Of a stretch of 64,000 bases of DNA, positions 1 through 64,000 are shown piece after piece (the first letter of the stretch is position 1; the number at the start of each line of letters is the position of its first letter). Origin of the DNA: Escherichia phage vB_EcoP_SU10; the sequence record NC_027395.1; one strand, given 5' to 3'. Made by a program: the position numbers and the translations under genes. The notes below the pieces were generated by a model. That model had not been told where the DNA came from, searched no databases, and saw nothing but the letters and a program-made list of their open reading frames with translations.

Positions 1-1
1 T

Positions 2-1042
2 CCAGTGGGGGCTGGAGGTAAATACATATCCACAAACTTTGACGCATCGCGTTCCAGTCCTATTTATGGTCGCTCCACTGATGAGATTCTGACCCGTAAC
101 TTTGTTGGTGTTTGGACTATCCGTGCTCATGGTGGTTTTGTAGCAGCTAATACTTCTTGGTCTGTTATCAACAGGGACAGCGCAGCTCCGGCTTTAAACA
201 CTTCTGTAGTTGGTGGTAAGGTGGAATCTAAATACACTAACCCAACCTCCTCTCAATATGCTCGTATGTATATTTCCTCTTCTTGGGGGAGTGTTTGTTC
301 TGCCGTGATTGAAGCACAAGGTACAAGTACTCACGCTTATAAGTTTTATGAGGATGGCACTGTTGATTTTAGGCAGTCTGGTAAGACAAACCCATTCCGC
401 ATGTACACACCAACTGGAATTTGGACTGGACTGACGGATGCGGGGCCAAACAATTTAACCACCAATGGAATGGATAGGGTGGCGATTTCTAGTGGCTCTG
501 ACACAGTGGTGCGTGGGTACTCTATTGGAGGATCTAAACCTAATGGTTATCCAACCAAGGTTGGGCATCATATGTATTTGCCGGGAAATGACGCCTTCGG
601 TATCGCCTGTACAACTATTGGAGGAGACAACGGAAGGTTCTGTCGATATTTTTACGACATAGACGGGCAGATGTATGGCTCAACTGATTATGGAAACTTT
701 AGCTATACAAAGAGTGGTGTCTCGGATGAAAACCTGAAACATAACATTGTTGATATTGATGCAGAAAGAGCTATTGAAGTAATAAAAGGACTGAAGTTCA
801 AATCCTTTGTTTACAACGATGATGAGAAGAATCGATCTCGTCGTGGTATCATTGCACAGCAGGCAGAGACGGTAGAACCTCTGTATGTTAAGACTCGCAA
901 ATACCCAGGAATGGAGAAAGGCTCTCCAGAAATTGAGCAGAAAGAGCTAGACACTACTCCAATGCTCCTTGACACTATGCAAGTAGTTCAAGATCTTCTG
1001 AAGCGTATTGAAGTTCTGGAATCGAAGTTAGCAGAGAAGTAA
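2..1042 (+). CDS. tail fibre/tailspike protein, C-terminal part with intramolecular chaperone (peptidase S74-like) domain; gene starts upstream of window
   Basis: Frame open from window edge (track 5..1042); C-terminal SDENLKHNIVDIDAERAIEV...RRGIIAQQAETVEPLYV resembles self-cleaving chaperone domains of endosialidases and phage tail fibres. Confidence 0.6.
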   Translation, partial: PVGAGGKYISTNFDASRSSPIYGRSTDEILTRNFVGVWTIRAHGGFVAANTSWSVINRDSAAPALNTSVVGGKVESKYTNPTSSQYARMYISSSWGSVCSAVIEAQGTSTHAYKFYEDGTVDFRQSGKTNPFRMYTPTGIWTGLTDAGPNNLTTNGMDRVAISSGSDTVVRGYSIGGSKPNGYPTKVGHHMYLPGNDAFGIACTTIGGDNGRFCRYFYDIDGQMYGSTDYGNFSYTKSGVSDENLKHNIVDIDAERAIEVIKGLKFKSFVYNDDEKNRSRRGIIAQQAETVEPLYVKTRKYPGMEKGSPEIEQKELDTTPMLLDTMQVVQDLLKRIEVLESKLAEK

Positions 1043-1045
1043 GAT

Positions 1046-1063
1046 AAGCCCCTTCGGGGGCTT
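1046..1063 (+). terminator. stem-loop after tail fibre gene (possible terminator or RNA-stabilising hairpin)
   Basis: AAGCCCC-TTCG-GGGGCTT perfect 7-bp stem directly after stop codon; weak T tract. Confidence 0.4.
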
Positions 1064-1134
1064 TAGTAGTAAGTACCCTTAGTAAGTAATGAAACTAATA
1101 TATCCCAAGAGGTTAATATATAGGAGACACTCAA

Positions 1135-1353
1135 ATGAAAATGATGAAACAAGCTGCATATGGTTTAATATGTTTAGGCGCAGGTGTTGTGGTATCCACC
1201 GCAGTTCCTGTAGGCGCAGTTCATCCATTAGTAACTGTCCCTGCTCCAGTAGAGAAGCTCAGCTCTCAATGTAAGCAGAGAACAATTCAAAATAACTTAG
1301 TTGTTATTTGCCCTGATGCTGAATCTAACGCTCTGAGAAAGATACTACCTTAA
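1135..1353 (+). CDS. small membrane protein, holin candidate
   Basis: 72 aa, one hydrophobic segment (AAYGLICLGAGVVVSTAVPVGAV), AGGAGA RBS, immediately upstream of endolysin. Confidence 0.4.
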   Translation: MKMMKQAAYGLICLGAGVVVSTAVPVGAVHPLVTVPAPVEKLSSQCKQRTIQNNLVVICPDAESNALRKILP

Positions 1354-1382
1354 TTTAAAGGGACTACAAAAGGAGGTTAGAA

Positions 1383-1874
1383 ATGGATAACGTCGCATTG
1401 CCACCTGTACAACTAAACTTAAGCCCAGCTGGAATGGAATTCATCATGAAGCATGAGGGTATGAGAACAAAGGCTTATAAAGATTCCGCAGGTATCTGGA
1501 CGATATGTGTAGGGGCTACGCGCGATATGAATGGTTATCCGGTTAGACAAGGATTAACGTATTCTATAGAGGATTGTCTAGCTCTGCTAGATAGAGACAC
1601 ACAAGACTCTGTTCGTGCTACTCAGAAGAACATAAAGGTTCCTTTACTAGTTCATGAGTTTGATGCACTCACTTCTTTCAACTTCAATGTTGGCAGTGGG
1701 GCTTTGAGCACATCTAAGTTAAGGAAGGTTATCAATGGAGAAGTGAAAGGGGATGTTTATTCCGAATTTCTTCGTTGGGATAAAATAACGGTCAGGGGAG
1801 AAAAGCAGAGAAGTCAGGGTCTTCATAACAGAAGGGTTGCAGAAGCTGATCTTTACACTGAAGGTAAATATTAA
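1383..1874 (+). CDS. endolysin, GH24-type phage lysozyme
   Basis: HEGMRTKAYKDSAGIWTICVGAT matches the catalytic Glu/beta-hairpin region of T4/P22-type lysozymes; strong RBS AAAGGAGG. Confidence 0.75.
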   Translation: MDNVALPPVQLNLSPAGMEFIMKHEGMRTKAYKDSAGIWTICVGATRDMNGYPVRQGLTYSIEDCLALLDRDTQDSVRATQKNIKVPLLVHEFDALTSFNFNVGSGALSTSKLRKVINGEVKGDVYSEFLRWDKITVRGEKQRSQGLHNRRVAEADLYTEGKY

Positions 1875-1886
1875 TGGAGGTGCCTT

Positions 1887-2690
1887 TTGGCTATCGAAAC
1901 TAATGCGGTAGTTATTACCGACTTAAACCCGCTCTATCCTAGAGACAGGGATTACATCTACGAAGGGGCGGCTCAAATCCGCCTCATTAAGCAAACGTTA
2001 CAGAACACATTCCCCAATGTTACAGAACCGGTTGATATAGATTCTGACACCTTTAAGATTATGTCAGAGAAGCTCAAGTTTACTGGTGATGCAATGGATG
2101 TTGGTGGTCTTATGATCAAGAACGTTACTCCGGGAACTGGTGACAAGGATGTTGTTACTAAAGGCCAGATGGAAGCGTTCATGAAGAACTGGATGGAGAA
2201 TAAGCTCTATCGAATTGGTTCTTACTACATCACTGAAGAAGATATTAACCCCGGTGATTCCATCTCCTTAGGGTTTGGCTCTTGGGCTAAAGTGACTGGT
2301 GTTATCATGGGTACTGGTGTAGTAAACCCTGATGGTTCTGTCCCTAATGCTCAGAGAGTTGAGTTCCAAGCAGGTGGTACTGGTGGTCGTGTCTTCAATA
2401 CTATTCGAACTGAGAACGTACCTTTGATGACAGTTAATGGCTCCAGCTTCTCTCTATCCAGTAATACTCATAGTCACAATATGGTGTTTGGTCGTGGAGA
2501 TGCTAGTGGTCATAACAGCTCACCAAACTGGTATAGTCCGGGTGGTGGTTACAGCCAGAGAACTGATAATGACACACATACTCATACAATCTCTGGTAGT
2601 GTAAGTCTTGGTCGTGATGATATTTCTCGTCAACCTATTAACACTTTGCCACCATTCAGAGCAGCTCACATTTGGAGACGTATTAGCTAA
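1887..2690 (+). CDS. virion structural protein, function unknown
   Basis: 267-aa ORF with TTG start 6 nt after GGAGG, inside the structural gene block. Confidence 0.5.
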   Translation: MAIETNAVVITDLNPLYPRDRDYIYEGAAQIRLIKQTLQNTFPNVTEPVDIDSDTFKIMSEKLKFTGDAMDVGGLMIKNVTPGTGDKDVVTKGQMEAFMKNWMENKLYRIGSYYITEEDINPGDSISLGFGSWAKVTGVIMGTGVVNPDGSVPNAQRVEFQAGGTGGRVFNTIRTENVPLMTVNGSSFSLSSNTHSHNMVFGRGDASGHNSSPNWYSPGGGYSQRTDNDTHTHTISGSVSLGRDDISRQPINTLPPFRAAHIWRRIS

Positions 2691-2699
2691 GGAGGAATT

Positions 2700-5600
2700 A
2701 TGGCGCTGTATCCAATAAAGTCACTAGGTGCTGTAGGCGTTATCGCTGACCAAGCTCCGACAGACTTAGCTCCTAATGCTTTCACTAATGCTATAAATGC
2801 TCGATTTGTTGAGCAGAGAGTATTTAAGACGGGGGGCAATGCCCCTCTTTCTTATGTAGATGAAGATAAGGATTTAACCCCTCTGTCTTTCGTTTCTATG
2901 CCTTTCGATTATTATAGCGCAGGTAATAGCTTTCTTGTTGTAGGTACTAATAAGAAGTTATATAAACTGACAGATGAAAGCTTGACTGATATTAGCCGTA
3001 AGGTTGCTACAGTCACTAAGAAGGCTTCTGCCTCAATTAAGATTTATCCAGTTGTTTCTCAGATCGTTCCTAAAGAATCAACTATCTCAATGAACTTCAA
3101 TCAGACCAAGAATCTAGAGGTTTCTCTTCTCCCTGCTGATGCTAACAATACCAATCTTATTTGGGAGGTTAGTAACTCATCCTATGGAAGTATTACGGTA
3201 GACCCTAGTGACTCTAAACTTGCTACTCTAACATCTTTTGAGAAAGAGGGTAATCTTGTAGTAACTATCTCTACTGCCAATGAATCCGTAGTGGCTCAGA
3301 TTGCTGTTAATATCATCGATGGTGATTCAGGCATCTTCTTGAGTCAAGATACTGTTACAATTCGTAAAGGAGGGACTACTACTCTCACGGCTGTTACTGG
3401 TAAAACTCCTGTAACTTGGTCCAGCAATAATGCTTCTATTGTATCCGTAACCCCTAACGCCAACTCTTTAACTGCTGTCATTACAGCGAACGGAGAAGGT
3501 AATGTAACAATCACTGCTGATAACGGGACTAAGACTGCTTCTTGTGAGATTGTTTCTATCCCTCAGATTGATAGTATCTCTTTAAGCCAGTCAGATGTTA
3601 CTGTGAGTAGAGGTTCTCAGTATATTTTAACTGCCACCCTTTCTCCTGCTAACGCCCCTAATCAAAATATTACTTGGACCTCTTCTAACCCAAATATTGC
3701 AACAGTATCAGGGACTAGCACACAAGGGACGATCAACGCTCTGCTTGCTGGTTTTACTGAGATTACAGCTACCACTGAAGAAGGTAACAGAGTTGCTGTC
3801 TGTACTGTACGTGTGGATTTAGCTGGAAGGACAATGAGAACAAGTGCTATGGCATTTGCCGCTCCTGTGTCAGAGTCAGTAGAAACTCAAGAGGAAGAAG
3901 TAGTAACTCCTCCTGAAAGTGAAGAGACGGTTTATTTTGCTGAGCCTACATCCGGTATTGATACGTCAGGGATGTATGAAGGTAACAACTTCTATGACTA
4001 CTCTAACGTGAATGATATTGAAGGTTTTGCAAGAGCTTCTTTACTGGCAACCCCTTTGTCATCTGTAACCTTAGATATTGTCAGCGCTTCTCTTGATGTT
4101 GGTGAAGAGATTGTCATTACAGCCACAGCTTCTCCAGAAGGTGAGTACTCTTATCAGTGGTCTGTTGATAAAACTGGTTATGTTTCTACAACTTCAGTTA
4201 CTGGTAAATCTATCAAACTGGTTGCTCTTCGTAAAGGAGAGATTAACGTAACATGTACTGTCAGTCAGATGACTCAGAAAGATTACGATGCTTTTGATGA
4301 CTATCCTTGGTATCACGCTGTTATCTCTAACTGTGCAGTTGCTACAACTCACTATGAAACTCCTCAGGTAAAAGAATTCGAATCAGAATACTTTGTAGAC
4401 CTTCCGGGGTGGGGTGAGCAAACAGTTGTTGATAACGATGGAAACCCTTCAGTCAAGAAGTTTAACTGGAAATGTGAAAGAGTAAGATCTTTTAACAACC
4501 GTCTTTTTGCTCTGAATATGAGAGAAGCTAATGCTTCTGGTGTTACCACTAACTATCCGCTTCGTCTTCGTTGGTCTAACTTTGCCAATGAGAACAAGGC
4601 TCCTACACTGTGGGATGACTTTGCCTATGATCGAGTTGTGTCTTCGGACTTAGCTTCTAACATCGTAGGGCAGACTCAGGCTCTAGAGAATGGGTATGCT
4701 GGTTACATTGACTTAGCAGATTCTAATGGTAGCTTGATTGATATCCTACCTCTTAAGGATTACTTGTTCGTTTATACAGAGTTTGAAACGTATATTGGTT
4801 CTCCGACTAATAACACGTACCAACCTCTAATGTTCAAGAAGCTCTTTAACGACTCTGGTATCCTTGCTCCCGAGTGTGTGGTTGAAGTAGAAGGTAGTCA
4901 CTTCGTAGTTACTCAGAACGATGTAATCTTACACAATGGTGCAACCAAGAAATCAATTGCATCTAACCGTGTTAAGAATATGTTGATTAATGAGGTGTGT
5001 CTGGTTAACCCTCTAGCAACTCGAGTACACTTGCATCAGGATAAGAAAGAAGTTTGGGTTCTGTACGTAGGTCCGGGAGAACCAAAAGAAAGCTTCGCTT
5101 GTACTAAAGCTGCTGTATGGAATTATGAGTTTGATACTTGGTCTTTCCGTACTATTCCATATGCTCAGTGTATCGGTCTTGTTGATCCTCCTGTTTTAGA
5201 AAGAGGTCCAATCTGGTCTGACTTCCAAGAAATCACTTGGGATGACCCATCTATTAAAGAACTCGTTTGGAGAAAGGATGCAACAAACTTTAGACAGAGG
5301 GTTACGATAGTAGGTTCATTCTTGAAGGGATTCTATCAAGTGGATGTAGGTGCTCTTGATTATTTCTATGACAGGCTAAACGATGTTGTTATAGAGAAGC
5401 CTCTGGAAATGAGGTTGGAGAGGACTGGTATAGATTTTGATAATGTGACTAATGAGTGGAATCAGAAGCATATTAACAGGTTCCGGCCTCAGACAACCGG
5501 TTCAGGTACTTACATATTTGAAGCTGGTGGTAGTCAATTCTCAAATGAATATGGACACCCACACACATCGAAGACTTATACAATTGGTGTTGACAGGCAT

Positions 5601-5717
5601 GTCTCGGTGAGACTGAACCATCCATACCTTTTCTATAATGTTATAGATAATGATGTTAACAGTAATGCTGCTATCAATGGTTTAACGATAGAGTTTGCTG
5701 TTGGCGGGCGGAGATAA
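2700..5717 (+). CDS. large tail-associated protein with tandem Ig-like (Big_2-type) domains
   Basis: 1005 aa; repeated ~80-aa segments ending ...VTISTANESVVAQIAV / VTITADNGTKTASCEIV / TEITATTEEGNRVAVCTV typical of bacterial Ig-like domains; RBS AAGGAGG. Confidence 0.55.
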   Translation: MALYPIKSLGAVGVIADQAPTDLAPNAFTNAINARFVEQRVFKTGGNAPLSYVDEDKDLTPLSFVSMPFDYYSAGNSFLVVGTNKKLYKLTDESLTDISRKVATVTKKASASIKIYPVVSQIVPKESTISMNFNQTKNLEVSLLPADANNTNLIWEVSNSSYGSITVDPSDSKLATLTSFEKEGNLVVTISTANESVVAQIAVNIIDGDSGIFLSQDTVTIRKGGTTTLTAVTGKTPVTWSSNNASIVSVTPNANSLTAVITANGEGNVTITADNGTKTASCEIVSIPQIDSISLSQSDVTVSRGSQYILTATLSPANAPNQNITWTSSNPNIATVSGTSTQGTINALLAGFTEITATTEEGNRVAVCTVRVDLAGRTMRTSAMAFAAPVSESVETQEEEVVTPPESEETVYFAEPTSGIDTSGMYEGNNFYDYSNVNDIEGFARASLLATPLSSVTLDIVSASLDVGEEIVITATASPEGEYSYQWSVDKTGYVSTTSVTGKSIKLVALRKGEINVTCTVSQMTQKDYDAFDDYPWYHAVISNCAVATTHYETPQVKEFESEYFVDLPGWGEQTVVDNDGNPSVKKFNWKCERVRSFNNRLFALNMREANASGVTTNYPLRLRWSNFANENKAPTLWDDFAYDRVVSSDLASNIVGQTQALENGYAGYIDLADSNGSLIDILPLKDYLFVYTEFETYIGSPTNNTYQPLMFKKLFNDSGILAPECVVEVEGSHFVVTQNDVILHNGATKKSIASNRVKNMLINEVCLVNPLATRVHLHQDKKEVWVLYVGPGEPKESFACTKAAVWNYEFDTWSFRTIPYAQCIGLVDPPVLERGPIWSDFQEITWDDPSIKELVWRKDATNFRQRVTIVGSFLKGFYQVDVGALDYFYDRLNDVVIEKPLEMRLERTGIDFDNVTNEWNQKHINRFRPQTTGSGTYIFEAGGSQFSNEYGHPHTSKTYTIGVDRHVSVRLNHPYLFYNVIDNDVNSNAAINGLTIEFAVGGRR

Positions 5718-5721
5718 CAAC

Positions 5722-5750
5722 AAGGGGCTTCGTGCCCCTTTTATTGTTTT
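5722..5750 (+). terminator. intrinsic terminator
   Basis: AAGGGGC-TTCGT-GCCCCTT hairpin followed by TTATTGTTTT, directly after stop of 2700..5717. Confidence 0.55.
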
Positions 5751-5760
5751 GGAGGAACTT

Positions 5761-6729
5761 ATGGGTGCAGGTGGTTTTCGTAAGAATACTGGTCGCAACA
5801 ACACCACACTCCCGTACAACGTTGGGTTTCTCAATAATGTACAGGACACAGAAACATATAACGTAGCCGTGTATGATGAATTACAAAAAGTTAGCACAGC
5901 TACTAACCAAATGTTCCAAGCTATAGATGAAATTCACGAAGAGATTGATGTTCGTATTAAAGCTCTTAATGCAATGAATCTACAATTTGATGAGCTTGAG
6001 AATAGAATTACTACAGAGATAGAAACAGCTATTGCAGATATCCAAACCCAGATGGGGAACCTGTCCACTGAGGACATTTGGGATAACTCTGTTCAACCTC
6101 CTGTAAAACTAGAAAGCACTGTATCTGGTTTTAAGACTAGCATCGAAGGCAACACAACTAAGATTCAGACAGTAGAAGGTATTGTTAATGATCAAGGTCA
6201 AGAGATTGCTCTTGTTCAGACAGAACTACAAAATATCAACGGAAGCCTCTCTCAGTATATGAAACTCTCTGAGTATGAAGCTACGTGGGGTGTTAACTCT
6301 ACAGTCAACGGAAGGTATGCTGGGGTCAAGTTAACTAACAATGGAACAAACAGTCAATTCCAAGTAACAGCTAACAAGTTTATTGTTGGTGATGGCAGCT
6401 CTGGTAACACACCTTTTGTGTTTGAGGGTGGTAGGGCTAGGATGGAATTCGCTGACATAAAGAACGTCAATATCACAACAGCTCAGATTGCTAACGCTAG
6501 AATCCAATGGGCACAGATCGATAACGTATCCATCTCCAATGCTCAGATTCAGAACTTGTCAGCGGATAAGATTACTGCTGGCTCTATGTGGGGTTCTAAC
6601 TGGAGACTTACTGTTGGTGGGGACTTTGTTATGGGTGGCACAGGTGGGGCACAATTGTGGATGAATGGTAACAGAATAGACTTCTACGATGGAAGCGGTG
6701 CTCTGAGAATCAGGATAGGGAGTTGGTAA
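5761..6729 (+). CDS. tail fibre protein
   Basis: Start at MGAGGFRKN with GGAGGA RBS (track start 5695 overlaps the terminator); coiled-coil N-half and repeats NVNITTAQIANARIQWAQIDNVSISNAQIQNLSADKI. Confidence 0.55.
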   Translation: MGAGGFRKNTGRNNTTLPYNVGFLNNVQDTETYNVAVYDELQKVSTATNQMFQAIDEIHEEIDVRIKALNAMNLQFDELENRITTEIETAIADIQTQMGNLSTEDIWDNSVQPPVKLESTVSGFKTSIEGNTTKIQTVEGIVNDQGQEIALVQTELQNINGSLSQYMKLSEYEATWGVNSTVNGRYAGVKLTNNGTNSQFQVTANKFIVGDGSSGNTPFVFEGGRARMEFADIKNVNITTAQIANARIQWAQIDNVSISNAQIQNLSADKITAGSMWGSNWRLTVGGDFVMGGTGGAQLWMNGNRIDFYDGSGALRIRIGSW

Positions 6730-6730
6730 T

Positions 6731-7762
6731 ATGGCATACGGAATATGGACACAACCAGTAGGGCCGGGGCCAGCAATCCCCGCTCCCTTATTTATTGATA
6801 GCGGAAGCACTTTCCCTCAGTTCAAGAATAGTATAAGAGGGAGTTTTAACTTTAATGGGGCTGGGAGATCTTTCCCTATTAGTGGATGGGATGGCAGTGG
6901 TCAGATAGTTATTGTTCCTACCGGTTCTTTATGCTGGCAATGGGAAGTCCCTCCTAACCTAGTTCCTGATGTTTATTGTGTGAATAATATCTACGTAGAA
7001 AACAGTTCCTCTTTTAGAGTTACTCTGAATCAGAACCCCGGCAGGAACCCCTTATTTGACTGTGGGTTCAACGTATATCAAATATGGCCTAGAGCGGATA
7101 GGAATTACGGAATTACCTTTTCTAATACAGCAGACTACTTCTCGATATCTGATAGTGGGGTCGTCGGTCAATGTATTTGGGCTTGGCAGGGGACCATAAA
7201 CAATGCCCTTCAGATACCAAATATCGGTGGGTTCAATATGACCAATGCTGTTGTGTTTGCTAATTGGTCTGATGGAGGGATAGGACTATCTTATACCTCT
7301 GATGACAGGGTTATTCGTGTTTATCAGAACAGACCTTACATAAACGGCAACACTAACGAGGGTGGTTCTGTGTTTGCTAGAGTTGCAGTATTCTGCAATG
7401 GAGCAGGAGTTCCGGAACATAATGGAGGTTTGAATATTTATTCTCCGGGTACCACGCAATGTGTCTTCTCTACTAACAGAACACCTTTCACTGTGGATAC
7501 TTTTATAGGCTCAGGAGGTGGTAACACTGGAATGACATACCCTATGATACCTCTTACCTCTGGAATAGGTGCGATAAAAGGCCGAGGCAGTGGATGGAGA
7601 TATCAGCAAATGAGATCTCACACCATGAGTGGTTCTACGATAGGAACGGGCTATGGAAGGTATTTATTTCAGTGGAATCAGAATTACGACCTAGGAGCTG
7701 ATACTGTAGTTAATTTATCAGTTCCTGTAATAAATGCAGCTAAGGTTTTTGCTGGACTATAA
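6731..7762 (+). CDS. tail fibre / receptor-binding protein candidate
   Basis: 343-aa Gly/Asn/Ser/Thr-rich ORF directly following tail fibre gene. Confidence 0.4.
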   Translation: MAYGIWTQPVGPGPAIPAPLFIDSGSTFPQFKNSIRGSFNFNGAGRSFPISGWDGSGQIVIVPTGSLCWQWEVPPNLVPDVYCVNNIYVENSSSFRVTLNQNPGRNPLFDCGFNVYQIWPRADRNYGITFSNTADYFSISDSGVVGQCIWAWQGTINNALQIPNIGGFNMTNAVVFANWSDGGIGLSYTSDDRVIRVYQNRPYINGNTNEGGSVFARVAVFCNGAGVPEHNGGLNIYSPGTTQCVFSTNRTPFTVDTFIGSGGGNTGMTYPMIPLTSGIGAIKGRGSGWRYQQMRSHTMSGSTIGTGYGRYLFQWNQNYDLGADTVVNLSVPVINAAKVFAGL

Positions 7763-7774
7763 CAAGGAGATATT

Positions 7775-8557
7775 ATGGCAATTAATATGGGTATTGAAGA
7801 ACTAGACCCAATGGTTCAACAGGCTTCAAAGAAGTATGGGATTCCTGCTGCTTTGATTCATGCTGTAATCCAAAGAGAGTCTAGTGGTCGTCCTACAGTA
7901 GCCTCTGGAACTGGTCCTGTAGGTTTAATGCAGATCAGTAAAGGGTTGGCTAAAGACTACGGTTACAAACTAGAAGACAGACTTGACCCAGCAAAGAATA
8001 TTGATATGGGTGCTCGTTATATTCGAGATAACTTAAAGGCTTTTAATGGTGATGTTAAGAAAGCAATGGTTGGTTATTCAGAAGGTATTGGTGGAGCTAA
8101 GCAAATGTTCGCTGGTAAAAAGGGATTTACACCTCAAGCCCTTGACTCAATGAACAACAAACACTTTCTTCCTTTCTATGGTGATGCAGCTTCTCAGATT
8201 GCTAACCCTGTTGGAGCTTTGCAAGCTGTTCAACCAGTCAACCAGTTTAGTTCTGACTTACTAGACAGAGAGAAAGCCGCACAAGCTCCAACTCAGGCAG
8301 AGATTGCTGCTTCTAAGACAGGTGCTTTAGGCGGAAATCCAGTAGAGTTTTACTCTGATGAAGTGCAGGAAGGCGAAAACCAGAAACCTCAACAGAACTT
8401 TGGTAATGCAGTATTAGGGGTAGCTGCTATGCTTGCTGGTAAACCTCCCACTTCTCAAACAGTTCAGAGGGCAAGTGCACCACATGCAGCAGGTTCTCAG
8501 TACAGTCCACAAACACAAGCAGTGCTCAGACGTTTGGCTAGCATTGGTGTAAAGTAA
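7775..8557 (+). CDS. virion-associated lytic transglycosylase (SLT domain)
   Basis: QRESSGRPTVASGTGPVGLMQIS matches the catalytic E-S ... GLMQ motif of soluble lytic transglycosylases; RBS AAGGAGA. Confidence 0.7.
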   Translation: MAINMGIEELDPMVQQASKKYGIPAALIHAVIQRESSGRPTVASGTGPVGLMQISKGLAKDYGYKLEDRLDPAKNIDMGARYIRDNLKAFNGDVKKAMVGYSEGIGGAKQMFAGKKGFTPQALDSMNNKHFLPFYGDAASQIANPVGALQAVQPVNQFSSDLLDREKAAQAPTQAEIAASKTGALGGNPVEFYSDEVQEGENQKPQQNFGNAVLGVAAMLAGKPPTSQTVQRASAPHAAGSQYSPQTQAVLRRLASIGVK

Positions 8558-8576
8558 TAATCTTTAAGGAGGACTT

Positions 8577-9629
8577 ATGTCTTTATTTGGAAAATCAGCT
8601 TCTAGCAAAACCACAGTGGCCCCTTCCTCTCAGGTTGATGCCCTGCTGAAGCAGATTGTTGCTAATGCTCAGAATATGCAGAACAACGATCCGGGATTCA
8701 TCTCCCAACAGCTGGCTGGGTTTAATGGCAACCAACAAGGTGCTCTGAACAACTTAGCAGCTTCTACTACTCAGAAGAAACTAGATGATATGTATACACC
8801 ACGTACACAGCAAGGGTTGGACCAATTAAACGCTCTTGCCCAGCAGTATCAGAATATTGTTAATGGTGGTGGAGTAACAGCTGAAGGGGTTAATAACTTT
8901 AGTAAAGGTTTGAATAACTCAGCCCTTGCACAAGCTACTATCAAAGCAGCTTCTAACATCTCTCTTGGCAATGGTTCTGACTCTGGCTCTCTCCGTAGGG
9001 CTGCGGCTCAAGGGGCTGCTTTGAATGGCGCTAACACTAACCTGTCTCGTACTATCAGTGGTAAGAATATGGGTGTAAGTGCTCTGCAACAAGATCAGAA
9101 CTTCCAGAGAGGGTTGCTTGGTGCTCAGTCTGGTTTAGCTGGACAGAACCTCAATCTTGGTGCTCAAGGCGTTCAGGCAACTCAACAAGCTATTCAGAAT
9201 CAGCTGATGGCTGGTAATCTGCAACAGCAACAAGCTCAAGCTCAAGCTGATATTAATTGGCAGAACGCTATTGGCTCTCAGCAGTATGGGTGGAATCAGC
9301 TTAACAACCAACTTAATGTATTAAATAGTGTAAGCCCAATGGCTGGGTATACAATTAAGAATGCTGCTCCGGGGGTTAATACTGGACAACAGCTCCTAGG
9401 TGCTGGTATCACTGGTTTAGGTATTGCAGGTCGTATGGGTGCTTTCTCTCCTAACCAACAGACTCAGAATGCTTGGAGTTCCTATAACAACTCAGGTGGG
9501 CAATCTGGAATGGCTGGTCCTATGATTGGAGGTTCTAATCTTTCTCAACAGAGAGGTCAGTCTAACTGGTTATCCACAGCAGGTAGTAATATCTTAGGTG
9601 GTGTCTTAGGGGCATTTGGAGCAAACTAA
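8577..9629 (+). CDS. Gln/Asn/Gly-rich virion protein (paralog A), internal/ejection protein candidate
   Basis: Low-complexity Q/N/G-rich 350 aa; N-terminus MSLFGKSASSKTT and GFNGNQQGALNNLAAS parallel the next gene. Confidence 0.5.
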   Translation: MSLFGKSASSKTTVAPSSQVDALLKQIVANAQNMQNNDPGFISQQLAGFNGNQQGALNNLAASTTQKKLDDMYTPRTQQGLDQLNALAQQYQNIVNGGGVTAEGVNNFSKGLNNSALAQATIKAASNISLGNGSDSGSLRRAAAQGAALNGANTNLSRTISGKNMGVSALQQDQNFQRGLLGAQSGLAGQNLNLGAQGVQATQQAIQNQLMAGNLQQQQAQAQADINWQNAIGSQQYGWNQLNNQLNVLNSVSPMAGYTIKNAAPGVNTGQQLLGAGITGLGIAGRMGAFSPNQQTQNAWSSYNNSGGQSGMAGPMIGGSNLSQQRGQSNWLSTAGSNILGGVLGAFGAN

Positions 9630-9641
9630 AGGAGATTTGAT

Positions 9642-10610
9642 ATGGGACTTTTCGGAGGCGGGGGTAGTAAAACTACTTCCCAAATGATTCGCCCTGAATA
9701 CATTCAACAGTATATTGACCAGCTTAACCAACAGATTGGTAATACTAGTTCAGGAGATTATGTCTATCGTGACAATGTAGGGTTTAATAATAATCAGACA
9801 GAGGCACTTAATAACCTAGCACAATCTGGCGCTTTGGGCACTCTCTCACAGCAATACATGGATGCAGCAGGTCAAGGGTTAGGGTATCTGGATAATGCCT
9901 ATAAAGGCTATCAGAGCCTTTCTGGACAAGGTGGGATTACTGGAGAACAGATTGGTGCTCTCGCTGGTCAACTGTATGATGATGACGCTGTGCAAGCAGC
10001 CATTACAGCTAATAATGAACAGGTTCAACAGAACTTGGCACGTAATGCTCTTCCTCAGTTAGCTCAACAGTTTGCTGGTCAACAAGGTTCAGGTGCTCGT
10101 ATGGCTAAGTCTTTTGCCCAAGGCGATGCTCTGAATCAGATGCAGGGCCAAGCAACAGATATCACCAATAGTGCCTATAACTCGGCTATTAGCCAAGCTG
10201 AAAGCATCCTCTCTGGTAATAGACAGAATCAGGCAGCTGCTCTCTCTGGTCTTTCTAATATTGGTTCTAACCTTTCTAACCTAGGTCAGCAGGGTGCTAA
10301 TTTGTCTCAACAGCAAATAATGAATCAATGGAATGCAGGGTTGCAGCAACAACAGCAACAACAGAATGAATATGATAATGCCTACCAGAATGCTCAGAAC
10401 GCAGCTAATTGGGGATGGCAAGATATCAATAACCAACTCGGTGCAGCAGGTGTACTTAACGGTGCTCTCGGACAAACTACAACTACTAAAACATCTGGTG
10501 GCAAAGGTGGTTTCCTTGGTGGAGCTATGAGTGGTGCAGCAGCTGGCTCTTCCTTTGGACCTTGGGGTGCATTAGCTGGGGGTGTAATCGGTGGGTTGGC
10601 TAGTACTTAA
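9642..10610 (+). CDS. Gln/Asn/Gly-rich virion protein (paralog B)
   Basis: MGLFGGGGSKTTS ... GFNNNQTEALNNLAQS; tandem paralog of 8577..9629. Confidence 0.5.
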   Translation: MGLFGGGGSKTTSQMIRPEYIQQYIDQLNQQIGNTSSGDYVYRDNVGFNNNQTEALNNLAQSGALGTLSQQYMDAAGQGLGYLDNAYKGYQSLSGQGGITGEQIGALAGQLYDDDAVQAAITANNEQVQQNLARNALPQLAQQFAGQQGSGARMAKSFAQGDALNQMQGQATDITNSAYNSAISQAESILSGNRQNQAAALSGLSNIGSNLSNLGQQGANLSQQQIMNQWNAGLQQQQQQQNEYDNAYQNAQNAANWGWQDINNQLGAAGVLNGALGQTTTTKTSGGKGGFLGGAMSGAAAGSSFGPWGALAGGVIGGLAST

Positions 10611-10623
10611 TTAGGAGATAAAT

Positions 10624-12279
10624 ATGCAACAGACAACTTACGCTCAGGTCAGAAGTCGTGACCCGAGAAATACTTTCTATGGTGTTAATCCGGGAGCGGC
10701 TTCGGCCTCTCCTTATATGGCTAGACCAACTCAGACAGCAGATATTTCTATGTATCAACGTCCTGCTGTACCTTCATCTCTTGCGGGTCTTGTCTCTCAG
10801 GCAGAAGAAGATCAGAATGCTATGATTAATCCGGGATTCCAGCAACGTCTTATGGAACAGCAGAATCAAGGAACTCCTACCAGTCTTCAGGGTATTGATA
10901 TTGGAGCACCGGCCCCTGTATCAGCTAATCCTAACCTATCCACTGATCAAGGTTTACAGGATGCTGGGCTTATGCCTAGTGACCCTCTTCCGGTAACACC
11001 TCCTCCTAAACCACTAGAAGCTGGTCCTATGGAGTTTACTCCTTCTCAGGTGGAACAGGCACAAGGTGTGATTAATACTCTTGCTCAAGGACAAGACGCT
11101 GGTGATGGAATGACTGCTGCTACTCGTGCTAAAGATCAGGAACGCGTCAACAACGATATCTTGCAAGTTGCGAAAGCTAAAGACCCTTCGGAAGCTTGGA
11201 ACAAACTACAGAAAGAACCATTCTATCAGAACTCTAGTTTCTACACAGGTTTGATGGGTGTAGGTCTTTCCATTATGTCAGGTAAGTCTCCTATTGAAGC
11301 TTTCCAGATTGGTCAGGGAATGGCTAATCAAGATGAGACTAAGAAGCAACTGGAAGCTAACCGTGATGCTCTGATTGAACAAGGCTTCTCTCAAGACTCG
11401 ATCGCAGCTGCTATTGCTAACGGAGACCCATCTCTTCTGAAGATGAAAGCTGTAGACCCTGCTCAGAAAGAAGCTCTGTATGCTGCTCGTGAAGAACGTC
11501 AGAATGCTGAATGGGATAGACGTCAACAGATTCAAGAGCAGGCTATGCGTGAACGTGCCGAGGAAACTCGTCGTGCTGCTGAAAAAAGAACTGATATGAA
11601 CTTTGAACGTCAGAAAGAGTTGATTGGCTATCGTGATAAAATTAAGGCTGAACGTGCTGAACAAGTTGCTCAAAGTTTCAACTTCCCCACGAAAGAAATT
11701 CGTAACGCTCAGAATACAGCTGAAGGTACTATCGCTAAGCAGTGGGCAGAGAAAGGTGGCCTGTTTAATCAGTCTAATAAAGACTTGGACTTGGCTGATA
11801 AAGCTGTTAAGGACAAAGACTATCAGACGGCCCGTTCTGCTTACATGCAGGCTATCATGAACTCCGCAAGGGCTGAAATTGGTTCTACTCGTTCTCTCAC
11901 TGAAGAAGATTTGGGGCATTTTGCAGAAGACCCATCAATCATTATCCGTGTAGGTAACAAGTTTGCTCTGAAGTCTGGATGGCGTCCTACTGATGCTGCT
12001 CTTGCTTATGCTCGTAAACAGGCTAACGTCGGTCACACCTCTGCTATGAAAGGTGTTGCTGATGCTAAGAGAGATACTATCAACGCTTATATTGGTTCTG
12101 GTATGGATAAGAAGAGAGCTACTGCATTGGTTAACCGTGCAATTCCTTCTGGTGGTTTCTATGACCCTCTTGGTGCTTTCTCTGAAGAAGCAGAGGAGGC
12201 AGTTGGTGGTGCAGCAACTAATCCTAAACTGAACGGTGCTTTATCGGCTGTCGAAGACACTAGCTGGTTCACGCAATAA
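10624..12279 (+). CDS. internal virion protein candidate
   Basis: 551 aa, Pro/Gln-rich N-half and charged helical C-half; RBS TAGGAGA. Confidence 0.45.
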   Translation: MQQTTYAQVRSRDPRNTFYGVNPGAASASPYMARPTQTADISMYQRPAVPSSLAGLVSQAEEDQNAMINPGFQQRLMEQQNQGTPTSLQGIDIGAPAPVSANPNLSTDQGLQDAGLMPSDPLPVTPPPKPLEAGPMEFTPSQVEQAQGVINTLAQGQDAGDGMTAATRAKDQERVNNDILQVAKAKDPSEAWNKLQKEPFYQNSSFYTGLMGVGLSIMSGKSPIEAFQIGQGMANQDETKKQLEANRDALIEQGFSQDSIAAAIANGDPSLLKMKAVDPAQKEALYAAREERQNAEWDRRQQIQEQAMRERAEETRRAAEKRTDMNFERQKELIGYRDKIKAERAEQVAQSFNFPTKEIRNAQNTAEGTIAKQWAEKGGLFNQSNKDLDLADKAVKDKDYQTARSAYMQAIMNSARAEIGSTRSLTEEDLGHFAEDPSIIIRVGNKFALKSGWRPTDAALAYARKQANVGHTSAMKGVADAKRDTINAYIGSGMDKKRATALVNRAIPSGGFYDPLGAFSEEAEEAVGGAATNPKLNGALSAVEDTSWFTQ

Positions 12280-12299
12280 GACCTAAGTCCTGCCTTCTA

Positions 12300-12308
12300 T
12301 AATGTATA
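12300..12308 (+). promoter_or_regulatory. TAATGTATA promoter-like nonamer upstream of the large virion protein gene
   Basis: Exact TAATGTATA 38 nt upstream of ATG 12347; the same nonamer recurs upstream of other genes in this window. Confidence 0.5.
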
Positions 12309-12346
12309 TAGGGGGTAGGACATTTTTATTTATAAAAGGAGACGTT

Positions 12347-15300
12347 ATGGCTAACATTAAACCGTGGGAAGAAGCTTCCAAAGCTCCTGCGTATCTGAAT
12401 GCCTCTCCGGAGCAACAAGCTCAAATGAGAGAACAATATAAGGCAGCAGGTGGCTCTATTCCTGAGGAACAACCAGTAGCACAACCACAACAAGAAGAAC
12501 GTGGTGCTATAGGCGAGTTTGCTCAAGGTGTGTCAAATGCTCTTCAATCTGGTGGTGCAAATATTGCAGCTAGTGCTGCTAAAGGTATTGGTGGTTTAGT
12601 TGAGATTGGTGAGAATCTAGCTGGAGCACAGACTAGTTATGGTAAGCGTATCCAAGAGAACTCTCAGAACCTTCTGAAAGAACGTATGGATAAGATTGAG
12701 GATGGGATTGGCAAAACTGTTGGTCAGTATGCTGGCGTTGCTGGTGATATTGGTATGACTGTTGCTAACCCATTGGCTGCTGCTGCTATCATCGCAGGTC
12801 GTGAGACGGGTCGTGCATATGCAGACCAAACCCCTGAAGAGGGAGAAGATAAGTCTATTCTAGATGCAGCCTTAGTTGGTGGTGCTAACTATGCGGCCCA
12901 GAGAATCCTTCCGGGTGCTGTCGGCACAGCTGAGTCCACACTTGGACGTATTGGTCAGAACGTTGCCAGTAACGCAGTGGCTGGTGCTAAAGGTGGTGCT
13001 CTTGTTGGTGCTGCTGAAGTTCAGAACAAGTATGGGGATGACAATGATCTAGCTAAGACATTGGAAGGTGTTATCGAAGAGGGGGCTATGGGTGCTGCAT
13101 TTGGTGGTGCAGTTGGTGGGGTTCATGGTTTGATTAGCCGTCCGGATTCTGTTGTTTTCAAGAATACTCCAGAGTATGCGAAGACTGATATTGCTGCTGA
13201 TGACGAACTGATTCGTAGTGCTAAGAATGTTGATGAACTGAAAGAGGCTTACTCTAAAGCTGAAACTGCTAACGCTGCTTCTGCTCTGAACCTCCTCGAT
13301 GAGAATGGGTTCCGTATTACAGATGCTGTTGCTGTAGATTCTCCTGCTGCTCAGCGTATTCTTAACACTGACCAAGCTCGTGCTGAGAAAGCTGCTTCTG
13401 TTCAGAAAGAACACTCCAACATTCCGGGCCTTAATCCTTTAGCTTCTCCTGCTAAGACTCGTGGTAAAGCTTTCGCTGATAACGAGCACAACCAGAAACA
13501 GGCTGTTGCTATGAAGGATGCGATGGCTGACTATACCAAGGATAACACTAAAGCTCTTACAGATGTTTTAGATAACCTAGACCGTGAATTAACCTCTCTC
13601 CGAGCTTCTGGTGATTTTACTGGTAGTCCGATTGATATTAAGAATCGCACACAAGCTGACCGTGACTTCATTGATGCTTACAAGACTTTCTACAATGAAG
13701 CAAATCGATTCAAAGCTCGTGAAGGTGAAGACTTCAATAACTTTGTAGAGAAAGCTGCTGAACTACAGAAGATGGCTGATAATGTTTCTCCAGAGATGAA
13801 GAAAGCTATTGGCGGGTTGAAGAAACTGAAGGGTATGCCTGAAGGTTTTAATCCTATCCAAGATGCTTACACTCTGAACAATACAGCTAAATTTATGAGT
13901 AACCAAGATCGCGGTTGGACTTCCCTGACTGATGATGGTTTCCGTGAAGCTTCTTCTCCTAGCCTGGTAATGAACACTCTCGGTGCTGCTAAGTATGCTC
14001 TGAATCGCTTCTCTTCTCAGCGTGCTCGTTCTCAACGTGTTAAGCAACAAGAGTCTAACAGTGAAGCTATCCGCTCTCTGGCTCGTGGTGATTTGGAAGT
14101 TGCTCGTGCTAAATCTACTGCTAATGAAGCTCGTGCTAAGATGGAAGAAGAACCAGCTGTTGATGACATTAAATTTAAGACGCAAAATGATGTAGAAACC
14201 GAACCGGTTCGGGAGCCTTCTTCTAGTACTGTGACGGAAGAAAATCTTCCTTCTTCTGCTCCTCAAGAAACCCCTCTTACAGCTCGTGATTTAGTTGCGC
14301 AAAGACGTGCTATCCGTCAGGCTGAACAGCGTCGCGCTGAAGAAGAGGCAGCTGCTGCTCAAGAAGTTCCGGTTGAACAAGCTCCACAGGCTGAACCTCT
14401 CCCTGCTCGTAATCCTTTAGAGGAACGTCGTGCAATGGAACAGCAACGTGCTCAAGAAGAGGCCTCACAAGCTCCAGAACCAACCGTAGAGGAACCAACG
14501 GTCAAAGCTGAGCCATTACCTGCCCGTGCTCCTAAAGCTCCTAAGGAAGCTGTACAGGACGTTAAACCGGCAAGTGGTGTAGAACGTTTAGCTGCTATGT
14601 CTAGTGCTGCTCGTCAGGCTACTAAAGATCGTGCAGAACGCTTTGCTCGTTCTCTGTATTCTAAGGCTGCTAAGGCTAAAGCTACTGCTGAAAACTTCTT
14701 GGCTTATAAGGGCGATCCTAAGGAATTGATGCGTCGTATTCGTCAGGAAGATAATGCTATCAACACTGAACGTCATGAAGAAATGGCTCGTAACCAGCTG
14801 GCTTCTCAGCAAGGTATTGCTACTGCTAAGAACAACACTGTACGAACTAGTTTTGCTGAATGGGTTAAGGAACGTGGTCTGCCAGAAGACATTGCTACTA
14901 AGGCATTACGTGCTGAAGAGAAAGGTTTAGGTGGGAACGTAACTAACTTGGATAGTCTGAAACGTCGTGCTGAAAGGTTGTATCAGAAGCAGCGTGAGGA
15001 TGAGTTTGATAGATTATATCAACAAGCTCTAGAAGAGAACAAAGCTTTCGATAAGAAGGATGCTCCTAAACTGGTTGACCAGAAGAAAGAGCTTCAGTCT
15101 GAGATTGATGCTTTGATTGATTCAGAACCTTTACGTCCTGCTCAGAAAGATGCTATGCGTAAGCTGATGAATGATTTTGTAGATGGGAAGTTTAAATCTT
15201 CAGAGAAGGCTGGTAGGGAAGAGGCTTTGGAAGTTGGTCAGATGAAGGATATTTGGGATGGGTTTATTAACACCTATAACAGAGAAGTAAATGCCTTCAA

Positions 15301-16768
15301 CAAAGCTAACAAGAACTCTCAGTACGAAGCTGCTGCTAAGCATTTACAGGCTCGTGAAGAACGTCTTGCTACCCTCAGGAAAAAGGCTCAGGCTCGTTCG
15401 GATGCTAAGGCTGCTGTTGAGAATGAACGTAAAACTCTAGAGGCTATTGCAGCTCAGAAGAGTGAGATTGAGAAGATGATGGAAGGTTTACCTAAACCTG
15501 TTCGTGAGGCTCAGGAATCTCGTACTCTGAAACAGTTGGCTGCTCACCACGATAAGAACTCTCCAGTTCCTCCAGAGAAGTTCCGTAGTTATATTGAACG
15601 TATCCACAATGCCGAGTCAGATTACCTTGATCGTCAGCGTCGTTTAACTGATGCAGAGGAAGATGCTCGTCAGGCTAAGTGGAACAAGATGTATGAGCAA
15701 GCGGAAGAGATGAACCGTAAGTTTGATGTGGACAAGAGAGTTAAGCGCAGTGAAGAGCTTAAAGCGGCCCAAGAGCGTGAGAATGATCTTATGGCAGTAC
15801 AACGTCAACGTGATGACATTCATCGCCGCCTGATGCGTACTATGGAAGATAAGGGCATATCTAGAGAGGATGCTGAAGCGTTTGCCGGCTCCTATATGGA
15901 TAACCGTTATGCACTTCTTGAGAAACCTATGACTCCGACTGAACATCAGAATGCTCGTTCTCGTATCGAAGCTGATGTTGAGAAATTCGCTAAGAAGTAT
16001 GAATCAATGACTCCTATTGAGAAAGAGATTGTTAAGGTTACTGGAGATACTGAAGGTAAGCTTGATAACTTGGATGCGGATACTAGGAAGGCTATTGAGG
16101 AGGCTCAGAAGGTTGACTCTGATATTAAGAAACTGCAAGAGGAAGAATTGGAGATGGAGAAGATTCGTTCTGCTCTGCCTGATGATGAAAAATCTCAAGC
16201 AAATTCTGATATCTTGGAAAGCATTAAACAACAGGAAGAGGTCTTTGCTGATAAAGTAGAGAAAGCTTTCTTGAGTGGGAAAAGCTTGGATGAGTTGGCT
16301 AGTGTGGCTGAAGTTTTAGACAGGGTTCATGGTGCAGATAAGGCTGGTAACAACCGTCGCTTTGTACGTGCATTGCAGACTGCTGCTGAAAACAAGAAGA
16401 AGTATGGTGATAATCCAGTAGCTTGGTTTAGTGCTGATGATTACTCTGCCATTGCTAAACTTGGTGCTTCTTCCGCAGGTGGTAACAAATCCAGAGCACT
16501 GGAGAAGATCTTTGGTTCTACAGCTGAACAGGCTAAGAGTAAGTTGCTTGGTAGGGATGATGTAGCGAAGATGAGACGTGTGATTGAAGAGAACCCTGAT
16601 ATTAAGATTCCTTCTTACAAGACAACGAATCGTACTGAGTACTTGCAATTCTTGGAGAAGTTTAATGACGAAGGGAAGCCGAAGATTAAACGTGGCTCAT
16701 TGTCAGAGAAGCTTGAACGAAGTAAGCGTCAATCGAGACTCCGTGTAAGAGTTCGACCTAAGGAGTGA
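12347..16768 (+). CDS. large coiled-coil virion protein (internal core/ejection or tape-measure-like)
   Basis: 1474 aa from MANIKPWEEA with RBS AAAGGAGA; Ala/Glu/Lys/Arg-rich heptad-like sequence throughout; last gene of + module. Confidence 0.5.
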   Translation: MANIKPWEEASKAPAYLNASPEQQAQMREQYKAAGGSIPEEQPVAQPQQEERGAIGEFAQGVSNALQSGGANIAASAAKGIGGLVEIGENLAGAQTSYGKRIQENSQNLLKERMDKIEDGIGKTVGQYAGVAGDIGMTVANPLAAAAIIAGRETGRAYADQTPEEGEDKSILDAALVGGANYAAQRILPGAVGTAESTLGRIGQNVASNAVAGAKGGALVGAAEVQNKYGDDNDLAKTLEGVIEEGAMGAAFGGAVGGVHGLISRPDSVVFKNTPEYAKTDIAADDELIRSAKNVDELKEAYSKAETANAASALNLLDENGFRITDAVAVDSPAAQRILNTDQARAEKAASVQKEHSNIPGLNPLASPAKTRGKAFADNEHNQKQAVAMKDAMADYTKDNTKALTDVLDNLDRELTSLRASGDFTGSPIDIKNRTQADRDFIDAYKTFYNEANRFKAREGEDFNNFVEKAAELQKMADNVSPEMKKAIGGLKKLKGMPEGFNPIQDAYTLNNTAKFMSNQDRGWTSLTDDGFREASSPSLVMNTLGAAKYALNRFSSQRARSQRVKQQESNSEAIRSLARGDLEVARAKSTANEARAKMEEEPAVDDIKFKTQNDVETEPVREPSSSTVTEENLPSSAPQETPLTARDLVAQRRAIRQAEQRRAEEEAAAAQEVPVEQAPQAEPLPARNPLEERRAMEQQRAQEEASQAPEPTVEEPTVKAEPLPARAPKAPKEAVQDVKPASGVERLAAMSSAARQATKDRAERFARSLYSKAAKAKATAENFLAYKGDPKELMRRIRQEDNAINTERHEEMARNQLASQQGIATAKNNTVRTSFAEWVKERGLPEDIATKALRAEEKGLGGNVTNLDSLKRRAERLYQKQREDEFDRLYQQALEENKAFDKKDAPKLVDQKKELQSEIDALIDSEPLRPAQKDAMRKLMNDFVDGKFKSSEKAGREEALEVGQMKDIWDGFINTYNREVNAFNKANKNSQYEAAAKHLQAREERLATLRKKAQARSDAKAAVENERKTLEAIAAQKSEIEKMMEGLPKPVREAQESRTLKQLAAHHDKNSPVPPEKFRSYIERIHNAESDYLDRQRRLTDAEEDARQAKWNKMYEQAEEMNRKFDVDKRVKRSEELKAAQERENDLMAVQRQRDDIHRRLMRTMEDKGISREDAEAFAGSYMDNRYALLEKPMTPTEHQNARSRIEADVEKFAKKYESMTPIEKEIVKVTGDTEGKLDNLDADTRKAIEEAQKVDSDIKKLQEEELEMEKIRSALPDDEKSQANSDILESIKQQEEVFADKVEKAFLSGKSLDELASVAEVLDRVHGADKAGNNRRFVRALQTAAENKKKYGDNPVAWFSADDYSAIAKLGASSAGGNKSRALEKIFGSTAEQAKSKLLGRDDVAKMRRVIEENPDIKIPSYKTTNRTEYLQFLEKFNDEGKPKIKRGSLSEKLERSKRQSRLRVRVRPKE

Positions 16769-16776
16769 TAAAAGAA

Positions 16777-16808
16777 AAGCCCTCGAGGAGAAATCCAAGA
16801 GGGCTTTA
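16777..16808. terminator. bidirectional terminator at the junction of convergent modules
   Basis: AAAGCCCTC ... GAGGGCTTT inverted repeat flanked by A tract on one side and T tract on the other. Confidence 0.5.
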
Positions 16809-17131
16809 TTTGTTTCTAAGTTTTAAAAACCATCAAATTCGTCATACATCCCAATTTTCTTCAGAAGTCTGGATGTTCATCTTCAAAACATCCTGAGATG
16901 CCTCCGTAGAACCAATCTGATTTACTGCCAAGAATAACAACTTCTTCATTCATATAATCTCCTAGATTGTGTTTATAAAATTAATAAGTTTCTCTTCACT
17001 TTCATCAAAAGCTTTTCCAGCTGCTTCCATCTCCCAAGTATTGGCATTGTCAATAAAGCTCTGAGCTTCTAATAGATCGTGGATTAAGTCGAAGAGTTTA
17101 TTTTTATCTGTTTGTGTGATCATATCAGTTC

Positions 17132-17359
17132 CTAGATTAAATCGTAATACTGAATAATGTCAGAGAGTTTGAACTCTCGAATCTCATCTTTCTCTATATC
17201 TATCGCTGTCATAATCCAACAAGGTTTGCCACCGTTATGAAAACGGGAGCTAGCAACGGAGGTTCGGAGTGGAATAACGGACCGGTCAGCAATCTCGCCT
17301 CTCCAATTGCGATAGCGAAAGCGAAGCACTTGTTGCGTAGATTTTTGATCATCACTCAT
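17132..17359 (-). CDS. hypothetical protein
   Basis: C-terminal part of track ORF 17132..17500 not overlapped by the HNH gene; start chosen at internal Met. Confidence 0.3.
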   Translation of the reverse strand: MSDDQKSTQQVLRFRYRNWRGEIADRSVIPLRTSVASSRFHNGGKPCWIMTAIDIEKDEIREFKLSDIIQYYDLI

Positions 17360-17753
17360 TTCCTTTTTTGAATTGTTTTCTTGCATCATTCTCTTCTTTT
17401 GTTTTAATCTTATGACAAGGGTCTTTACACAGAACCTGAAACCCTTCTTTCTCACACAGGGCACGAGAGATGATTTCATCCCAAGTTGCTTCATGGTCAA
17501 GAGGAACTATAGGCTCTATGTGGTCAATAGCCATATCCTTTATAGGGTGGTCAGAACCACACATGGCACACTTAAAGTGCATTGCCAGTCTACCTGTCTT
17601 TGGATTAATCTTCTGCTCTGTCTTGGCGTCTGCTAGTGCATCGAACATGGGCTTCCACTTTCTAGTCAGAGAACGAATCCCTGACTTGATGAAAGAGTTG
17701 TAACGAGCTTCAGTCCACATTCCACTACAGCGAGTCTTCTCAGACTTCGCCAT
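17352..17753 (-). CDS. HNH endonuclease
   Basis: CAMCGSDHPIKDMAIDHIEPI ... LCKDPCH = C-x2-C / DH / C-x2-CH HNH signature. Confidence 0.6.
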   Translation of the reverse strand: MAKSEKTRCSGMWTEARYNSFIKSGIRSLTRKWKPMFDALADAKTEQKINPKTGRLAMHFKCAMCGSDHPIKDMAIDHIEPIVPLDHEATWDEIISRALCEKEGFQVLCKDPCHKIKTKEENDARKQFKKGNE

Positions 17754-17932
17754 AATCAGCTTCTTCCCAAACTCGTTTGTTTACACGATGACTCACTTTA
17801 CCCTCACGAGGAATACGACCAGTTCGCTGATCAAACAGTTGATGTTTAATCTTTTGGTCTTTACGAGATTCACGATTGGAGGAGTTTTCATCATATGAAC
17901 GATAATCAAATTTACCCATTATAATATCCTTA

Positions 17933-18751
17933 TTACCAAGATTTATCTAACCATGTCCAGTCGAACAGGTCTTCCGGAGTCTGACCAACAAAGAGAAGCC
18001 GAGCATTCTCAAGCATCTTCTCTTCATCTTCAGTATCGAACTTCTTATAATATTCCATTCGTACTATATGATACATGGTCCACTTGTCTGTAACACCAGC
18101 CAACAACTTAGCTGCTGCTTTCTTCCCTATTCCTTGACGTCGAAGCTGAAGCTTACCTCCCCACATAACTTCTTTACGTTCTCCACATCCGGGGATATTA
18201 TCTGTACCATCTCCAACCAACATCTGATAGAAGAAGTTTTGCCATGAAACTAAATCAGATACGTAGTGAGGAGGAACCTCTTTTTGTCTTTCTCCACAAG
18301 CCCAACGGTAATGCCATCCGGGAGTTATCAACAAATCCTTGTCTCTCGTACAGATGATAGTGTTCTTATCTCTACGTTGCCTTTCAGCTAATGCATCATC
18401 AGCCTCTCTCCCAAATACATCTATGTATTCATATTTACCTTTAATATAATCACCAACATTTTGCCAGTGAAAAGGTCTTTCTCCGGGAGGTCTATTTGCT
18501 TTGTAGTCTTGCTGTTTAGCAACATCAAAACGGAAGTTACCACCTTCGCTGAAGTAGAACACAACCTTGCTACAACCCGAGCGAGCTATGATTGTATCGA
18601 TCTTGTACTGAAGTCGTTCAATCATGAAATTGTAATCAACTGGAACACGTCCTGTGTCAAGGAAGGGATGCTCCTGAGTAAGAGCACCTACTTCATACCG
18701 AAGAACGTCAGCGTCCACTATAGCAACTTCAGGGAGCTTAACCTCTTCCAT
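17933..18751 (-). CDS. 5'-3' exonuclease / flap endonuclease
   Basis: GREADDALA, TRDKDLL and GDGTDNIPG motifs of the FEN / Pol I 5'-nuclease family. Confidence 0.65.
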   Translation of the reverse strand: MEEVKLPEVAIVDADVLRYEVGALTQEHPFLDTGRVPVDYNFMIERLQYKIDTIIARSGCSKVVFYFSEGGNFRFDVAKQQDYKANRPPGERPFHWQNVGDYIKGKYEYIDVFGREADDALAERQRRDKNTIICTRDKDLLITPGWHYRWACGERQKEVPPHYVSDLVSWQNFFYQMLVGDGTDNIPGCGERKEVMWGGKLQLRRQGIGKKAAAKLLAGVTDKWTMYHIVRMEYYKKFDTEDEEKMLENARLLFVGQTPEDLFDWTWLDKSW

Positions 18752-19627
18752 AAATATCATCCTGAGCTTGAGCAATAATCCAATCTAGATCTGATACTGC
18801 TGATTCAATAGTTGAGTCATTAAATAGTAGATATGTTTTTCTCTGCTCTCCTTCAATATATGAGCGAGAGTCTCCATCAAAAGAGCAACCATCTCTAAGA
18901 ACTTGGACAACTTGGACATGGAAATTCTTTTCTAGTTCTCGTACCTCTGCATCAAAACCTCCGTCAGTAAACATGACAATATCATCCTGACCTAACCCTT
19001 CTTGTTTGATGCTTTTTACAGCAAGATTCCCCATATGGTTGTTGCCAAACATAGGTTTTAAGAAGTCTTCACTTGTAGAAATCATCAAATCTCTTACAGA
19101 CTTCCCTCCCCATTCTGGTCTAGGTTTTTCTTTCCATTCACGGTCTTCATAGCGTGCTAGAAAGTTTTCTAGAGGTATGCCTAGTGCAGCAGCAGCTACC
19201 TTGTACATTGGCTCCTTGAAGGATTTGGTTGAATAATTGTGATGGTATGAATGGGCATTGACCCAAGCATTGGCTATCGTATCTTTACCACAACCCGGAG
19301 GCCCATTAAGAATTACTACTAAAGGCTTATAATGGGAATCTACCACCATGTTGGTCAGTGCTGGATTGCCTTGAGATTCCATTTCTAATTGCTCCGTGTG
19401 GTCATGTGAGTAGTCTACTGGAGAAGTTTTGTTACCAGTAACTTTAGGTAAAATCGCTCTAGTTGTTTCTACGTATTTACCGCCATCAATATTGATTTGA
19501 AACTCTACAAGCTCATTCTGTAACTCATATCCTGATAAGTTGGATAGCTCCTCCAACTCATCTCTGATGAAATTTAAATGTTTGATTTTAATTGCAAGAG
19601 CTTTCTTTAAAGCTTTTACCTCTTCAC

Positions 19628-19637
<10 letters not shown>
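18738..19637 (-). CDS. P-loop nucleotide kinase-like protein with N-terminal coiled coil
   Basis: Walker A VILNGPPGCGKDT similar to phage dNMP kinases; substrate not determinable. Confidence 0.45.
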
Positions 19638-21123
<1,486 letters not shown>

Positions 21124-21124
<1 letters not shown>

Positions 21125-21384
21125 TATTCTATTCCACGTTCTTTCAGAGCTTCTAACAATCCGTTGTGATTGGCAGCACATTCTGTGTACTGGTCCTGAT
21201 ACCACTCCAACGTAGTGGCTAGTGCTTTTCCTTGAGCACTCTCTAAAAGAGGTAGGTCAACCCTACATTCAGCTTTTAGGTTTGTTGGTAAGGGCATTGA
21301 TTGCCTGCTGTTGTCGCTCGTTGAACAAGCTGACATACTCATCACTAGCGCAGACATTATAAAAAACTGGTTTAGTTTTCTCAT
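21124..21384 (-). CDS. o-spanin candidate (outer-membrane lipoprotein)
   Basis: MRKLNQFFIMSALVMSMSAC signal peptide with lipobox-like Cys; overlaps 3' end of the i-spanin gene in another frame. Confidence 0.4.
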
Positions 21385-21619
21385 AATGCATCTCTTTATA
21401 AACGGTTTCCGTGTTCTTCTTCCAGTTAGATAAACCGGTAAGAACTCTCTGAGCAACTTCATCAGCTGCTCTATTTCTTTCAATCTCTAACTCTTGCTGG
21501 TGCTTCTCTTTGTCCAGATTACTGCTGTCTGTTTGATATTCGTTAAACTTCATACCACCAAAGAATACAAGAGCTGAGAAAACGATAAACCCTAAGTTAT
21601 CACTTAACGTGTTTTGCAT
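21269..21619 (-). CDS. i-spanin candidate
   Basis: N-terminal TM LGFIVFSALVFFGG then charged coiled-coil periplasmic domain; RBS GGAGA; classic overlapped Rz/Rz1-like layout. Confidence 0.5.
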   Translation of the reverse strand: MQNTLSDNLGFIVFSALVFFGGMKFNEYQTDSSNLDKEKHQQELEIERNRAADEVAQRVLTGLSNWKKNTETVYKEMHYEKTKPVFYNVCASDEYVSLFNERQQQAINALTNKPKS

Positions 21620-21631
21620 GTTGTCTCCAAC

Positions 21632-21655
21632 GAAAAAAGCCACCCGGAGGTGGCT
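21632..21655 (-). terminator. intrinsic terminator
   Basis: AGCCACC-TCCG-GGTGGCT hairpin followed by TTTTTT on - strand, after HNH gene. Confidence 0.55.
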
Positions 21656-21677
21656 AAGCTATAACAAGGAGAGTTAT

Positions 21678-22091
21678 TTATATGAATTTCTGCATACCTT
21701 TGATACGAGGGTTATCATCACCAACTCTCGATTTACAGTAAGCGATAAAAGATTCAGTATTGAGGTTATCTTTTTGGGAACCCCACTGAAGGTTGTCTGC
21801 TCTATTGTTGCTCGGATTATCATCCAGATGCATAACAACAGCGTTAGGAAAAGGTTTCTCACCGTGAAAAGTCTCACACACTAAGATATGAATCCTTTTC
21901 TTAAACTTTCTTTTCTTGTTTACAAACACCATTCTTCCATCTTTCTCTCTATATCCGCTATATGGTTTTCCTACGAAAAGCCTAACTCCACCATTATTCA
22001 TTATGGCTGTGAAAGGCTTAATCTTAACTCTACCAAAAGATGATACGGAAAGGAAATCATAATAGGGGTGATCTTTCCAGACTTCTTCCAC
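21678..22091 (-). CDS. HNH homing endonuclease
   Basis: HILVCETFHG ... HLDDNPSNNRADNLQWGSQKDN classic HNH_3 motif. Confidence 0.7.
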   Translation of the reverse strand: MEEVWKDHPYYDFLSVSSFGRVKIKPFTAIMNNGGVRLFVGKPYSGYREKDGRMVFVNKKRKFKKRIHILVCETFHGEKPFPNAVVMHLDDNPSNNRADNLQWGSQKDNLNTESFIAYCKSRVGDDNPRIKGMQKFI

Positions 22092-22100
22092 TATTTATCC

Positions 22101-22847
22101 TCAAAATGGGCTATCGTTGTCGTCTTCGTAAGTAGAAGCAGGCTCTTTATCAATCGTAGGGATTGAAGGGGTAGCTTCTTTCTGTTCTGTTTCAGAAGCA
22201 CGAGTAATTTCACGACCAGCCAGAGGCATGTTCTTAGCGTCATTAGCTTGAGTAAGCAGGTTGCGCTGGAACGGGAACATCAGTTGATAGGATGCTACGT
22301 TCTCATCGGTTTCAGCATATGGTTCGAAGAATACCATAGGACTACGAGCTTCACCAACTGCTGCACGATATTTGGTTGGGATTGGAGAAATGGTCTTGAT
22401 GGAGTTTTTAACTTCACCAGCTTTGTTAGTGTAAGAGTTAACCAGAATGTTAACAGGCTGACCTAACAGCACATCCTTGAACCAAGACAGATCACCTTTC
22501 AGTGCTTGAATACTTGGGTCAATCATCTTGCAAAGATCAAGAATACCAGAGTTCTTAGCTCGTGGGTTTACATCATAACTCTTGAACTGGCAAGCCGGAC
22601 GTGGTTCTAATGCCTTACCATCGGAATCTTTACCAGTAGCATCAACACCAATCAGCTCGAAAGCTAAATCCATACGGAAAGTCGGATTCTTAGGAGTTAC
22701 TGCTTTGGTCTTCGGGTCAATCCAAGGGTCACGATTGTGAACACCCAAACCTACTACACGAACGATACGTGCTTCGTACTCACCATCAGGGATTACATCG
22801 TAGTTGGATTTACGGGAAGCAGTTGCGATAGTTGGAATCATAGACAT
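22101..22847 (-). CDS. single-stranded DNA-binding protein candidate (T7 gp2.5-like)
   Basis: 248 aa with acidic C-terminal tail ending ...YEDDNDSPF (acidic tail with terminal Phe as in gp2.5); position beside replication genes. Confidence 0.45.
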   Translation of the reverse strand: MSMIPTIATASRKSNYDVIPDGEYEARIVRVVGLGVHNRDPWIDPKTKAVTPKNPTFRMDLAFELIGVDATGKDSDGKALEPRPACQFKSYDVNPRAKNSGILDLCKMIDPSIQALKGDLSWFKDVLLGQPVNILVNSYTNKAGEVKNSIKTISPIPTKYRAAVGEARSPMVFFEPYAETDENVASYQLMFPFQRNLLTQANDAKNMPLAGREITRASETEQKEATPSIPTIDKEPASTYEDDNDSPF

Positions 22848-22906
22848 ATTTTAATTTCCTTATTTAATTTGAAAGATTGTTGCTCTCTTTGAGCGGTTAT
22901 GTATAG

Positions 22907-22915
22907 TATACATTA
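22907..22915 (-). promoter_or_regulatory. TAATGTATA promoter-like nonamer upstream of SSB gene
   Basis: Exact nonamer on - strand 59 nt upstream of ATG 22847. Confidence 0.45.
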
Positions 22916-22978
22916 CGCTTATACCGATAAGAGTACTATATAATATAAGTATCTTTGGTAGTAGATATAACACACTAG

Positions 22979-22987
22979 TAATGTATA
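22979..22987 (+). promoter_or_regulatory. TAATGTATA nonamer in opposite orientation (divergent, no + gene downstream)
   Basis: Exact nonamer on + strand inside 410-bp AT-rich intergenic region. Confidence 0.3.
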
Positions 22988-23393
22988 TATTGTATAGCTG
23001 ATAAAGTTATTGCAGGCTTGTATATTGGGCAATTCACAGAATCCCTTGCAAGTACCGAAGGGCAGGAGACACCTGCGAGATAAAAATAGAGAATTAAGGA
23101 ATCCTTGATTTAGGTTGTAGGGACTCCTAGGGACTTTGATTCTCTATTTAAAAGAATATTAATTACTTATTACCTAAATAATTAACTAACTTACTTAAAC
23201 CAAATTCAATAAGAATAGATAAAAAGATTATTCCTAAGAAAGCTAAGAAGTAAACAATATAAGTTACCATTCAAGTAAACCTTTAAAGTTAGATTGTTCT
23301 ACTATCCTCTGATAACGAAGATTAGAATCAGCTTGTTTCTTTAACATCTCATTATATTGATCTCTGATAGAGTCTTTATGTACTACAGGTTCT

Positions 23394-23897
23394 TTAAATA
23401 ACGAGATCTTGTTCTTTTCTTCTTTCATCAAAGACCTTCCTAATCTCTTGCAGAGAAACAGCTTTATAGTTAATTTGCTCCATTGATGTACAGAAATATC
23501 TCCAATCATCAATTACATGGTTGTGTGTATGAGCATAAATGTTAAACTTTCCTCTCATCTCATCAGTGTGAATAGGGATATGAGTTACCCAAAACTCTTT
23601 ATATTTATAATCACCAGAGATTCTACGGAAGACTTTCATCATATCAGGGAGAAGTTCTAACCTGTCATGGTTCCCTAAGACTAGATGCTTCTCTCCTTTT
23701 ACTTCAGCGATGATATCAAGGGCATACTTTTCAAACACCCAATCACCGGTAAAGAAGATTTTGTCTCGCTTAGTTACATGATCAAATGCAGCTAGAATTG
23801 CTTTGTCATGTTCTTCGATGGTTTTAAATTGCTTACGAAAACTACAGATGTTGCGATGACCTAAGTGACCATCTCCTGCAAAATAAACTTCAGCCAT
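23394..23897 (-). CDS. metallophosphoesterase (calcineurin-like phosphatase)
   Basis: GDGHLGH, FFTGDWV, LGNHD, HTH metal-binding motifs. Confidence 0.7.
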   Translation of the reverse strand: MAEVYFAGDGHLGHRNICSFRKQFKTIEEHDKAILAAFDHVTKRDKIFFTGDWVFEKYALDIIAEVKGEKHLVLGNHDRLELLPDMMKVFRRISGDYKYKEFWVTHIPIHTDEMRGKFNIYAHTHNHVIDDWRYFCTSMEQINYKAVSLQEIRKVFDERRKEQDLVI

Positions 23898-23906
23898 AAA
23901 GACCTC

Positions 23907-24122
23907 TTAGATAGTACACCCATCACAAGTTAAGTCACCTAGCAGGGACAGGGAAAGTAATCTGGATTGCTCATCGCTGTATAGTTGATCAATCTCTTCT
24001 TTAAGTTTTGCCAACTCCATAAAGTTAATGAGCTGACCATGTTCGAGGCAGTCTGTTTTTAGTACGAACAAAACTTCAGCGTCTGTTGAATCTTCACTTG
24101 AATATTTATCAATGTATTCCAT
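23907..24122 (-). CDS. hypothetical protein
   Basis: 71-aa ORF tightly packed with neighbours. Confidence 0.35.
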   Translation of the reverse strand: MEYIDKYSSEDSTDAEVLFVLKTDCLEHGQLINFMELAKLKEEIDQLYSDEQSRLLSLSLLGDLTCDGCTI

Positions 24123-24614
24123 TTTTACTCCTATTAATTATGACCAAGATTTAACTTTTACTTCGACGTATGTTTTAACTTCACCTTTCAAGACTTCCTG
24201 AGAAGCATTTGCACTTTCCTCAGAGTGGTGTACAACGGTGATCTCTTTCTTTCCAATCTTATAAGTGTGAATCCAAATCATACTTCTTCCTCATATTCCC
24301 AATTTCTTTCATAATATCCAGAGTTATAGTTTAGGGCGCACTTCTCGGCCTCTTCTATGTCGTCAGTGTTTAGGATATTTACCCATCCTCCAACTTCATC
24401 AAAACCTTCTTCTACTTCGTTAAACCATACACTATACTTTTTCATCGAGAGGTTCTTCCCCAATCTTTTACATAGCATCGACCGTTAACCCACTTCGTCT
24501 CTGATTTAAACTCTTGAGACAATCTCATTTCACAGTCTTCTCTACTGGCATCTCCTCCGATATCAATCAGATATAGGAATAGAGCTATACCTAAAGCCCA
24601 AAGAATTATCTTCT

Positions 24615-25025
24615 TCATCGAATCACCAAAGGCTCTTCAGAGTACACAGGAGCGGCTATTTCTACAGGAGGTGCTGCCCTAAGGTCATTAAGTCTTACAC
24701 CCTTCAGCATCCCATCTAGGTGGTCTTTCTTAGGGATTCCAACAGGGAAGTCGTCAATCCAGATATCTACAAAGAAACCTAACTGGCGACATACGTCATC
24801 TTTCTGAACACCATTACAAAAGATGACAGGGATTTGCAGAGTCTCTGCATCATAGAGGATATCCACGTTATCATAACCATTAGGCTCTGAGAAACGGAAA
24901 GTCACGAATCTTACATCATGTCCATACCCTTTCATCAAACCTATCACATCTCTCCACAGTCGTCTGTCTGCTGTGTAAGTGTCATCATAATCTAAACCAA
25001 TATTCATGTCAAATCCTTTAGACAA
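24615..25025 (-). CDS. HAD-like phosphatase candidate
   Basis: N-terminal IGLDYDDT fits the DxDxT motif I of HAD hydrolases. Confidence 0.4.
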   Translation of the reverse strand: MSKGFDMNIGLDYDDTYTADRRLWRDVIGLMKGYGHDVRFVTFRFSEPNGYDNVDILYDAETLQIPVIFCNGVQKDDVCRQLGFFVDIWIDDFPVGIPKKDHLDGMLKGVRLNDLRAAPPVEIAAPVYSEEPLVIR

Positions 25026-25047
25026 GAAAAGCCGCCCGAAGGCAGCT
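25024..25047 (-). terminator. intrinsic terminator (strand-specific, G-U pair)
   Basis: - strand AGCTGCC-TTCG-GGCGGCT then TTTTCTT; C-A mismatch on + strand. Confidence 0.5.
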
Positions 25048-25239
25048 TCTTATTTAACTATTTACTTTAGCTTCAAGTGTTTCGTTTTCAATACTCAAGT
25101 CAATCACTACACCAGTAAGCCCAACGACTGCTTGGCGAAGGGCGTCTTTACCCATAGAGTGTACTTGAGATAAGAAGAAAGCTTTACCTTCTTCAGTGGA
25201 TAGGGTTTCTTTTAATTCAGAAGCAGTCATTGATATTCC

Positions 25240-25434
25240 TTATGTTATGTTATAAATTCGCATGATTGTACCACCATTGGCTTCAATAGCAGCAACCATT
25301 TGGTTTCGTTCTTCATCCGTGTAAACTAACACACTTCTAAACTCGCCTGTTGCATCAGTATAAAGGATGTTATATTTTGGAGGCGGTTTACGGTAAATAC
25401 CTTCCATCACTCTTTCTCCTCTCGTTCTTTCCAC
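25240..25434 (-). CDS. hypothetical protein
   Basis: 64-aa ORF. Confidence 0.35.
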   Translation of the reverse strand: MERTRGERVMEGIYRKPPPKYNILYTDATGEFRSVLVYTDEERNQMVAAIEANGGTIMRIYNIT

Positions 25435-25590
25435 AGTTCGGCTAGCTCTAGATAGAACTCAGCCTCATCAGGACGACCTTGTTCATTACAGATGGCGCTC
25501 TGACGATAACACCAATCCGATGGCATCTCTTCCACTTCAATCTCCTTGTTACGAACCAATCAATAAGAATAGTTCATTCGTCTTATTTAT

Positions 25591-25785
25591 TCACTCTACC
25601 AATGCAGGTACTTCTATCCGTTTAACTGTGAATGTCTTGTTTGGAAACTTTCGAACTAGCTCTGCTGCTTTGGTTATTGCTAAGTTCTCTGTCTCAAAGA
25701 TACACAGTTGACCATTTAATGCTACGAGAGTGGAGCCACCACTGAAGACGGCCCAAGATTCATAATAACCACGAACACTCATCAC
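25591..25785 (-). CDS. hypothetical protein
   Basis: 64-aa ORF. Confidence 0.35.
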   Translation of the reverse strand: MMSVRGYYESWAVFSGGSTLVALNGQLCIFETENLAITKAAELVRKFPNKTFTVKRIEVPALVE

Positions 25786-26150
25786 TCAACCTCAATACTA
25801 TATAGAGTTTTCAGTGTATCTTTAATCCAAGCCCGTCGTTTTGGATTCTTATGATGTGCCCCGTTTTCCCTATCTCTAAAATATTGATCACATCCGAATG
25901 GGTATGTTGGGTCCAAAAACTTTTCTTGATTAAACATATTCTTCATGTCGTCAATATCTAAATGCTTTGTGAAATAGTAATACCTCTTATAACAGCGAAA
26001 GTTGAAGCATAATCCGTGATCTTCACTAAACCATTTTGGATAAATTCCAGTCTTAGTTATTTCATAATATTGGAGGAGGAAATCCTCCATCCCCCTCTCT
26101 TTAGCTAAACATCTCAATGTTCTGTAGATGATATTGGTTTCTTTCATCAC
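25782..26150 (-). CDS. hypothetical protein
   Basis: 122-aa ORF immediately downstream of polymerase gene. Confidence 0.4.
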   Translation of the reverse strand: MMKETNIIYRTLRCLAKERGMEDFLLQYYEITKTGIYPKWFSEDHGLCFNFRCYKRYYYFTKHLDIDDMKNMFNQEKFLDPTYPFGCDQYFRDRENGAHHKNPKRRAWIKDTLKTLYSIEVE

Positions 26151-26155
26151 TCACC

Positions 26156-28000
26156 TTAGTGTGTATGCATCCAGTTAAGTCCAATCTGACAATCAGATGC
26201 CAGAGGACATTCCATGTTCAGATACTCGCCAGCTTTCTTAACACAAAGCTCAGTGTGCTCTTTGAGTTTCTGTACATCATTACGGTTTACTGAGAATTGA
26301 CCTTCATCGTGCATATCAATTACCTTAGCACAACGAACCTTATCTTTCTCAATCCACTTGTTAAGGAACATCATAGCATATTTCATAACAACAGCACCAG
26401 CACATTGCAGGAGTGTGTTAAGGGCTTTATGAACCATAACCTTACCAGTGGCATCCCGTCTCATTGTAATCTTACGACCATCAACTCCAATCAAGTATCC
26501 TTGAGCAGCTTTCTCTGTCATACGATCAATGAGGATTGCAATACATGGGTTCTCTGCTAAGAAACGTGCTCGCATCACTGAACCTTCGTCAGCCCCACCA
26601 CCTACAATTGAACCAAGCTTAGCATCGCCAGCACCGTAGTTGAATGCATAGATAAACGTTTTAGCGTTGTCACGAGTAGGAAGACCAGCAAGTTTCTGGT
26701 TATGGGAGTGGATATCACCTTCAAGGAGAATATCACGATACATAATAGCAGAAGCTAAACCACGTTCTGCCAGAGCTTTCTTAGCTGGGTTGTTCTCTTC
26801 TATTGCCTCAGCAAGCATATCCCTACACTCTTTAATGAGGTAGTGAGCTAGCATACGAAGTTCAAGTCCAGAACCATCATACCCTAAGAACACTTCTTTA
26901 CCAGCGGGTATGTAATATTTGTAAGCACCTATAGGTTTGTCTTTCTTCCCCGGCTTACCTTTCTCGTAAATTACGTTAGTACCTTTTCGTATATAACAAC
27001 CATCAGGAACAACGTTAGTAATAACGAAAGGACGAGAGTGATCACTGTCTGAGTTATAGTCAGACTCAAACAAACTGCGACACTCGTGACCAAACAGACC
27101 ACGGGAGGGAATATTAACCACGATACGATGTTTGAATCGAAAAGTCGGCGTAGCGCAGCTGTTAGCTTCTGCCGAAAGTTTACCATCTTCGCGTTCCTTT
27201 GCTATAAGTCCACTGATAAGACCTAGCCTGTGAGCCGCTACAACGCGTCTCTTAAGCAAACTTCCGACACTCCCTAGCTCACCCCCTAACCCTTCTTCAA
27301 GAGTCTCCTCGAGGTTTGTAGGAGCTGTAGGCCACTTGTTTGATGTGGCTAGTGCTTTCTTAATCTCATCAAACGTTACAGGATTACGGCGATTAGGGTT
27401 CAACCCCAAACCAAATACGTAAGCCTTCATGTAATTCTTAGTCTTAAACCTGAAATGCTTTTCTAAGAACTTCTTAATATCAGCGTCAACCATCTCGGCT
27501 GTCTGCTTCTGCTTAGCATTGCCTCGCATCCAAGCAGTATACCATGCTTGGTATGTTCCATACTTTCTCATATCTTTCTTAATTTCGAAAGTATTCCAAG
27601 GCTTCTTAGACACGTTAAACTCTGGAGGAAGAAAGCCCTCATCCATAAGAGCTTCTTTAACTCGTGCATCTTTCGATGGGTCAAAGTCTACGTATTCAAC
27701 ACAGGTGAAAGCTCCACCAATATCTTCTCTCTTCAGCCCAACCCTATCACAATAGGCTTGAGGCCACTTCTGTAAAGCTCCAGACTTCTTAAACGGCTTC
27801 ATGTAAGTAGAGCCGTCTAATCTCATCTTAGGTAAGAGAGGAATCAACTCTCTGTCAATATTAACAATAATCTCTTTAAGGAGGTGAACATACCACCGAG
27901 CATTTCTTCGGTTGAAACTCACTCCGTGCTTTGCTTGCTTAGAGATTATATCAGCGACAGTCATCTCTGTCAAAAATGGAAGAGCGTCCGGGTTGCTCAC
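26156..28000 (-). CDS. DNA polymerase (family A, T7 gp5-like), polymerase-domain ORF
   Basis: KTFIYAFNYGAGDAKLG matches T7 KTFIYGFLYGAGDEKIG; C-terminal HDEGQF; N-terminus aligns to the region just after the T7 exonuclease domain. Confidence 0.85.
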   Translation of the reverse strand: MSNPDALPFLTEMTVADIISKQAKHGVSFNRRNARWYVHLLKEIIVNIDRELIPLLPKMRLDGSTYMKPFKKSGALQKWPQAYCDRVGLKREDIGGAFTCVEYVDFDPSKDARVKEALMDEGFLPPEFNVSKKPWNTFEIKKDMRKYGTYQAWYTAWMRGNAKQKQTAEMVDADIKKFLEKHFRFKTKNYMKAYVFGLGLNPNRRNPVTFDEIKKALATSNKWPTAPTNLEETLEEGLGGELGSVGSLLKRRVVAAHRLGLISGLIAKEREDGKLSAEANSCATPTFRFKHRIVVNIPSRGLFGHECRSLFESDYNSDSDHSRPFVITNVVPDGCYIRKGTNVIYEKGKPGKKDKPIGAYKYYIPAGKEVFLGYDGSGLELRMLAHYLIKECRDMLAEAIEENNPAKKALAERGLASAIMYRDILLEGDIHSHNQKLAGLPTRDNAKTFIYAFNYGAGDAKLGSIVGGGADEGSVMRARFLAENPCIAILIDRMTEKAAQGYLIGVDGRKITMRRDATGKVMVHKALNTLLQCAGAVVMKYAMMFLNKWIEKDKVRCAKVIDMHDEGQFSVNRNDVQKLKEHTELCVKKAGEYLNMECPLASDCQIGLNWMHTH

Positions 28001-28016
28001 TTTATACTCCTTTAAA

Positions 28017-28430
28017 TTATTGGTAAAGTAAATCTGTAAATGCTTGGTTATCTTCTACTACATCCAATGATGTGGAATCAACAGCATATGACCTCATTGC
28101 TGCATTTGTTTGTGCCCAAGTAGATGGAGAATAAGAAGACCTAATCTCACGAGGCTGCTCTCGTACCAGATGGGCCACAACCCTCTGATTAGCAACTTCT
28201 TCTCTTTCTCTGATAGCTCTCTGAATGTAGGCCAGCTTCATGCCCCAAGCTTCTTCAAACTCTTGAGGGTGTTTATCACTGATAACCACATATTGACGTT
28301 CAGGAATACCAGAGCGAATTTCTGACAATAATTCATGGAACAAATCCAGTTCGTGCTCAGTGAGATTCATTTCGATATCATCCCACTTGAGAACTAAGAA
28401 ACGGTTTTGGTGTCTAGCTGGTAATGGCAT
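28017..28430 (-). CDS. hypothetical protein
   Basis: 137-aa ORF. Confidence 0.4.
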   Translation of the reverse strand: MPLPARHQNRFLVLKWDDIEMNLTEHELDLFHELLSEIRSGIPERQYVVISDKHPQEFEEAWGMKLAYIQRAIREREEVANQRVVAHLVREQPREIRSSYSPSTWAQTNAAMRSYAVDSTSLDVVEDNQAFTDLLYQ

Positions 28431-28433
28431 AAC

Positions 28434-28718
28434 TCAACCTCTTGGGAATGGCATCAAAAATTCCACAGCAGATTTAATTTCATTATTGATTCTTGAATCA
28501 CGATAAGAGATAAACTTACCTTTGCTATCACGTAACATCACATTAGTTCTGGCTGTTTTGTGAGGGAGTAATGTGACACTAGTTGGAATAGCATCAACCC
28601 CTACAGCGTATTTGTCAATAGTCTTACTTTCAGCCAACAGATAAGACCAAGTACGCGGTTTCTGCTCCGGGCGGTTAGGGTATGTGTCCCGAATCTGAAC
28701 CATAGCTAACTTATTCAT
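28434..28718 (-). CDS. hypothetical protein, paralog pair member
   Basis: Shares TARTNVMLRDSKGKFISY ... PFPRG with the next gene. Confidence 0.45.
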   Translation of the reverse strand: MNKLAMVQIRDTYPNRPEQKPRTWSYLLAESKTIDKYAVGVDAIPTSVTLLPHKTARTNVMLRDSKGKFISYRDSRINNEIKSAVEFLMPFPRG

Positions 28719-28719
28719 A

Positions 28720-28974
28720 TTAAACTCCTTTAGGGAATGGGATGAGATTTTCTACTGCAACACGGAAAGATTTTTCTACGTTCTTATTCTTATAAGAGAT
28801 AAATTTTCCATCAGCTCCTCGAAGGAGTACGTTAGTGCGAGCTGTATTTGGGGTTTGTTGAATCATAGAACGAATGATGTTCTCTGAACCTCTATGCTTA
28901 TTGGTGAATTTCCAACTGATAGTTTTACCGGTACGAGATACATCAATAATATTTACAATTTTTACAATAGACAT
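28720..28974 (-). CDS. hypothetical protein, paralog pair member
   Basis: TARTNVLLRGADGKFISY ... PFPKG. Confidence 0.45.
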   Translation of the reverse strand: MSIVKIVNIIDVSRTGKTISWKFTNKHRGSENIIRSMIQQTPNTARTNVLLRGADGKFISYKNKNVEKSFRVAVENLIPFPKGV

Positions 28975-29007
28975 ATTTATTACCTAAGAAATTTAATTTG
29001 GTTTATA

Positions 29008-29040
29008 TAAAAGAAAAGGCCACCTGATTAGGCAGCCTTT
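29008..29040 (-). terminator. intrinsic terminator (strand-specific)
   Basis: - strand AAAGGCTGCC-TAATCA-GGTGGCCTTT with two G-U pairs, then TTTTCTT. Confidence 0.5.
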
Positions 29041-29043
29041 GTT

Positions 29044-29337
29044 CTAGAGACGAAGCCAAGTTTGATAGTCAGCTTCAGTGTAATGGTTGTTTCGAGAGTT
29101 GTTTTTCATTTCCTTGAGAGTAGCTCTCAGGTCAATGTTATGCTCTCTCCTTGTTCTATTCGGGTCTGTATCTTCTAATAGATGTGAGTGATCACTACAA
29201 GAGTAGTGCTTATAGTGGTCCCTGTATCCTCTACTTGGAGAATACTTGGTCATTAAAGTTGCAACTCTTTTTACACCCTCTGCTTTACAGAATTTACAAT
29301 AAGTGTGAATTGTACATCTTTTTGTTTCTGCTGACAC
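29044..29337 (-). CDS. Cys/His-rich protein (zinc-binding candidate)
   Basis: 97 aa with C-x2-C and multiple His/Cys clusters. Confidence 0.4.
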   Translation of the reverse strand: MSAETKRCTIHTYCKFCKAEGVKRVATLMTKYSPSRGYRDHYKHYSCSDHSHLLEDTDPNRTRREHNIDLRATLKEMKNNSRNNHYTEADYQTWLRL

Positions 29338-29347
29338 TATAACCTCT

Positions 29348-29662
29348 TTATGAGCTTAAAGCTCCTTTGCGTGCTCCAGCTGCTTTTCCAGCTCGATCAC
29401 CACTTTTGCCGCCGTTTGAACGGTTTGAGCTGACTGATTCAACACGTAAGTTGCTTGACGCATTAGAGCCTCCAGACTTGACAGCTCGTTTGTGTCCAAC
29501 GTCTTTACCTCTGACAGCAGCTTTTCCATCGCGCTTTTCAACGATGCGACGTGCACGGTGGCGCTGAGCATCTCCGCTCTTGCTCCCAACGCCTGTCTCA
29601 CCACGGGCAATTGCGGTACGTCTTTCTTGTGCATAATCTCTCTTTCCTACATGATCTGCCAT
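29348..29662 (-). CDS. highly basic low-complexity protein
   Basis: Strong RBS AAGGAG 5 nt before ATG; Arg/Lys/Gly/Ser-rich; TAATGTATA nonamer 36 nt upstream. Confidence 0.45.
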   Translation of the reverse strand: MADHVGKRDYAQERRTAIARGETGVGSKSGDAQRHRARRIVEKRDGKAAVRGKDVGHKRAVKSGGSNASSNLRVESVSSNRSNGGKSGDRAGKAAGARKGALSS

Positions 29663-29698
29663 TTAAAACTCCTTAATATATCAGTGTACACTAAGGAG

Positions 29699-29707
29699 TA
29701 TACATTA
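29699..29707 (-). promoter_or_regulatory. TAATGTATA promoter-like nonamer
   Basis: Exact nonamer on - strand upstream of 29348..29662. Confidence 0.45.
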
Positions 29708-29718
29708 TAAGTTACTGT

Positions 29719-30456
29719 TTAAGCTTTCTTTTCCATTGCTTTAACAATCGCCTTACAGAAACCAGAACGAACAATGTCATCCGATTCTCCGTCTACAATC
29801 TCAGCGAACTCATACAGATCATGTTCATCAATAAAGTTAGTAGCCCAAGTAAGACCACTCTCACGACCACGCATATCATGCTGGTTTGTATCACCCATAC
29901 AGAACAATTGAGAGGTTTCTCCCAATCGAGTCATGATGGAGAAGGCTTCATCCTTAGTTGTGTTCTGGAACTCATCTACGATAACAATGGCATCATTGAA
30001 AGAGCGACCACGGAGATATTCCAGAGGTACAAATTCAATGTTACCATTTCCGATTTGGCATTCATAGAATCCCTTACCATATCGCTGAGTAATAACATCA
30101 ATGATAGGCATCAGGTAAGGTTCAAACTTCTCACGCATTCCTCCCGGAAGTAACCCAAGAGAGTTTCCCATGCCAACCGAAGGGCGACTCAGAATGATCT
30201 TCTGAATCTTACCACTTTTCAGTGCATCGATAACCGTGGAAGTGATTACAAAGGTCTTACCACAGCCCGCAGGAGCGTCTGTGAACACAACTTGTTTAGT
30301 CTTAATAGCATTGAGTAGCTCAGACTGAAACTGGTTCTGAGGGACTACAGGCTTTGCTAAAACCACCTCTTCATACTCTCGCTTACCCTTACGAGTAACA
30401 AGTGCTTCCCGACGAAGGTCTTTCCGTGATTCTTTCCGTGATTGACGACGACTCAT
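29719..30456 (-). CDS. phoH: PhoH-like ATPase
   Basis: Walker A DAPAGCGKTF and typical PhoH-like core (ILSRPSV ... IVIVDEFQN). Confidence 0.8.
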   Translation of the reverse strand: MSRRQSRKESRKDLRREALVTRKGKREYEEVVLAKPVVPQNQFQSELLNAIKTKQVVFTDAPAGCGKTFVITSTVIDALKSGKIQKIILSRPSVGMGNSLGLLPGGMREKFEPYLMPIIDVITQRYGKGFYECQIGNGNIEFVPLEYLRGRSFNDAIVIVDEFQNTTKDEAFSIMTRLGETSQLFCMGDTNQHDMRGRESGLTWATNFIDEHDLYEFAEIVDGESDDIVRSGFCKAIVKAMEKKA

Positions 30457-30638
30457 TTACGCTCTCCAATTTCTTCGTAATGACACTCAGTAGTTAAACA
30501 GTCTTTACAGATTGCTGTATAAACCCTGACGTTAGTAAATCGTTTGTTCTTCCCTTTGGTTGGAGAGCCTTTGGCAAGCTCTCTGATAATCTTGTTACTT
30601 AAATGAAGGTTTGTTCCTTCGCATTTAGAGCACTTCAT
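30453..30638 (-). CDS. zinc-ribbon protein
   Basis: 61 aa with CSKCEG ... CKDC. Confidence 0.4.
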   Translation of the reverse strand: MKCSKCEGTNLHLSNKIIRELAKGSPTKGKNKRFTNVRVYTAICKDCLTTECHYEEIGERK

Positions 30639-30954
30639 GGTTCATATCTTTATGAATCCTGTAAACAGCTGTCGCCATACAAGCAACAGCCTCATTGTGT
30701 GGGAGATGCATTCCTGTAGAACCATCCCAATCTTTGAACTCATTGTCAAAGACTCCGGTAGGCTCTGGATACAGAGCTTGCAGCTCCACTAGATCATTAG
30801 CAACTTGTTGCCATTTATCATCAGACCAGATAGGGTCATCCAACCAGTAATACAAATAGGAATGGATGATCAATTGCCTTCTATGCCGATTGATTACTTC
30901 AGCGGGACTTATTTCACTTCCATTTGAAGTCCTAAATGTATTACTGTCAATCAT
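30625..30954 (-). CDS. protein resembling domain Ia of NAD-dependent DNA ligase
   Basis: HSYLYYWLDDPIWSDDKWQQVANDLVELQALYPEP parallels LigA N-terminal [34 protein letters not shown]. Confidence 0.3.
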   Translation of the reverse strand: MIDSNTFRTSNGSEISPAEVINRHRRQLIIHSYLYYWLDDPIWSDDKWQQVANDLVELQALYPEPTGVFDNEFKDWDGSTGMHLPHNEAVACMATAVYRIHKDMNHEVL

Positions 30955-31136
30955 TTCACAACCTTAAATTTGAATGTTGTTGGGTGATAATAATGCAATC
31001 TATTGATAGTGTGTTTTGTTTCAAGATATATCCTGCAAGAGTGGCACATGACATGGGTCAGACCAGTTACAGGATTAGGTTTAAAGTTGGCGACAGTCTT
31101 CTCTTTATTACAGAAGCTACAGACTTTCTTTTCCAT
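30951..31136 (-). CDS. zinc-finger protein
   Basis: Start MEKKVCSFCNKEK with GGAGA RBS; C-x2-C ... C-x-S-C. Confidence 0.35.
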   Translation of the reverse strand: MEKKVCSFCNKEKTVANFKPNPVTGLTHVMCHSCRIYLETKHTINRLHYYHPTTFKFKVVK

Positions 31137-31350
31137 CTTTTCTCCAGTGGTCAACGAATTGCTGAAACACTTTACGATCAAATGTGAAATTACGAGCAAT
31201 TCCGCATTCTCTAAAAGTGGCAGGCATATAATCTACATCACCTTCAGATGTATGACCATAGACTTGAATAAGCTTCTTAATCTTATCTTTCTCTCTTCGA
31301 GGAAGCATTCTAAATGCCTCCTGAATATCTGTAATATGTTTTATCTTCAT
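31117..31350 (-). CDS. hypothetical protein
   Basis: 77-aa ORF. Confidence 0.35.
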   Translation of the reverse strand: MKIKHITDIQEAFRMLPRREKDKIKKLIQVYGHTSEGDVDYMPATFRECGIARNFTFDRKVFQQFVDHWRKDGKESL

Positions 31351-31496
31351 AAGGAATTCCTGCTAATCCTCTGAGTTGTGGGAACAGCAATATTCACATA
31401 CTCCGCAACATGGACAAATTTCTACACTTGGGTCATATGCATCATCAACTGTCATCCCACACTTGGTGCAGAACACATCGTCATCTTCTTCCAACA

Positions 31497-40316: not shown

Positions 40317-41519
40317 TTAGTAGTTTACAACAGTGCCATCATTCAGGGTAAGGCTGTTAATCTGCAACACACGACCAAGCTGGCGATCACTAATCGGTGC
40401 GTTCCACCCAGAGCGGTAGAAGTTACGACCACAGAAGAACAAGATCACATTACTTGCTACAGTTGAACCATTCTCAGGATGCTTGATATTAGCGATATAA
40501 TAACCACGACGTAAAGTACGACGGGTTACCGGGTTGATTTCTAATCCTTGTTCTTCAACCTGCATTGTTTCAGGAACAGGTTCCGATGATTCTTCAACAA
40601 CCGGCTCAGAGCTTTCCGCTGATAGTGCGAAATTCTCATCATCTGCTGATTCAGCAAACTCTTCCACTTCTTCAATAGGCAGTTCGTAAGCAACGCGGTA
40701 GTCAGGATCAACACCAGAGAAACTCTTAACAAACTCAACGATGTTGTGAGTGTAAGTTTCCAGAGTTGTTCCAGTCAGGCCCGGAGCTGTATTAACTTCC
40801 AGAACCCAAGCGTTAGTACCTTTGCTAATCAGGTCAACAGCACCGAAGTTCAAACCCAGAGCAGATACAGCTTTGTGGGCTTGAATCAGAACCTGATCAG
40901 GTGGCGCATCTTGGAAGTTTGAGGAATAAACCCAACCAGTATGATGGTTTCGAACGTCTTCACGATAGGAAGGATCTTCACGATAACCATTACGGCGAAT
41001 CTTTTTCTGAACATAGGTGATAACACCTTCAAACACATGAACACGCCATTCACGACGTGGGCCTAGAATGCCACGGGTATAGAGAGGGGCGGGAGCTACA
41101 CCTTCACCCTGAAGACGAACAGTGATACCTTCTCCAGAATGACCATTCAGAATAGCACGTTCATAAACAACACTATCCAGAGTCCACTCTGAAGCCTGAG
41201 CAGCACTGTCTGTGTATTCTACAGTATGTACCCCAGCAGCTTCCAAAGTTTGAAATGCTGTCATTTTGTTAGCGGCTCGGTTCAAGGCAACCACAGAGTT
41301 CAATACAGTTGCACCGCCAAAGAAAGCATCATTATATCGACGGTTTCCATAGTTGACAACAATATCACCAACTCGAGAACGATAACGAGAGCCTTCTGAT
41401 ACCAGAGACATTACGTTAGCATTTAAGCGAAGTTCCTGAATCTTAGTGTCAATTGCAGAAGTAAGTTCACGAACTGAATCAGAAGGGCCATAAGGAAGAA
41501 CACGGATACGAGTAGTCAT
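40317..41519 (-). CDS. ATP-grasp ligase
   Basis: WVLEVNTAPGLTG matches the E-x-N-x-x-P-G motif of ATP-grasp enzymes (RimK, D-Ala-D-Ala ligase). Confidence 0.65.
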   Translation of the reverse strand: MTTRIRVLPYGPSDSVRELTSAIDTKIQELRLNANVMSLVSEGSRYRSRVGDIVVNYGNRRYNDAFFGGATVLNSVVALNRAANKMTAFQTLEAAGVHTVEYTDSAAQASEWTLDSVVYERAILNGHSGEGITVRLQGEGVAPAPLYTRGILGPRREWRVHVFEGVITYVQKKIRRNGYREDPSYREDVRNHHTGWVYSSNFQDAPPDQVLIQAHKAVSALGLNFGAVDLISKGTNAWVLEVNTAPGLTGTTLETYTHNIVEFVKSFSGVDPDYRVAYELPIEEVEEFAESADDENFALSAESSEPVVEESSEPVPETMQVEEQGLEINPVTRRTLRRGYYIANIKHPENGSTVASNVILFFCGRNFYRSGWNAPISDRQLGRVLQINSLTLNDGTVVNY

Positions 41520-41521
41520 TG

Positions 41522-41746
41522 TTAGATACCTTTAAGTTTAAGAATTTCGTTACGAGTTTTTTGAATCTGAGCTTCAATTTCGAAGTAGTCGTTGAACGCA
41601 TCGTTCTCTACTTCATCGGATGGTGCATCAATCAGACCGAAAGCGAACGGATACAGCTTTCGCTGCTCCGTTACTAGTTCGATATGAACTCCTATGTAAT
41701 ACTGTAGGAGAGTAATCTTCGGTTTCTTAGGAACCAGATTTGACAT
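41522..41746 (-). CDS. small protein between ATP-grasp and amidotransferase genes
   Basis: 74 aa; start 2 nt after upstream stop. Confidence 0.4.
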   Translation of the reverse strand: MSNLVPKKPKITLLQYYIGVHIELVTEQRKLYPFAFGLIDAPSDEVENDAFNDYFEIEAQIQKTRNEILKLKGI

Positions 41747-41960
41747 GAGGTTCTACCTTAATGCCTTTGATTTTTACATAATCAGCAAGCACGTTGTTGA
41801 TCACCGTTGGGAAAGGAACCTCAACCTGTGTTTCAAGTACTTGACCAATACCAGCTTGCATCCACTTTTGGATTGCACGAAGGTTATCACATCCTGTGCT
41901 CGTCATCGGGATACGTCGAGTAGTTACAACGTTATCCAGCATCATCTTACGAATTTCCAT
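41727..41960 (-). CDS. small protein between ATP-grasp and amidotransferase genes
   Basis: 77 aa; start 2 nt after amidotransferase stop (TAA-GT-ATG). Confidence 0.4.
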   Translation of the reverse strand: MEIRKMMLDNVVTTRRIPMTSTGCDNLRAIQKWMQAGIGQVLETQVEVPFPTVINNVLADYVKIKGIKVEPHVKSGS

Positions 41961-41962
41961 AC

Positions 41963-43993
41963 TTAACCTCTATTCAATGAACATTTAGGGGAATTACAAT
42001 AAACTTGATTCATAGAACCAAGCGTACAACTTTCAGCATCGCGCCACGGAATCTGCTTAAAACACTCTGAGCAGTAGCCGAGGGTTGACCACATGGCTTT
42101 GGTGAAGTCAGTGCTTCGGTTTCCGTCGAAGCTGACAACAGTTTTGCGGAGAGTTGTTCGTGATTCAGGAAACACACCTGCTTTCTCAGCAGGTTCCTCC
42201 TTTTTTGGCTTAGTTGAGATTGCAAAAATACTGTTGCTACGTTTCTCAACATAAGCATCAACAACATCCTCCAGAGTGATGCCTGTCTGTTTCGCTGAGG
42301 AAGGTAATACAGTCATACGACCGATCATATCTTCAGTTACACGTAAAGCAAATTCAGGACGACGGGCGTTTGTTGTATCTGTTGCTTTAATCCAGATATA
42401 ACCATCTTTGATCGTAGCATTAGATACTTTCTTCTTTACTTCTACAGCGCAGACTTTACAGATATCTTCACCACGAAGACGACTGAGTTCCTCATCAAAC
42501 TCATTCTCTGTTTTAACTTCACCACAGATTTCACAAACACCAATAGGAGTCTCCTCCTCTTCTTCCTCTTTAGGTTTAGTCAAACCTTCCAGACATTCAG
42601 GATGCCAGTAGCACTGATATGCGAAGACTGCTTTAGGTGCATCCTTCCAATCAATGTGCTTATCACAACCACCACAATCGCCATGAGAGTGTGCTTCCCA
42701 GAATTTACGAGTGATAGTAACACCATTCTTGTTGACGAAACTATCATTCATATCAAAAGGGATATCATCATCAAAGTCAGCAGTAGTAGACTCAGGCTCC
42801 TTTTTCTCCAGAGATGGGTCAACAAAACGACCTGCTGTGATCACTAAGCGAACCATAGCATTAACTTCGGAGATGCAGGATACTGTCCCACGGTAAACAA
42901 TTTTAGGGTCTTTCAGGGCATCCTGATAAGCCTTAATGTCTACGTTATGAACATCACCTTCGATATACTCTTGAGACTTCTCATCGTAGATATAACCAAT
43001 CATCTTACCACGAGAAGGAACAGCACCAGCAGTTGCATAAGGAACAAACTCATGCGGAGTGATTTCCACAGTCATATCTCGGCGAATGTCAATGTTTCGA
43101 TCGCTTGCGATTTTGTTTTGACTTACCACTGCGTTTCTTCGACGAACGTCTGCCGCTGTCACTCCCGGCTTCGTGTCGTAAGGATTGCTTGTATTGCTTT
43201 TTGAGGAACTTTGATAGTTGCTTTGGCTGTAGTTGTTCGAGTAATAACTGCCCCAACGATTGGCTACCGTAAAAACCGGAAGCTCGTGGGCGACCTCTTC
43301 AACCAGAGTCATGCTGTTGTTTGACATATCAAAGATATATTCTGTACCAACTTTACATTCAAAATGCTCATCAATACGGTTCTTGTGAGATCTAGAACGC
43401 TTCAGAATCCACATCAACATGTCTTCTTCAGAAGCACCAAACCAATCTCTGTTACAACGTGCGAGGTGGAATGGACGCTCTTCGTTACGGATGATATGAA
43501 GACGGTTATCAGAAGCATCATGCCAGATTAAGGTGAAAGCACCATCCAGCTTTTGAATAGTCTCTGCTGCACCAATAGTGTTAATAGAGTGGCAGATGTT
43601 CTCACTGTCTACCTCGAAGTTTTTGCTGTCAGGTAACAGATCTTGGTCCATCAAGGTTCCATTATGAACCAGAGTGATGTTACCATGTTGGAAAGGATGG
43701 GCGTTCTTGGCGTTAACTGCACCTTTCGTTGCATGACGACTGTGACCAACAATCCATGAAGGTGCTACAGTGTAAGCTGTTTCACCAGTGGTGTGCTTCT
43801 TGTACTCATCTTGTAGGATGAATGCGAAAGAAGGAAGAGCTTCTTTATAAGTGAAGACTTCCTTAGTACTTTTACGCTGACCAAAGATACCGGAGGAATG
43901 TTGTCCTCGGAATACTCCAGCATAAAAGAGTTGGTTAAATACGTCTAAATCAGTGCTTGACAGATTACCGCCAGCTAATACGATGCCACAAAT
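41963..43993 (-). CDS. class II (Ntn) glutamine amidotransferase fused to a Cys-rich C-terminal domain; apparent non-canonical (ATT) start
   Basis: Hand translation upstream of track start gives (I)CGIVLAGGNL...FRGQHSSGIFG ... HATKGAVNAKNAHPFQHGNITLVHNGTL, like PurF/GlmS N-termini; C-terminus has several CxxC pairs. Confidence 0.7.
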   Translation of the reverse strand: MCGIVLAGGNLSSTDLDVFNQLFYAGVFRGQHSSGIFGQRKSTKEVFTYKEALPSFAFILQDEYKKHTTGETAYTVAPSWIVGHSRHATKGAVNAKNAHPFQHGNITLVHNGTLMDQDLLPDSKNFEVDSENICHSINTIGAAETIQKLDGAFTLIWHDASDNRLHIIRNEERPFHLARCNRDWFGASEEDMLMWILKRSRSHKNRIDEHFECKVGTEYIFDMSNNSMTLVEEVAHELPVFTVANRWGSYYSNNYSQSNYQSSSKSNTSNPYDTKPGVTAADVRRRNAVVSQNKIASDRNIDIRRDMTVEITPHEFVPYATAGAVPSRGKMIGYIYDEKSQEYIEGDVHNVDIKAYQDALKDPKIVYRGTVSCISEVNAMVRLVITAGRFVDPSLEKKEPESTTADFDDDIPFDMNDSFVNKNGVTITRKFWEAHSHGDCGGCDKHIDWKDAPKAVFAYQCYWHPECLEGLTKPKEEEEEETPIGVCEICGEVKTENEFDEELSRLRGEDICKVCAVEVKKKVSNATIKDGYIWIKATDTTNARRPEFALRVTEDMIGRMTVLPSSAKQTGITLEDVVDAYVEKRSNSIFAISTKPKKEEPAEKAGVFPESRTTLRKTVVSFDGNRSTDFTKAMWSTLGYCSECFKQIPWRDAESCTLGSMNQVYCNSPKCSLNRG

Positions 43994-44072
43994 TTTCTAA
44001 TCCACCTGAAGGGTAAACCCTTTCATCTAATTAACCTTTAAATTGTGCCCCTTTGTCAGAGGCACCCATTGA

Positions 44073-45176
44073 TTACAGCGCTTGCTCTAACTGATTTTCC
44101 AGATGGTCTGGAATGTACCCTGTGATATTGCTATCACTGTGACCAGACTCACGTAGTAAGTCAAAAATAGCACGAATACGTTGTTCTGGAGCGTGTCTTA
44201 CTTGAGATAGGTCTGCTGTACGAAGCATAACCAAAATCTCTTGATACAAGTTGTTAGCGTTCCCTCGAACATATCCAAGGAATCCATAGAAGTCTGACAT
44301 AAGACGTAAGTCAACAAGAACCTCTCCGTTGGAGTTGGTTCGACGTAAACGAATACGACCAGACTGTTCTACTTCATGAGAACGGCAATACAAAACATCA
44401 CGGGCCATACAATAACCTGAATGCAAATCAGATTCATCCAGATTGTAATCCAGAGGAAGGTAAGGAAGCATTGGGGCAAATCGTACAGTATTTAAATGCT
44501 CAATAAACTGATCATTGCTCATCTCTGCGTTATCTAAAGCCAGCTTCTTCAACATCAAGAAGCGGTTAACCAGATTGAGAAGTTGACCACGTTTCCACTT
44601 AGGCTCACTGATACGGAACTCAATTGAACCGTATTGGGCAAGTGGCAGAAGGTTCAGAGATGTATATTTATCCCATGAACGAACCAGACGGTTGAAGAAT
44701 TCTTCACCATCGTAGTTAAATGCGTCAGAGGCATTCATTACCTGTGCTTGTACCACTGCAAACGCAGGGCAGAAATTGCTACGGTAACGATGGTAGCCTG
44801 AACACTTGAACAGCATCTTTTCATAGAAGGTCCAAGCAAGGATGGTCTTCTTGAGGATATTACTATCAGCATCCCTCATATCCATATGAACGTGAGTAGA
44901 GCAACGCCAAGTCCCCTCGGCGTGCGATTCAGCTACTGCTTCACTCAGGTTGTTGATAGCGTCTAACAACTCCTGTCCGTTGTAAGGTCGTGAACATACC
45001 ATTTCACAACCATTACGCAGGGAACCATCCTCTGTGCAATCCCACATATCTGCTTCGATATGTTCAGAACCTTCGAGTTCAAGTTCAATACCGACACCGC
45101 ACTGAAGTGCAATTGAACTATGCGCCTCAGTTAAACGACCTTCTCGATATCCAAAAGTTTGCGCTACAGTTGTCAT
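44073..45176 (-). CDS. glutamine-synthetase-like amidoligase (carboxylate-amine ligase)
   Basis: GVGIELELEG near N-terminus and WRCSTHVHMD; resembles GCS2/amidoligase E-x-E and HVH motifs. Confidence 0.55.
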   Translation of the reverse strand: MTTVAQTFGYREGRLTEAHSSIALQCGVGIELELEGSEHIEADMWDCTEDGSLRNGCEMVCSRPYNGQELLDAINNLSEAVAESHAEGTWRCSTHVHMDMRDADSNILKKTILAWTFYEKMLFKCSGYHRYRSNFCPAFAVVQAQVMNASDAFNYDGEEFFNRLVRSWDKYTSLNLLPLAQYGSIEFRISEPKWKRGQLLNLVNRFLMLKKLALDNAEMSNDQFIEHLNTVRFAPMLPYLPLDYNLDESDLHSGYCMARDVLYCRSHEVEQSGRIRLRRTNSNGEVLVDLRLMSDFYGFLGYVRGNANNLYQEILVMLRTADLSQVRHAPEQRIRAIFDLLRESGHSDSNITGYIPDHLENQLEQAL

Positions 45177-45790
45177 AACGAATCCACCAACGTAATATTA
45201 TAATTGCTAAGGTTTTCAGAAATGTGATGAAAGTGTTCCAGAAGTCGCATCGGTTGCTGACCGTAAGAGTCACGAGGTGCTTCCAGATCTACTTGTCCTA
45301 CCAGTGCACCTTTATAATGCACTTTACCATCTGTAGGATTGATGTAAATATAACGAGTAACCAATCCATCAAATTCAGGATTGAACAGACTGTAAACCAT
45401 TTCACCAGAGATCGAACGACCAATCCCCGGAGCGTTTCGAATCTTGTTACCCATCAAACCCTTCGCTCTCTGACGAACAGGATTGATATGAGTCCAGCTT
45501 ACAGTGTTACCGTTATGGAACAGATAACCAACATCAGGCGATTCAAGAATCAAGGTTGGGTCGAACACTGGAATATTCATCGTAGTGTTTCGGAGATTCC
45601 CATGCTCGTTCTTGTACCACTGCTCTACAACAAAATACAGAGCCTGTTCTGCTTCATGCGAGAAGTCATCGCTGCGGAAGTTACCGCTCTGCTCAACACC
45701 AATCACAAAACACGGAAGGTTGATATTGCCTGCTCGTTTAGCAATCCATGTACCATTATAGTAATGAGAAAAATCAGCTACTAAGCTCAC
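45173..45790 (-). CDS. hypothetical protein in amidoligase operon
   Basis: 205 aa, overlaps neighbours by 4 nt. Confidence 0.5.
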   Translation of the reverse strand: MSLVADFSHYYNGTWIAKRAGNINLPCFVIGVEQSGNFRSDDFSHEAEQALYFVVEQWYKNEHGNLRNTTMNIPVFDPTLILESPDVGYLFHNGNTVSWTHINPVRQRAKGLMGNKIRNAPGIGRSISGEMVYSLFNPEFDGLVTRYIYINPTDGKVHYKGALVGQVDLEAPRDSYGQQPMRLLEHFHHISENLSNYNITLVDSL

Positions 45791-45799
45791 GATAACCTC

Positions 45800-46606
45800 T
45801 TATGCTACCTGAAGGAGTTTGATCTGCTGGTCAGCTTCTTTAACGTTGTTCCCGTTAATGATTTCATGAAGCTTCTCAATCGGAAGGCGAGAGTGCAATG
45901 CCATCAGAGTGGACATATCACACTGCTGAACAACCTTGTCAACCTGATCGTAAACAAACTTACGGTTTTCACGATCACTAATCCAGAAGTTAGACAGAGA
46001 ACGGTATTCAATACCATAGTCTTTATAACGGATTGCAGATGCTTTACCGTAGAGTTCTTTACGGCGAGTATCTTTGTCCATAATCACTGCTGGGAGAGAC
46101 AGGAAGTAGTCACACAGCACACCCAGCATCATCTGAGTTTGCAGAGTGATATCCAAAGCACCAACTACGCCAAGATGTACGTGACCACCGGCAGTACGAA
46201 GTCCCTTATTCTGAGAAGTCGGGGATGGGTTTTTCTGACCAGTGAAGGCGTTGAAATCAGGAGTGCACCCGAAGATGAACGCTGATTCATTAAAGGTCTT
46301 CATCTCTTCTTCAGTGAAGATGTGAGAGCTAACACCCGGAGCTGTTTCCATGTCCAGTTTGTTCAGGACATTATTGGTGAGATCGATACCACGTTGCATG
46401 TTATCGTTAAACGCTTCAAAACCGCTCTGTGGGTCAATATCAAACTCAGCCAGTACGTTGTCCTCTTGGAGACGAACATCCTTAGCCAGAGCGATCTTAT
46501 CGTCCTTAGAGCAGCCTAATAAACCGGCTACAGAAGTGATGATACCATTTCTAGTACGAACAAACATTTCAGGGTCAGAGCCGATAAGGAATTTGCGCTT
46601 AGTCAT
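45800..46606 (-). CDS. second amidoligase-like protein
   Basis: KFLIGSDPEMF N-terminal acidic motif and TAGGHVHLGVVG, same motif arrangement as 44073..45176. Confidence 0.45.
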   Translation of the reverse strand: MTKRKFLIGSDPEMFVRTRNGIITSVAGLLGCSKDDKIALAKDVRLQEDNVLAEFDIDPQSGFEAFNDNMQRGIDLTNNVLNKLDMETAPGVSSHIFTEEEMKTFNESAFIFGCTPDFNAFTGQKNPSPTSQNKGLRTAGGHVHLGVVGALDITLQTQMMLGVLCDYFLSLPAVIMDKDTRRKELYGKASAIRYKDYGIEYRSLSNFWISDRENRKFVYDQVDKVVQQCDMSTLMALHSRLPIEKLHEIINGNNVKEADQQIKLLQVA

Positions 46607-47570
46607 TGTAATACTCCACTAGTTCAGAAAAGAGAGATGAGATTGTGTTACCAACTTCTTCAAGAGTAAGACCGGAATCTGCTCCAGTTCTTTGAATCAG
46701 TCGGGCTGTAAAGTTTTGTACTGTAATGTTTCCCAACTTGTCGTCTATTGCTTCACGTTTGTGACCATAACAGTTGGACCAGAGTCTTAACCACTCTGAC
46801 ATTGTTTCATACTCGTCCGGGTCTTGATCTTTAGCACGAGCAAATCTTCGTAAGGCACCTTGGTTATGGTTACGAACATAACCATTCTCGTTGTCGCCAA
46901 CACCGAAGGGGTTTTGAACCCATACTTGCTTCGTGTATTCATCAGAGTCTACAACCAAAGGAAGGAATGCTGCTGCTGACATATTGTTGTTAATAACAAT
47001 AGAGGTGCTCTCACTACTCCCATTGGCTCTTCCTCGTTGAGACCATCCACCGAAGAAGTCACGACCCAACCCAGCTAACACTAGAGCGATTCCGATGCGT
47101 TTACGCTTCAGCCACTCTTCCCTGTCTTCAATTCCTTCTGCTAGGAAATCCATTCCACGATATTGCCCTTCCAGAATACTACGAAAGAGCATAAGTCCTG
47201 TGAAGATCTGATCTGCTGGATGCTCACGAAGGTTGACAGCAACACTATTCGCTGAAGTGATCGTAAATACGTCACGATAGCAAGACATGGAGTTCATAAT
47301 GTCTGCTGTTTCAACCAAGTTCTTTTCAATATCAGATGCAACATGACCATGAAAAGAGTGAGTCCAGTAATTCAACATCTCCAGTTGCAAGTTGATATCA
47401 CGGTTGAAGCGACGATAGCGCCCCTCTTCCGTGATAACTTCACCATTAATGTCATTTACACACTGGCCTTGCATGTAGTTGTGGATACCGAAGCACCCAC
47501 GACCTAAGAACTTCTGTTCCCCTAAATCCTGTTGAAGATTAAGAGGTACGATCGTTGTGGAGATTGACAT
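46599..47570 (-). CDS. hypothetical protein in amidoligase operon
   Basis: 323 aa. Confidence 0.5.
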   Translation of the reverse strand: MSISTTIVPLNLQQDLGEQKFLGRGCFGIHNYMQGQCVNDINGEVITEEGRYRRFNRDINLQLEMLNYWTHSFHGHVASDIEKNLVETADIMNSMSCYRDVFTITSANSVAVNLREHPADQIFTGLMLFRSILEGQYRGMDFLAEGIEDREEWLKRKRIGIALVLAGLGRDFFGGWSQRGRANGSSESTSIVINNNMSAAAFLPLVVDSDEYTKQVWVQNPFGVGDNENGYVRNHNQGALRRFARAKDQDPDEYETMSEWLRLWSNCYGHKREAIDDKLGNITVQNFTARLIQRTGADSGLTLEEVGNTISSLFSELVEYYND

Positions 47571-47580
47571 AACTAACCTT

Positions 47581-48780
47581 TTATTTTCCTAAAAACAATC
47601 CGCTCATAATACCATCCCACTCAGAGGATGGAATCACTGAATACTCCGAACTTTGGTCCAGAGTCCCACTACTGAATCGCTGAACAATATTATAAATATT
47701 GAAAAAATCCTTAGTCTCAGCGCGATAAGCGTAGACTAATTTGTCAGCCGTTCTTTCATCTTTAGAAACTCGACGAGCAAAGGTAACCAGAAGATTGTCA
47801 CCTTTGAGCATTTCTGACCCATCTTTTACTAAATCAGGGTGCATCACTGGCAAGAACATTGAGTTGTTCACTCGTAATTCTGCTGTTTCATCATTCTCAT
47901 AATGAATCCACTTAAAATCTTCATCACGAAAGTGACCGCACCCATCTCTGTATGACTGTTGACGCCAAGGCACTTGAAATGCTTCAGCGTATTTATCAGC
48001 CATGCCGACTGTAAATAGCGACGCTGGAAAGATACAAGCATCCCAATCATTACCAACCAGAGTTGCTTTCGTTTCGCCCAAGAGGTTAGTGTAAGTGCTA
48101 ACCATTCGTGAGTAAACATAAGCCTGAAGGATTGTCCAGCCTTCAACCAACCATTTATGGAGGAAGGTTTCAACTTGACTCTCTTCATCTTCATAATAGA
48201 AGGTTCGGTCTAACATCAAATAGAACAGACAACGATCAGCAGGGATATTCTCAGTTGCTACCCCCATAAAACCTTTATCGTGCCAGCGTAAACAGGAGGG
48301 ACGATCTTTGTCCACAAATGCTTCCATAGCTTCCAGTACAGCACGAGGTGTGGTTCGATGTTCAGGGTTTTTGTCGTTCCAACGTTCGATGTTATTCTTG
48401 GGAGGTGTGTCTTCATCTTCATACGAACACCAACTTAAAGCTTCAGCTACATGCTTTTCATCACGCCAACGTCTAAAACCTAACATCTTCATATGAGTTC
48501 CGGAGTTCCAGATATGCTTGATTTTACACATATCCATCTCTCGGCTTAACAAGAATTCTTCCCCGTCAGCACTACGAACGTTGGCTTCTTCATGCCACAC
48601 TCGAACGTGCATATTCCATCCATGAGTTGCCTCATACATGTTAGGGTCGAAGTAGTCATCATCTTCATCGTCGTTTTCATCAACGCCGCCATTATAGTTG
48701 CGAAGTTGAAGGAACCCATAACAAGGGGGGTTGACCGTTAAAACATTACCTTCAGTATCTTCTAATGTTACTGGAAACAT
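47581..48780 (-). CDS. hypothetical protein in amidoligase operon
   Basis: 399 aa with acidic stretch DENDDEDDDYFD. Confidence 0.5.
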   Translation of the reverse strand: MFPVTLEDTEGNVLTVNPPCYGFLQLRNYNGGVDENDDEDDDYFDPNMYEATHGWNMHVRVWHEEANVRSADGEEFLLSREMDMCKIKHIWNSGTHMKMLGFRRWRDEKHVAEALSWCSYEDEDTPPKNNIERWNDKNPEHRTTPRAVLEAMEAFVDKDRPSCLRWHDKGFMGVATENIPADRCLFYLMLDRTFYYEDEESQVETFLHKWLVEGWTILQAYVYSRMVSTYTNLLGETKATLVGNDWDACIFPASLFTVGMADKYAEAFQVPWRQQSYRDGCGHFRDEDFKWIHYENDETAELRVNNSMFLPVMHPDLVKDGSEMLKGDNLLVTFARRVSKDERTADKLVYAYRAETKDFFNIYNIVQRFSSGTLDQSSEYSVIPSSEWDGIMSGLFLGK

Positions 48781-48791
48781 TATACCAACCT

Positions 48792-49154
48792 CTATTGGTT
48801 TTTAATCAACTCAATCGATTTACGAATATAAAGAATATCTCGGAAGTTTCGATAGTTGTTCATAAATTGATGCTTCTGGAAAGTAGCTTCTTCCAGAGCT
48901 TTCTTTGCGTCTGCGTAGCTTTTACGGGCAAGATGTACAACCCGTTCTGGTAACATGTTTGCATGACGGATGACATACTTGTGAGCTTTCATGTTGCTTT
49001 GCTCACGAGCAATCTTACCTTTAGCAACTTTGATACCATTTGCAATCCAAGCAAGTTCTTGCTCAAGCTCATCGTTGGACATTCCACCGAGGTTTGATGC
49101 AACCTTGTTCAGAGTTTCAATATTAACGTTGCCCTTGATGGGACGTGTATTCAT
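48792..49154 (-). CDS. hypothetical protein, first large ORF of operon
   Basis: 120 aa. Confidence 0.45.
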   Translation of the reverse strand: MNTRPIKGNVNIETLNKVASNLGGMSNDELEQELAWIANGIKVAKGKIAREQSNMKAHKYVIRHANMLPERVVHLARKSYADAKKALEEATFQKHQFMNNYRNFRDILYIRKSIELIKNQ

Positions 49155-49326
49155 ACTTACTCCTGTTGTTTACACTCGTCAATAACCCACTGATAAGTGG
49201 ATTGCCCAGAAAAGAAACACTGAATAAATCCAGATGTTCTCTGCGTTACTAGTGCTAGTGAACAAATCACTACCGCTGCTGCTAGCAGTTTTAAATCTAA
49301 TTTAGACATATTTCCTCTCTTTGAAT

Positions 49327-49353
49327 TTAAAAAAGGACTCTCCGAAAAGAGTC
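49327..49353 (-). terminator. intrinsic terminator or attenuator upstream of the amidoligase operon
   Basis: - strand GACTCTT-TTCG-GAGAGTC then CTTTTTT, ~25 nt before the RBS of a small leader ORF. Confidence 0.5.
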
Positions 49354-49535
49354 AAGCTTTAAATACAAAAAGATATTACCCAATATCTGTGGATAACCTG
49401 CTCTTAAAATATCTATCCGACGGATGTTCGAGGAATATTCCTCTCCCTAGCATCGGCCCCATACGGGAAATATATTAAGATTAGGTTAGTTGAGTCAGAA
49501 TAACTCACATAGCCCTCCGAAGAAGGCTATAGATG

Positions 49536-50003
49536 TTACTCTATCTTAACTGAAGGACAATACTTCTCTTTCTTGCTGCGATACATAACAACAATCCAGT
49601 TTGAATCACGACGCTCTTTCTTACGTCGTTTCTTTTCAGCACGAGTTTCATATGTGCTAGTTCGGTGGTCACGATATATTCCACGAAGTTCATAAAATGC
49701 CCAACCACCACCAAACACTACACCAGCCAAAGCAGCCAAAGATGAGGCACCAAGAGCAGGGGCAGCGAACCATGTCCACCAGTAAAAGGTTGACACGTCG
49801 TTGTGCCCGAGAAGTGTCCCACCTACTCCAGTAAGTGCCGCACATATAACAGATAAGAATCCAGACAGTATAACAAAACGCAAAACTGTTCGCCAGAAGT
49901 ATTCACAAAAGTTAGTCATGTTGTCCCAATAGGAATCAGAGAGACTTGACGTAGCTTTGTTGAATCTGTGCAACCATCCGTTCTTATTAACCTTAATCAT
50001 CAT
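49536..50003 (-). CDS. membrane protein
   Basis: Several hydrophobic helices and basic C-terminal tail. Confidence 0.45.
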   Translation of the reverse strand: MMIKVNKNGWLHRFNKATSSLSDSYWDNMTNFCEYFWRTVLRFVILSGFLSVICAALTGVGGTLLGHNDVSTFYWWTWFAAPALGASSLAALAGVVFGGGWAFYELRGIYRDHRTSTYETRAEKKRRKKERRDSNWIVVMYRSKKEKYCPSVKIE

Positions 50004-50233
50004 TCGCCTTTCTTAGCACGATCTTTGGCAGTTTTACCGGTGCGAATGCGATGGGAAACGTTAACCAGAGTGCCACCATCAACTACGGTAACGCTCTTGT
50101 TTTTAGCCAGATCGAACACAGTTTTCTCCGTGCCACCCAAGCGAATTTGCTTAGGCTCACTGAAGGTTTGGGTTGATTTGGATTGGAACTGGAACGGTTG
50201 ACGGATTGCATCAATTGCACTTACTTTAGACAT
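50000..50233 (-). CDS. hypothetical protein
   Basis: 77-aa ORF. Confidence 0.35.
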   Translation of the reverse strand: MSKVSAIDAIRQPFQFQSKSTQTFSEPKQIRLGGTEKTVFDLAKNKSVTVVDGGTLVNVSHRIRTGKTAKDRAKKGE

Positions 50234-50452
50234 AGGGGAAATTCCTTAAAAAGTCATGGCTGCGTAGAGGGAATTCCCTACGCAAATTGGGCCGCCCACA
50301 GAGAGGCGTCATAGTACTAAAAGGAGGAGAGAAGAGGGCTTATTTAGCTACCTTTTTCTGTCCGTTTACGAACCAGATAATTGAACCGTCAGGCTGTCGT
50401 TGACCGAAGCCTTTCTGGTTAATCATATCGTCATAAGAATATGCTTTACGTC

Positions 50453-50713
50453 TCATTTGTTTTCCTGTGGAGTTAAGATAATTTCAGCTTTACTAAACTT
50501 CTCACCAACAACCATATCACCAGAGATGACACGCAGTTCTCCAGTGCCTAAGTTAACAGCTCCAGCAGGTTGACAGCCCCTGCTCTTAGCTGTAAGCATA
50601 TAAATCTTTTGATCCTTACATTCTTGGAGTGTGAATACGTCAGCCATGCTTAGGTCTTTAACATGGAGGATTATTTCCTCCTTGCTTTTAACTTTAATGT
50701 GAATAGTGCTCAT
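50453..50713 (-). CDS. small early protein, GDVF-motif paralog family
   Basis: LHVKDLSMADVFTL ... AVNLGTGEL. Confidence 0.45.
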   Translation of the reverse strand: MSTIHIKVKSKEEIILHVKDLSMADVFTLQECKDQKIYMLTAKSRGCQPAGAVNLGTGELRVISGDMVVGEKFSKAEIILTPQENK

Positions 50714-50715
50714 GA

Positions 50716-50961
50716 TTACTCCTGAACCACTGACATACGAATCACTTCAACTGGGGCATCACTTTTCATAACACCTAATACACCAGTAAGAAGATTAACT
50801 GTCGTAATCCAACCATCTTCTACAGAGATTTTGTTGGACACATTATTGACACGGATGTAATACTGAGGGGATGCCGTTCCTCTCTGAATTACGAAAGGGT
50901 TTCCGGGAATAATTGTAGCCAGTGAAACCGTGTTATCTTTAATCTTTGGGATGATCTTCAT
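50716..50961 (-). CDS. small early protein, GDVF-motif paralog family
   Basis: IIPGNPFVIQ ... TVNLLTG. Confidence 0.4.
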   Translation of the reverse strand: MKIIPKIKDNTVSLATIIPGNPFVIQRGTASPQYYIRVNNVSNKISVEDGWITTVNLLTGVLGVMKSDAPVEVIRMSVVQE

Positions 50962-51212
50962 TTAGAGTCCTTAATAACGTTAGCTTCAACCTTAACAGGA
51001 ATAACAGAGATACCCTCAACAGGACCACTCAAACTTCCATCTTCCAGCCTGACACACACGACTCGATCTCGTGCAACTTCCACCCAATTAGTAGATGCCG
51101 CAGTACAAACCATGTGGATTGGACCATTCTCTTCCAGTCGGAAGGTATCACCCTTCTTCAGAGTGTGGAGCTTTGCTGTCTTGATTGTTTTGTTCAACTC
51201 ATTGACTTTCAT
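50958..51212 (-). CDS. small early protein, GDVF-motif paralog family
   Basis: LHTLKKGDTFRLEENGPIHMVC. Confidence 0.45.
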   Translation of the reverse strand: MKVNELNKTIKTAKLHTLKKGDTFRLEENGPIHMVCTAASTNWVEVARDRVVCVRLEDGSLSGPVEGISVIPVKVEANVIKDSK

Positions 51213-51220
51213 ATTGATTC

Positions 51221-51532
51221 CTATTTAAGTTTGAGGCTAATATTAAGGTGCATACATGCCCTGTTCTGTACAGCAGCATAACTTCTACCAAGCATGTCAG
51301 CCATTCTCTGAATAGACATGAACCCAGCATTACGGATAAGGAACTGGTCTTCTTCTTTAGACCACTTAACTCGGATTGAAGCTCTTGATATTCCGAATTT
51401 AGTGCAAGCTGTGTTAACTGCATTCTCCGTTACATTCATAATCTGAGCAACTTCTTGAACCGAGTACTCTTTGATTAGTCTCCGAAGATTTTCAATCTGT
51501 ATAGGAGTCCATATAGTTCTTCGTGCTTTCAT
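51221..51532 (-). CDS. DNA-binding regulator with duplicated helix-turn-helix
   Basis: Internal repeat SVQEVAQIMNVTENAVNTA / SIQRMADMLGRSYAAVQNRA. Confidence 0.5.
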   Translation of the reverse strand: MKARRTIWTPIQIENLRRLIKEYSVQEVAQIMNVTENAVNTACTKFGISRASIRVKWSKEEDQFLIRNAGFMSIQRMADMLGRSYAAVQNRACMHLNISLKLK

Positions 51533-52027
51533 ACATCCTCCAGTTAATTGTTAAAATTATCAGGGGAGTACACTAGCTCTGGGCCACGCTGTAGATATCG
51601 GCCTACCTTCCACAGCTAATCAGCTAATGTACTCTCCTAATAGTTTATGAATAGGGGGAGGGGACGAATCCTCCCTTATCCTATTAATTAATATTGCATG
51701 TAAGATCTAACAATCGGTTGCCTTTGTAGGAATAGGTGTAAAGCCAATCCAGCACTAAACTCCCGCCCCCTTAGTGGGCTGGGTTATTAAAGGGTAACGC
51801 CCTTATGGGCTAGTTACATGAATGTTAGTTTGATAGGAGATCTGAAGTCCTATCTCAAAGGACTCTCGTAAGAATCCTTCACGATATTACTTATTCATTT
51901 TTCGTCGGCTATCTCTCCAAGCCAACCAAGTGTAGGTTTTCAACTCTTCTAAACTTTCTGGAGTGAATAGGTATTCTTTGAAGGTGTCACTAAACCACTC
52001 TAAAAATTCTTCAGTCATAATAACATC

Positions 52028-52273
52028 TCATTTCTTAGGTAGAATAATATCCCACAGCCATGCCCACAAAATAAGTGATATAAAAATCACAGCAATGATG
52101 GGCCATAGAAAAACTATAATTGCTATCTTTGATAAGTTTGGTTCGTTATCCCACCCTCTGAACTCGATACTGCCCTTTACATCAAGATATCTTACCAGAG
52201 CTGAAACTATCACAATACCTATCAGGTAAACAATCAAGACACTAACAGGACTGATCACAAGGTTGATCTCCAC
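52028..52273 (-). CDS. small membrane protein
   Basis: 81 aa, two long hydrophobic helices. Confidence 0.4.
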   Translation of the reverse strand: MEINLVISPVSVLIVYLIGIVIVSALVRYLDVKGSIEFRGWDNEPNLSKIAIIVFLWPIIAVIFISLILWAWLWDIILPKK

Positions 52274-52427
52274 ATGTTTTACAAATCACTGGTGAATAAC
52301 TACAGGCAGGATATACTGACACACCATCAAACGTTTCACACCCACAATCAGGGCACTCACCATTGGATTCCATGTCATCATCATCATCATACACTTCTCC
52401 ACCACCATAACAGCTCATATGAACTCC

Positions 52428-52649
52428 TTAGTAAACTAAACCTATAGCCTTTGCATCAGGCTGAGGGACTACTTTTGCACTAGGGCGATAGCCATCCACT
52501 GAGCCATTCCAAAGATTGACACAGGTGATATACCCATCGTTCAAGTAGTCTGTTTTAATCCAGAAGTGTTTATCATGACCAAAAATACTTCCGTTTGGCA
52601 GAGTGGACAGCTCAACGGTTTTAAGCGACTGCTTAGAGTCTAGTTTCAT
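52428..52649 (-). CDS. small early protein, GDVF-motif paralog family
   Basis: LSTLPNGSIFGHDKHFWIKTDYLNDGYITCVNLWNG. Confidence 0.45.
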   Translation of the reverse strand: MKLDSKQSLKTVELSTLPNGSIFGHDKHFWIKTDYLNDGYITCVNLWNGSVDGYRPSAKVVPQPDAKAIGLVY

Positions 52650-52656
52650 AATAACC

Positions 52657-52905
52657 TCAATTATCGTAGCATGTATTCCAATACATGTAGTTAACGTACG
52701 TTCTCGGTTTGATTCCGTACATGATGAAGTGAGTCTTCTTAATCCTTTCCTTCAGCGTGTAATAAAGGCCATCACTGAAGTTACCAATCTTTACTTGGAA
52801 GCGTAAGGAGCGAGCATCCATTCGAAGCATAGAGATTAGCTGTACCCTACTACCTCCAGCCATCTCTTCAAGAAGCTTCTTTGTATTCCAATAATGAGCT
52901 GTCAT
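52657..52905 (-). CDS. hypothetical protein
   Basis: 82-aa ORF. Confidence 0.3.
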   Translation of the reverse strand: MTAHYWNTKKLLEEMAGGSRVQLISMLRMDARSLRFQVKIGNFSDGLYYTLKERIKKTHFIMYGIKPRTYVNYMYWNTCYDN

Positions 52906-52906
52906 A

Positions 52907-53188
52907 TTACCACTCCTTACCGGTTGTTGTTACAGAACCACCACACCACTGCGCATCGGATAAGGTTTTAGTCTTCTCATCTACTGCTGCACCATTCAGG
53001 CATGAGATACCACTGTAACGCATATCAATTTCACCAGAAGGAACCTTCTCGCCCTTATGCCAGCGAGAAACACAAACACCTTCCACTGCTACTGCACACC
53101 ATCCATCAGGACGGCTCTGTACGCAGCCTGTAAGGGCCACACAGACAAGGAAGATACAGATTAAGGATATTACACCACCCCAACTCAT
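52907..53188 (-). CDS. Cys-rich lipoprotein candidate
   Basis: Hydrophobic leader ending in lipobox LTGC; n-region lacks basic residues. Confidence 0.4.
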   Translation of the reverse strand: MSWGGVISLICIFLVCVALTGCVQSRPDGWCAVAVEGVCVSRWHKGEKVPSGEIDMRYSGISCLNGAAVDEKTKTLSDAQWCGGSVTTTGKEW

Positions 53189-53328
53189 AACTACCTCCTA
53201 TTTGATTTGGTGGACTATCTGGAATCGAACCAGAAGCTCACTAAGAAAGTAATTCCCACTGTTATAAAAGCACTTGCCTCAACAGGGATACACTAACTCT
53301 GGTGCCGCACCCATACTAGCCCTAAATG

Positions 53329-53404
53329 TGGTGCGCCCTACAGGACTCGAACCTGTAACCAATAGCTTAGAAGGCTACTGCTCTATCCATTGAGCTAAGA
53401 GCGC
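53329..53404 (-). tRNA. tRNA-Arg (anticodon UCU)
   Basis: Hand-folded cloverleaf: acceptor GCGCTCT/AGGGCGC, D-arm GCTC-AATGGATA-GAGC, anticodon loop CTTCTAA, T-arm ACAGG-TTCGAGT-CCTGT, encoded CCA. Confidence 0.8.
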
Positions 53405-53411
53405 AGAAGAT

Positions 53412-53636
53412 TTAGATCATATCTCGTTTGGTGATATGACCACATGCTTTACATCGAAGTATATAACGAGTCCCTGTATCTTCTAGTTTACCGAACTCAT
53501 CATACACATTTAAACGAATCTCTTTTACAGTTTCCCATTCATGGAGATGGAAGAGATATTTAAACCACTTGAACATAATAACCTCAAGCACAAGCAGGGA
53601 GTGTGATGATTTTATACTGACCTTCAAACTCTCCAA
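53412..53636 (-). CDS. hypothetical protein
   Basis: 74-aa ORF; possible C-x2-C near C-terminus. Confidence 0.3.
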   Translation of the reverse strand: MESLKVSIKSSHSLLVLEVIMFKWFKYLFHLHEWETVKEIRLNVYDEFGKLEDTGTRYILRCKACGHITKRDMI

Positions 53637-53835
53637 ATAAACCTAAGAATGTAGGACTGTACGTACCAGTACAAACAAACTCATCAAACAATGCGTTATA
53701 GCTAGGCTTAATCTTCCAAGCCCATACATAACCCATCTTGTCAATTGCAATGTAACGAGTGTTCAGAGGAACAGTCATCATCACATCATCAACTTCAATC
53801 ACTTTAGTTATTGGTGCAGCTTGAAAGTTTTTCAT
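53584..53835 (-). CDS. hypothetical protein
   Basis: Start at MKNFQAAP. Confidence 0.3.
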   Translation of the reverse strand: MKNFQAAPITKVIEVDDVMMTVPLNTRYIAIDKMGYVWAWKIKPSYNALFDEFVCTGTYSPTFLGLFGEFEGQYKIITLPACA

Positions 53836-54056
53836 CCTACTCTCCTGACGTTTAGGGTAGCTTGATAAAATTTGACAGGACAACTTCTGTCAAACGTAAA
53901 TCTTGTTTCAGGGTTATTTATACAGATAGCATGTCTGTGCATAACCTTCATATATAAAGGAGGTTTTGTATCCCCATCTATCTCTAGAGAGAACACATCA
54001 CCATTACGGAGGCTGCCAAAAGTGTTATCTTTAGGCTCAGAGCGAACGATAATCAT
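53832..54056 (-). CDS. small early protein, GDVF-motif paralog family
   Basis: FGSLRNGDVFSLEIDG ... YMKV ... ICINN. Confidence 0.45.
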   Translation of the reverse strand: MIIVRSEPKDNTFGSLRNGDVFSLEIDGDTKPPLYMKVMHRHAICINNPETRFTFDRSCPVKFYQATLNVRRVG

Positions 54057-54273
54057 ACTTTACCTTTGATAAAAATATCATTACCACAGACACAGCATGA
54101 ACGAACAACAGTAGCGCCACGCTGAACGATACGAACCTCTTCTTTAACCAGATTGACACGAGCACCACAACAAGGAGAGTTAACATAAGAGTAACCAGCT
54201 TGTGTATTCTTGATTGTTTGCTTAGACATTTGAGCTTCCTCTTGTTAGTTTAAGTAAGAGCTGACCCTTAATT

Positions 54274-54302
54274 AAAACAACAAAGGCCGCCCGAAGGCAG
54301 CC
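54274..54302 (-). terminator. intrinsic terminator (strand-specific, UUCG loop)
   Basis: - strand GGCTGCC-TTCG-GGCGGCC then TTTGTTGTTTT. Confidence 0.55.
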
Positions 54303-54307
54303 TCTCT

Positions 54308-54559
54308 TTATTGACTAACACCACGAATCAGATGATTCTGTAGCATTTCATCTTCTGCATTATACAGGAATGCAAACATCAACTCCTTAGCCACATCTCT
54401 TGAGCAATTAAGACACTTAGAGATTTGCGTTAGTTGCATGTTGCGTTCTGTGTGTTCCATCAAGGCAATGCGAATGATCTCTCGCATACCTATCACATGG
54501 GTTGTCTTAACCGGCATAGGTCCAATTGCCTTGTTTGTTACGGATGGCTGACATTGCAT
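54308..54559 (-). CDS. hypothetical protein
   Basis: 83-aa ORF. Confidence 0.35.
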   Translation of the reverse strand: MQCQPSVTNKAIGPMPVKTTHVIGMREIIRIALMEHTERNMQLTQISKCLNCSRDVAKELMFAFLYNAEDEMLQNHLIRGVSQ

Positions 54560-55005
54560 GAATCCAGAAGCCTTCCAGTTTCAGAGCACCATTAGCTACT
54601 GCATCCATACGTTCAGGGCGGTTCATACGTTTGGTTGATACTTTCATACCTATCTCTCTTTGTTAGTGGAGGCATTATTGCCAGTTGATATAAGGGATAG
54701 CCCTAGTCAGTAGGCTAATCCTGACCGCGTACTCATTGCCGACCTTCTCTGCCTAAGAGTTCAGGTTCTAGAGCTATCTCTTATTCCAACTGGTGAAGAC
54801 TCCCTACCCCTAGGAAGTCTCCTGAATCCCAAACCAATATGTACCCCTACATATTAGAAAGTCTTTCGAAAATTAACAGGTTTTAGTCTAGCACCGGATG
54901 TTCGAGCAAGCTCTCCCTAGCGGTGTGGCATATGCCTGAATTAATAAGTTAATGAGGAACACCCTCACATAGCCCTCTGATAAACACAAGGGCTATAAGT
55001 CGGTG

Positions 55006-55224
55006 TTACTTTTGGGATAAACACAGATCAGGACGTGGCATAACAGTGGTTGATAAACCGAAGACTTCAACAGAACCACTGTTCAGATCGGCGGCCTTAC
55101 ACAAACCGTCAGGAGTTTTATCTTCTAACATCAGCCAGAAACGTCTATCGTAAGAGAAAACATCACCACTTTTAACATCTTCTGCATTTGCATATTTAGG
55201 ATAATCAACTACTTTAATTTCCAT
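55006..55224 (-). CDS. small early protein, GDVF-motif paralog family
   Basis: VKSGDVFSYDRRFWLMLEDKTPDGLCKAADLNSG. Confidence 0.45.
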   Translation of the reverse strand: MEIKVVDYPKYANAEDVKSGDVFSYDRRFWLMLEDKTPDGLCKAADLNSGSVEVFGLSTTVMPRPDLCLSQK

Positions 55225-55482
55225 TCACTTACCCTTGTTGGTAATAACAACATCGTGAAGAAGAACAACCTTGCTTTTCGAGCTAAGCTTAAGGACTTGC
55301 TTATTTGTTAGACTAAGGACGACACAACCACCATCGGAAGGCTTGGTCTCTTCAATCTGTGGGGTAAATAGCTGAACAACCATGTAGAAATCTGCTCGTG
55401 TTTCCCTGATTTGGAATACATCTCCAAGTTTGAGATCACCAACACACAAAGACGGTTCATTTACTTCAAGATTAATCTTCAT
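55225..55482 (-). CDS. small early protein, GDVF-motif paralog family
   Basis: LKLGDVFQIRETRADFYMVV. Confidence 0.45.
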   Translation of the reverse strand: MKINLEVNEPSLCVGDLKLGDVFQIRETRADFYMVVQLFTPQIEETKPSDGGCVVLSLTNKQVLKLSSKSKVVLLHDVVITNKGK

Positions 55483-55708
55483 CTTTAGCCTCTATATTGG
55501 TTATGTGGAGATCACTGCGTACTTGGCAGACTTCATCCCGTTTAAAAGGCATGAGCTTTCCAGTTACCACATCAACACAGTTGACATAATTGTCTGCGTA
55601 CAATGTGTCGGTTCTAATGTAAAGAGAATCTTTACGCTCAAATAGAATCCCCGGCTTCATGTTATTCAAGCGGAGCATCGTACGATCGGATTTAATATTA
55701 ACTTTCAC
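55472..55708 (-). CDS. small early protein, GDVF-motif paralog family
   Basis: MKPGILFERKDSLYIRTD ... CVDVVTG. Confidence 0.45.
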   Translation of the reverse strand: MKVNIKSDRTMLRLNNMKPGILFERKDSLYIRTDTLYADNYVNCVDVVTGKLMPFKRDEVCQVRSDLHITNIEAKDED

Positions 55709-55710
55709 TG

Positions 55711-55935
55711 TTAATCCACCTTATTAGTAAGTCGGGCATTGCTGATCTTCTTGATGACCGTATTACTCTCATCCGTTGCTATAACGCCACAGGAAAGGTT
55801 GATATAGCTCCTCTTGTCTGTTGTCCCAAACTTCTGACTGGATAACATATAATAATTCTCTCCATCTAGAGGGAACTGGAACACATCACCTGATTCTAAA
55901 TCCCCAAGAGTTAAAACCTTTGGGGAGTTGTTCAT
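55711..55935 (-). CDS. small early protein, GDVF-motif paralog family
   Basis: Start at MNNSPKV; LESGDVFQFPLDGENYYML. Confidence 0.45.
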   Translation of the reverse strand: MNNSPKVLTLGDLESGDVFQFPLDGENYYMLSSQKFGTTDKRSYINLSCGVIATDESNTVIKKISNARLTNKVD

Positions 55936-55936
55936 A

Positions 55937-56233
55937 TCAATTATCACTGTTAATCTCCTGCTGCTTAGCAATAGCCACTCGCAAGTCTTCATTAGCACGA
56001 GCAAGGCGCAACACTTCATGATTGAGGTTCTGAAGACGTTTGTTTCTGTCTTCAACTTGCATAATAAGATCGTTGAGTGTTACTTTAACTTTCTCATTAT
56101 ACATCTCATCCACTCGGACTAGAGATTTATACATTCTTTCCCAGCTTGCTGCTTTGTTTCTTAGGACAATAAATCCTAGAACGCTGATAGTTAAACAGCT
56201 TACAAAAAGGAATTTATATATTTCTAAAGTCAT
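55937..56233 (-). CDS. membrane-anchored coiled-coil protein
   Basis: N-terminal TM FLFVSCLTISVLGFIVL then heptad-like helix. Confidence 0.4.
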   Translation of the reverse strand: MTLEIYKFLFVSCLTISVLGFIVLRNKAASWERMYKSLVRVDEMYNEKVKVTLNDLIMQVEDRNKRLQNLNHEVLRLARANEDLRVAIAKQQEINSDN

Positions 56234-56432
56234 ATTATTTACCCTTTATCAGAGATTAAAAGTAATATTATTTAAGTAAGTTATGTTTAGTAAACTTATT
56301 TTCTAAGAAATTTTCAAAGGGTCTATATACAGAGCATTACCCATAGTTCCAGAATACTACCATCTTTTTCAATAAATTTACTAAGTGATTGGTTTATAAA
56401 GGAATTTAGTTTGTCAAATCTGGCACTAGTGA

Positions 56433-56822
56433 TTATTCCCTAGAGCTATTATCGAACACTAAATCACCACAATACATAGGATTGGCATACCATTTTGGCA
56501 CCCCTTCGCTCTTACTCTGAAAGTAAGTCCCACTGTACAGCGGAACATAATTCTTCTTAAGGGCACGTTTAGCCAGCCGCTCGCTTTCTCCAATAGCTTG
56601 CTTAGTCATCGGATTTTTATCACGAATCAGCTTTACATAACGTTTATAAGGTTTCTCCTGTTTTAATAGTACCGGAATCCACTCAAACTGGTTCTTTTGT
56701 CTTATCACCTGTTCAGCGGTCAGTTTTCGTTGGGCCATTCTATTTATCACGGTATCCGCAACTAAAGCCTTACATGCGGTTGGCTGATTCCCTGCCTCAT
56801 AATAAATAGTCAATGTCAACAT
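56433..56822 (-). CDS. cell-wall hydrolase-like protein (SleB-type domain)
   Basis: IYYEAGNQPTACKALVADTVINRMA resembles the YAEARGE ... VA-VV-NR motif of SleB-type hydrolases. Confidence 0.45.
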   Translation of the reverse strand: MLTLTIYYEAGNQPTACKALVADTVINRMAQRKLTAEQVIRQKNQFEWIPVLLKQEKPYKRYVKLIRDKNPMTKQAIGESERLAKRALKKNYVPLYSGTYFQSKSEGVPKWYANPMYCGDLVFDNSSRE

Positions 56823-56871
56823 TAGCTGGGCCGTTGTTATCAGAACTTGCTACCTCCTGTTTTACGGGCAT

Positions 56872-56897
56872 AAAAAAGCCCCAGCCGTAGCCGGGGC
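56872..56897 (-). terminator. intrinsic terminator
   Basis: GCCCC ... GGGGC hairpin then TTTTTT on - strand. Confidence 0.45.
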
Positions 56898-56958
56898 AAA
56901 CCTGAAAGCAACACATGACCGTTGCTATAAATACACTCGCAAATGCACTTATAGCAAC

Positions 56959-56981
56959 GCAAAAAGCCGCTCAAAGGCGGC
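56959..56981 (-). terminator. intrinsic terminator
   Basis: AGCCGC-CTTTGA-GCGGCT then TTTTG on - strand. Confidence 0.45.
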
Positions 56982-57063
56982 TATGCGGAAGCTTCAAATG
57001 GGGAGAGGGCACGACGCTACAGAAAGAGCGTCATAGTACTAAAAGAGGGGGGCTATATTCCTA

Positions 57064-57507
57064 CTACTTAACCCTTGCCTCTTTGATGGGGTCAATGTAT
57101 TTTTCAACGCCCCACTTGTGTTTACTATCTGCGTAGAAAACATCAGGTGCACACTGGCTTGTCTTAGGGAAAGCCTGCGGGTCTTTCGTGCTACCCTTAA
57201 ACTTCTGTTTACCACGGGTGCGACCATTACAGAAGATTTCTAACTTCTTCTCTTCTTCTGTTTTAGCGCCCCCGCTCTGTAACAAAGAACGTTTATGATC
57301 AGCTAACAACAACGCATCAGCACGATGGACACGATGACCTACACGTTTTGCCACACTGGAAGGGACATGGGATTCAGCCTCAGCTTTTGCAGCACGACGT
57401 TTTAAACTACGCTTACTGACGTGATTAGTTGCCTTCGGCTTCTCTTTCTCCAGTTCAGAGATAGAAAAACAACGCCCGCCCTTCATGCTGATTTTAGATT
57501 TAGCCAC
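57064..57507 (-). CDS. basic early protein
   Basis: 147 aa, Lys/Arg-rich. Confidence 0.45.
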   Translation of the reverse strand: MAKSKISMKGGRCFSISELEKEKPKATNHVSKRSLKRRAAKAEAESHVPSSVAKRVGHRVHRADALLLADHKRSLLQSGGAKTEEEKKLEIFCNGRTRGKQKFKGSTKDPQAFPKTSQCAPDVFYADSKHKWGVEKYIDPIKEARVK

Positions 57508-57576
57508 AATCTTATTCCTTTTAGTGATAAGTTATATCGGGCAAGCCCATCAAGGTGATAGGCTTGAACAAACAAC

Positions 57577-57786
57577 TTAATCAAGTAAACCGAATGACTT
57601 CCAACTGCGTAGCAGGGTTGTACCATCATCCATAGTTACACATAATTTTAGTAGTTTCTTATTGGCACTACTCACCGTTGTAATTCGTCCGGTTGTACAT
57701 TTACCTTTATTGCTATAAAGATACACTACACGACGACCTAACAAACGAGAGGGAGCTTTCTTAAACTCTGAAATATTAGTGATCAT
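57577..57786 (-). CDS. hypothetical protein
   Basis: 69-aa ORF. Confidence 0.35.
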   Translation of the reverse strand: MITNISEFKKAPSRLLGRRVVYLYSNKGKCTTGRITTVSSANKKLLKLCVTMDDGTTLLRSWKSFGLLD

Positions 57787-58007
57787 AATGCTTGATACCT
57801 TTGAATATGTTCAATACGGGTGGATTGAGCAAATGACGCTTTAACAGCCATTTTCCTAACTTCTTCTTTACGTTGGTTAGTGTGTACAGTATCCCAATGA
57901 CTGTTATCACGTTGGCGCTGTAATATCTTACTACATTTGCGATGGTTTCCCGTGCTGCGATGTTTCTCACAAATAGGACATTTGCCAAAATTATTACTGA
58001 ATATCAT
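57783..58007 (-). CDS. zinc-finger-like small protein
   Basis: GKCPICEKH ... H ... C. Confidence 0.35.
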   Translation of the reverse strand: MIFSNNFGKCPICEKHRSTGNHRKCSKILQRQRDNSHWDTVHTNQRKEEVRKMAVKASFAQSTRIEHIQRYQAL

Positions 58008-58231
58008 TTTCTCAATCCCAACTTTCTTAAGATACGGCCTAACGTTGTTTCTTGCGTGATAATATAGCTGATCGCTTCACGTTCCGATGTTTCAATCTTC
58101 ATTGGTGACGGATACCATTCACCGGTAATAACACATTTACATTCAACGCCATACTTTTTAGATAGGCGGTAATGTTGACCGTTGACAAGATTCCTATAAA
58201 TCGTGGTATGCGTAATTAACATGATCATCAC
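58004..58231 (-). CDS. hypothetical protein
   Basis: 75-aa ORF. Confidence 0.35.
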   Translation of the reverse strand: MMIMLITHTTIYRNLVNGQHYRLSKKYGVECKCVITGEWYPSPMKIETSEREAISYIITQETTLGRILRKLGLRK

Positions 58232-58333
58232 CTTTGATTAAATTCTTTGATTAATGCACTGAATCAATGCACTGATAAAAGAAAAGGCGCTACCCATTAA
58301 GATAGCGCCTTATGTTTATTCAAATTGTCTTAC

Positions 58334-59242
58334 TTATGCTGCCTGACGTGCTGCCATAATCTCAGCCGCTTTACGCAATACTTCTTCTTCTTCTGCTTTC
58401 GCCGCTTGTTCGGTACGGGTAGCAACCGTTGAAGAGATACGACCGCGCAGACTTTCTAACTTCTCCTGCATAGCTGCAACAGTCTTTTCCATTTCATCAG
58501 CGTATGAATCGAGTGATTCTAATTCCTTGCTTGATGCGTTCATCAGGTAGTTATCAGAGATCGCTACCGTTGAGGCCGTGACTTTCTTGATGAGTGAATC
58601 AAAGGACTTTTTAACCTTGCCTACTTCTTCACTTAAGGCAATGGTGTTATCACTAGTTGCGCCGTTGCGCTCATCAGCCAGTAATTTGGCTTCAATACGG
58701 ATTGCATTCAAGCGTTCAACCAAAGCGTAAATATCTTGGTTAAAATCTTCCTTGTTTTTCGCCGGAATTTGCAGGTGTGCCGCCACGTTGTCATTACAAC
58801 CCTTGTAAAAGTTAGGATTATCGACTTCAATTTCACGGCCTAAAGCAAAGTTTTCGAAAGCGTTTGACCAGCGAGCGCGGTTTTGTTCCATTTTGGTTTT
58901 AATTTGCGCTTCTTTCGCGTCTTCTTTAGCTTTCGCCTCACCTTCCAGATTAATCCACTTTTTACGACCATTTGCCGCATCGGTGTTAAACTTGATAGGA
59001 GTTAAGAAAGTGATCGAGGTAGCAATAACATCCATATCACGGAAACGTTCGGTTAACAGGAAGTCAACCGCCGCCTGCAATACATCTAACTTCTTACCAT
59101 TACTGCGGAAGTGCTGTAAGTGCCCTAACAGGAAATTAGAAACATCTTGTTTGATCGCCGCGTTATTGCTACGAATGTTGTTAGCCAGTGCATTAAAACC
59201 AGATTCGTTAACCAGAGTAAAAACTTTAGCCATGATATTCAC
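58334..59242 (-). CDS. early protein, unknown function
   Basis: 302 aa, first gene downstream of three sigma70-like promoters; RBS AAGGTGA. Confidence 0.5.
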   Translation of the reverse strand: MNIMAKVFTLVNESGFNALANNIRSNNAAIKQDVSNFLLGHLQHFRSNGKKLDVLQAAVDFLLTERFRDMDVIATSITFLTPIKFNTDAANGRKKWINLEGEAKAKEDAKEAQIKTKMEQNRARWSNAFENFALGREIEVDNPNFYKGCNDNVAAHLQIPAKNKEDFNQDIYALVERLNAIRIEAKLLADERNGATSDNTIALSEEVGKVKKSFDSLIKKVTASTVAISDNYLMNASSKELESLDSYADEMEKTVAAMQEKLESLRGRISSTVATRTEQAAKAEEEEVLRKAAEIMAARQAA

Positions 59243-60155
59243 CTTTCAATTGTAAGGGCGCTATTGCCCCGCTCTCTATGAGCTTGTTTAAGTCACTATT
59301 AACTTATCTCTAACCACTCACTTTTTAAGTAGTTACAGGTAAGCGAGGCGGTCTTATCAGGAGTTAACCTTGCCGCCTCCTTATCCGTGATGTTTCATCT
59401 GGTATCTTTAATTAGTCGCTATAAACGAAGCCGACCTGATAGCGATGATCAATCATCACAATAAGGCAGTGCGTCCGACTCTAATTAGTTACGTTTATTG
59501 TAACCGTCGGCAATATCGTCTACTTTGCTTTCGCTCTCGCCTATCCTTTTGTATCAACTCTCAATCACTAGCCATCGCCCACAACGGGATGCTATTGTGA
59601 AAGAGTCATTGACCGTCTAATGTTCTGACGTTTTATATCTTTCGGCAAGTTTACTACATAAACCGACTATGTACTTTCATCTTGTGATGAATCTCAAGCC
59701 GTTCACATCGTAAACGTTCACACTAAACCTTATTGTTAAATAGCAATTTGCCACTTTTTAACCACTCCCCGCCGCTCTCAATTGAGCGTTAATTCTTCGG
59801 GCTTGCCTACCCTGATTAACTTCTTTCACTGTAGCGCCTTGTTAGCGATGACCGCCGCTACCCTTAACCGTGGGCGATTAGCTTAAGTCTTTGCGTACAC
59901 TCAATGAATCCGTTTATCAGTGGTGACGTTTCCAGCAAGGGATTGTAAGATTGTTTTCTCTGATAGTTTAGAGAATCTTACACCGTTTTATCTGGTATGT
60001 TATCTGATGGTTATTATCATCTAACATATTCAACCGATATAGGAGAATGTTTAAATTATTAAAGAGCGGTAAATCTGTCAGTGTGCTTTCTCACACTACG
60101 CAACTGTTAGCCGTTGTTACGCTTTCCTTAAGCGGTGATTTGCTTAAGTGTGCTC

Positions 60156-60184
60156 ATTATGAATCATGTTGTTTTCGCTGTCAA
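60156..60184 (-). promoter_or_regulatory. sigma70-type early promoter
   Basis: - strand TTGACA, 17-nt spacer, CATAAT, with upstream A tract. Confidence 0.55.
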
Positions 60185-60313
60185 CCACTTTTTAATCTTT
60201 TTTCGTCGTTCCCGCTATTGGGAGGATATATCAATCAGCTTTATTTGATTGAAGACTAAGCGGTGATGCTTATCTTATGATTCATATTGTTAAAGAGCGG
60301 TTACTACATTTAC

Positions 60314-60341
60314 AGCTTAACACATCGTGTTAGCTTGTCAA
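60314..60341 (-). promoter_or_regulatory. sigma70-type promoter candidate (weak -10)
   Basis: - strand TTGACA, 16 nt, TAAGCT. Confidence 0.3.
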
Positions 60342-60639
60342 CTCTTTTTATCATCTTCTTTTAATTCCTTTCCCTTATCTCGCGTGAATCTATGCGAAAG
60401 GGCAAGATGATAAGTCTGATTTGTCTTTTAGGAATCTAGTGCGCTTTCAAGCATTGACCATTTGAAAGTATCGAACAAATGAGGCTTATTTTGTTGCTCA
60501 TCGTCCGCCTGTTCACGTATGAATCAGGAATCAATTCTAGTGGTCAACTAAGCGCCTTATAGTAATGACGTTCCCGCCACCTGTAAGACAAATCATATTT
60601 TTAAAGAGCTGGATGTTTCACGTCATCGCTGACTATGCT

Positions 60640-60668
60640 CACTATATATCAGGCTGTTTTCGGTGTCA
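60640..60668 (-). promoter_or_regulatory. sigma70-type early promoter
   Basis: - strand TTGACA, 17-nt spacer, TATAGT, upstream AAAAAGAG. Confidence 0.6.
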
Positions 60669-61074
60669 ATACTCTTTTTAAGAATATTTTCACTTTCTAG
60701 CCTGATTTTTAAAGAGCGTAGCACTTTCATTGTGCGTCTTACCGTCGGTATTCCTACCGCTCCCCGTTGAAGCCTTTTACCGTGATGCTAATCACCTATC
60801 GAGGAGTTTTTACTACTTGTTGTTACTTACTGCTTACTACGGGATTCATATTACTATACAGGAAAACCCTGTCAATACCCTTTTTTCAAATTATTTTATA
60901 TCTCACTGTTTTATAAAGGAATTTATTTTAGAGATGACAGGAACTACAAAGAAATCAGAAGAGAGAGGAACGGGAGCGCGTGATACATCATAGGAAACAG
61001 CCTGTAAAGCAATAATAAGCGGCCTATAACGCATCACAACGAGCTAAAAGGGAGTAAGGTATACAATCACCTTA

Positions 61075-61102
61075 GAAAAGAAAAAAGCCTCATAGTGAGG
61101 CT
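61075..61102 (-). terminator. intrinsic terminator
   Basis: AGCCTCA-CTA-TGAGGCT then TTTTTTCTTTT on - strand. Confidence 0.55.
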
Positions 61103-61179
61103 TATAGGAAGGATTTAAAGCATTAGATACATTATGACCATAGGCATGACTACGGCACAATACAGGAGAAAGATTAAGC

Positions 61180-61545
61180 CTATGGATTTACACATTGCCC
61201 TAAACCGGATGCTATTTCGTTCATAGATTCATCAAAGAGTGTTAACGATGAGCGCATCAAGTGATCGATCGTGATTTGTTTACCAGTGGTTTCATTCACC
61301 AACAGAATAGTTTTATCATATGATTGTACATGATCGAAATCGTTTACATGTAAAATAATAACTTTAGGTGACTTTTTACCAGTTTCATAGTCTTCTATAA
61401 GATAGGTACACTGTAAGCCGTCAATCGTAGCAGGGGAAAACGTTGCAGCCTTTACGCTACCCATAGATGACAACAGGACACCTAACAGAAGAACGACCAG
61501 AAAGAAGCCTACGAACACTTTTACCACAAATTTGATAATACCCAT
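61180..61545 (-). CDS. secreted/membrane protein
   Basis: N-terminal hydrophobic leader FVGFFLVVLLLGVLL. Confidence 0.4.
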   Translation of the reverse strand: MGIIKFVVKVFVGFFLVVLLLGVLLSSMGSVKAATFSPATIDGLQCTYLIEDYETGKKSPKVIILHVNDFDHVQSYDKTILLVNETTGKQITIDHLMRSSLTLFDESMNEIASGLGQCVNP

Positions 61546-61641
61546 GAAAATAACACCTATAGTCAGAGAATGTAAGAATAAAGCATATCAGCGACGAATA
61601 ACGCCACTGTAACAACGAACAAGCAACGCCAGAAATAATCA

Positions 61642-61920
61642 TTAATCATCATTGCTATCCTCGCCAAAGAATGCTACGCTAATTTGTTCCACTTCTTCCA
61701 GTGACAGAAGAATCCCACGCTGGGCTAAATACTTCCCAACAGTTAGATAATCTTGCACTAAGCAGACAATAGGAAAGCGTATATTTTGTATCTCACCTTT
61801 GGAAAGAAAAGACAAATAGCCAACGTCGATTGATTCATCAAAGGATAGTGTAACGCCACCGTAATTATGCGTATCAATTAACGCAATAGTTTCATTTCCC
61901 ATAACGTTTCCAATCCTCAT
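61642..61920 (-). CDS. hypothetical early protein
   Basis: 92-aa ORF. Confidence 0.35.
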   Translation of the reverse strand: MRIGNVMGNETIALIDTHNYGGVTLSFDESIDVGYLSFLSKGEIQNIRFPIVCLVQDYLTVGKYLAQRGILLSLEEVEQISVAFFGEDSNDD

Positions 61921-62122
61921 AATGATTAACTAGTGCCTGATAATCGTCAGATGATAACTCACCGCCTAAATAGGCAACGGTTATGCGTGCTTTGTATTCT
62001 GACAAACTGCATAGCGCGGAAGCGGATAACCTGCTTTCGCCATAACATCCTAGCACTTCAACGATACAACCGTTTAAAGATACTGATTTATTAATCACGA
62101 TATGGTTAGCCATTAATATCAT
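61892..62122 (-). CDS. hypothetical early protein
   Basis: 76-aa ORF. Confidence 0.3.
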   Translation of the reverse strand: MILMANHIVINKSVSLNGCIVEVLGCYGESRLSASALCSLSEYKARITVAYLGGELSSDDYQALVNHYEDWKRYGK

Positions 62123-62369
62123 CCTTAATTAGCCCATGATTGAGCAGGTTAGCCAGTGATAAGCCACCGTCAAAATAAACAGAACGAAAATCAGCGCGGG
62201 TAATTTCAAGGCCAGCAAACTTCAACCAGTTTTTGGCTGATTGAAAATCCATTTTGCAAAAAGTAATGATAGGAACAGTAAGCTGACCATCGAGCGTATT
62301 AAACATGATAGCGGTATCGCCAATAAAACAAGAAAAGCCACTAGATAATCTAATTTCTTTAATAGCCAT
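62106..62369 (-). CDS. hypothetical early protein
   Basis: 87-aa ORF. Confidence 0.35.
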   Translation of the reverse strand: MAIKEIRLSSGFSCFIGDTAIMFNTLDGQLTVPIITFCKMDFQSAKNWLKFAGLEITRADFRSVYFDGGLSLANLLNHGLIKDDING

Positions 62370-62405
62370 TATTTATACTCCCAAAAGATTGGCAAATTAA
62401 TTTAT

Positions 62406-63278
62406 TCACTTACTAGCCTTAATACAGTTGGCTAAATTAACGTGAACGGTATAAACAGCATTATCCGCGTTATTGTAAACAGTCGTGGCGATCATCGACT
62501 CATTGATCGGGCCATAGCTAACAAGGTTAGTAACGGCTTTAACGTCTTCATAACGTTGTACAGTGCCGAAAGTCACCATATCCGCATCGTTATCAGTACG
62601 CTTAAGCACTAAATCACTGTTAGGCTGATTATCTAACGTTTTAGATTGAAAGAGAACGCCATCATTAGTAACGTTGCTAAATTTCATCTTTAGCACGATA
62701 TTATTGCCGTCACTATCCGCACCGTTGCAAATCATCCAACCCTTATTGATGGAACTAGCGAAAACATCAGCGGCATCAGTTGCAGGAGTAGGACTAGCGA
62801 TAGCCTTATCAGAAAGAGATGTGACCAGTGCACTAACACCAATAGCTGCAACCAGTGCATAACTTGCCAGATTAACAGACTTCATAATCTTACTTGCAAC
62901 AGTAGGCTTGATTGGCTGTTTCTTGTTTTTCTTATTCCATGCTTCAACCATGACAGACAAGCGGGATAATTCAGCTTTCACATCGCGGCATGACTCAGGC
63001 CAATCCTTCTGATTCCAGCTATCTAAATTTGCTTGAATGTAGCAATTAATAGCGTCCTGCATATCGGTAAAACCGTTCTCTTTGAACGTGCTTTCATCTT
63101 CACACTGTAAAGCGTTCGCAGTAGAGTTAATGATCAAGCAAGCCAGCATTACAGAGTTTTTGAATCCTTTACGTGCACTTTCGTTTTCCATCCACGCATC
63201 AGGACTACCAACGGTTAAGCCTAAAGAGGAAAGGCTTTCGTTTGCTTTGTTCAAGTGGTTAATTGCTACTTTAGACAT
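62406..63278 (-). CDS. early membrane protein
   Basis: 290 aa, central TM helix; sigma70-like promoter ~50 nt upstream. Confidence 0.45.
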   Translation of the reverse strand: MSKVAINHLNKANESLSSLGLTVGSPDAWMENESARKGFKNSVMLACLIINSTANALQCEDESTFKENGFTDMQDAINCYIQANLDSWNQKDWPESCRDVKAELSRLSVMVEAWNKKNKKQPIKPTVASKIMKSVNLASYALVAAIGVSALVTSLSDKAIASPTPATDAADVFASSINKGWMICNGADSDGNNIVLKMKFSNVTNDGVLFQSKTLDNQPNSDLVLKRTDNDADMVTFGTVQRYEDVKAVTNLVSYGPINESMIATTVYNNADNAVYTVHVNLANCIKASK

Positions 63279-63322
63279 TTGATATTCCTTCTGGTTGATG
63301 AAAACTACAAACTACACTCGCA

Positions 63323-63350
63323 ACTATATATTAAAGGAAAAGGCTGTCAA
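63323..63350 (-). promoter_or_regulatory. sigma70-type early promoter
   Basis: - strand TTGACA, 16 nt, TATAGT. Confidence 0.5.
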
Positions 63351-64000
63351 CCATTTATTTTCTAACTTTCTTGCATCCTACTGAAAACTAAAGGAATTTA
63401 ATTTACTAAACTTTCTATACTCAGGGTATCAGCTTACTAGCTATTGTTACTTTATAACACCAATTCTACGGGCAGCAGACCAACAGACCAGGACACGGGG
63501 AGCATACAACCGCAGGACAGACCACGGGGAAATATAGCAAGATAGTGCGGTAATAATATACCACTTAAATAATTGTATAACTCAAACATCAAAGACGTTC
63601 GTACTTCGTACTCACAAAGGCACGCTGAAAAAGAAAGTAATAAAAGAAACAATTAAAAGAAATACAATCATCCACTTAATTAATACATATATCATTATTG
63701 CACTCATAATCATTACTATTGAAACTATTATCAACGTAACTATGGAGAGCTGAACGGTAACAATACGGTATTATTAGACCTGTTATTATCACGCCTTAAC
63801 AGAGTATAGCCTTTCTCTCACTCTTTAAAGGGGTACTAAATAAACGGGTAGTTAATGAATAGGATGGTATACACGGGGAAATAACTACGGGGAGTAGGCA
63901 CGGGGAAAGGTGGAACGTTGAAAGGGAAGGTAAAGGCATTGCCAATAACCCTTTTTTAAATGAGGACTCCCCTTTTTTAGGAAACACGCGGGAAGCGGCT

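Follow-up and report, generated by a model that had tools for sequence, protein, structure and literature searches.

Tandem promoters, ribosomal RNA-type boxA elements and a large structured RNA upstream of gene 124 in a phiEco32-like phage

The window analysed here, a stretch of 64,000 nucleotides, is the genome of a Kuravirus (phiEco32-like), and the site under study is a spacer of ~1.9 kb with a homologue of phi32_125 on one side and a homologue of phi32_124 on the other (Table 1). The early operon upstream ends at an intrinsic terminator whose sequence is also a terminator entry in SU10 Table S2, and a second intrinsic terminator, conserved and annotated as such in SU7, lies 3' of gene 124 and is the probable end of a unit comprising the promoters, the RNA and gene 124. 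The gene 124 product belongs to a PHROG labelled 'unknown'; against Pfam it has coiled-coil-like matches only, all sub-threshold, and its AlphaFold2 model (pLDDT 74) has no significant fold match in the PDB. A scan for tRNA and tmRNA genes found solely a tRNA-Arg at 53329–53404, and several GenBank records call CDSs within the gene 125–124 spacer, probably spuriously.

Table 1. Features of the gene 124 locus, in order of transcription. Positions are those of the 64,000-nt window.
Feature	Position	Strand	Basis or remark
Intrinsic terminator, end of upstream early operon (homologues of genes 128–125)	61085..61103	-	8-bp stem, T-run
Promoter P1, TTGACA-N16-TAATAT	60848..60875	-	promoter scan 10/12; behind A-rich tract
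Hairpin GCACAATGAAAGTGC, then boxA1 GCTCTTTAAAAAT	60705..60735 (boxA1 60717-60705)	-	motif search; conservation
Promoter P2, TTGACA-N17-TATAGT	60641..60669	-	promoter scan 11/12; SU10 Table S2
boxA2 GCTCTTTAAAAAT	60597..60609	-	~25 nt past P2 start
Optional structured RNA cassette, ~180 nt, 11-bp closing stem	60417..60595	-	alignment A4
Promoter P3, TTGACA-N16-TGtTAAGCT, extended -10	60314..60341	-	direct reading of sequence; SU10 Table S2
boxA3 GCTCTTTAACAAT	60286..60298	-	~10 nt past P3 start
Promoter P4, TTGACA-N17-CATAAT, with A-rich upstream tract	60156..60195 (promoter 60184-60156)	-	promoter scan 11/12; SU10 Table S2
boxB-like hairpin UAGUGUG-AGAAAG-CACACUG	60079..60098	-	11 nt upstream of boxA4
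boxA4 GCTCTTTAATAAT	60055..60067	-	motif search; conservation
Domain I, ~300 nt	59757..60055	-	helices 6-20, many compensatory pairs
Hairpin H21 and boxA-like GCTATTTAACAA	59733..59756	-	H21 contains second TTAAAAAGTG copy
Domain II, ~280 nt	59458..59736	-	helices 22-35
3' module, five or six hairpins	59288..59457	-	covariance model R1
Terminal pair of hairpins, GCUCAUAGAGAGC and GGGGCAAUAGCGCCCU, immediately ahead of ribosome-binding site	59255..59283	-	helices 43, 44
Gene 124 homologue, 299 aa, PHROG 13018; Shine-Dalgarno AAAGGTG (59247-59241), ATG 59233	58334..59247	-	annotation in relatives
Intrinsic terminator 3' of gene 124	58284..58311	-	12-bp stem UUUUCUUUU

The three sigma-70 promoters (P2–P4) reported in the preliminary description, each with an A tract ahead of it, are real: they match the consensus on the minus strand, lie behind A-rich tracts in all three cases, are conserved, and had already been described for SU10/phiEco32, with exactly these three listed as promoters in SU10 Table S2. 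A fourth promoter, P1, lies beyond the interval considered in that description, is absent from its list, and is kept in phiEco32, Paul, E20-1, EP335 and L035. P3 is conserved in the relatives, the A-rich tract upstream of P4 contains one copy of the motif TTAAAAAGTG (60195–60186), and distant relatives too have a promoter ~85–110 nt ahead of their last boxA. Promoter-like sites are not in excess over shuffled sequences in the 56000–64000 region (16 against 20.5 ± 4.8), so the support for P1–P4 comes from their near-consensus quality, their conservation in relatives and their publication. No terminators were found between the four promoters, and a second early promoter at 63350–63323 has an ORF directly behind it and no boxA. 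Judged by promoter sequence, the gene 124 locus is probably transcribed more heavily than any other early locus in this phage subfamily. The predicted P4 start is at ~60149, giving 916 nt to the ATG of gene 124 and bearing out the earlier estimate of a ~900-nt leader; the first ORF had been placed at 59242, where a mechanical ORF does open with GTG, but relatives annotate the downstream ATG behind the Shine-Dalgarno sequence.

Downstream of each of the four promoters there is a boxA that matches the rrn type exactly, GCTCTTTAA[A/C/T]AAT, usually with a hairpin before it. A repeated CCACT motif had been noted in this region and is real (TTAAAAAGTG, with three occurrences, all in this region, against 0.42 expected in 64 kb), but the main repeat is GCTCTTTAAnAA, with four exact copies on the minus strand (60717, 60609, 60298 and 60067) within 660 nt, and no further exact copy anywhere in the 64-kb window. 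The same four positions are exact matches to the 11-nt published gamma-proteobacterial boxA consensus GYTCTTTAANA, for which five matches were found against 0.52 expected per 64 kb. In many relatives boxA4 takes the form GCTCTTTAACAATTTA, which is the same as that of E. coli rrnH across 16 nt, and the relatives' boxAs match the E. coli rrnH boxA region (TGCTCTTTAACAATTTATCAG) over 16–20 nt including the 3' flank. The preliminary description contained neither the fourth promoter nor the boxA elements nor the modular promoter-hairpin-boxA architecture, and we found no prior account of the boxA sites in the literature searched; a mention in Savalia 2008 or Pavlova 2012 is possible.

The arrangement around the boxA elements follows that of rRNA leaders. 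Taking the starts as predicted, 10–125 nt separate every boxA from the near-consensus sigma-70 promoter ahead of it, and a hairpin 3–13 nt upstream of most of them reproduces the rrn order, with boxB 5' of boxA. The boxB-like hairpin before boxA4 has compensatory changes at three of its seven pairs (columns 62–82 of alignment A1), and all distant relatives have a hairpin at the equivalent position. All of boxA1–4 are unpaired in the minimum free energy (MFE) folds of the four promoter-proximal nascent transcripts, and boxA is essentially unpaired in the consensus structure as well, save for two pairs of one unsupported helix. A boxC (UCUGUGUGGG), sought 18–19 nt downstream, follows none of the boxAs; rrn complexes can form without boxC, and the rrn boxB is dispensable.

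The boxA is invariant in more than 30 relatives, and its flanks are swapped like cassettes. The 17 GenBank relatives have ~20 different upstream contexts, all ending in the invariant boxA, with 4–6 copies per spacer, and ten metagenomic relatives (gp124 46–70% identical) have 1–3 boxAs each, on the transcribed strand upstream of the gene and nowhere else in loci that extend to as much as ~10 kb. Across the whole set every boxA has the orientation of gene 124, and in the distant loci none falls in the neighbouring coding sequences. The structured cassette between boxA2 and P3 has 54 pairs in alignment A4, seven with compensatory change, and is missing from several relatives, yet it is present in the unrelated coliphage PJNS034, where two of the compensatory changes fall in the closing stem. 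Tandem promoter-boxA modules are also found in PJNS034 and in several IMG/VR phage lineages. Scanning IMG/VR for two boxAs 195–225 nt apart returned 57 stretches, about a third of which are chance matches inside ORFs or unrelated tandem repeats (such as the seven identical 109-nt units of L047).

The motif coincides with cassette boundaries, for example in EP335, where the boxA1 context is joined to the sequence downstream of boxA2; this and the absence of boxC would fit a reading in which GCTCTTTAA is a phage-specific signal (for a phage protein or for processing) or a mere junction for cassette recombination, and not a Nus site. We regard this as improbable, since the motif and its 3' flank are the same as the host rrnH boxA for up to 20 nt, since it is non-palindromic and strictly strand-specific and lies within the RNA, and since it recurs in the unrelated T7, PJNS034 and several IMG/VR lineages, which have the host in common and not their proteins.

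The leader downstream has no coding signal. The earlier observation that the region has no ORF of at least 61 aa holds for the transcribed strand, on which the longest, spanning a promoter, is 35 aa, but not for the plus strand, which has a 70-aa ORF at 60047–60259; this ORF has a length of only 0–62 aa in the relatives and is therefore not a gene. Neither a conserved ORF nor a Shine-Dalgarno sequence was found on the transcribed strand of the leader, the longest ORF between the P4 start and the ATG is 25 codons with lengths that vary among close relatives, and the variable columns have no 3-nt periodicity, being distributed 125/115/114 over the three phases as against 66/42/205 in gene 124. 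The suggestion that the leader encodes small peptides thus finds no support. Short sRNAs from the individual promoters are conceivable inasmuch as the promoters are 150–330 nt apart and the cassette at 60595–60417 is a self-contained structured module; with no terminators between the promoters, no codon phase to the substitutions and no ORF behind a Shine-Dalgarno sequence, we consider it highly improbable that the leader serves to produce either short peptides or short RNAs.

From the last boxA to gene 124, ~800 nt of the minus strand (60055–59255) make up a two-domain structured RNA under purifying selection. Domain I is closed by a long-range helix (A1 columns 106–119 with 394–407), and domain II by the 10-bp helix H22, which pairs ACAAUAAGGU with GCCUUAUUGU; helices 27, 29, 30, 31 and 32 of domain II are rich in compensatory pairs. 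Between the domains is the boxA-like GCTATTTAACAA (59744–59733), which is invariant, has A in place of C4, and whose 3' half enters H22. In the 3' module a hairpin loop contains the third TTAAAAAGTG copy (59328–59319), and helices 43 and 44 each have one compensatory pair. RNAalifold also proposed a leader-trailer helix joining 60074–60064 with 59247–59237 (the boxA4 flank and the Shine-Dalgarno sequence), which we rejected, as it is without covariation and is broken in the distant relatives.

The fold is supported at several depths of comparison, using alignments made with L-INS-i and a covariance model. The ~800-nt RNA has an MFE of -254 kcal/mol (z = -8.0 against shuffles). In alignment A1, with 18 close relatives, 98.7% of cells are paired and 70 of the 256 pairs have a compensatory change, against 29.4 ± 3.1 in shuffled alignments (0/500) and only 5–13 with slid partners; a 33-sequence alignment has 171 compensatory pairs, against 83–103 slid. 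Covariance model R1 for the 3' module recovers 23 sequences just upstream of a gp124-like gene (E 5.5e-45 to 3.9e-07), and in the covariance-model alignment A7, which reaches relatives that are 46% identical, 36 of 48 pairs are compensatory, against 18 ± 2.3 shuffled. The distant relatives came from exact-protein look-ups, and a metagenome scan for gp124 relatives yielded close ones only. The last boxA and the ATG are 833–842 nt apart in all but one of 18 distinct close sequences, and 870–971 nt apart in the distant ones. The leader RNA evolves more slowly than the third codon positions of gene 124, with a mean identity to the window of 89.8% as against 73.0%. The many conserved G-U pairs place the folded strand as the transcribed strand.

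The preliminary description had suggested an sRNA or regulatory structure, which was right in spirit and far too modest for an ~800-nt two-domain RNA with massive covariation. There is no match in Rfam 15 (4227 models, among them ROOL, GOLLD, OLE, group I and II introns and riboswitches) at E <= 1 in 58000–64000, and only six noise matches of 15–20 bits at E <= 10 in 59150–60950; the E. coli chromosome has no homologue of the leader RNA, and the large structured RNA is new to the literature searched.

Strong promoters followed by a long gene-free stretch of conserved length could also mark a DNA-level element, either a transcription-activated replication origin or an RNA II-like primer; the primary origin of T7 lies behind promoters, and we know of no mapping of the origin in phiEco32-like phages. 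The conserved G-U pairs and strand-specific covariation point to selection on an RNA fold and not on duplex DNA, and no iterons or DnaA boxes were obvious on reading the sequence. We consider such an element very improbable here, an RNA II-like primer being formally possible.

The structured RNA always adjoins gene 124, with synteny in 33 of the 33 loci examined, and this raises the question of whether it is solely a cis-acting 5' UTR, governing early mRNA stability or gating gp124 translation (or both), with boxA preventing polarity. The strict synteny is in keeping with such a role, for example in gp124 autoregulation, as are the lack of a terminator or obvious processing site between the RNA and the gene, the hairpins that abut the Shine-Dalgarno sequence, and the precedent of suhB, in which a boxA adjacent to the start codon can repress translation. 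Known bacterial cis-regulators, however, are far smaller than an RNA of ~800 nt that forms over 40 helices and closes two domains, the pairing of the boxA flank with the Shine-Dalgarno sequence is not conserved, and four strong promoters imply a very high RNA output for one 299-aa protein. We hold a purely cis-acting role to be possible, if somewhat doubtful.

We propose that the gene 124 locus is likely to be transcribed early as a unit organised in the manner of a ribosomal RNA operon, in which Nus factors acting at boxA would confer resistance to Rho. E. coli sigma-70 RNA polymerase would initiate at P1–P4, and within 10–125 nt of each predicted start the nascent RNA would expose an unpaired rrn-type boxA with a hairpin ahead of it. 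NusB-S10 would bind boxA and, together with NusA, NusG and SuhB, make the elongating polymerase resistant to Rho and probably faster; the polymerase could then cross more than 900 nt of untranslated RNA (up to ~1.6 kb from P1) and, after that, gene 124; the last ~800 nt of that RNA would be either a stable non-coding RNA in itself or an elaborate 5' UTR working with gp124. That boxA shields long untranslated transcripts from Rho is established for rRNA and CRISPR arrays. The C/G composition of the leader, taken as an indicator of Rho sites, is unremarkable. Strong folding on its own makes an RNA a poor substrate for Rho, and the benefit of boxA might therefore fall mostly on the promoter-proximal parts, which are less structured. 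Complexes of the rrn type also read through intrinsic terminators poorly, so that boxA does not account for transcription continuing past the terminator at 58311–58284 into genes 123 onwards.

More speculatively, the locus as a whole could be a phage mimic of an rRNA operon, making a large structured RNA of a new class that works in trans while the host is taken over; we think this unlikely as matters stand. Possible variants are a ribonucleoprotein with gp124, or a decoy for NusB, S10, SuhB or other host or defence RNA-binding proteins, in which the structured RNA and the 4–6 high-affinity boxA sites of each abundant transcript might together soak up such proteins. Few RNAs longer than 500 nt covary so densely, and every new class so far has repaid structural and functional study. 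The subfamily in which this one occurs, the Gordonclarkvirinae, is common, in therapeutic use and little studied, and it reportedly resists defence systems unusually well. The modules here and in T7, PJNS034 and the IMG/VR lineages suggest that hijacking rRNA antitermination without an N-like protein may be a general strategy for early transcription among virulent enterobacterial phages.

The E. coli rrn leader shares with this locus its tandem strong sigma-70 promoters (rrn P1 and P2) behind A-rich upstream tracts, the sequence of a hairpin, a few nucleotides and then GCTCTTTAACAAT(TTA...), with rrnH identity of 16–20 nt, a long and highly structured untranslated product, and more than one boxA per transcription unit. 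Unlike rrn, the phage locus has no boxC and no supported leader-trailer helix, has 4–6 boxAs with one per promoter, specifies an RNA unrelated to rRNA, and includes a protein gene in the same unit; its dependence on Nus factors is putative. The likeness to the T7 early region proposed in the preliminary description is better than reading the sequence could tell: T7 also has three strong host promoters clustered near the genome end and pointing inward, an rrn-type boxA (GACGCTCTTTAACAATCTGG, the same as here) in the untranslated leader ~65 nt past A3, and its first early gene directly downstream (gene 0.3, after RNase III site R0.3). T7 differs in having a single boxA behind A1, A2 and A3 and a leader of ~175 nt, whereas in the phage studied here each promoter has its own hairpin and boxA, and the leader contains the conserved ~800-nt RNA.

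CRISPR arrays and the suhB leader (Stringer 2020; Baniulyte 2017) similarly have GYTCTTTAANA early in a long untranslated transcript that Rho would otherwise target; the locus described here differs in being phage-borne, in its multiple tandem boxAs, and in having a folded RNA product instead of a repeat array. As with lambda nut, the early transcripts here contain a putative site for host NusB/S10 that would likewise yield a termination-resistant polymerase; nut, however, is boxA followed by boxB, and the order in this locus is hairpin and then boxA, which sets it apart from a lambda-type nut. The lambda boxA is the shorter CGCUCUUA, unlike the full rrn consensus at this locus, and the hairpin sequences differ between modules, which makes a single N-like reader of boxB unlikely. 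In its length of several hundred nucleotides, its multiple domains and its strong covariation the RNA resembles ROOL, GOLLD, OLE, HEARO and raiA, and ROOL and GOLLD are likewise often found on phages or prophages. It differs from these classes in having no Rfam match, in the boxAs ahead of it and in its fixed place beside one protein gene, and it lies at the early locus that, to judge from its promoters, is the most strongly promoted in this virulent phage.

The ~1.9-kb spacer between the phi32_125 and phi32_124 homologues has no annotated feature in RefSeq, and it is the site of the features described here. The surrounding region (59000–61200) shares 94% identity with Escherichia phage phiEco32 (NC_010324, 72553–74748) and has matches in 96 Kuravirus, Nieuwekanaalvirus and Suseptimavirus records. 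The 121-aa phi32_125 homologue is labeled 'terminase' in RefSeq and PHROG 13168, a label that looks doubtful, and has a long hydrophobic, signal-like segment at its N-terminus (MGIIKFVVKVFVGFFLVVLLLGVLLSSMGSVKA). GenBank coding sequences lying within the spacer (L002:900-1076, L003:860-1243, L007:1191-1361 and L011:1436-1603; named Paul gp116, E20-1 ORF114, MN05_00120 and NJ01_006 'cathepsin L-like') vary between genomes, with several on the non-transcribed strand, and are probably spurious calls over a promoter and RNA region. The sole tRNA of the window is a tRNA-Arg (anticodon TCT; 53329–53404, - strand).

Features of the spacer and of tandem boxA modules in other phages
Feature	Location	Strand	Remarks
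phi32_125 homologue	61180-61545	-	
Promoters P1, P2, P3, P4	60875-60848, 60669-60641, 60341-60314, 60184-60156	-	
boxA1, boxA2, boxA3, boxA4	60717, 60609, 60298, 60067	-	
RNA domain I	60055-59757		
Hairpin between domains I and II	59756-59738		
RNA domain II	59736-59458		closed by 10-bp helix
Hairpins after domain II	down to 59255		
Shine-Dalgarno	59247-59241		ATG 59233
phi32_124 homologue	ATG 59233, stop at 58334		
Tandem boxA modules	L027 (PJNS034) 2373-3320		gene-poor early region
Tandem boxA modules (IMG/VR)	L061, L046, L050, L068, L088, L054, L066, L085, L059, L062		

The promoters of the spacer are already known. The three sigma70-like sites of the preliminary description (P2–P4) are sound, with P2 and P4 each matching 11/12 consensus positions in a promoter scan and P3 reading TTGACA-N16-TGtTAAGCT in the sequence, but the SU10 genome paper lists the same three sequences in its Table S2 and describes three sigma-70 promoters in the spacer, "like phage phiEco32". 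A fourth (P1, 10/12), just beyond the interval 59243–60700 considered earlier, is kept in phiEco32 and others, and the A tracts noted upstream of the promoters precede all four. The 8-kb scan shows no excess of promoter-like sites over shuffled sequence (16 vs 20.5), so the case rests on site quality, conservation and literature. Another early promoter (63350–63323) has an ORF directly downstream, without a boxA.

Downstream of every spacer promoter is the motif GCTCTTTAA[A/C/T]AAT. Exact copies of the 12-mer GCTCTTTAAnAA number four in the 64 kb, every one within the spacer and on its - strand, and GYTCTTTAANA, the consensus published for boxA, has five matches, with 0.52 expected. The repeat remarked on previously, TTAAAAAGTG (- strand), is indeed present in three copies and only in the spacer region. 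The E. coli rrnH boxA region reads ...hairpin...AACTGCTCTTTAACAATTTATCAGACAATCTGTGTGGGC, the last boxA site in many relatives is GCTCTTTAACAATTTA, and one metagenomic relative has GCTCTTTAACAATTTATCAG, identical to rrnH over 20 nt. Among 17 GenBank relatives there are 4–6 boxA copies per spacer, in about 20 distinct upstream contexts each ending in the invariant motif, most of them with a hairpin 3–13 nt 5' of it; the hairpin preceding the last boxA displays compensatory changes (AGUGUG/CACACU, AACGUG/CACGUU, GAAGUG/CACUUC, GAGGUG/CACCUC). The order of hairpin then boxA is that of rrn and differs from the order in lambda nut, no boxC follows the boxAs of the spacer, and boxA is unpaired in all four predicted nascent-transcript folds. 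A fifth, boxA-like element, GCTATTTAACAA (59733–59744, - strand), has A in place of C4, a position where mutation inactivates boxA; it is invariant in close relatives and recognizable in distant ones, its 3' half is part of the helix closing domain II, and it could be either a relic or a boxA subject to regulation. The boxA array represents a well-supported new variant of an already known mechanism. Full-text searches yielded nothing relevant on boxA, Nus or antitermination with phiEco32, Kuravirus or Gordonclarkvirinae, and the BASEL paper mentions neither a non-coding RNA nor antitermination.

The arrangement extends to metagenome assemblies encoding proteins with 46–70% identity to gp124, the phi32_124 homologue product. 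These contigs (up to 100 kb) have 1.4–3.4 kb without called genes 5' of the gp124-like gene, containing one to three consensus boxAs, all on the transcribed strand and with none on the opposite strand or in flanking coding DNA; the ATG follows the last boxA by 870–971 nt. Relatives vary in the P1–P4 interval by entire cassettes that have boxA at their borders, and in EP335 the boxA1 context is fused to sequence 3' of boxA2. A ~180-nt RNA element after boxA2 (60595–60417, - strand) with an 11-bp closing stem is absent as a precise unit from several close relatives. It also occurs in PJNS034, an unrelated coliphage of 65.7 kb, where the stem shows compensatory changes; its behavior is that of a mobile or exchangeable cassette.

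The leader, the untranslated region before gene 124, is non-coding but constrained. The preliminary description reported no ORF of 61 aa or more, which holds for the transcribed strand (none above 35 aa in 60900–59243) but not for the + strand, where a 70-aa ORF (60047–60259) is not conserved and is ruled out as a gene. The suggestion of small peptides is not supported: the longest transcribed-strand ORF from the P4 start to the ATG is 25 codons, ORF lengths vary among close relatives, and variable columns show no phase bias (125/115/114, vs 66/42/205 in gene 124). Leaders average 89.8% identity to the window; the figures for gene 124 are 73.0% at third codon positions and 94.9% at first and second.

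The suggested sRNA or regulatory structure comes closer, though it understates the leader, which folds as a large RNA. Of 18 distinct close sequences, 17 have the last boxA 833–842 nt upstream of the ATG; for all 18 together RNAalifold predicts 256 pairs, with 98.7% of cells paired by an independent count. Both sides have changed in 70 pairs, vs 29.4 +/- 3.1 in column-shuffled alignments (0/500 reach 70) and 5–13 when partners are slid 1–3 columns; the leader RNA of the window alone folds at -254 kcal/mol (z = -8.0 vs dinucleotide shuffles). With distant relatives included (33 sequences, L-INS-i), there are 253 pairs with 90% of cells paired (36–44% slid) and 171 compensatory pairs (83–103 slid). 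A covariance model of the 3' module (59457–59288) has one match per sequence in 23 sequences (E 5.5e-45 to 3.9e-07), always directly 5' of the gp124-like gene; its alignment has compensatory changes in 36 of 48 pairs, vs 18 +/- 2.3 shuffled and 10–16 slid, and leans towards structure because it is fitted to the model, a bias of which the MAFFT-based counts are free. Many invariant G-U pairs identify the folded strand as the transcribed one. A leader-trailer helix was unsupported and is rejected. The RNA matches no Rfam family at E <= 1 (noise only at E <= 10), and none of 5,426 E. coli genomes contains a homologue; it is a new RNA family. The model also has a weak match in PJNS034 (L027:3157-3305; 23 bits, E about 0.007, roughly calibrated), ending 16 nt 5' of that phage's first gene, which may be a distant relative or chance.

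BoxA is both required and sufficient for assembly of the rrn antitermination complex (NusB, S10, NusA, NusG, SuhB, S4), which is Rho-resistant and also an RNA-folding chaperone, and long untranslated transcripts are Rho-terminated unless boxA-protected, as shown for CRISPR arrays. Building on the sequence elements observed, on how conserved and strand-biased they are, and on the fold of the RNA, we infer that the host boxA/Nus system would carry polymerase from P1–P4 across an untranslated stretch of 0.9–1.6 kb and on into gene 124, with the unit probably ending at an intrinsic terminator (58311–58284). This terminator (- strand) is conserved and directly follows gene 124. Complexes of the rrn type read through intrinsic terminators poorly and would not explain transcription of the early genes beyond gene 124; no clear consensus promoter was seen upstream of gene 123. 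The RNA could be an elaborate 5' UTR, or a stable RNA or RNP with gp124; more speculatively, it might be a sink for Nus factors or, by analogy with T7, an aid to transcription-driven genome entry. Pfam, PHROG and an AlphaFold2 model gave no functional clue to gp124.

The likeness to T7-like early promoters drawn in the preliminary description extends to boxA. T7 has a perfect rrn-type boxA, GACGCTCTTTAACAATCTGG, about 65 nt downstream of the A3 start and 5' of gene 0.3 (L103 460-480, T7 nt ~809–829, NC_001604), of which we found no discussion in the open-access literature. PJNS034 (PP391266) carries promoter-boxA modules of its own, within a divergent intergenic region of 1.8 kb. Scanning IMG/VR for two boxAs 195–225 nt apart gave 57 stretches, about a third being chance matches in ORFs or unrelated tandem repeats and about twenty being ORF-poor arrays in other phage types, many with consensus promoters, where the last boxA precedes the first ORF by 65–270 nt (606 nt in L088). 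A different kind of repeat lies in a section without ORFs on a 70.6-kb viral contig (L047, IMGVR_UViG_641509421_000001; reverse strand 7773–8536), with seven identical 109-nt tandem copies each containing GCTCTTTAAAAAT. Tandem boxA modules occur, within gene-poor early DNA, in several unrelated lineages (contigs 16–106 kb), many with a sigma-70 promoter and upstream hairpin, and this sequence pattern suggests that virulent phages may generally use host rrn antitermination independently of N. BoxA in early leaders is therefore common to T7-like and other virulent phages, whereas the layout of one boxA per promoter and the RNA of ~800 nt are specific to the phiEco32 clade.

Follow-up and report, generated by a model that had tools for sequence, protein, structure and literature searches.

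Co-oriented A[CT]GGG repeat arrays at the right genome end of a phiEco32-like phage: candidate recognition sites for genome-end processing

Close to the right-hand edge of the genome of Escherichia phage vB_EcoP_SU10 (NC_027395.1), a short repeat recurs in non-coding DNA, always in the same orientation, and the locus raises the question of what such a repeat is for and whether it has anything to do with the genome's end. The whole 64,000-nucleotide stretch that was analysed is referred to here as the window. A first-pass annotation, made from the letters of the window, had described five ACGGGGA(A/G) copies in two clusters and compared them with the short-repeat arrays found near phage termini, packaging sites or origins. 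The present analysis goes beyond that description in placing the edge of the window at the genome end and the second cluster inside the direct terminal repeat (DTR), and in recognizing that the motif is degenerate. Based on position, orientation, spacing and conservation, the repeats are proposed, with moderate confidence, to be cis-acting sites at the concatemer junction that serve genome-end recognition and processing during packaging, probably via the small terminase.

The mapped genome end and its repeats

Over its last 2 kb the window matches E. coli podophages of the phiEco32-like type (Gordonclarkvirinae, Kuravirus group), in a total of 91 records; this part is 98% identical to Bas91 and CHD5UKE1 and 90% identical to phiEco32. 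The GC skew of the window switches sign near 18 kb, which agrees with the published gene layout, in which late genes run rightward and are followed by leftward early and middle genes starting at the right end (PMC4281155).

The final 193 bp of the window (63808-64000) align end to end with the exact 193-bp DTRs of phiEco32 and YF01, starting with the same word and ending with the same word, and are more than 90% identical to the 193-bp repeat of the phiEco32 group with the same boundaries. In the records of phiEco32 and YF01 this repeat occurs exactly at both ends, and the YF01 record annotates its 193 bp as a direct terminal repeat; the NC-B record holds an exact repeat of 250 bp, and the window holds the right-end copy only. 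Moreover, the CHD5UKE1 record terminates at the equivalent of 63807, the base before the DTR, and the window terminates on the last DTR base. Experimental mapping of the 193-bp ends has been described for three relatives: restriction, primer walking and subcloning were used for phiEco32, full-length nanopore reads for YF01 and the analysis of read starts for Paul (PMC9965538). Because the DTR of the window matches those mapped in relatives, the repeats sit at a mapped physical terminus, and by the same match the edge of the window is taken to be the physical right end of the genome. The DTR boundaries have a short word in common, T/AGCC in Bas91 and GCT/AG[CG] in the other lineages (the slash marking the boundary). 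Conservation at DTR positions ~130-170 had already been described (PMC9965538), and a near-copy of the motif in inverted orientation, GGGGAGT on the - strand, lies in the most conserved core of the DTR (Table 1). When folded as single-stranded DNA, the DTR was no more stable than its shuffles (z 0.2), and no hairpin is claimed for it.

All five ACGGGGAR copies are indeed present, at 63495, 63524, 63873, 63887 and 63900, and all five lie on the + strand. In the window as a whole this word is found 7 times, as compared with 1.47 expected, a count that was reached in 0/100 shuffles. The broader form ACGGG[GT]A has 10 copies in the 64 kb (8 on +, 2 on -), six of which, all +, fall within 63495-63907; with the rate in the rest of the window as background, the Poisson probability of at least 6 copies in 560 nt is ~4e-14. 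The sixth copy in the junction is ACGGGTAG at 63844, and ACGGGCAG at 63468 is a degenerate copy. The motif is therefore the degenerate A[CT]GGG[GT]A, present in more than five copies. In the part of the junction that lies inside the window, A[CT]GGG occurs 7 times on the + strand and 0 times on the - strand.

The copies form a left array (L), situated 284-340 bp to the left of the DTR boundary, and an in-repeat array (D), which begins 36 bp inside the left boundary of the DTR, and the arrays bracket both DTR boundaries. The L sites are interleaved with CAGACCA (63476, 63484 and 63518) and CAGGACA (63489 and 63513), repeats that are present as the first-pass annotation described them. The D sites occupy DTR positions 37, 66, 80 and 93, with spacings of 29, 14 and 13, and this array also has a one-mismatch copy at 63828, AAGGGGTA, and, near 63864, a decayed one.

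Table 1. Features of the junction region inside the window (positions are those of the window).
Feature	Position	Strand	Sequence or content	Basis or remark
Early promoter, strong, leftward, sigma-70-type	63323..63350	-	TTGACA-16-TATAGT, 11/12 matches	conserved in relatives
Left array (L)	63468..63531	+	ACGGGCAG 63468, ACGGGGAG 63495, ACGGGGAA 63524	spacing 27, 29 bp
Near-invariant block	63506..63574	+	site L3 to first box CCACTTAAAT (63561-63570)	alignment with relatives
A-rich tract	63624..63669	+	GCTGAAAAAGAAAG...	13-nt period in 63629-63662
Second invariant block	63670..63729	+	starts with second box CCACTTAATT (63672-63681)	alignment
Direct terminal repeat (DTR), right-end copy, 193 bp	63808..64000	.	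first word AGCCTTTC, last word GCGGCT	
In-repeat array (D)	63844..63907	+	ACGGGTAG 63844, ACGGGGAA 63873, ACGGGGAG 63887, ACGGGGAA 63900	
Most conserved DTR core	63952..63985	+	TTTTTTAAATGAGGACTCCCCTTTTTTAGGAAAC	alignments with relatives

The comparison with terminus-type short-repeat arrays is thus borne out, as the D cluster lies inside the DTR and the L cluster ~300 bp to its left. The repeats had also been called unlike CRISPR, and this holds as well: they are 7-8 nt in length, follow one another at irregular steps of 13-29 bp and belong to no long repeat family, as compared with the repeats of at least 23 nt and the regular spacers of CRISPR. Tandem Repeats Finder (TRF) did not detect the arrays of the window, since in them only the 7-nt core recurs and the spacers are unrelated. 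A scan of 63200-64000 against Rfam returned a chance-level match alone (E 0.92).

The inner edge of the non-coding junction region is formed by the leftward promoter at 63350-63323, and the repeats lie beyond this last early promoter, where they had been placed. The AT-rich stretch reported earlier is likewise real, with 63624-63735 reaching 72-82% A+T. Its A-rich tract contains the word GCTGAAAAAGAAA, which is invariant across all lineages, and is bracketed by a pair of boxes, CCACTTAA[AT]T, that lie 111 bp apart and have no other copies on either strand of the 64 kb. The tract is itself periodic (63629-63662; in MLP3, L012 2786-2848), with a 12-13-nt unit such as AAAAGAAACAAAT, which is the same step as that of the arrays.

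Conservation, motif flavours and natural mosaics

The comparative set consisted of 11 junctions mapped in full and 20 typed genomes. Each of the 11 junctions (~1.1 kb) contains 11-15 A[CT]GGG on the + strand and 0-1 on the - strand, as compared with 3-8 and 0-4, respectively, in the flanking 4-5 kb. The D sites at +36, +65 and +92 from the left DTR boundary have identical offsets in 11/11 junctions, and the D site at +79 likewise has a fixed offset. These offsets hold despite the differing length of the DTR, which is ~205 bp in EP335 and 4E8 and 249-250 bp in TH34, MLP3, Bas88 and NC-B. The distance from the L array to the DTR is variable and ranges from 254 to 366 bp across junctions. Beyond the window, a third array (R) is seen 130-400 bp to the right of the DTR in Bas91, which is 98% identical to the window, and in all other relatives. 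In Bas91, the closest full junction, the R array reads ACGGGGA, ATGGGGG, ACGGGTT, ATGGGGT and ACGGGTT, and several of these copies have a GCCTTTA prefix.

The sites also keep a register of ~14/28 bp. Among nearest-neighbour spacings, 71/123 are 12-16 or 26-31 bp and 2/123 are 9-11 or 20-22 bp, counts that come from related genomes and so are not independent of one another; the register holds in all three lineages. The motif cores are invariant in 9 Kuravirus genomes, and the strand bias and fixed offsets span three lineages and at least three named genera. In NJ01, MN05 and XT32, the sequence upstream of L1 and between L1 and L2 has been replaced or is unalignable, and the ACGGG cores are kept. 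The first-pass annotation had named two outcomes that would speak against a terminus-type array, genome ends mapping elsewhere and repeats absent from relatives, and neither was found: in relatives the ends are mapped here, and no relative examined lacks the repeats. In the same three genomes, NJ01, MN05 and XT32, the 290-aa right-end protein (62406-63278, -) is represented by a 163-aa version and a small extra ORF; the 163-aa NJ01-type version matches the C-terminal half of the 290-aa protein only, and the junction repeats to the right are unaffected.

IMG/VR yielded almost no new relatives when searched at the protein level or with a 15-mer from the repeat core, 28/31 of the 15-mer matches being chance. 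The phages 7-11, GAP52 and Privateer were considered as comparators and set aside as not comparable, having other repeated words and unmapped ends. GAP52 (Grimontviridae; L020 443-631) has four perfect DnaA boxes (TTATCCACA) and an inverted one upstream of a terminase-like gene, and 7-11 (Grimontviridae; L018 910-995) has GT[AG]TGGATAG-like direct repeats, also upstream of a terminase-like gene.

Across the group the motif comes in three flavours. Type A, that of the window lineage, is ACGGGGA; type B, found in MLP3, Bas88, TH34, SU7, NC-B, ECBP2 and HC-25922, is ATGGGTA; and type C, found in EP335, KBNP1711 and 4E8, is a mixture of ACGGGG[N] forms. At each of the orthologous sites L2, L3 and D2, types A and B differ by an identical pair of changes, C to T at position 2 and G to T at position 6. 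Such parallel change at separate sites, in phages whose hosts are all E. coli, points to a reader encoded by the phage rather than by the host. The boxes that bracket the A-rich tract also change in concert between lineages, with both copies alike each time: the window has CCACTT, type B has CCAGTC[AT]A and EP335 has CCAATC[AT]AAT. Array and box words alike are most simply explained as being read by phage-encoded proteins. The promoter word of the phage sigma factor, TAATGTATA, occurs at chance level in the window and is absent from the junction. Some relatives possess TAATGTAT or TATAATGTA in the junction, and these words are not conserved. In types B and C, TATAATGTA, which is like the phage sigma-factor word tAATGTATA, lies directly to the right of the L array and faces the genome end (L012 2670-2700, L013 2665-2695 and L011 2665-2690), within a 68-bp block that the window lineage is without.

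Repeats of this kind could conceivably be left over, without a sequence-specific function, from local duplication or slippage in non-coding DNA. The L array does in part resemble a duplicated ~29-bp unit (the 18-nt family D1, 72-78% identity), and type B genomes carry tandem ATGGGTAGG copies in a 41-bp insertion. Such an explanation is nevertheless highly improbable, as the cores are conserved where their flanks diverge or are replaced, and the same two substitutions have arisen in parallel at orthologous sites that are not adjacent. Moreover, a strict strand bias and fixed offsets are seen over three lineages and at least three named genera, and arrays with unrelated spacers to which TRF is blind are not simple duplications.

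The flavours also allow one to ask which part of the genome the arrays travel with. In 18/20 genomes, residues 33-36 of the small terminase read NPSN where the D array is of the ACGGGG type and EPST where it is of the ATGGGT type. This covariation between terminase residues and motif was not retained, as it is broken by two natural mosaics. In IME267, L and D arrays of the window type are found alongside a type B R array and an EPST small terminase; the crossover of this phage lies inside the conserved DTR core, and over more than 6 kb its right arm resembles that of the window. Similarly, 4E8 combines a mixed-type, EP335-type repeat with a type B R array and an EPST small terminase. In IME267 (L042 1-620 and L045), a right arm, an L array and most of a DTR of the window type are joined to a left end of the SU7/MLP3 type, and the mosaic locus of 4E8 is L041 1-720. 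The two mosaics indicate that array flavour follows physical linkage and that, were the small terminase the reader, it would have to accept either flavour. As judged from these genomes, L and D are inherited together with the right arm, and R together with the left arm and the terminase. Alternatively, the right arm could encode the reader of L and D.

Candidate readers, a packaging model and its rivals

The leading candidate for the reader is a putative small terminase, the phi32_6-like protein of 157 aa, which is encoded ~1.5 kb to the right of the DTR and adjoins the large terminase gene. This protein belongs to no Pfam or NCBIfam family. The two best PDB matches of its profile are both small terminases, that of PaP3 (6w7t, E 0.008) and 7joq, and a direct comparison with the PaP3 small terminase by hhalign gave a probability of 82% (E 1e-5). 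The match covers the oligomerisation core only (residues ~70-130), and an N-terminal helix-turn-helix of the PaP3 type is not recognisable in the protein. Its N-terminal part carries instead a basic segment rich in Gly, Arg and Lys, the AT-hook-like GRP[KR]GSRGK. This segment (residues 45-54; Bas91 L003 5806-6279) is invariant from Kuravirus to 7-11 and GAP52. The PaP3 small terminase is a nonamer with sequence-specific DNA binding (PMC7672466), and by analogy a ring of the nonamer type would suit many equally spaced, co-oriented sites.

Among the neighbouring products, neither the 121-, 290-, 87-, 92-, 76- and 54-aa proteins nor the terminase-like protein belong to a Pfam or NCBIfam family. 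Several records name three products "terminase" (121 aa), "polymerase" (87 aa) and "ABC transporter" (210 aa), after PHROG families that are private to this phage group; the genes so named (window 61180-61545, -, and 62106-62369, -; Bas91 L003 5117-5749) have no Pfam, NCBIfam or PDB support, and the three product names look like propagated misannotations. The 54-aa protein is a Cys/His-rich ORF (MWKIKLIIKQFKCDHEYY...WRCSKCGK...; Bas91 L003 4572-4736) that lies ~60 bp to the right of the DTR, is found in all three lineages and has no family match. In the records of Bas91 and phiEco32 another frame is annotated there (e.g., 4615-4827), one that runs through the R array.

The preferred model can be set out along the junction of a replicated concatemer, where the order of elements would be the L array, a box, the A-tract, the second box, the DTR boundary, the D array, the conserved core, the second boundary and the R array. 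The co-oriented A[CT]GGG sites would be bound, in a register of 13-14 bp, by a phage protein that forms oligomers, most likely the small terminase. Once bound, it would mark the junction on replicated concatemers and position nuclease nicking at both DTR boundaries, and strand-displacement synthesis would then generate a full DTR on both ends of each packaged genome, as in the standard model of the T7 type. We infer from the layout and its conservation that a protein binds the sites, that the small terminase is the binder and that the binding serves packaging. Points against the model are the restriction of the terminase match to the oligomerisation core, the variable distance of the L array from the DTR, and the core at 63952-63985, which is more conserved than the arrays and could be the true recognition site.

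A second role that has been considered for such a region is that of a replication origin, in which the arrays would be the iterons of a phage initiator and the unwinding element would be the A-rich tract. It is in keeping with this idea that direct repeats (L and D) flank a 110-bp tract of 72-82% A+T and that this tract is framed by two boxes, CCACTTAA[AT]T, which lie 111 bp from each other and change in concert. In T7, moreover, the promoters adjoining the genome ends are named phiOL and phiOR, and both are associated with secondary origins. However, no initiator-like gene was found beside the region, the neighbouring products being without a Pfam, NCBIfam or PDB match, and a 7-nt motif with unrelated spacers is shorter than typical iterons (~17-22 bp). 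The spacings of 13-16 or 26-31 bp are not multiples of the helical phase either, and a D array at fixed DTR offsets, with an R array on the far side, forms a layout tied to the ends and not to the AT tract. An origin is accordingly regarded as distinctly unlikely.

A third possibility is some other end-specific function on the infecting linear DNA, such as control of entry, protection of the ends, priming near the ends or regulation of the early promoters that face inward at both ends. Each mature end would indeed bear two arrays (L and D on the right, D and R on the left) just outside inward-facing promoters, and the L and D flavour of IME267 travels with the right-arm early genes. The conserved 54-aa Cys/His-rich ORF, ~60 bp to the right of the DTR, would be a second candidate reader for such a function. 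The T7 arrays share the CAGACCA words of the L array (AGACCAGACC), and on the complementary strand these words include TGGTC, a recognition word of the T7 primase. Set against this, the candidate ORF has no family match, and an end-specific function makes no prediction that would separate it, on sequence alone, from the packaging model. It is considered rather unlikely, and the packaging model, with the small terminase as probable reader, remains the preferred explanation.

The junction is of interest in part because the recognition of junctions and the duplication of DTRs in short-DTR phages are much less understood than cos or headful packaging. The phiEco32 group offers countable sites at fixed distances from mapped ends, in three flavours and with natural recombinants (IME267 and 4E8). 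The two recombinants already pair one array flavour with the terminase of a different one, and all of these features together make direct tests feasible. There is also a practical side, in that the exact ends and the DTR should be respected in the assembly and annotation of these coliphages, which are therapeutic candidates, since many records of the group are circularly permuted or lack the second DTR copy.

Comparison with T7 and other packaging sites

The DTR of the phiEco32 group and its conserved region were already known. No mention of A[CT]GGG arrays was found in published descriptions of the phiEco32-like repeat; the primary phiEco32 papers lay outside the scope of this search, and an earlier mention is possible. 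By analogy, the arrays are best filed as junction repeat arrays of short-DTR phages, comparable to the multi-copy sites of terminases. Sites of the latter kind, bound by small terminases, include lambda cosB (R1-R3), the pacL and pacR boxes of SPP1 and the hexamer clusters of P1 pac. The recognition sites of SPP1 and P22 have been summarised (PMC7672466). The likeness is that several short repeated sites lie to one or both sides of the point of cleavage, near the terminase genes, for an oligomeric small terminase, which is putative in the present case. By contrast, lambda, SPP1 and P1 make cohesive ends or package by the headful, without short DTRs, and binding has been demonstrated there and is predicted here. 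The phiEco32 group also has a shorter motif in a larger number of copies, at least 11 per junction. At the left ends of PaP3, LUZ24 and tf-like phages, CTTAAGA recurs at a spacing of 11 bp, a layout different from that of the phiEco32 group.

The closest parallel is found in T7, whose ends carry CCTAAAG and its one-off variants in three arrays of a single orientation, mostly 13 bp apart. These arrays lie to the left of the 160-bp terminal repeat (~39621-39700), inside its left half (positions 17-100) and to its right (175-340), and were reportedly named SRL and SRR by Dunn and Studier in 1983. As in the phiEco32 group, a one-directional 7-nt motif forms arrays on both sides of a short DTR (160 bp in T7, 193 bp here) and within its left part, its copies follow one another at ~13 bp with occasional double steps, and the arrays are situated between the genome end and inward-facing early promoters. 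The position of phiOR in T7 furthermore resembles that of TATAATGTA in the type B and C relatives. The two systems differ in the motif itself (CCTAAAG as opposed to A[CT]GGG[GT]A), the junction sequences show no similarity, and the terminases are not detectably related. In addition, the spacers of T7 are also repeated, making true 13-bp tandem repeats that TRF detects, whereas here the core alone recurs. The relation to T7 is one of analogy and not of homology or common descent. To our knowledge, the function of the T7 repeats has never been settled, and the analogy therefore supplies no mechanism.

It is possible, though on balance unlikely, that unrelated short-DTR phages, T7 and the phiEco32 group, share a common junction architecture not formulated before, in which three one-directional arrays of a lineage-specific 7-nt motif, one within the DTR and one on either side of it, keep a register of 13-14 bp. 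Should this be so, a common physical mechanism is conceivable, for example one in which junction DNA lies on a terminase ring or filament and a step of 13-14 bp measures the positions of the boundary nicks. The flavours and mosaics of the phiEco32 group would then provide a genetic handle on the long-unexplained repeats of T7.
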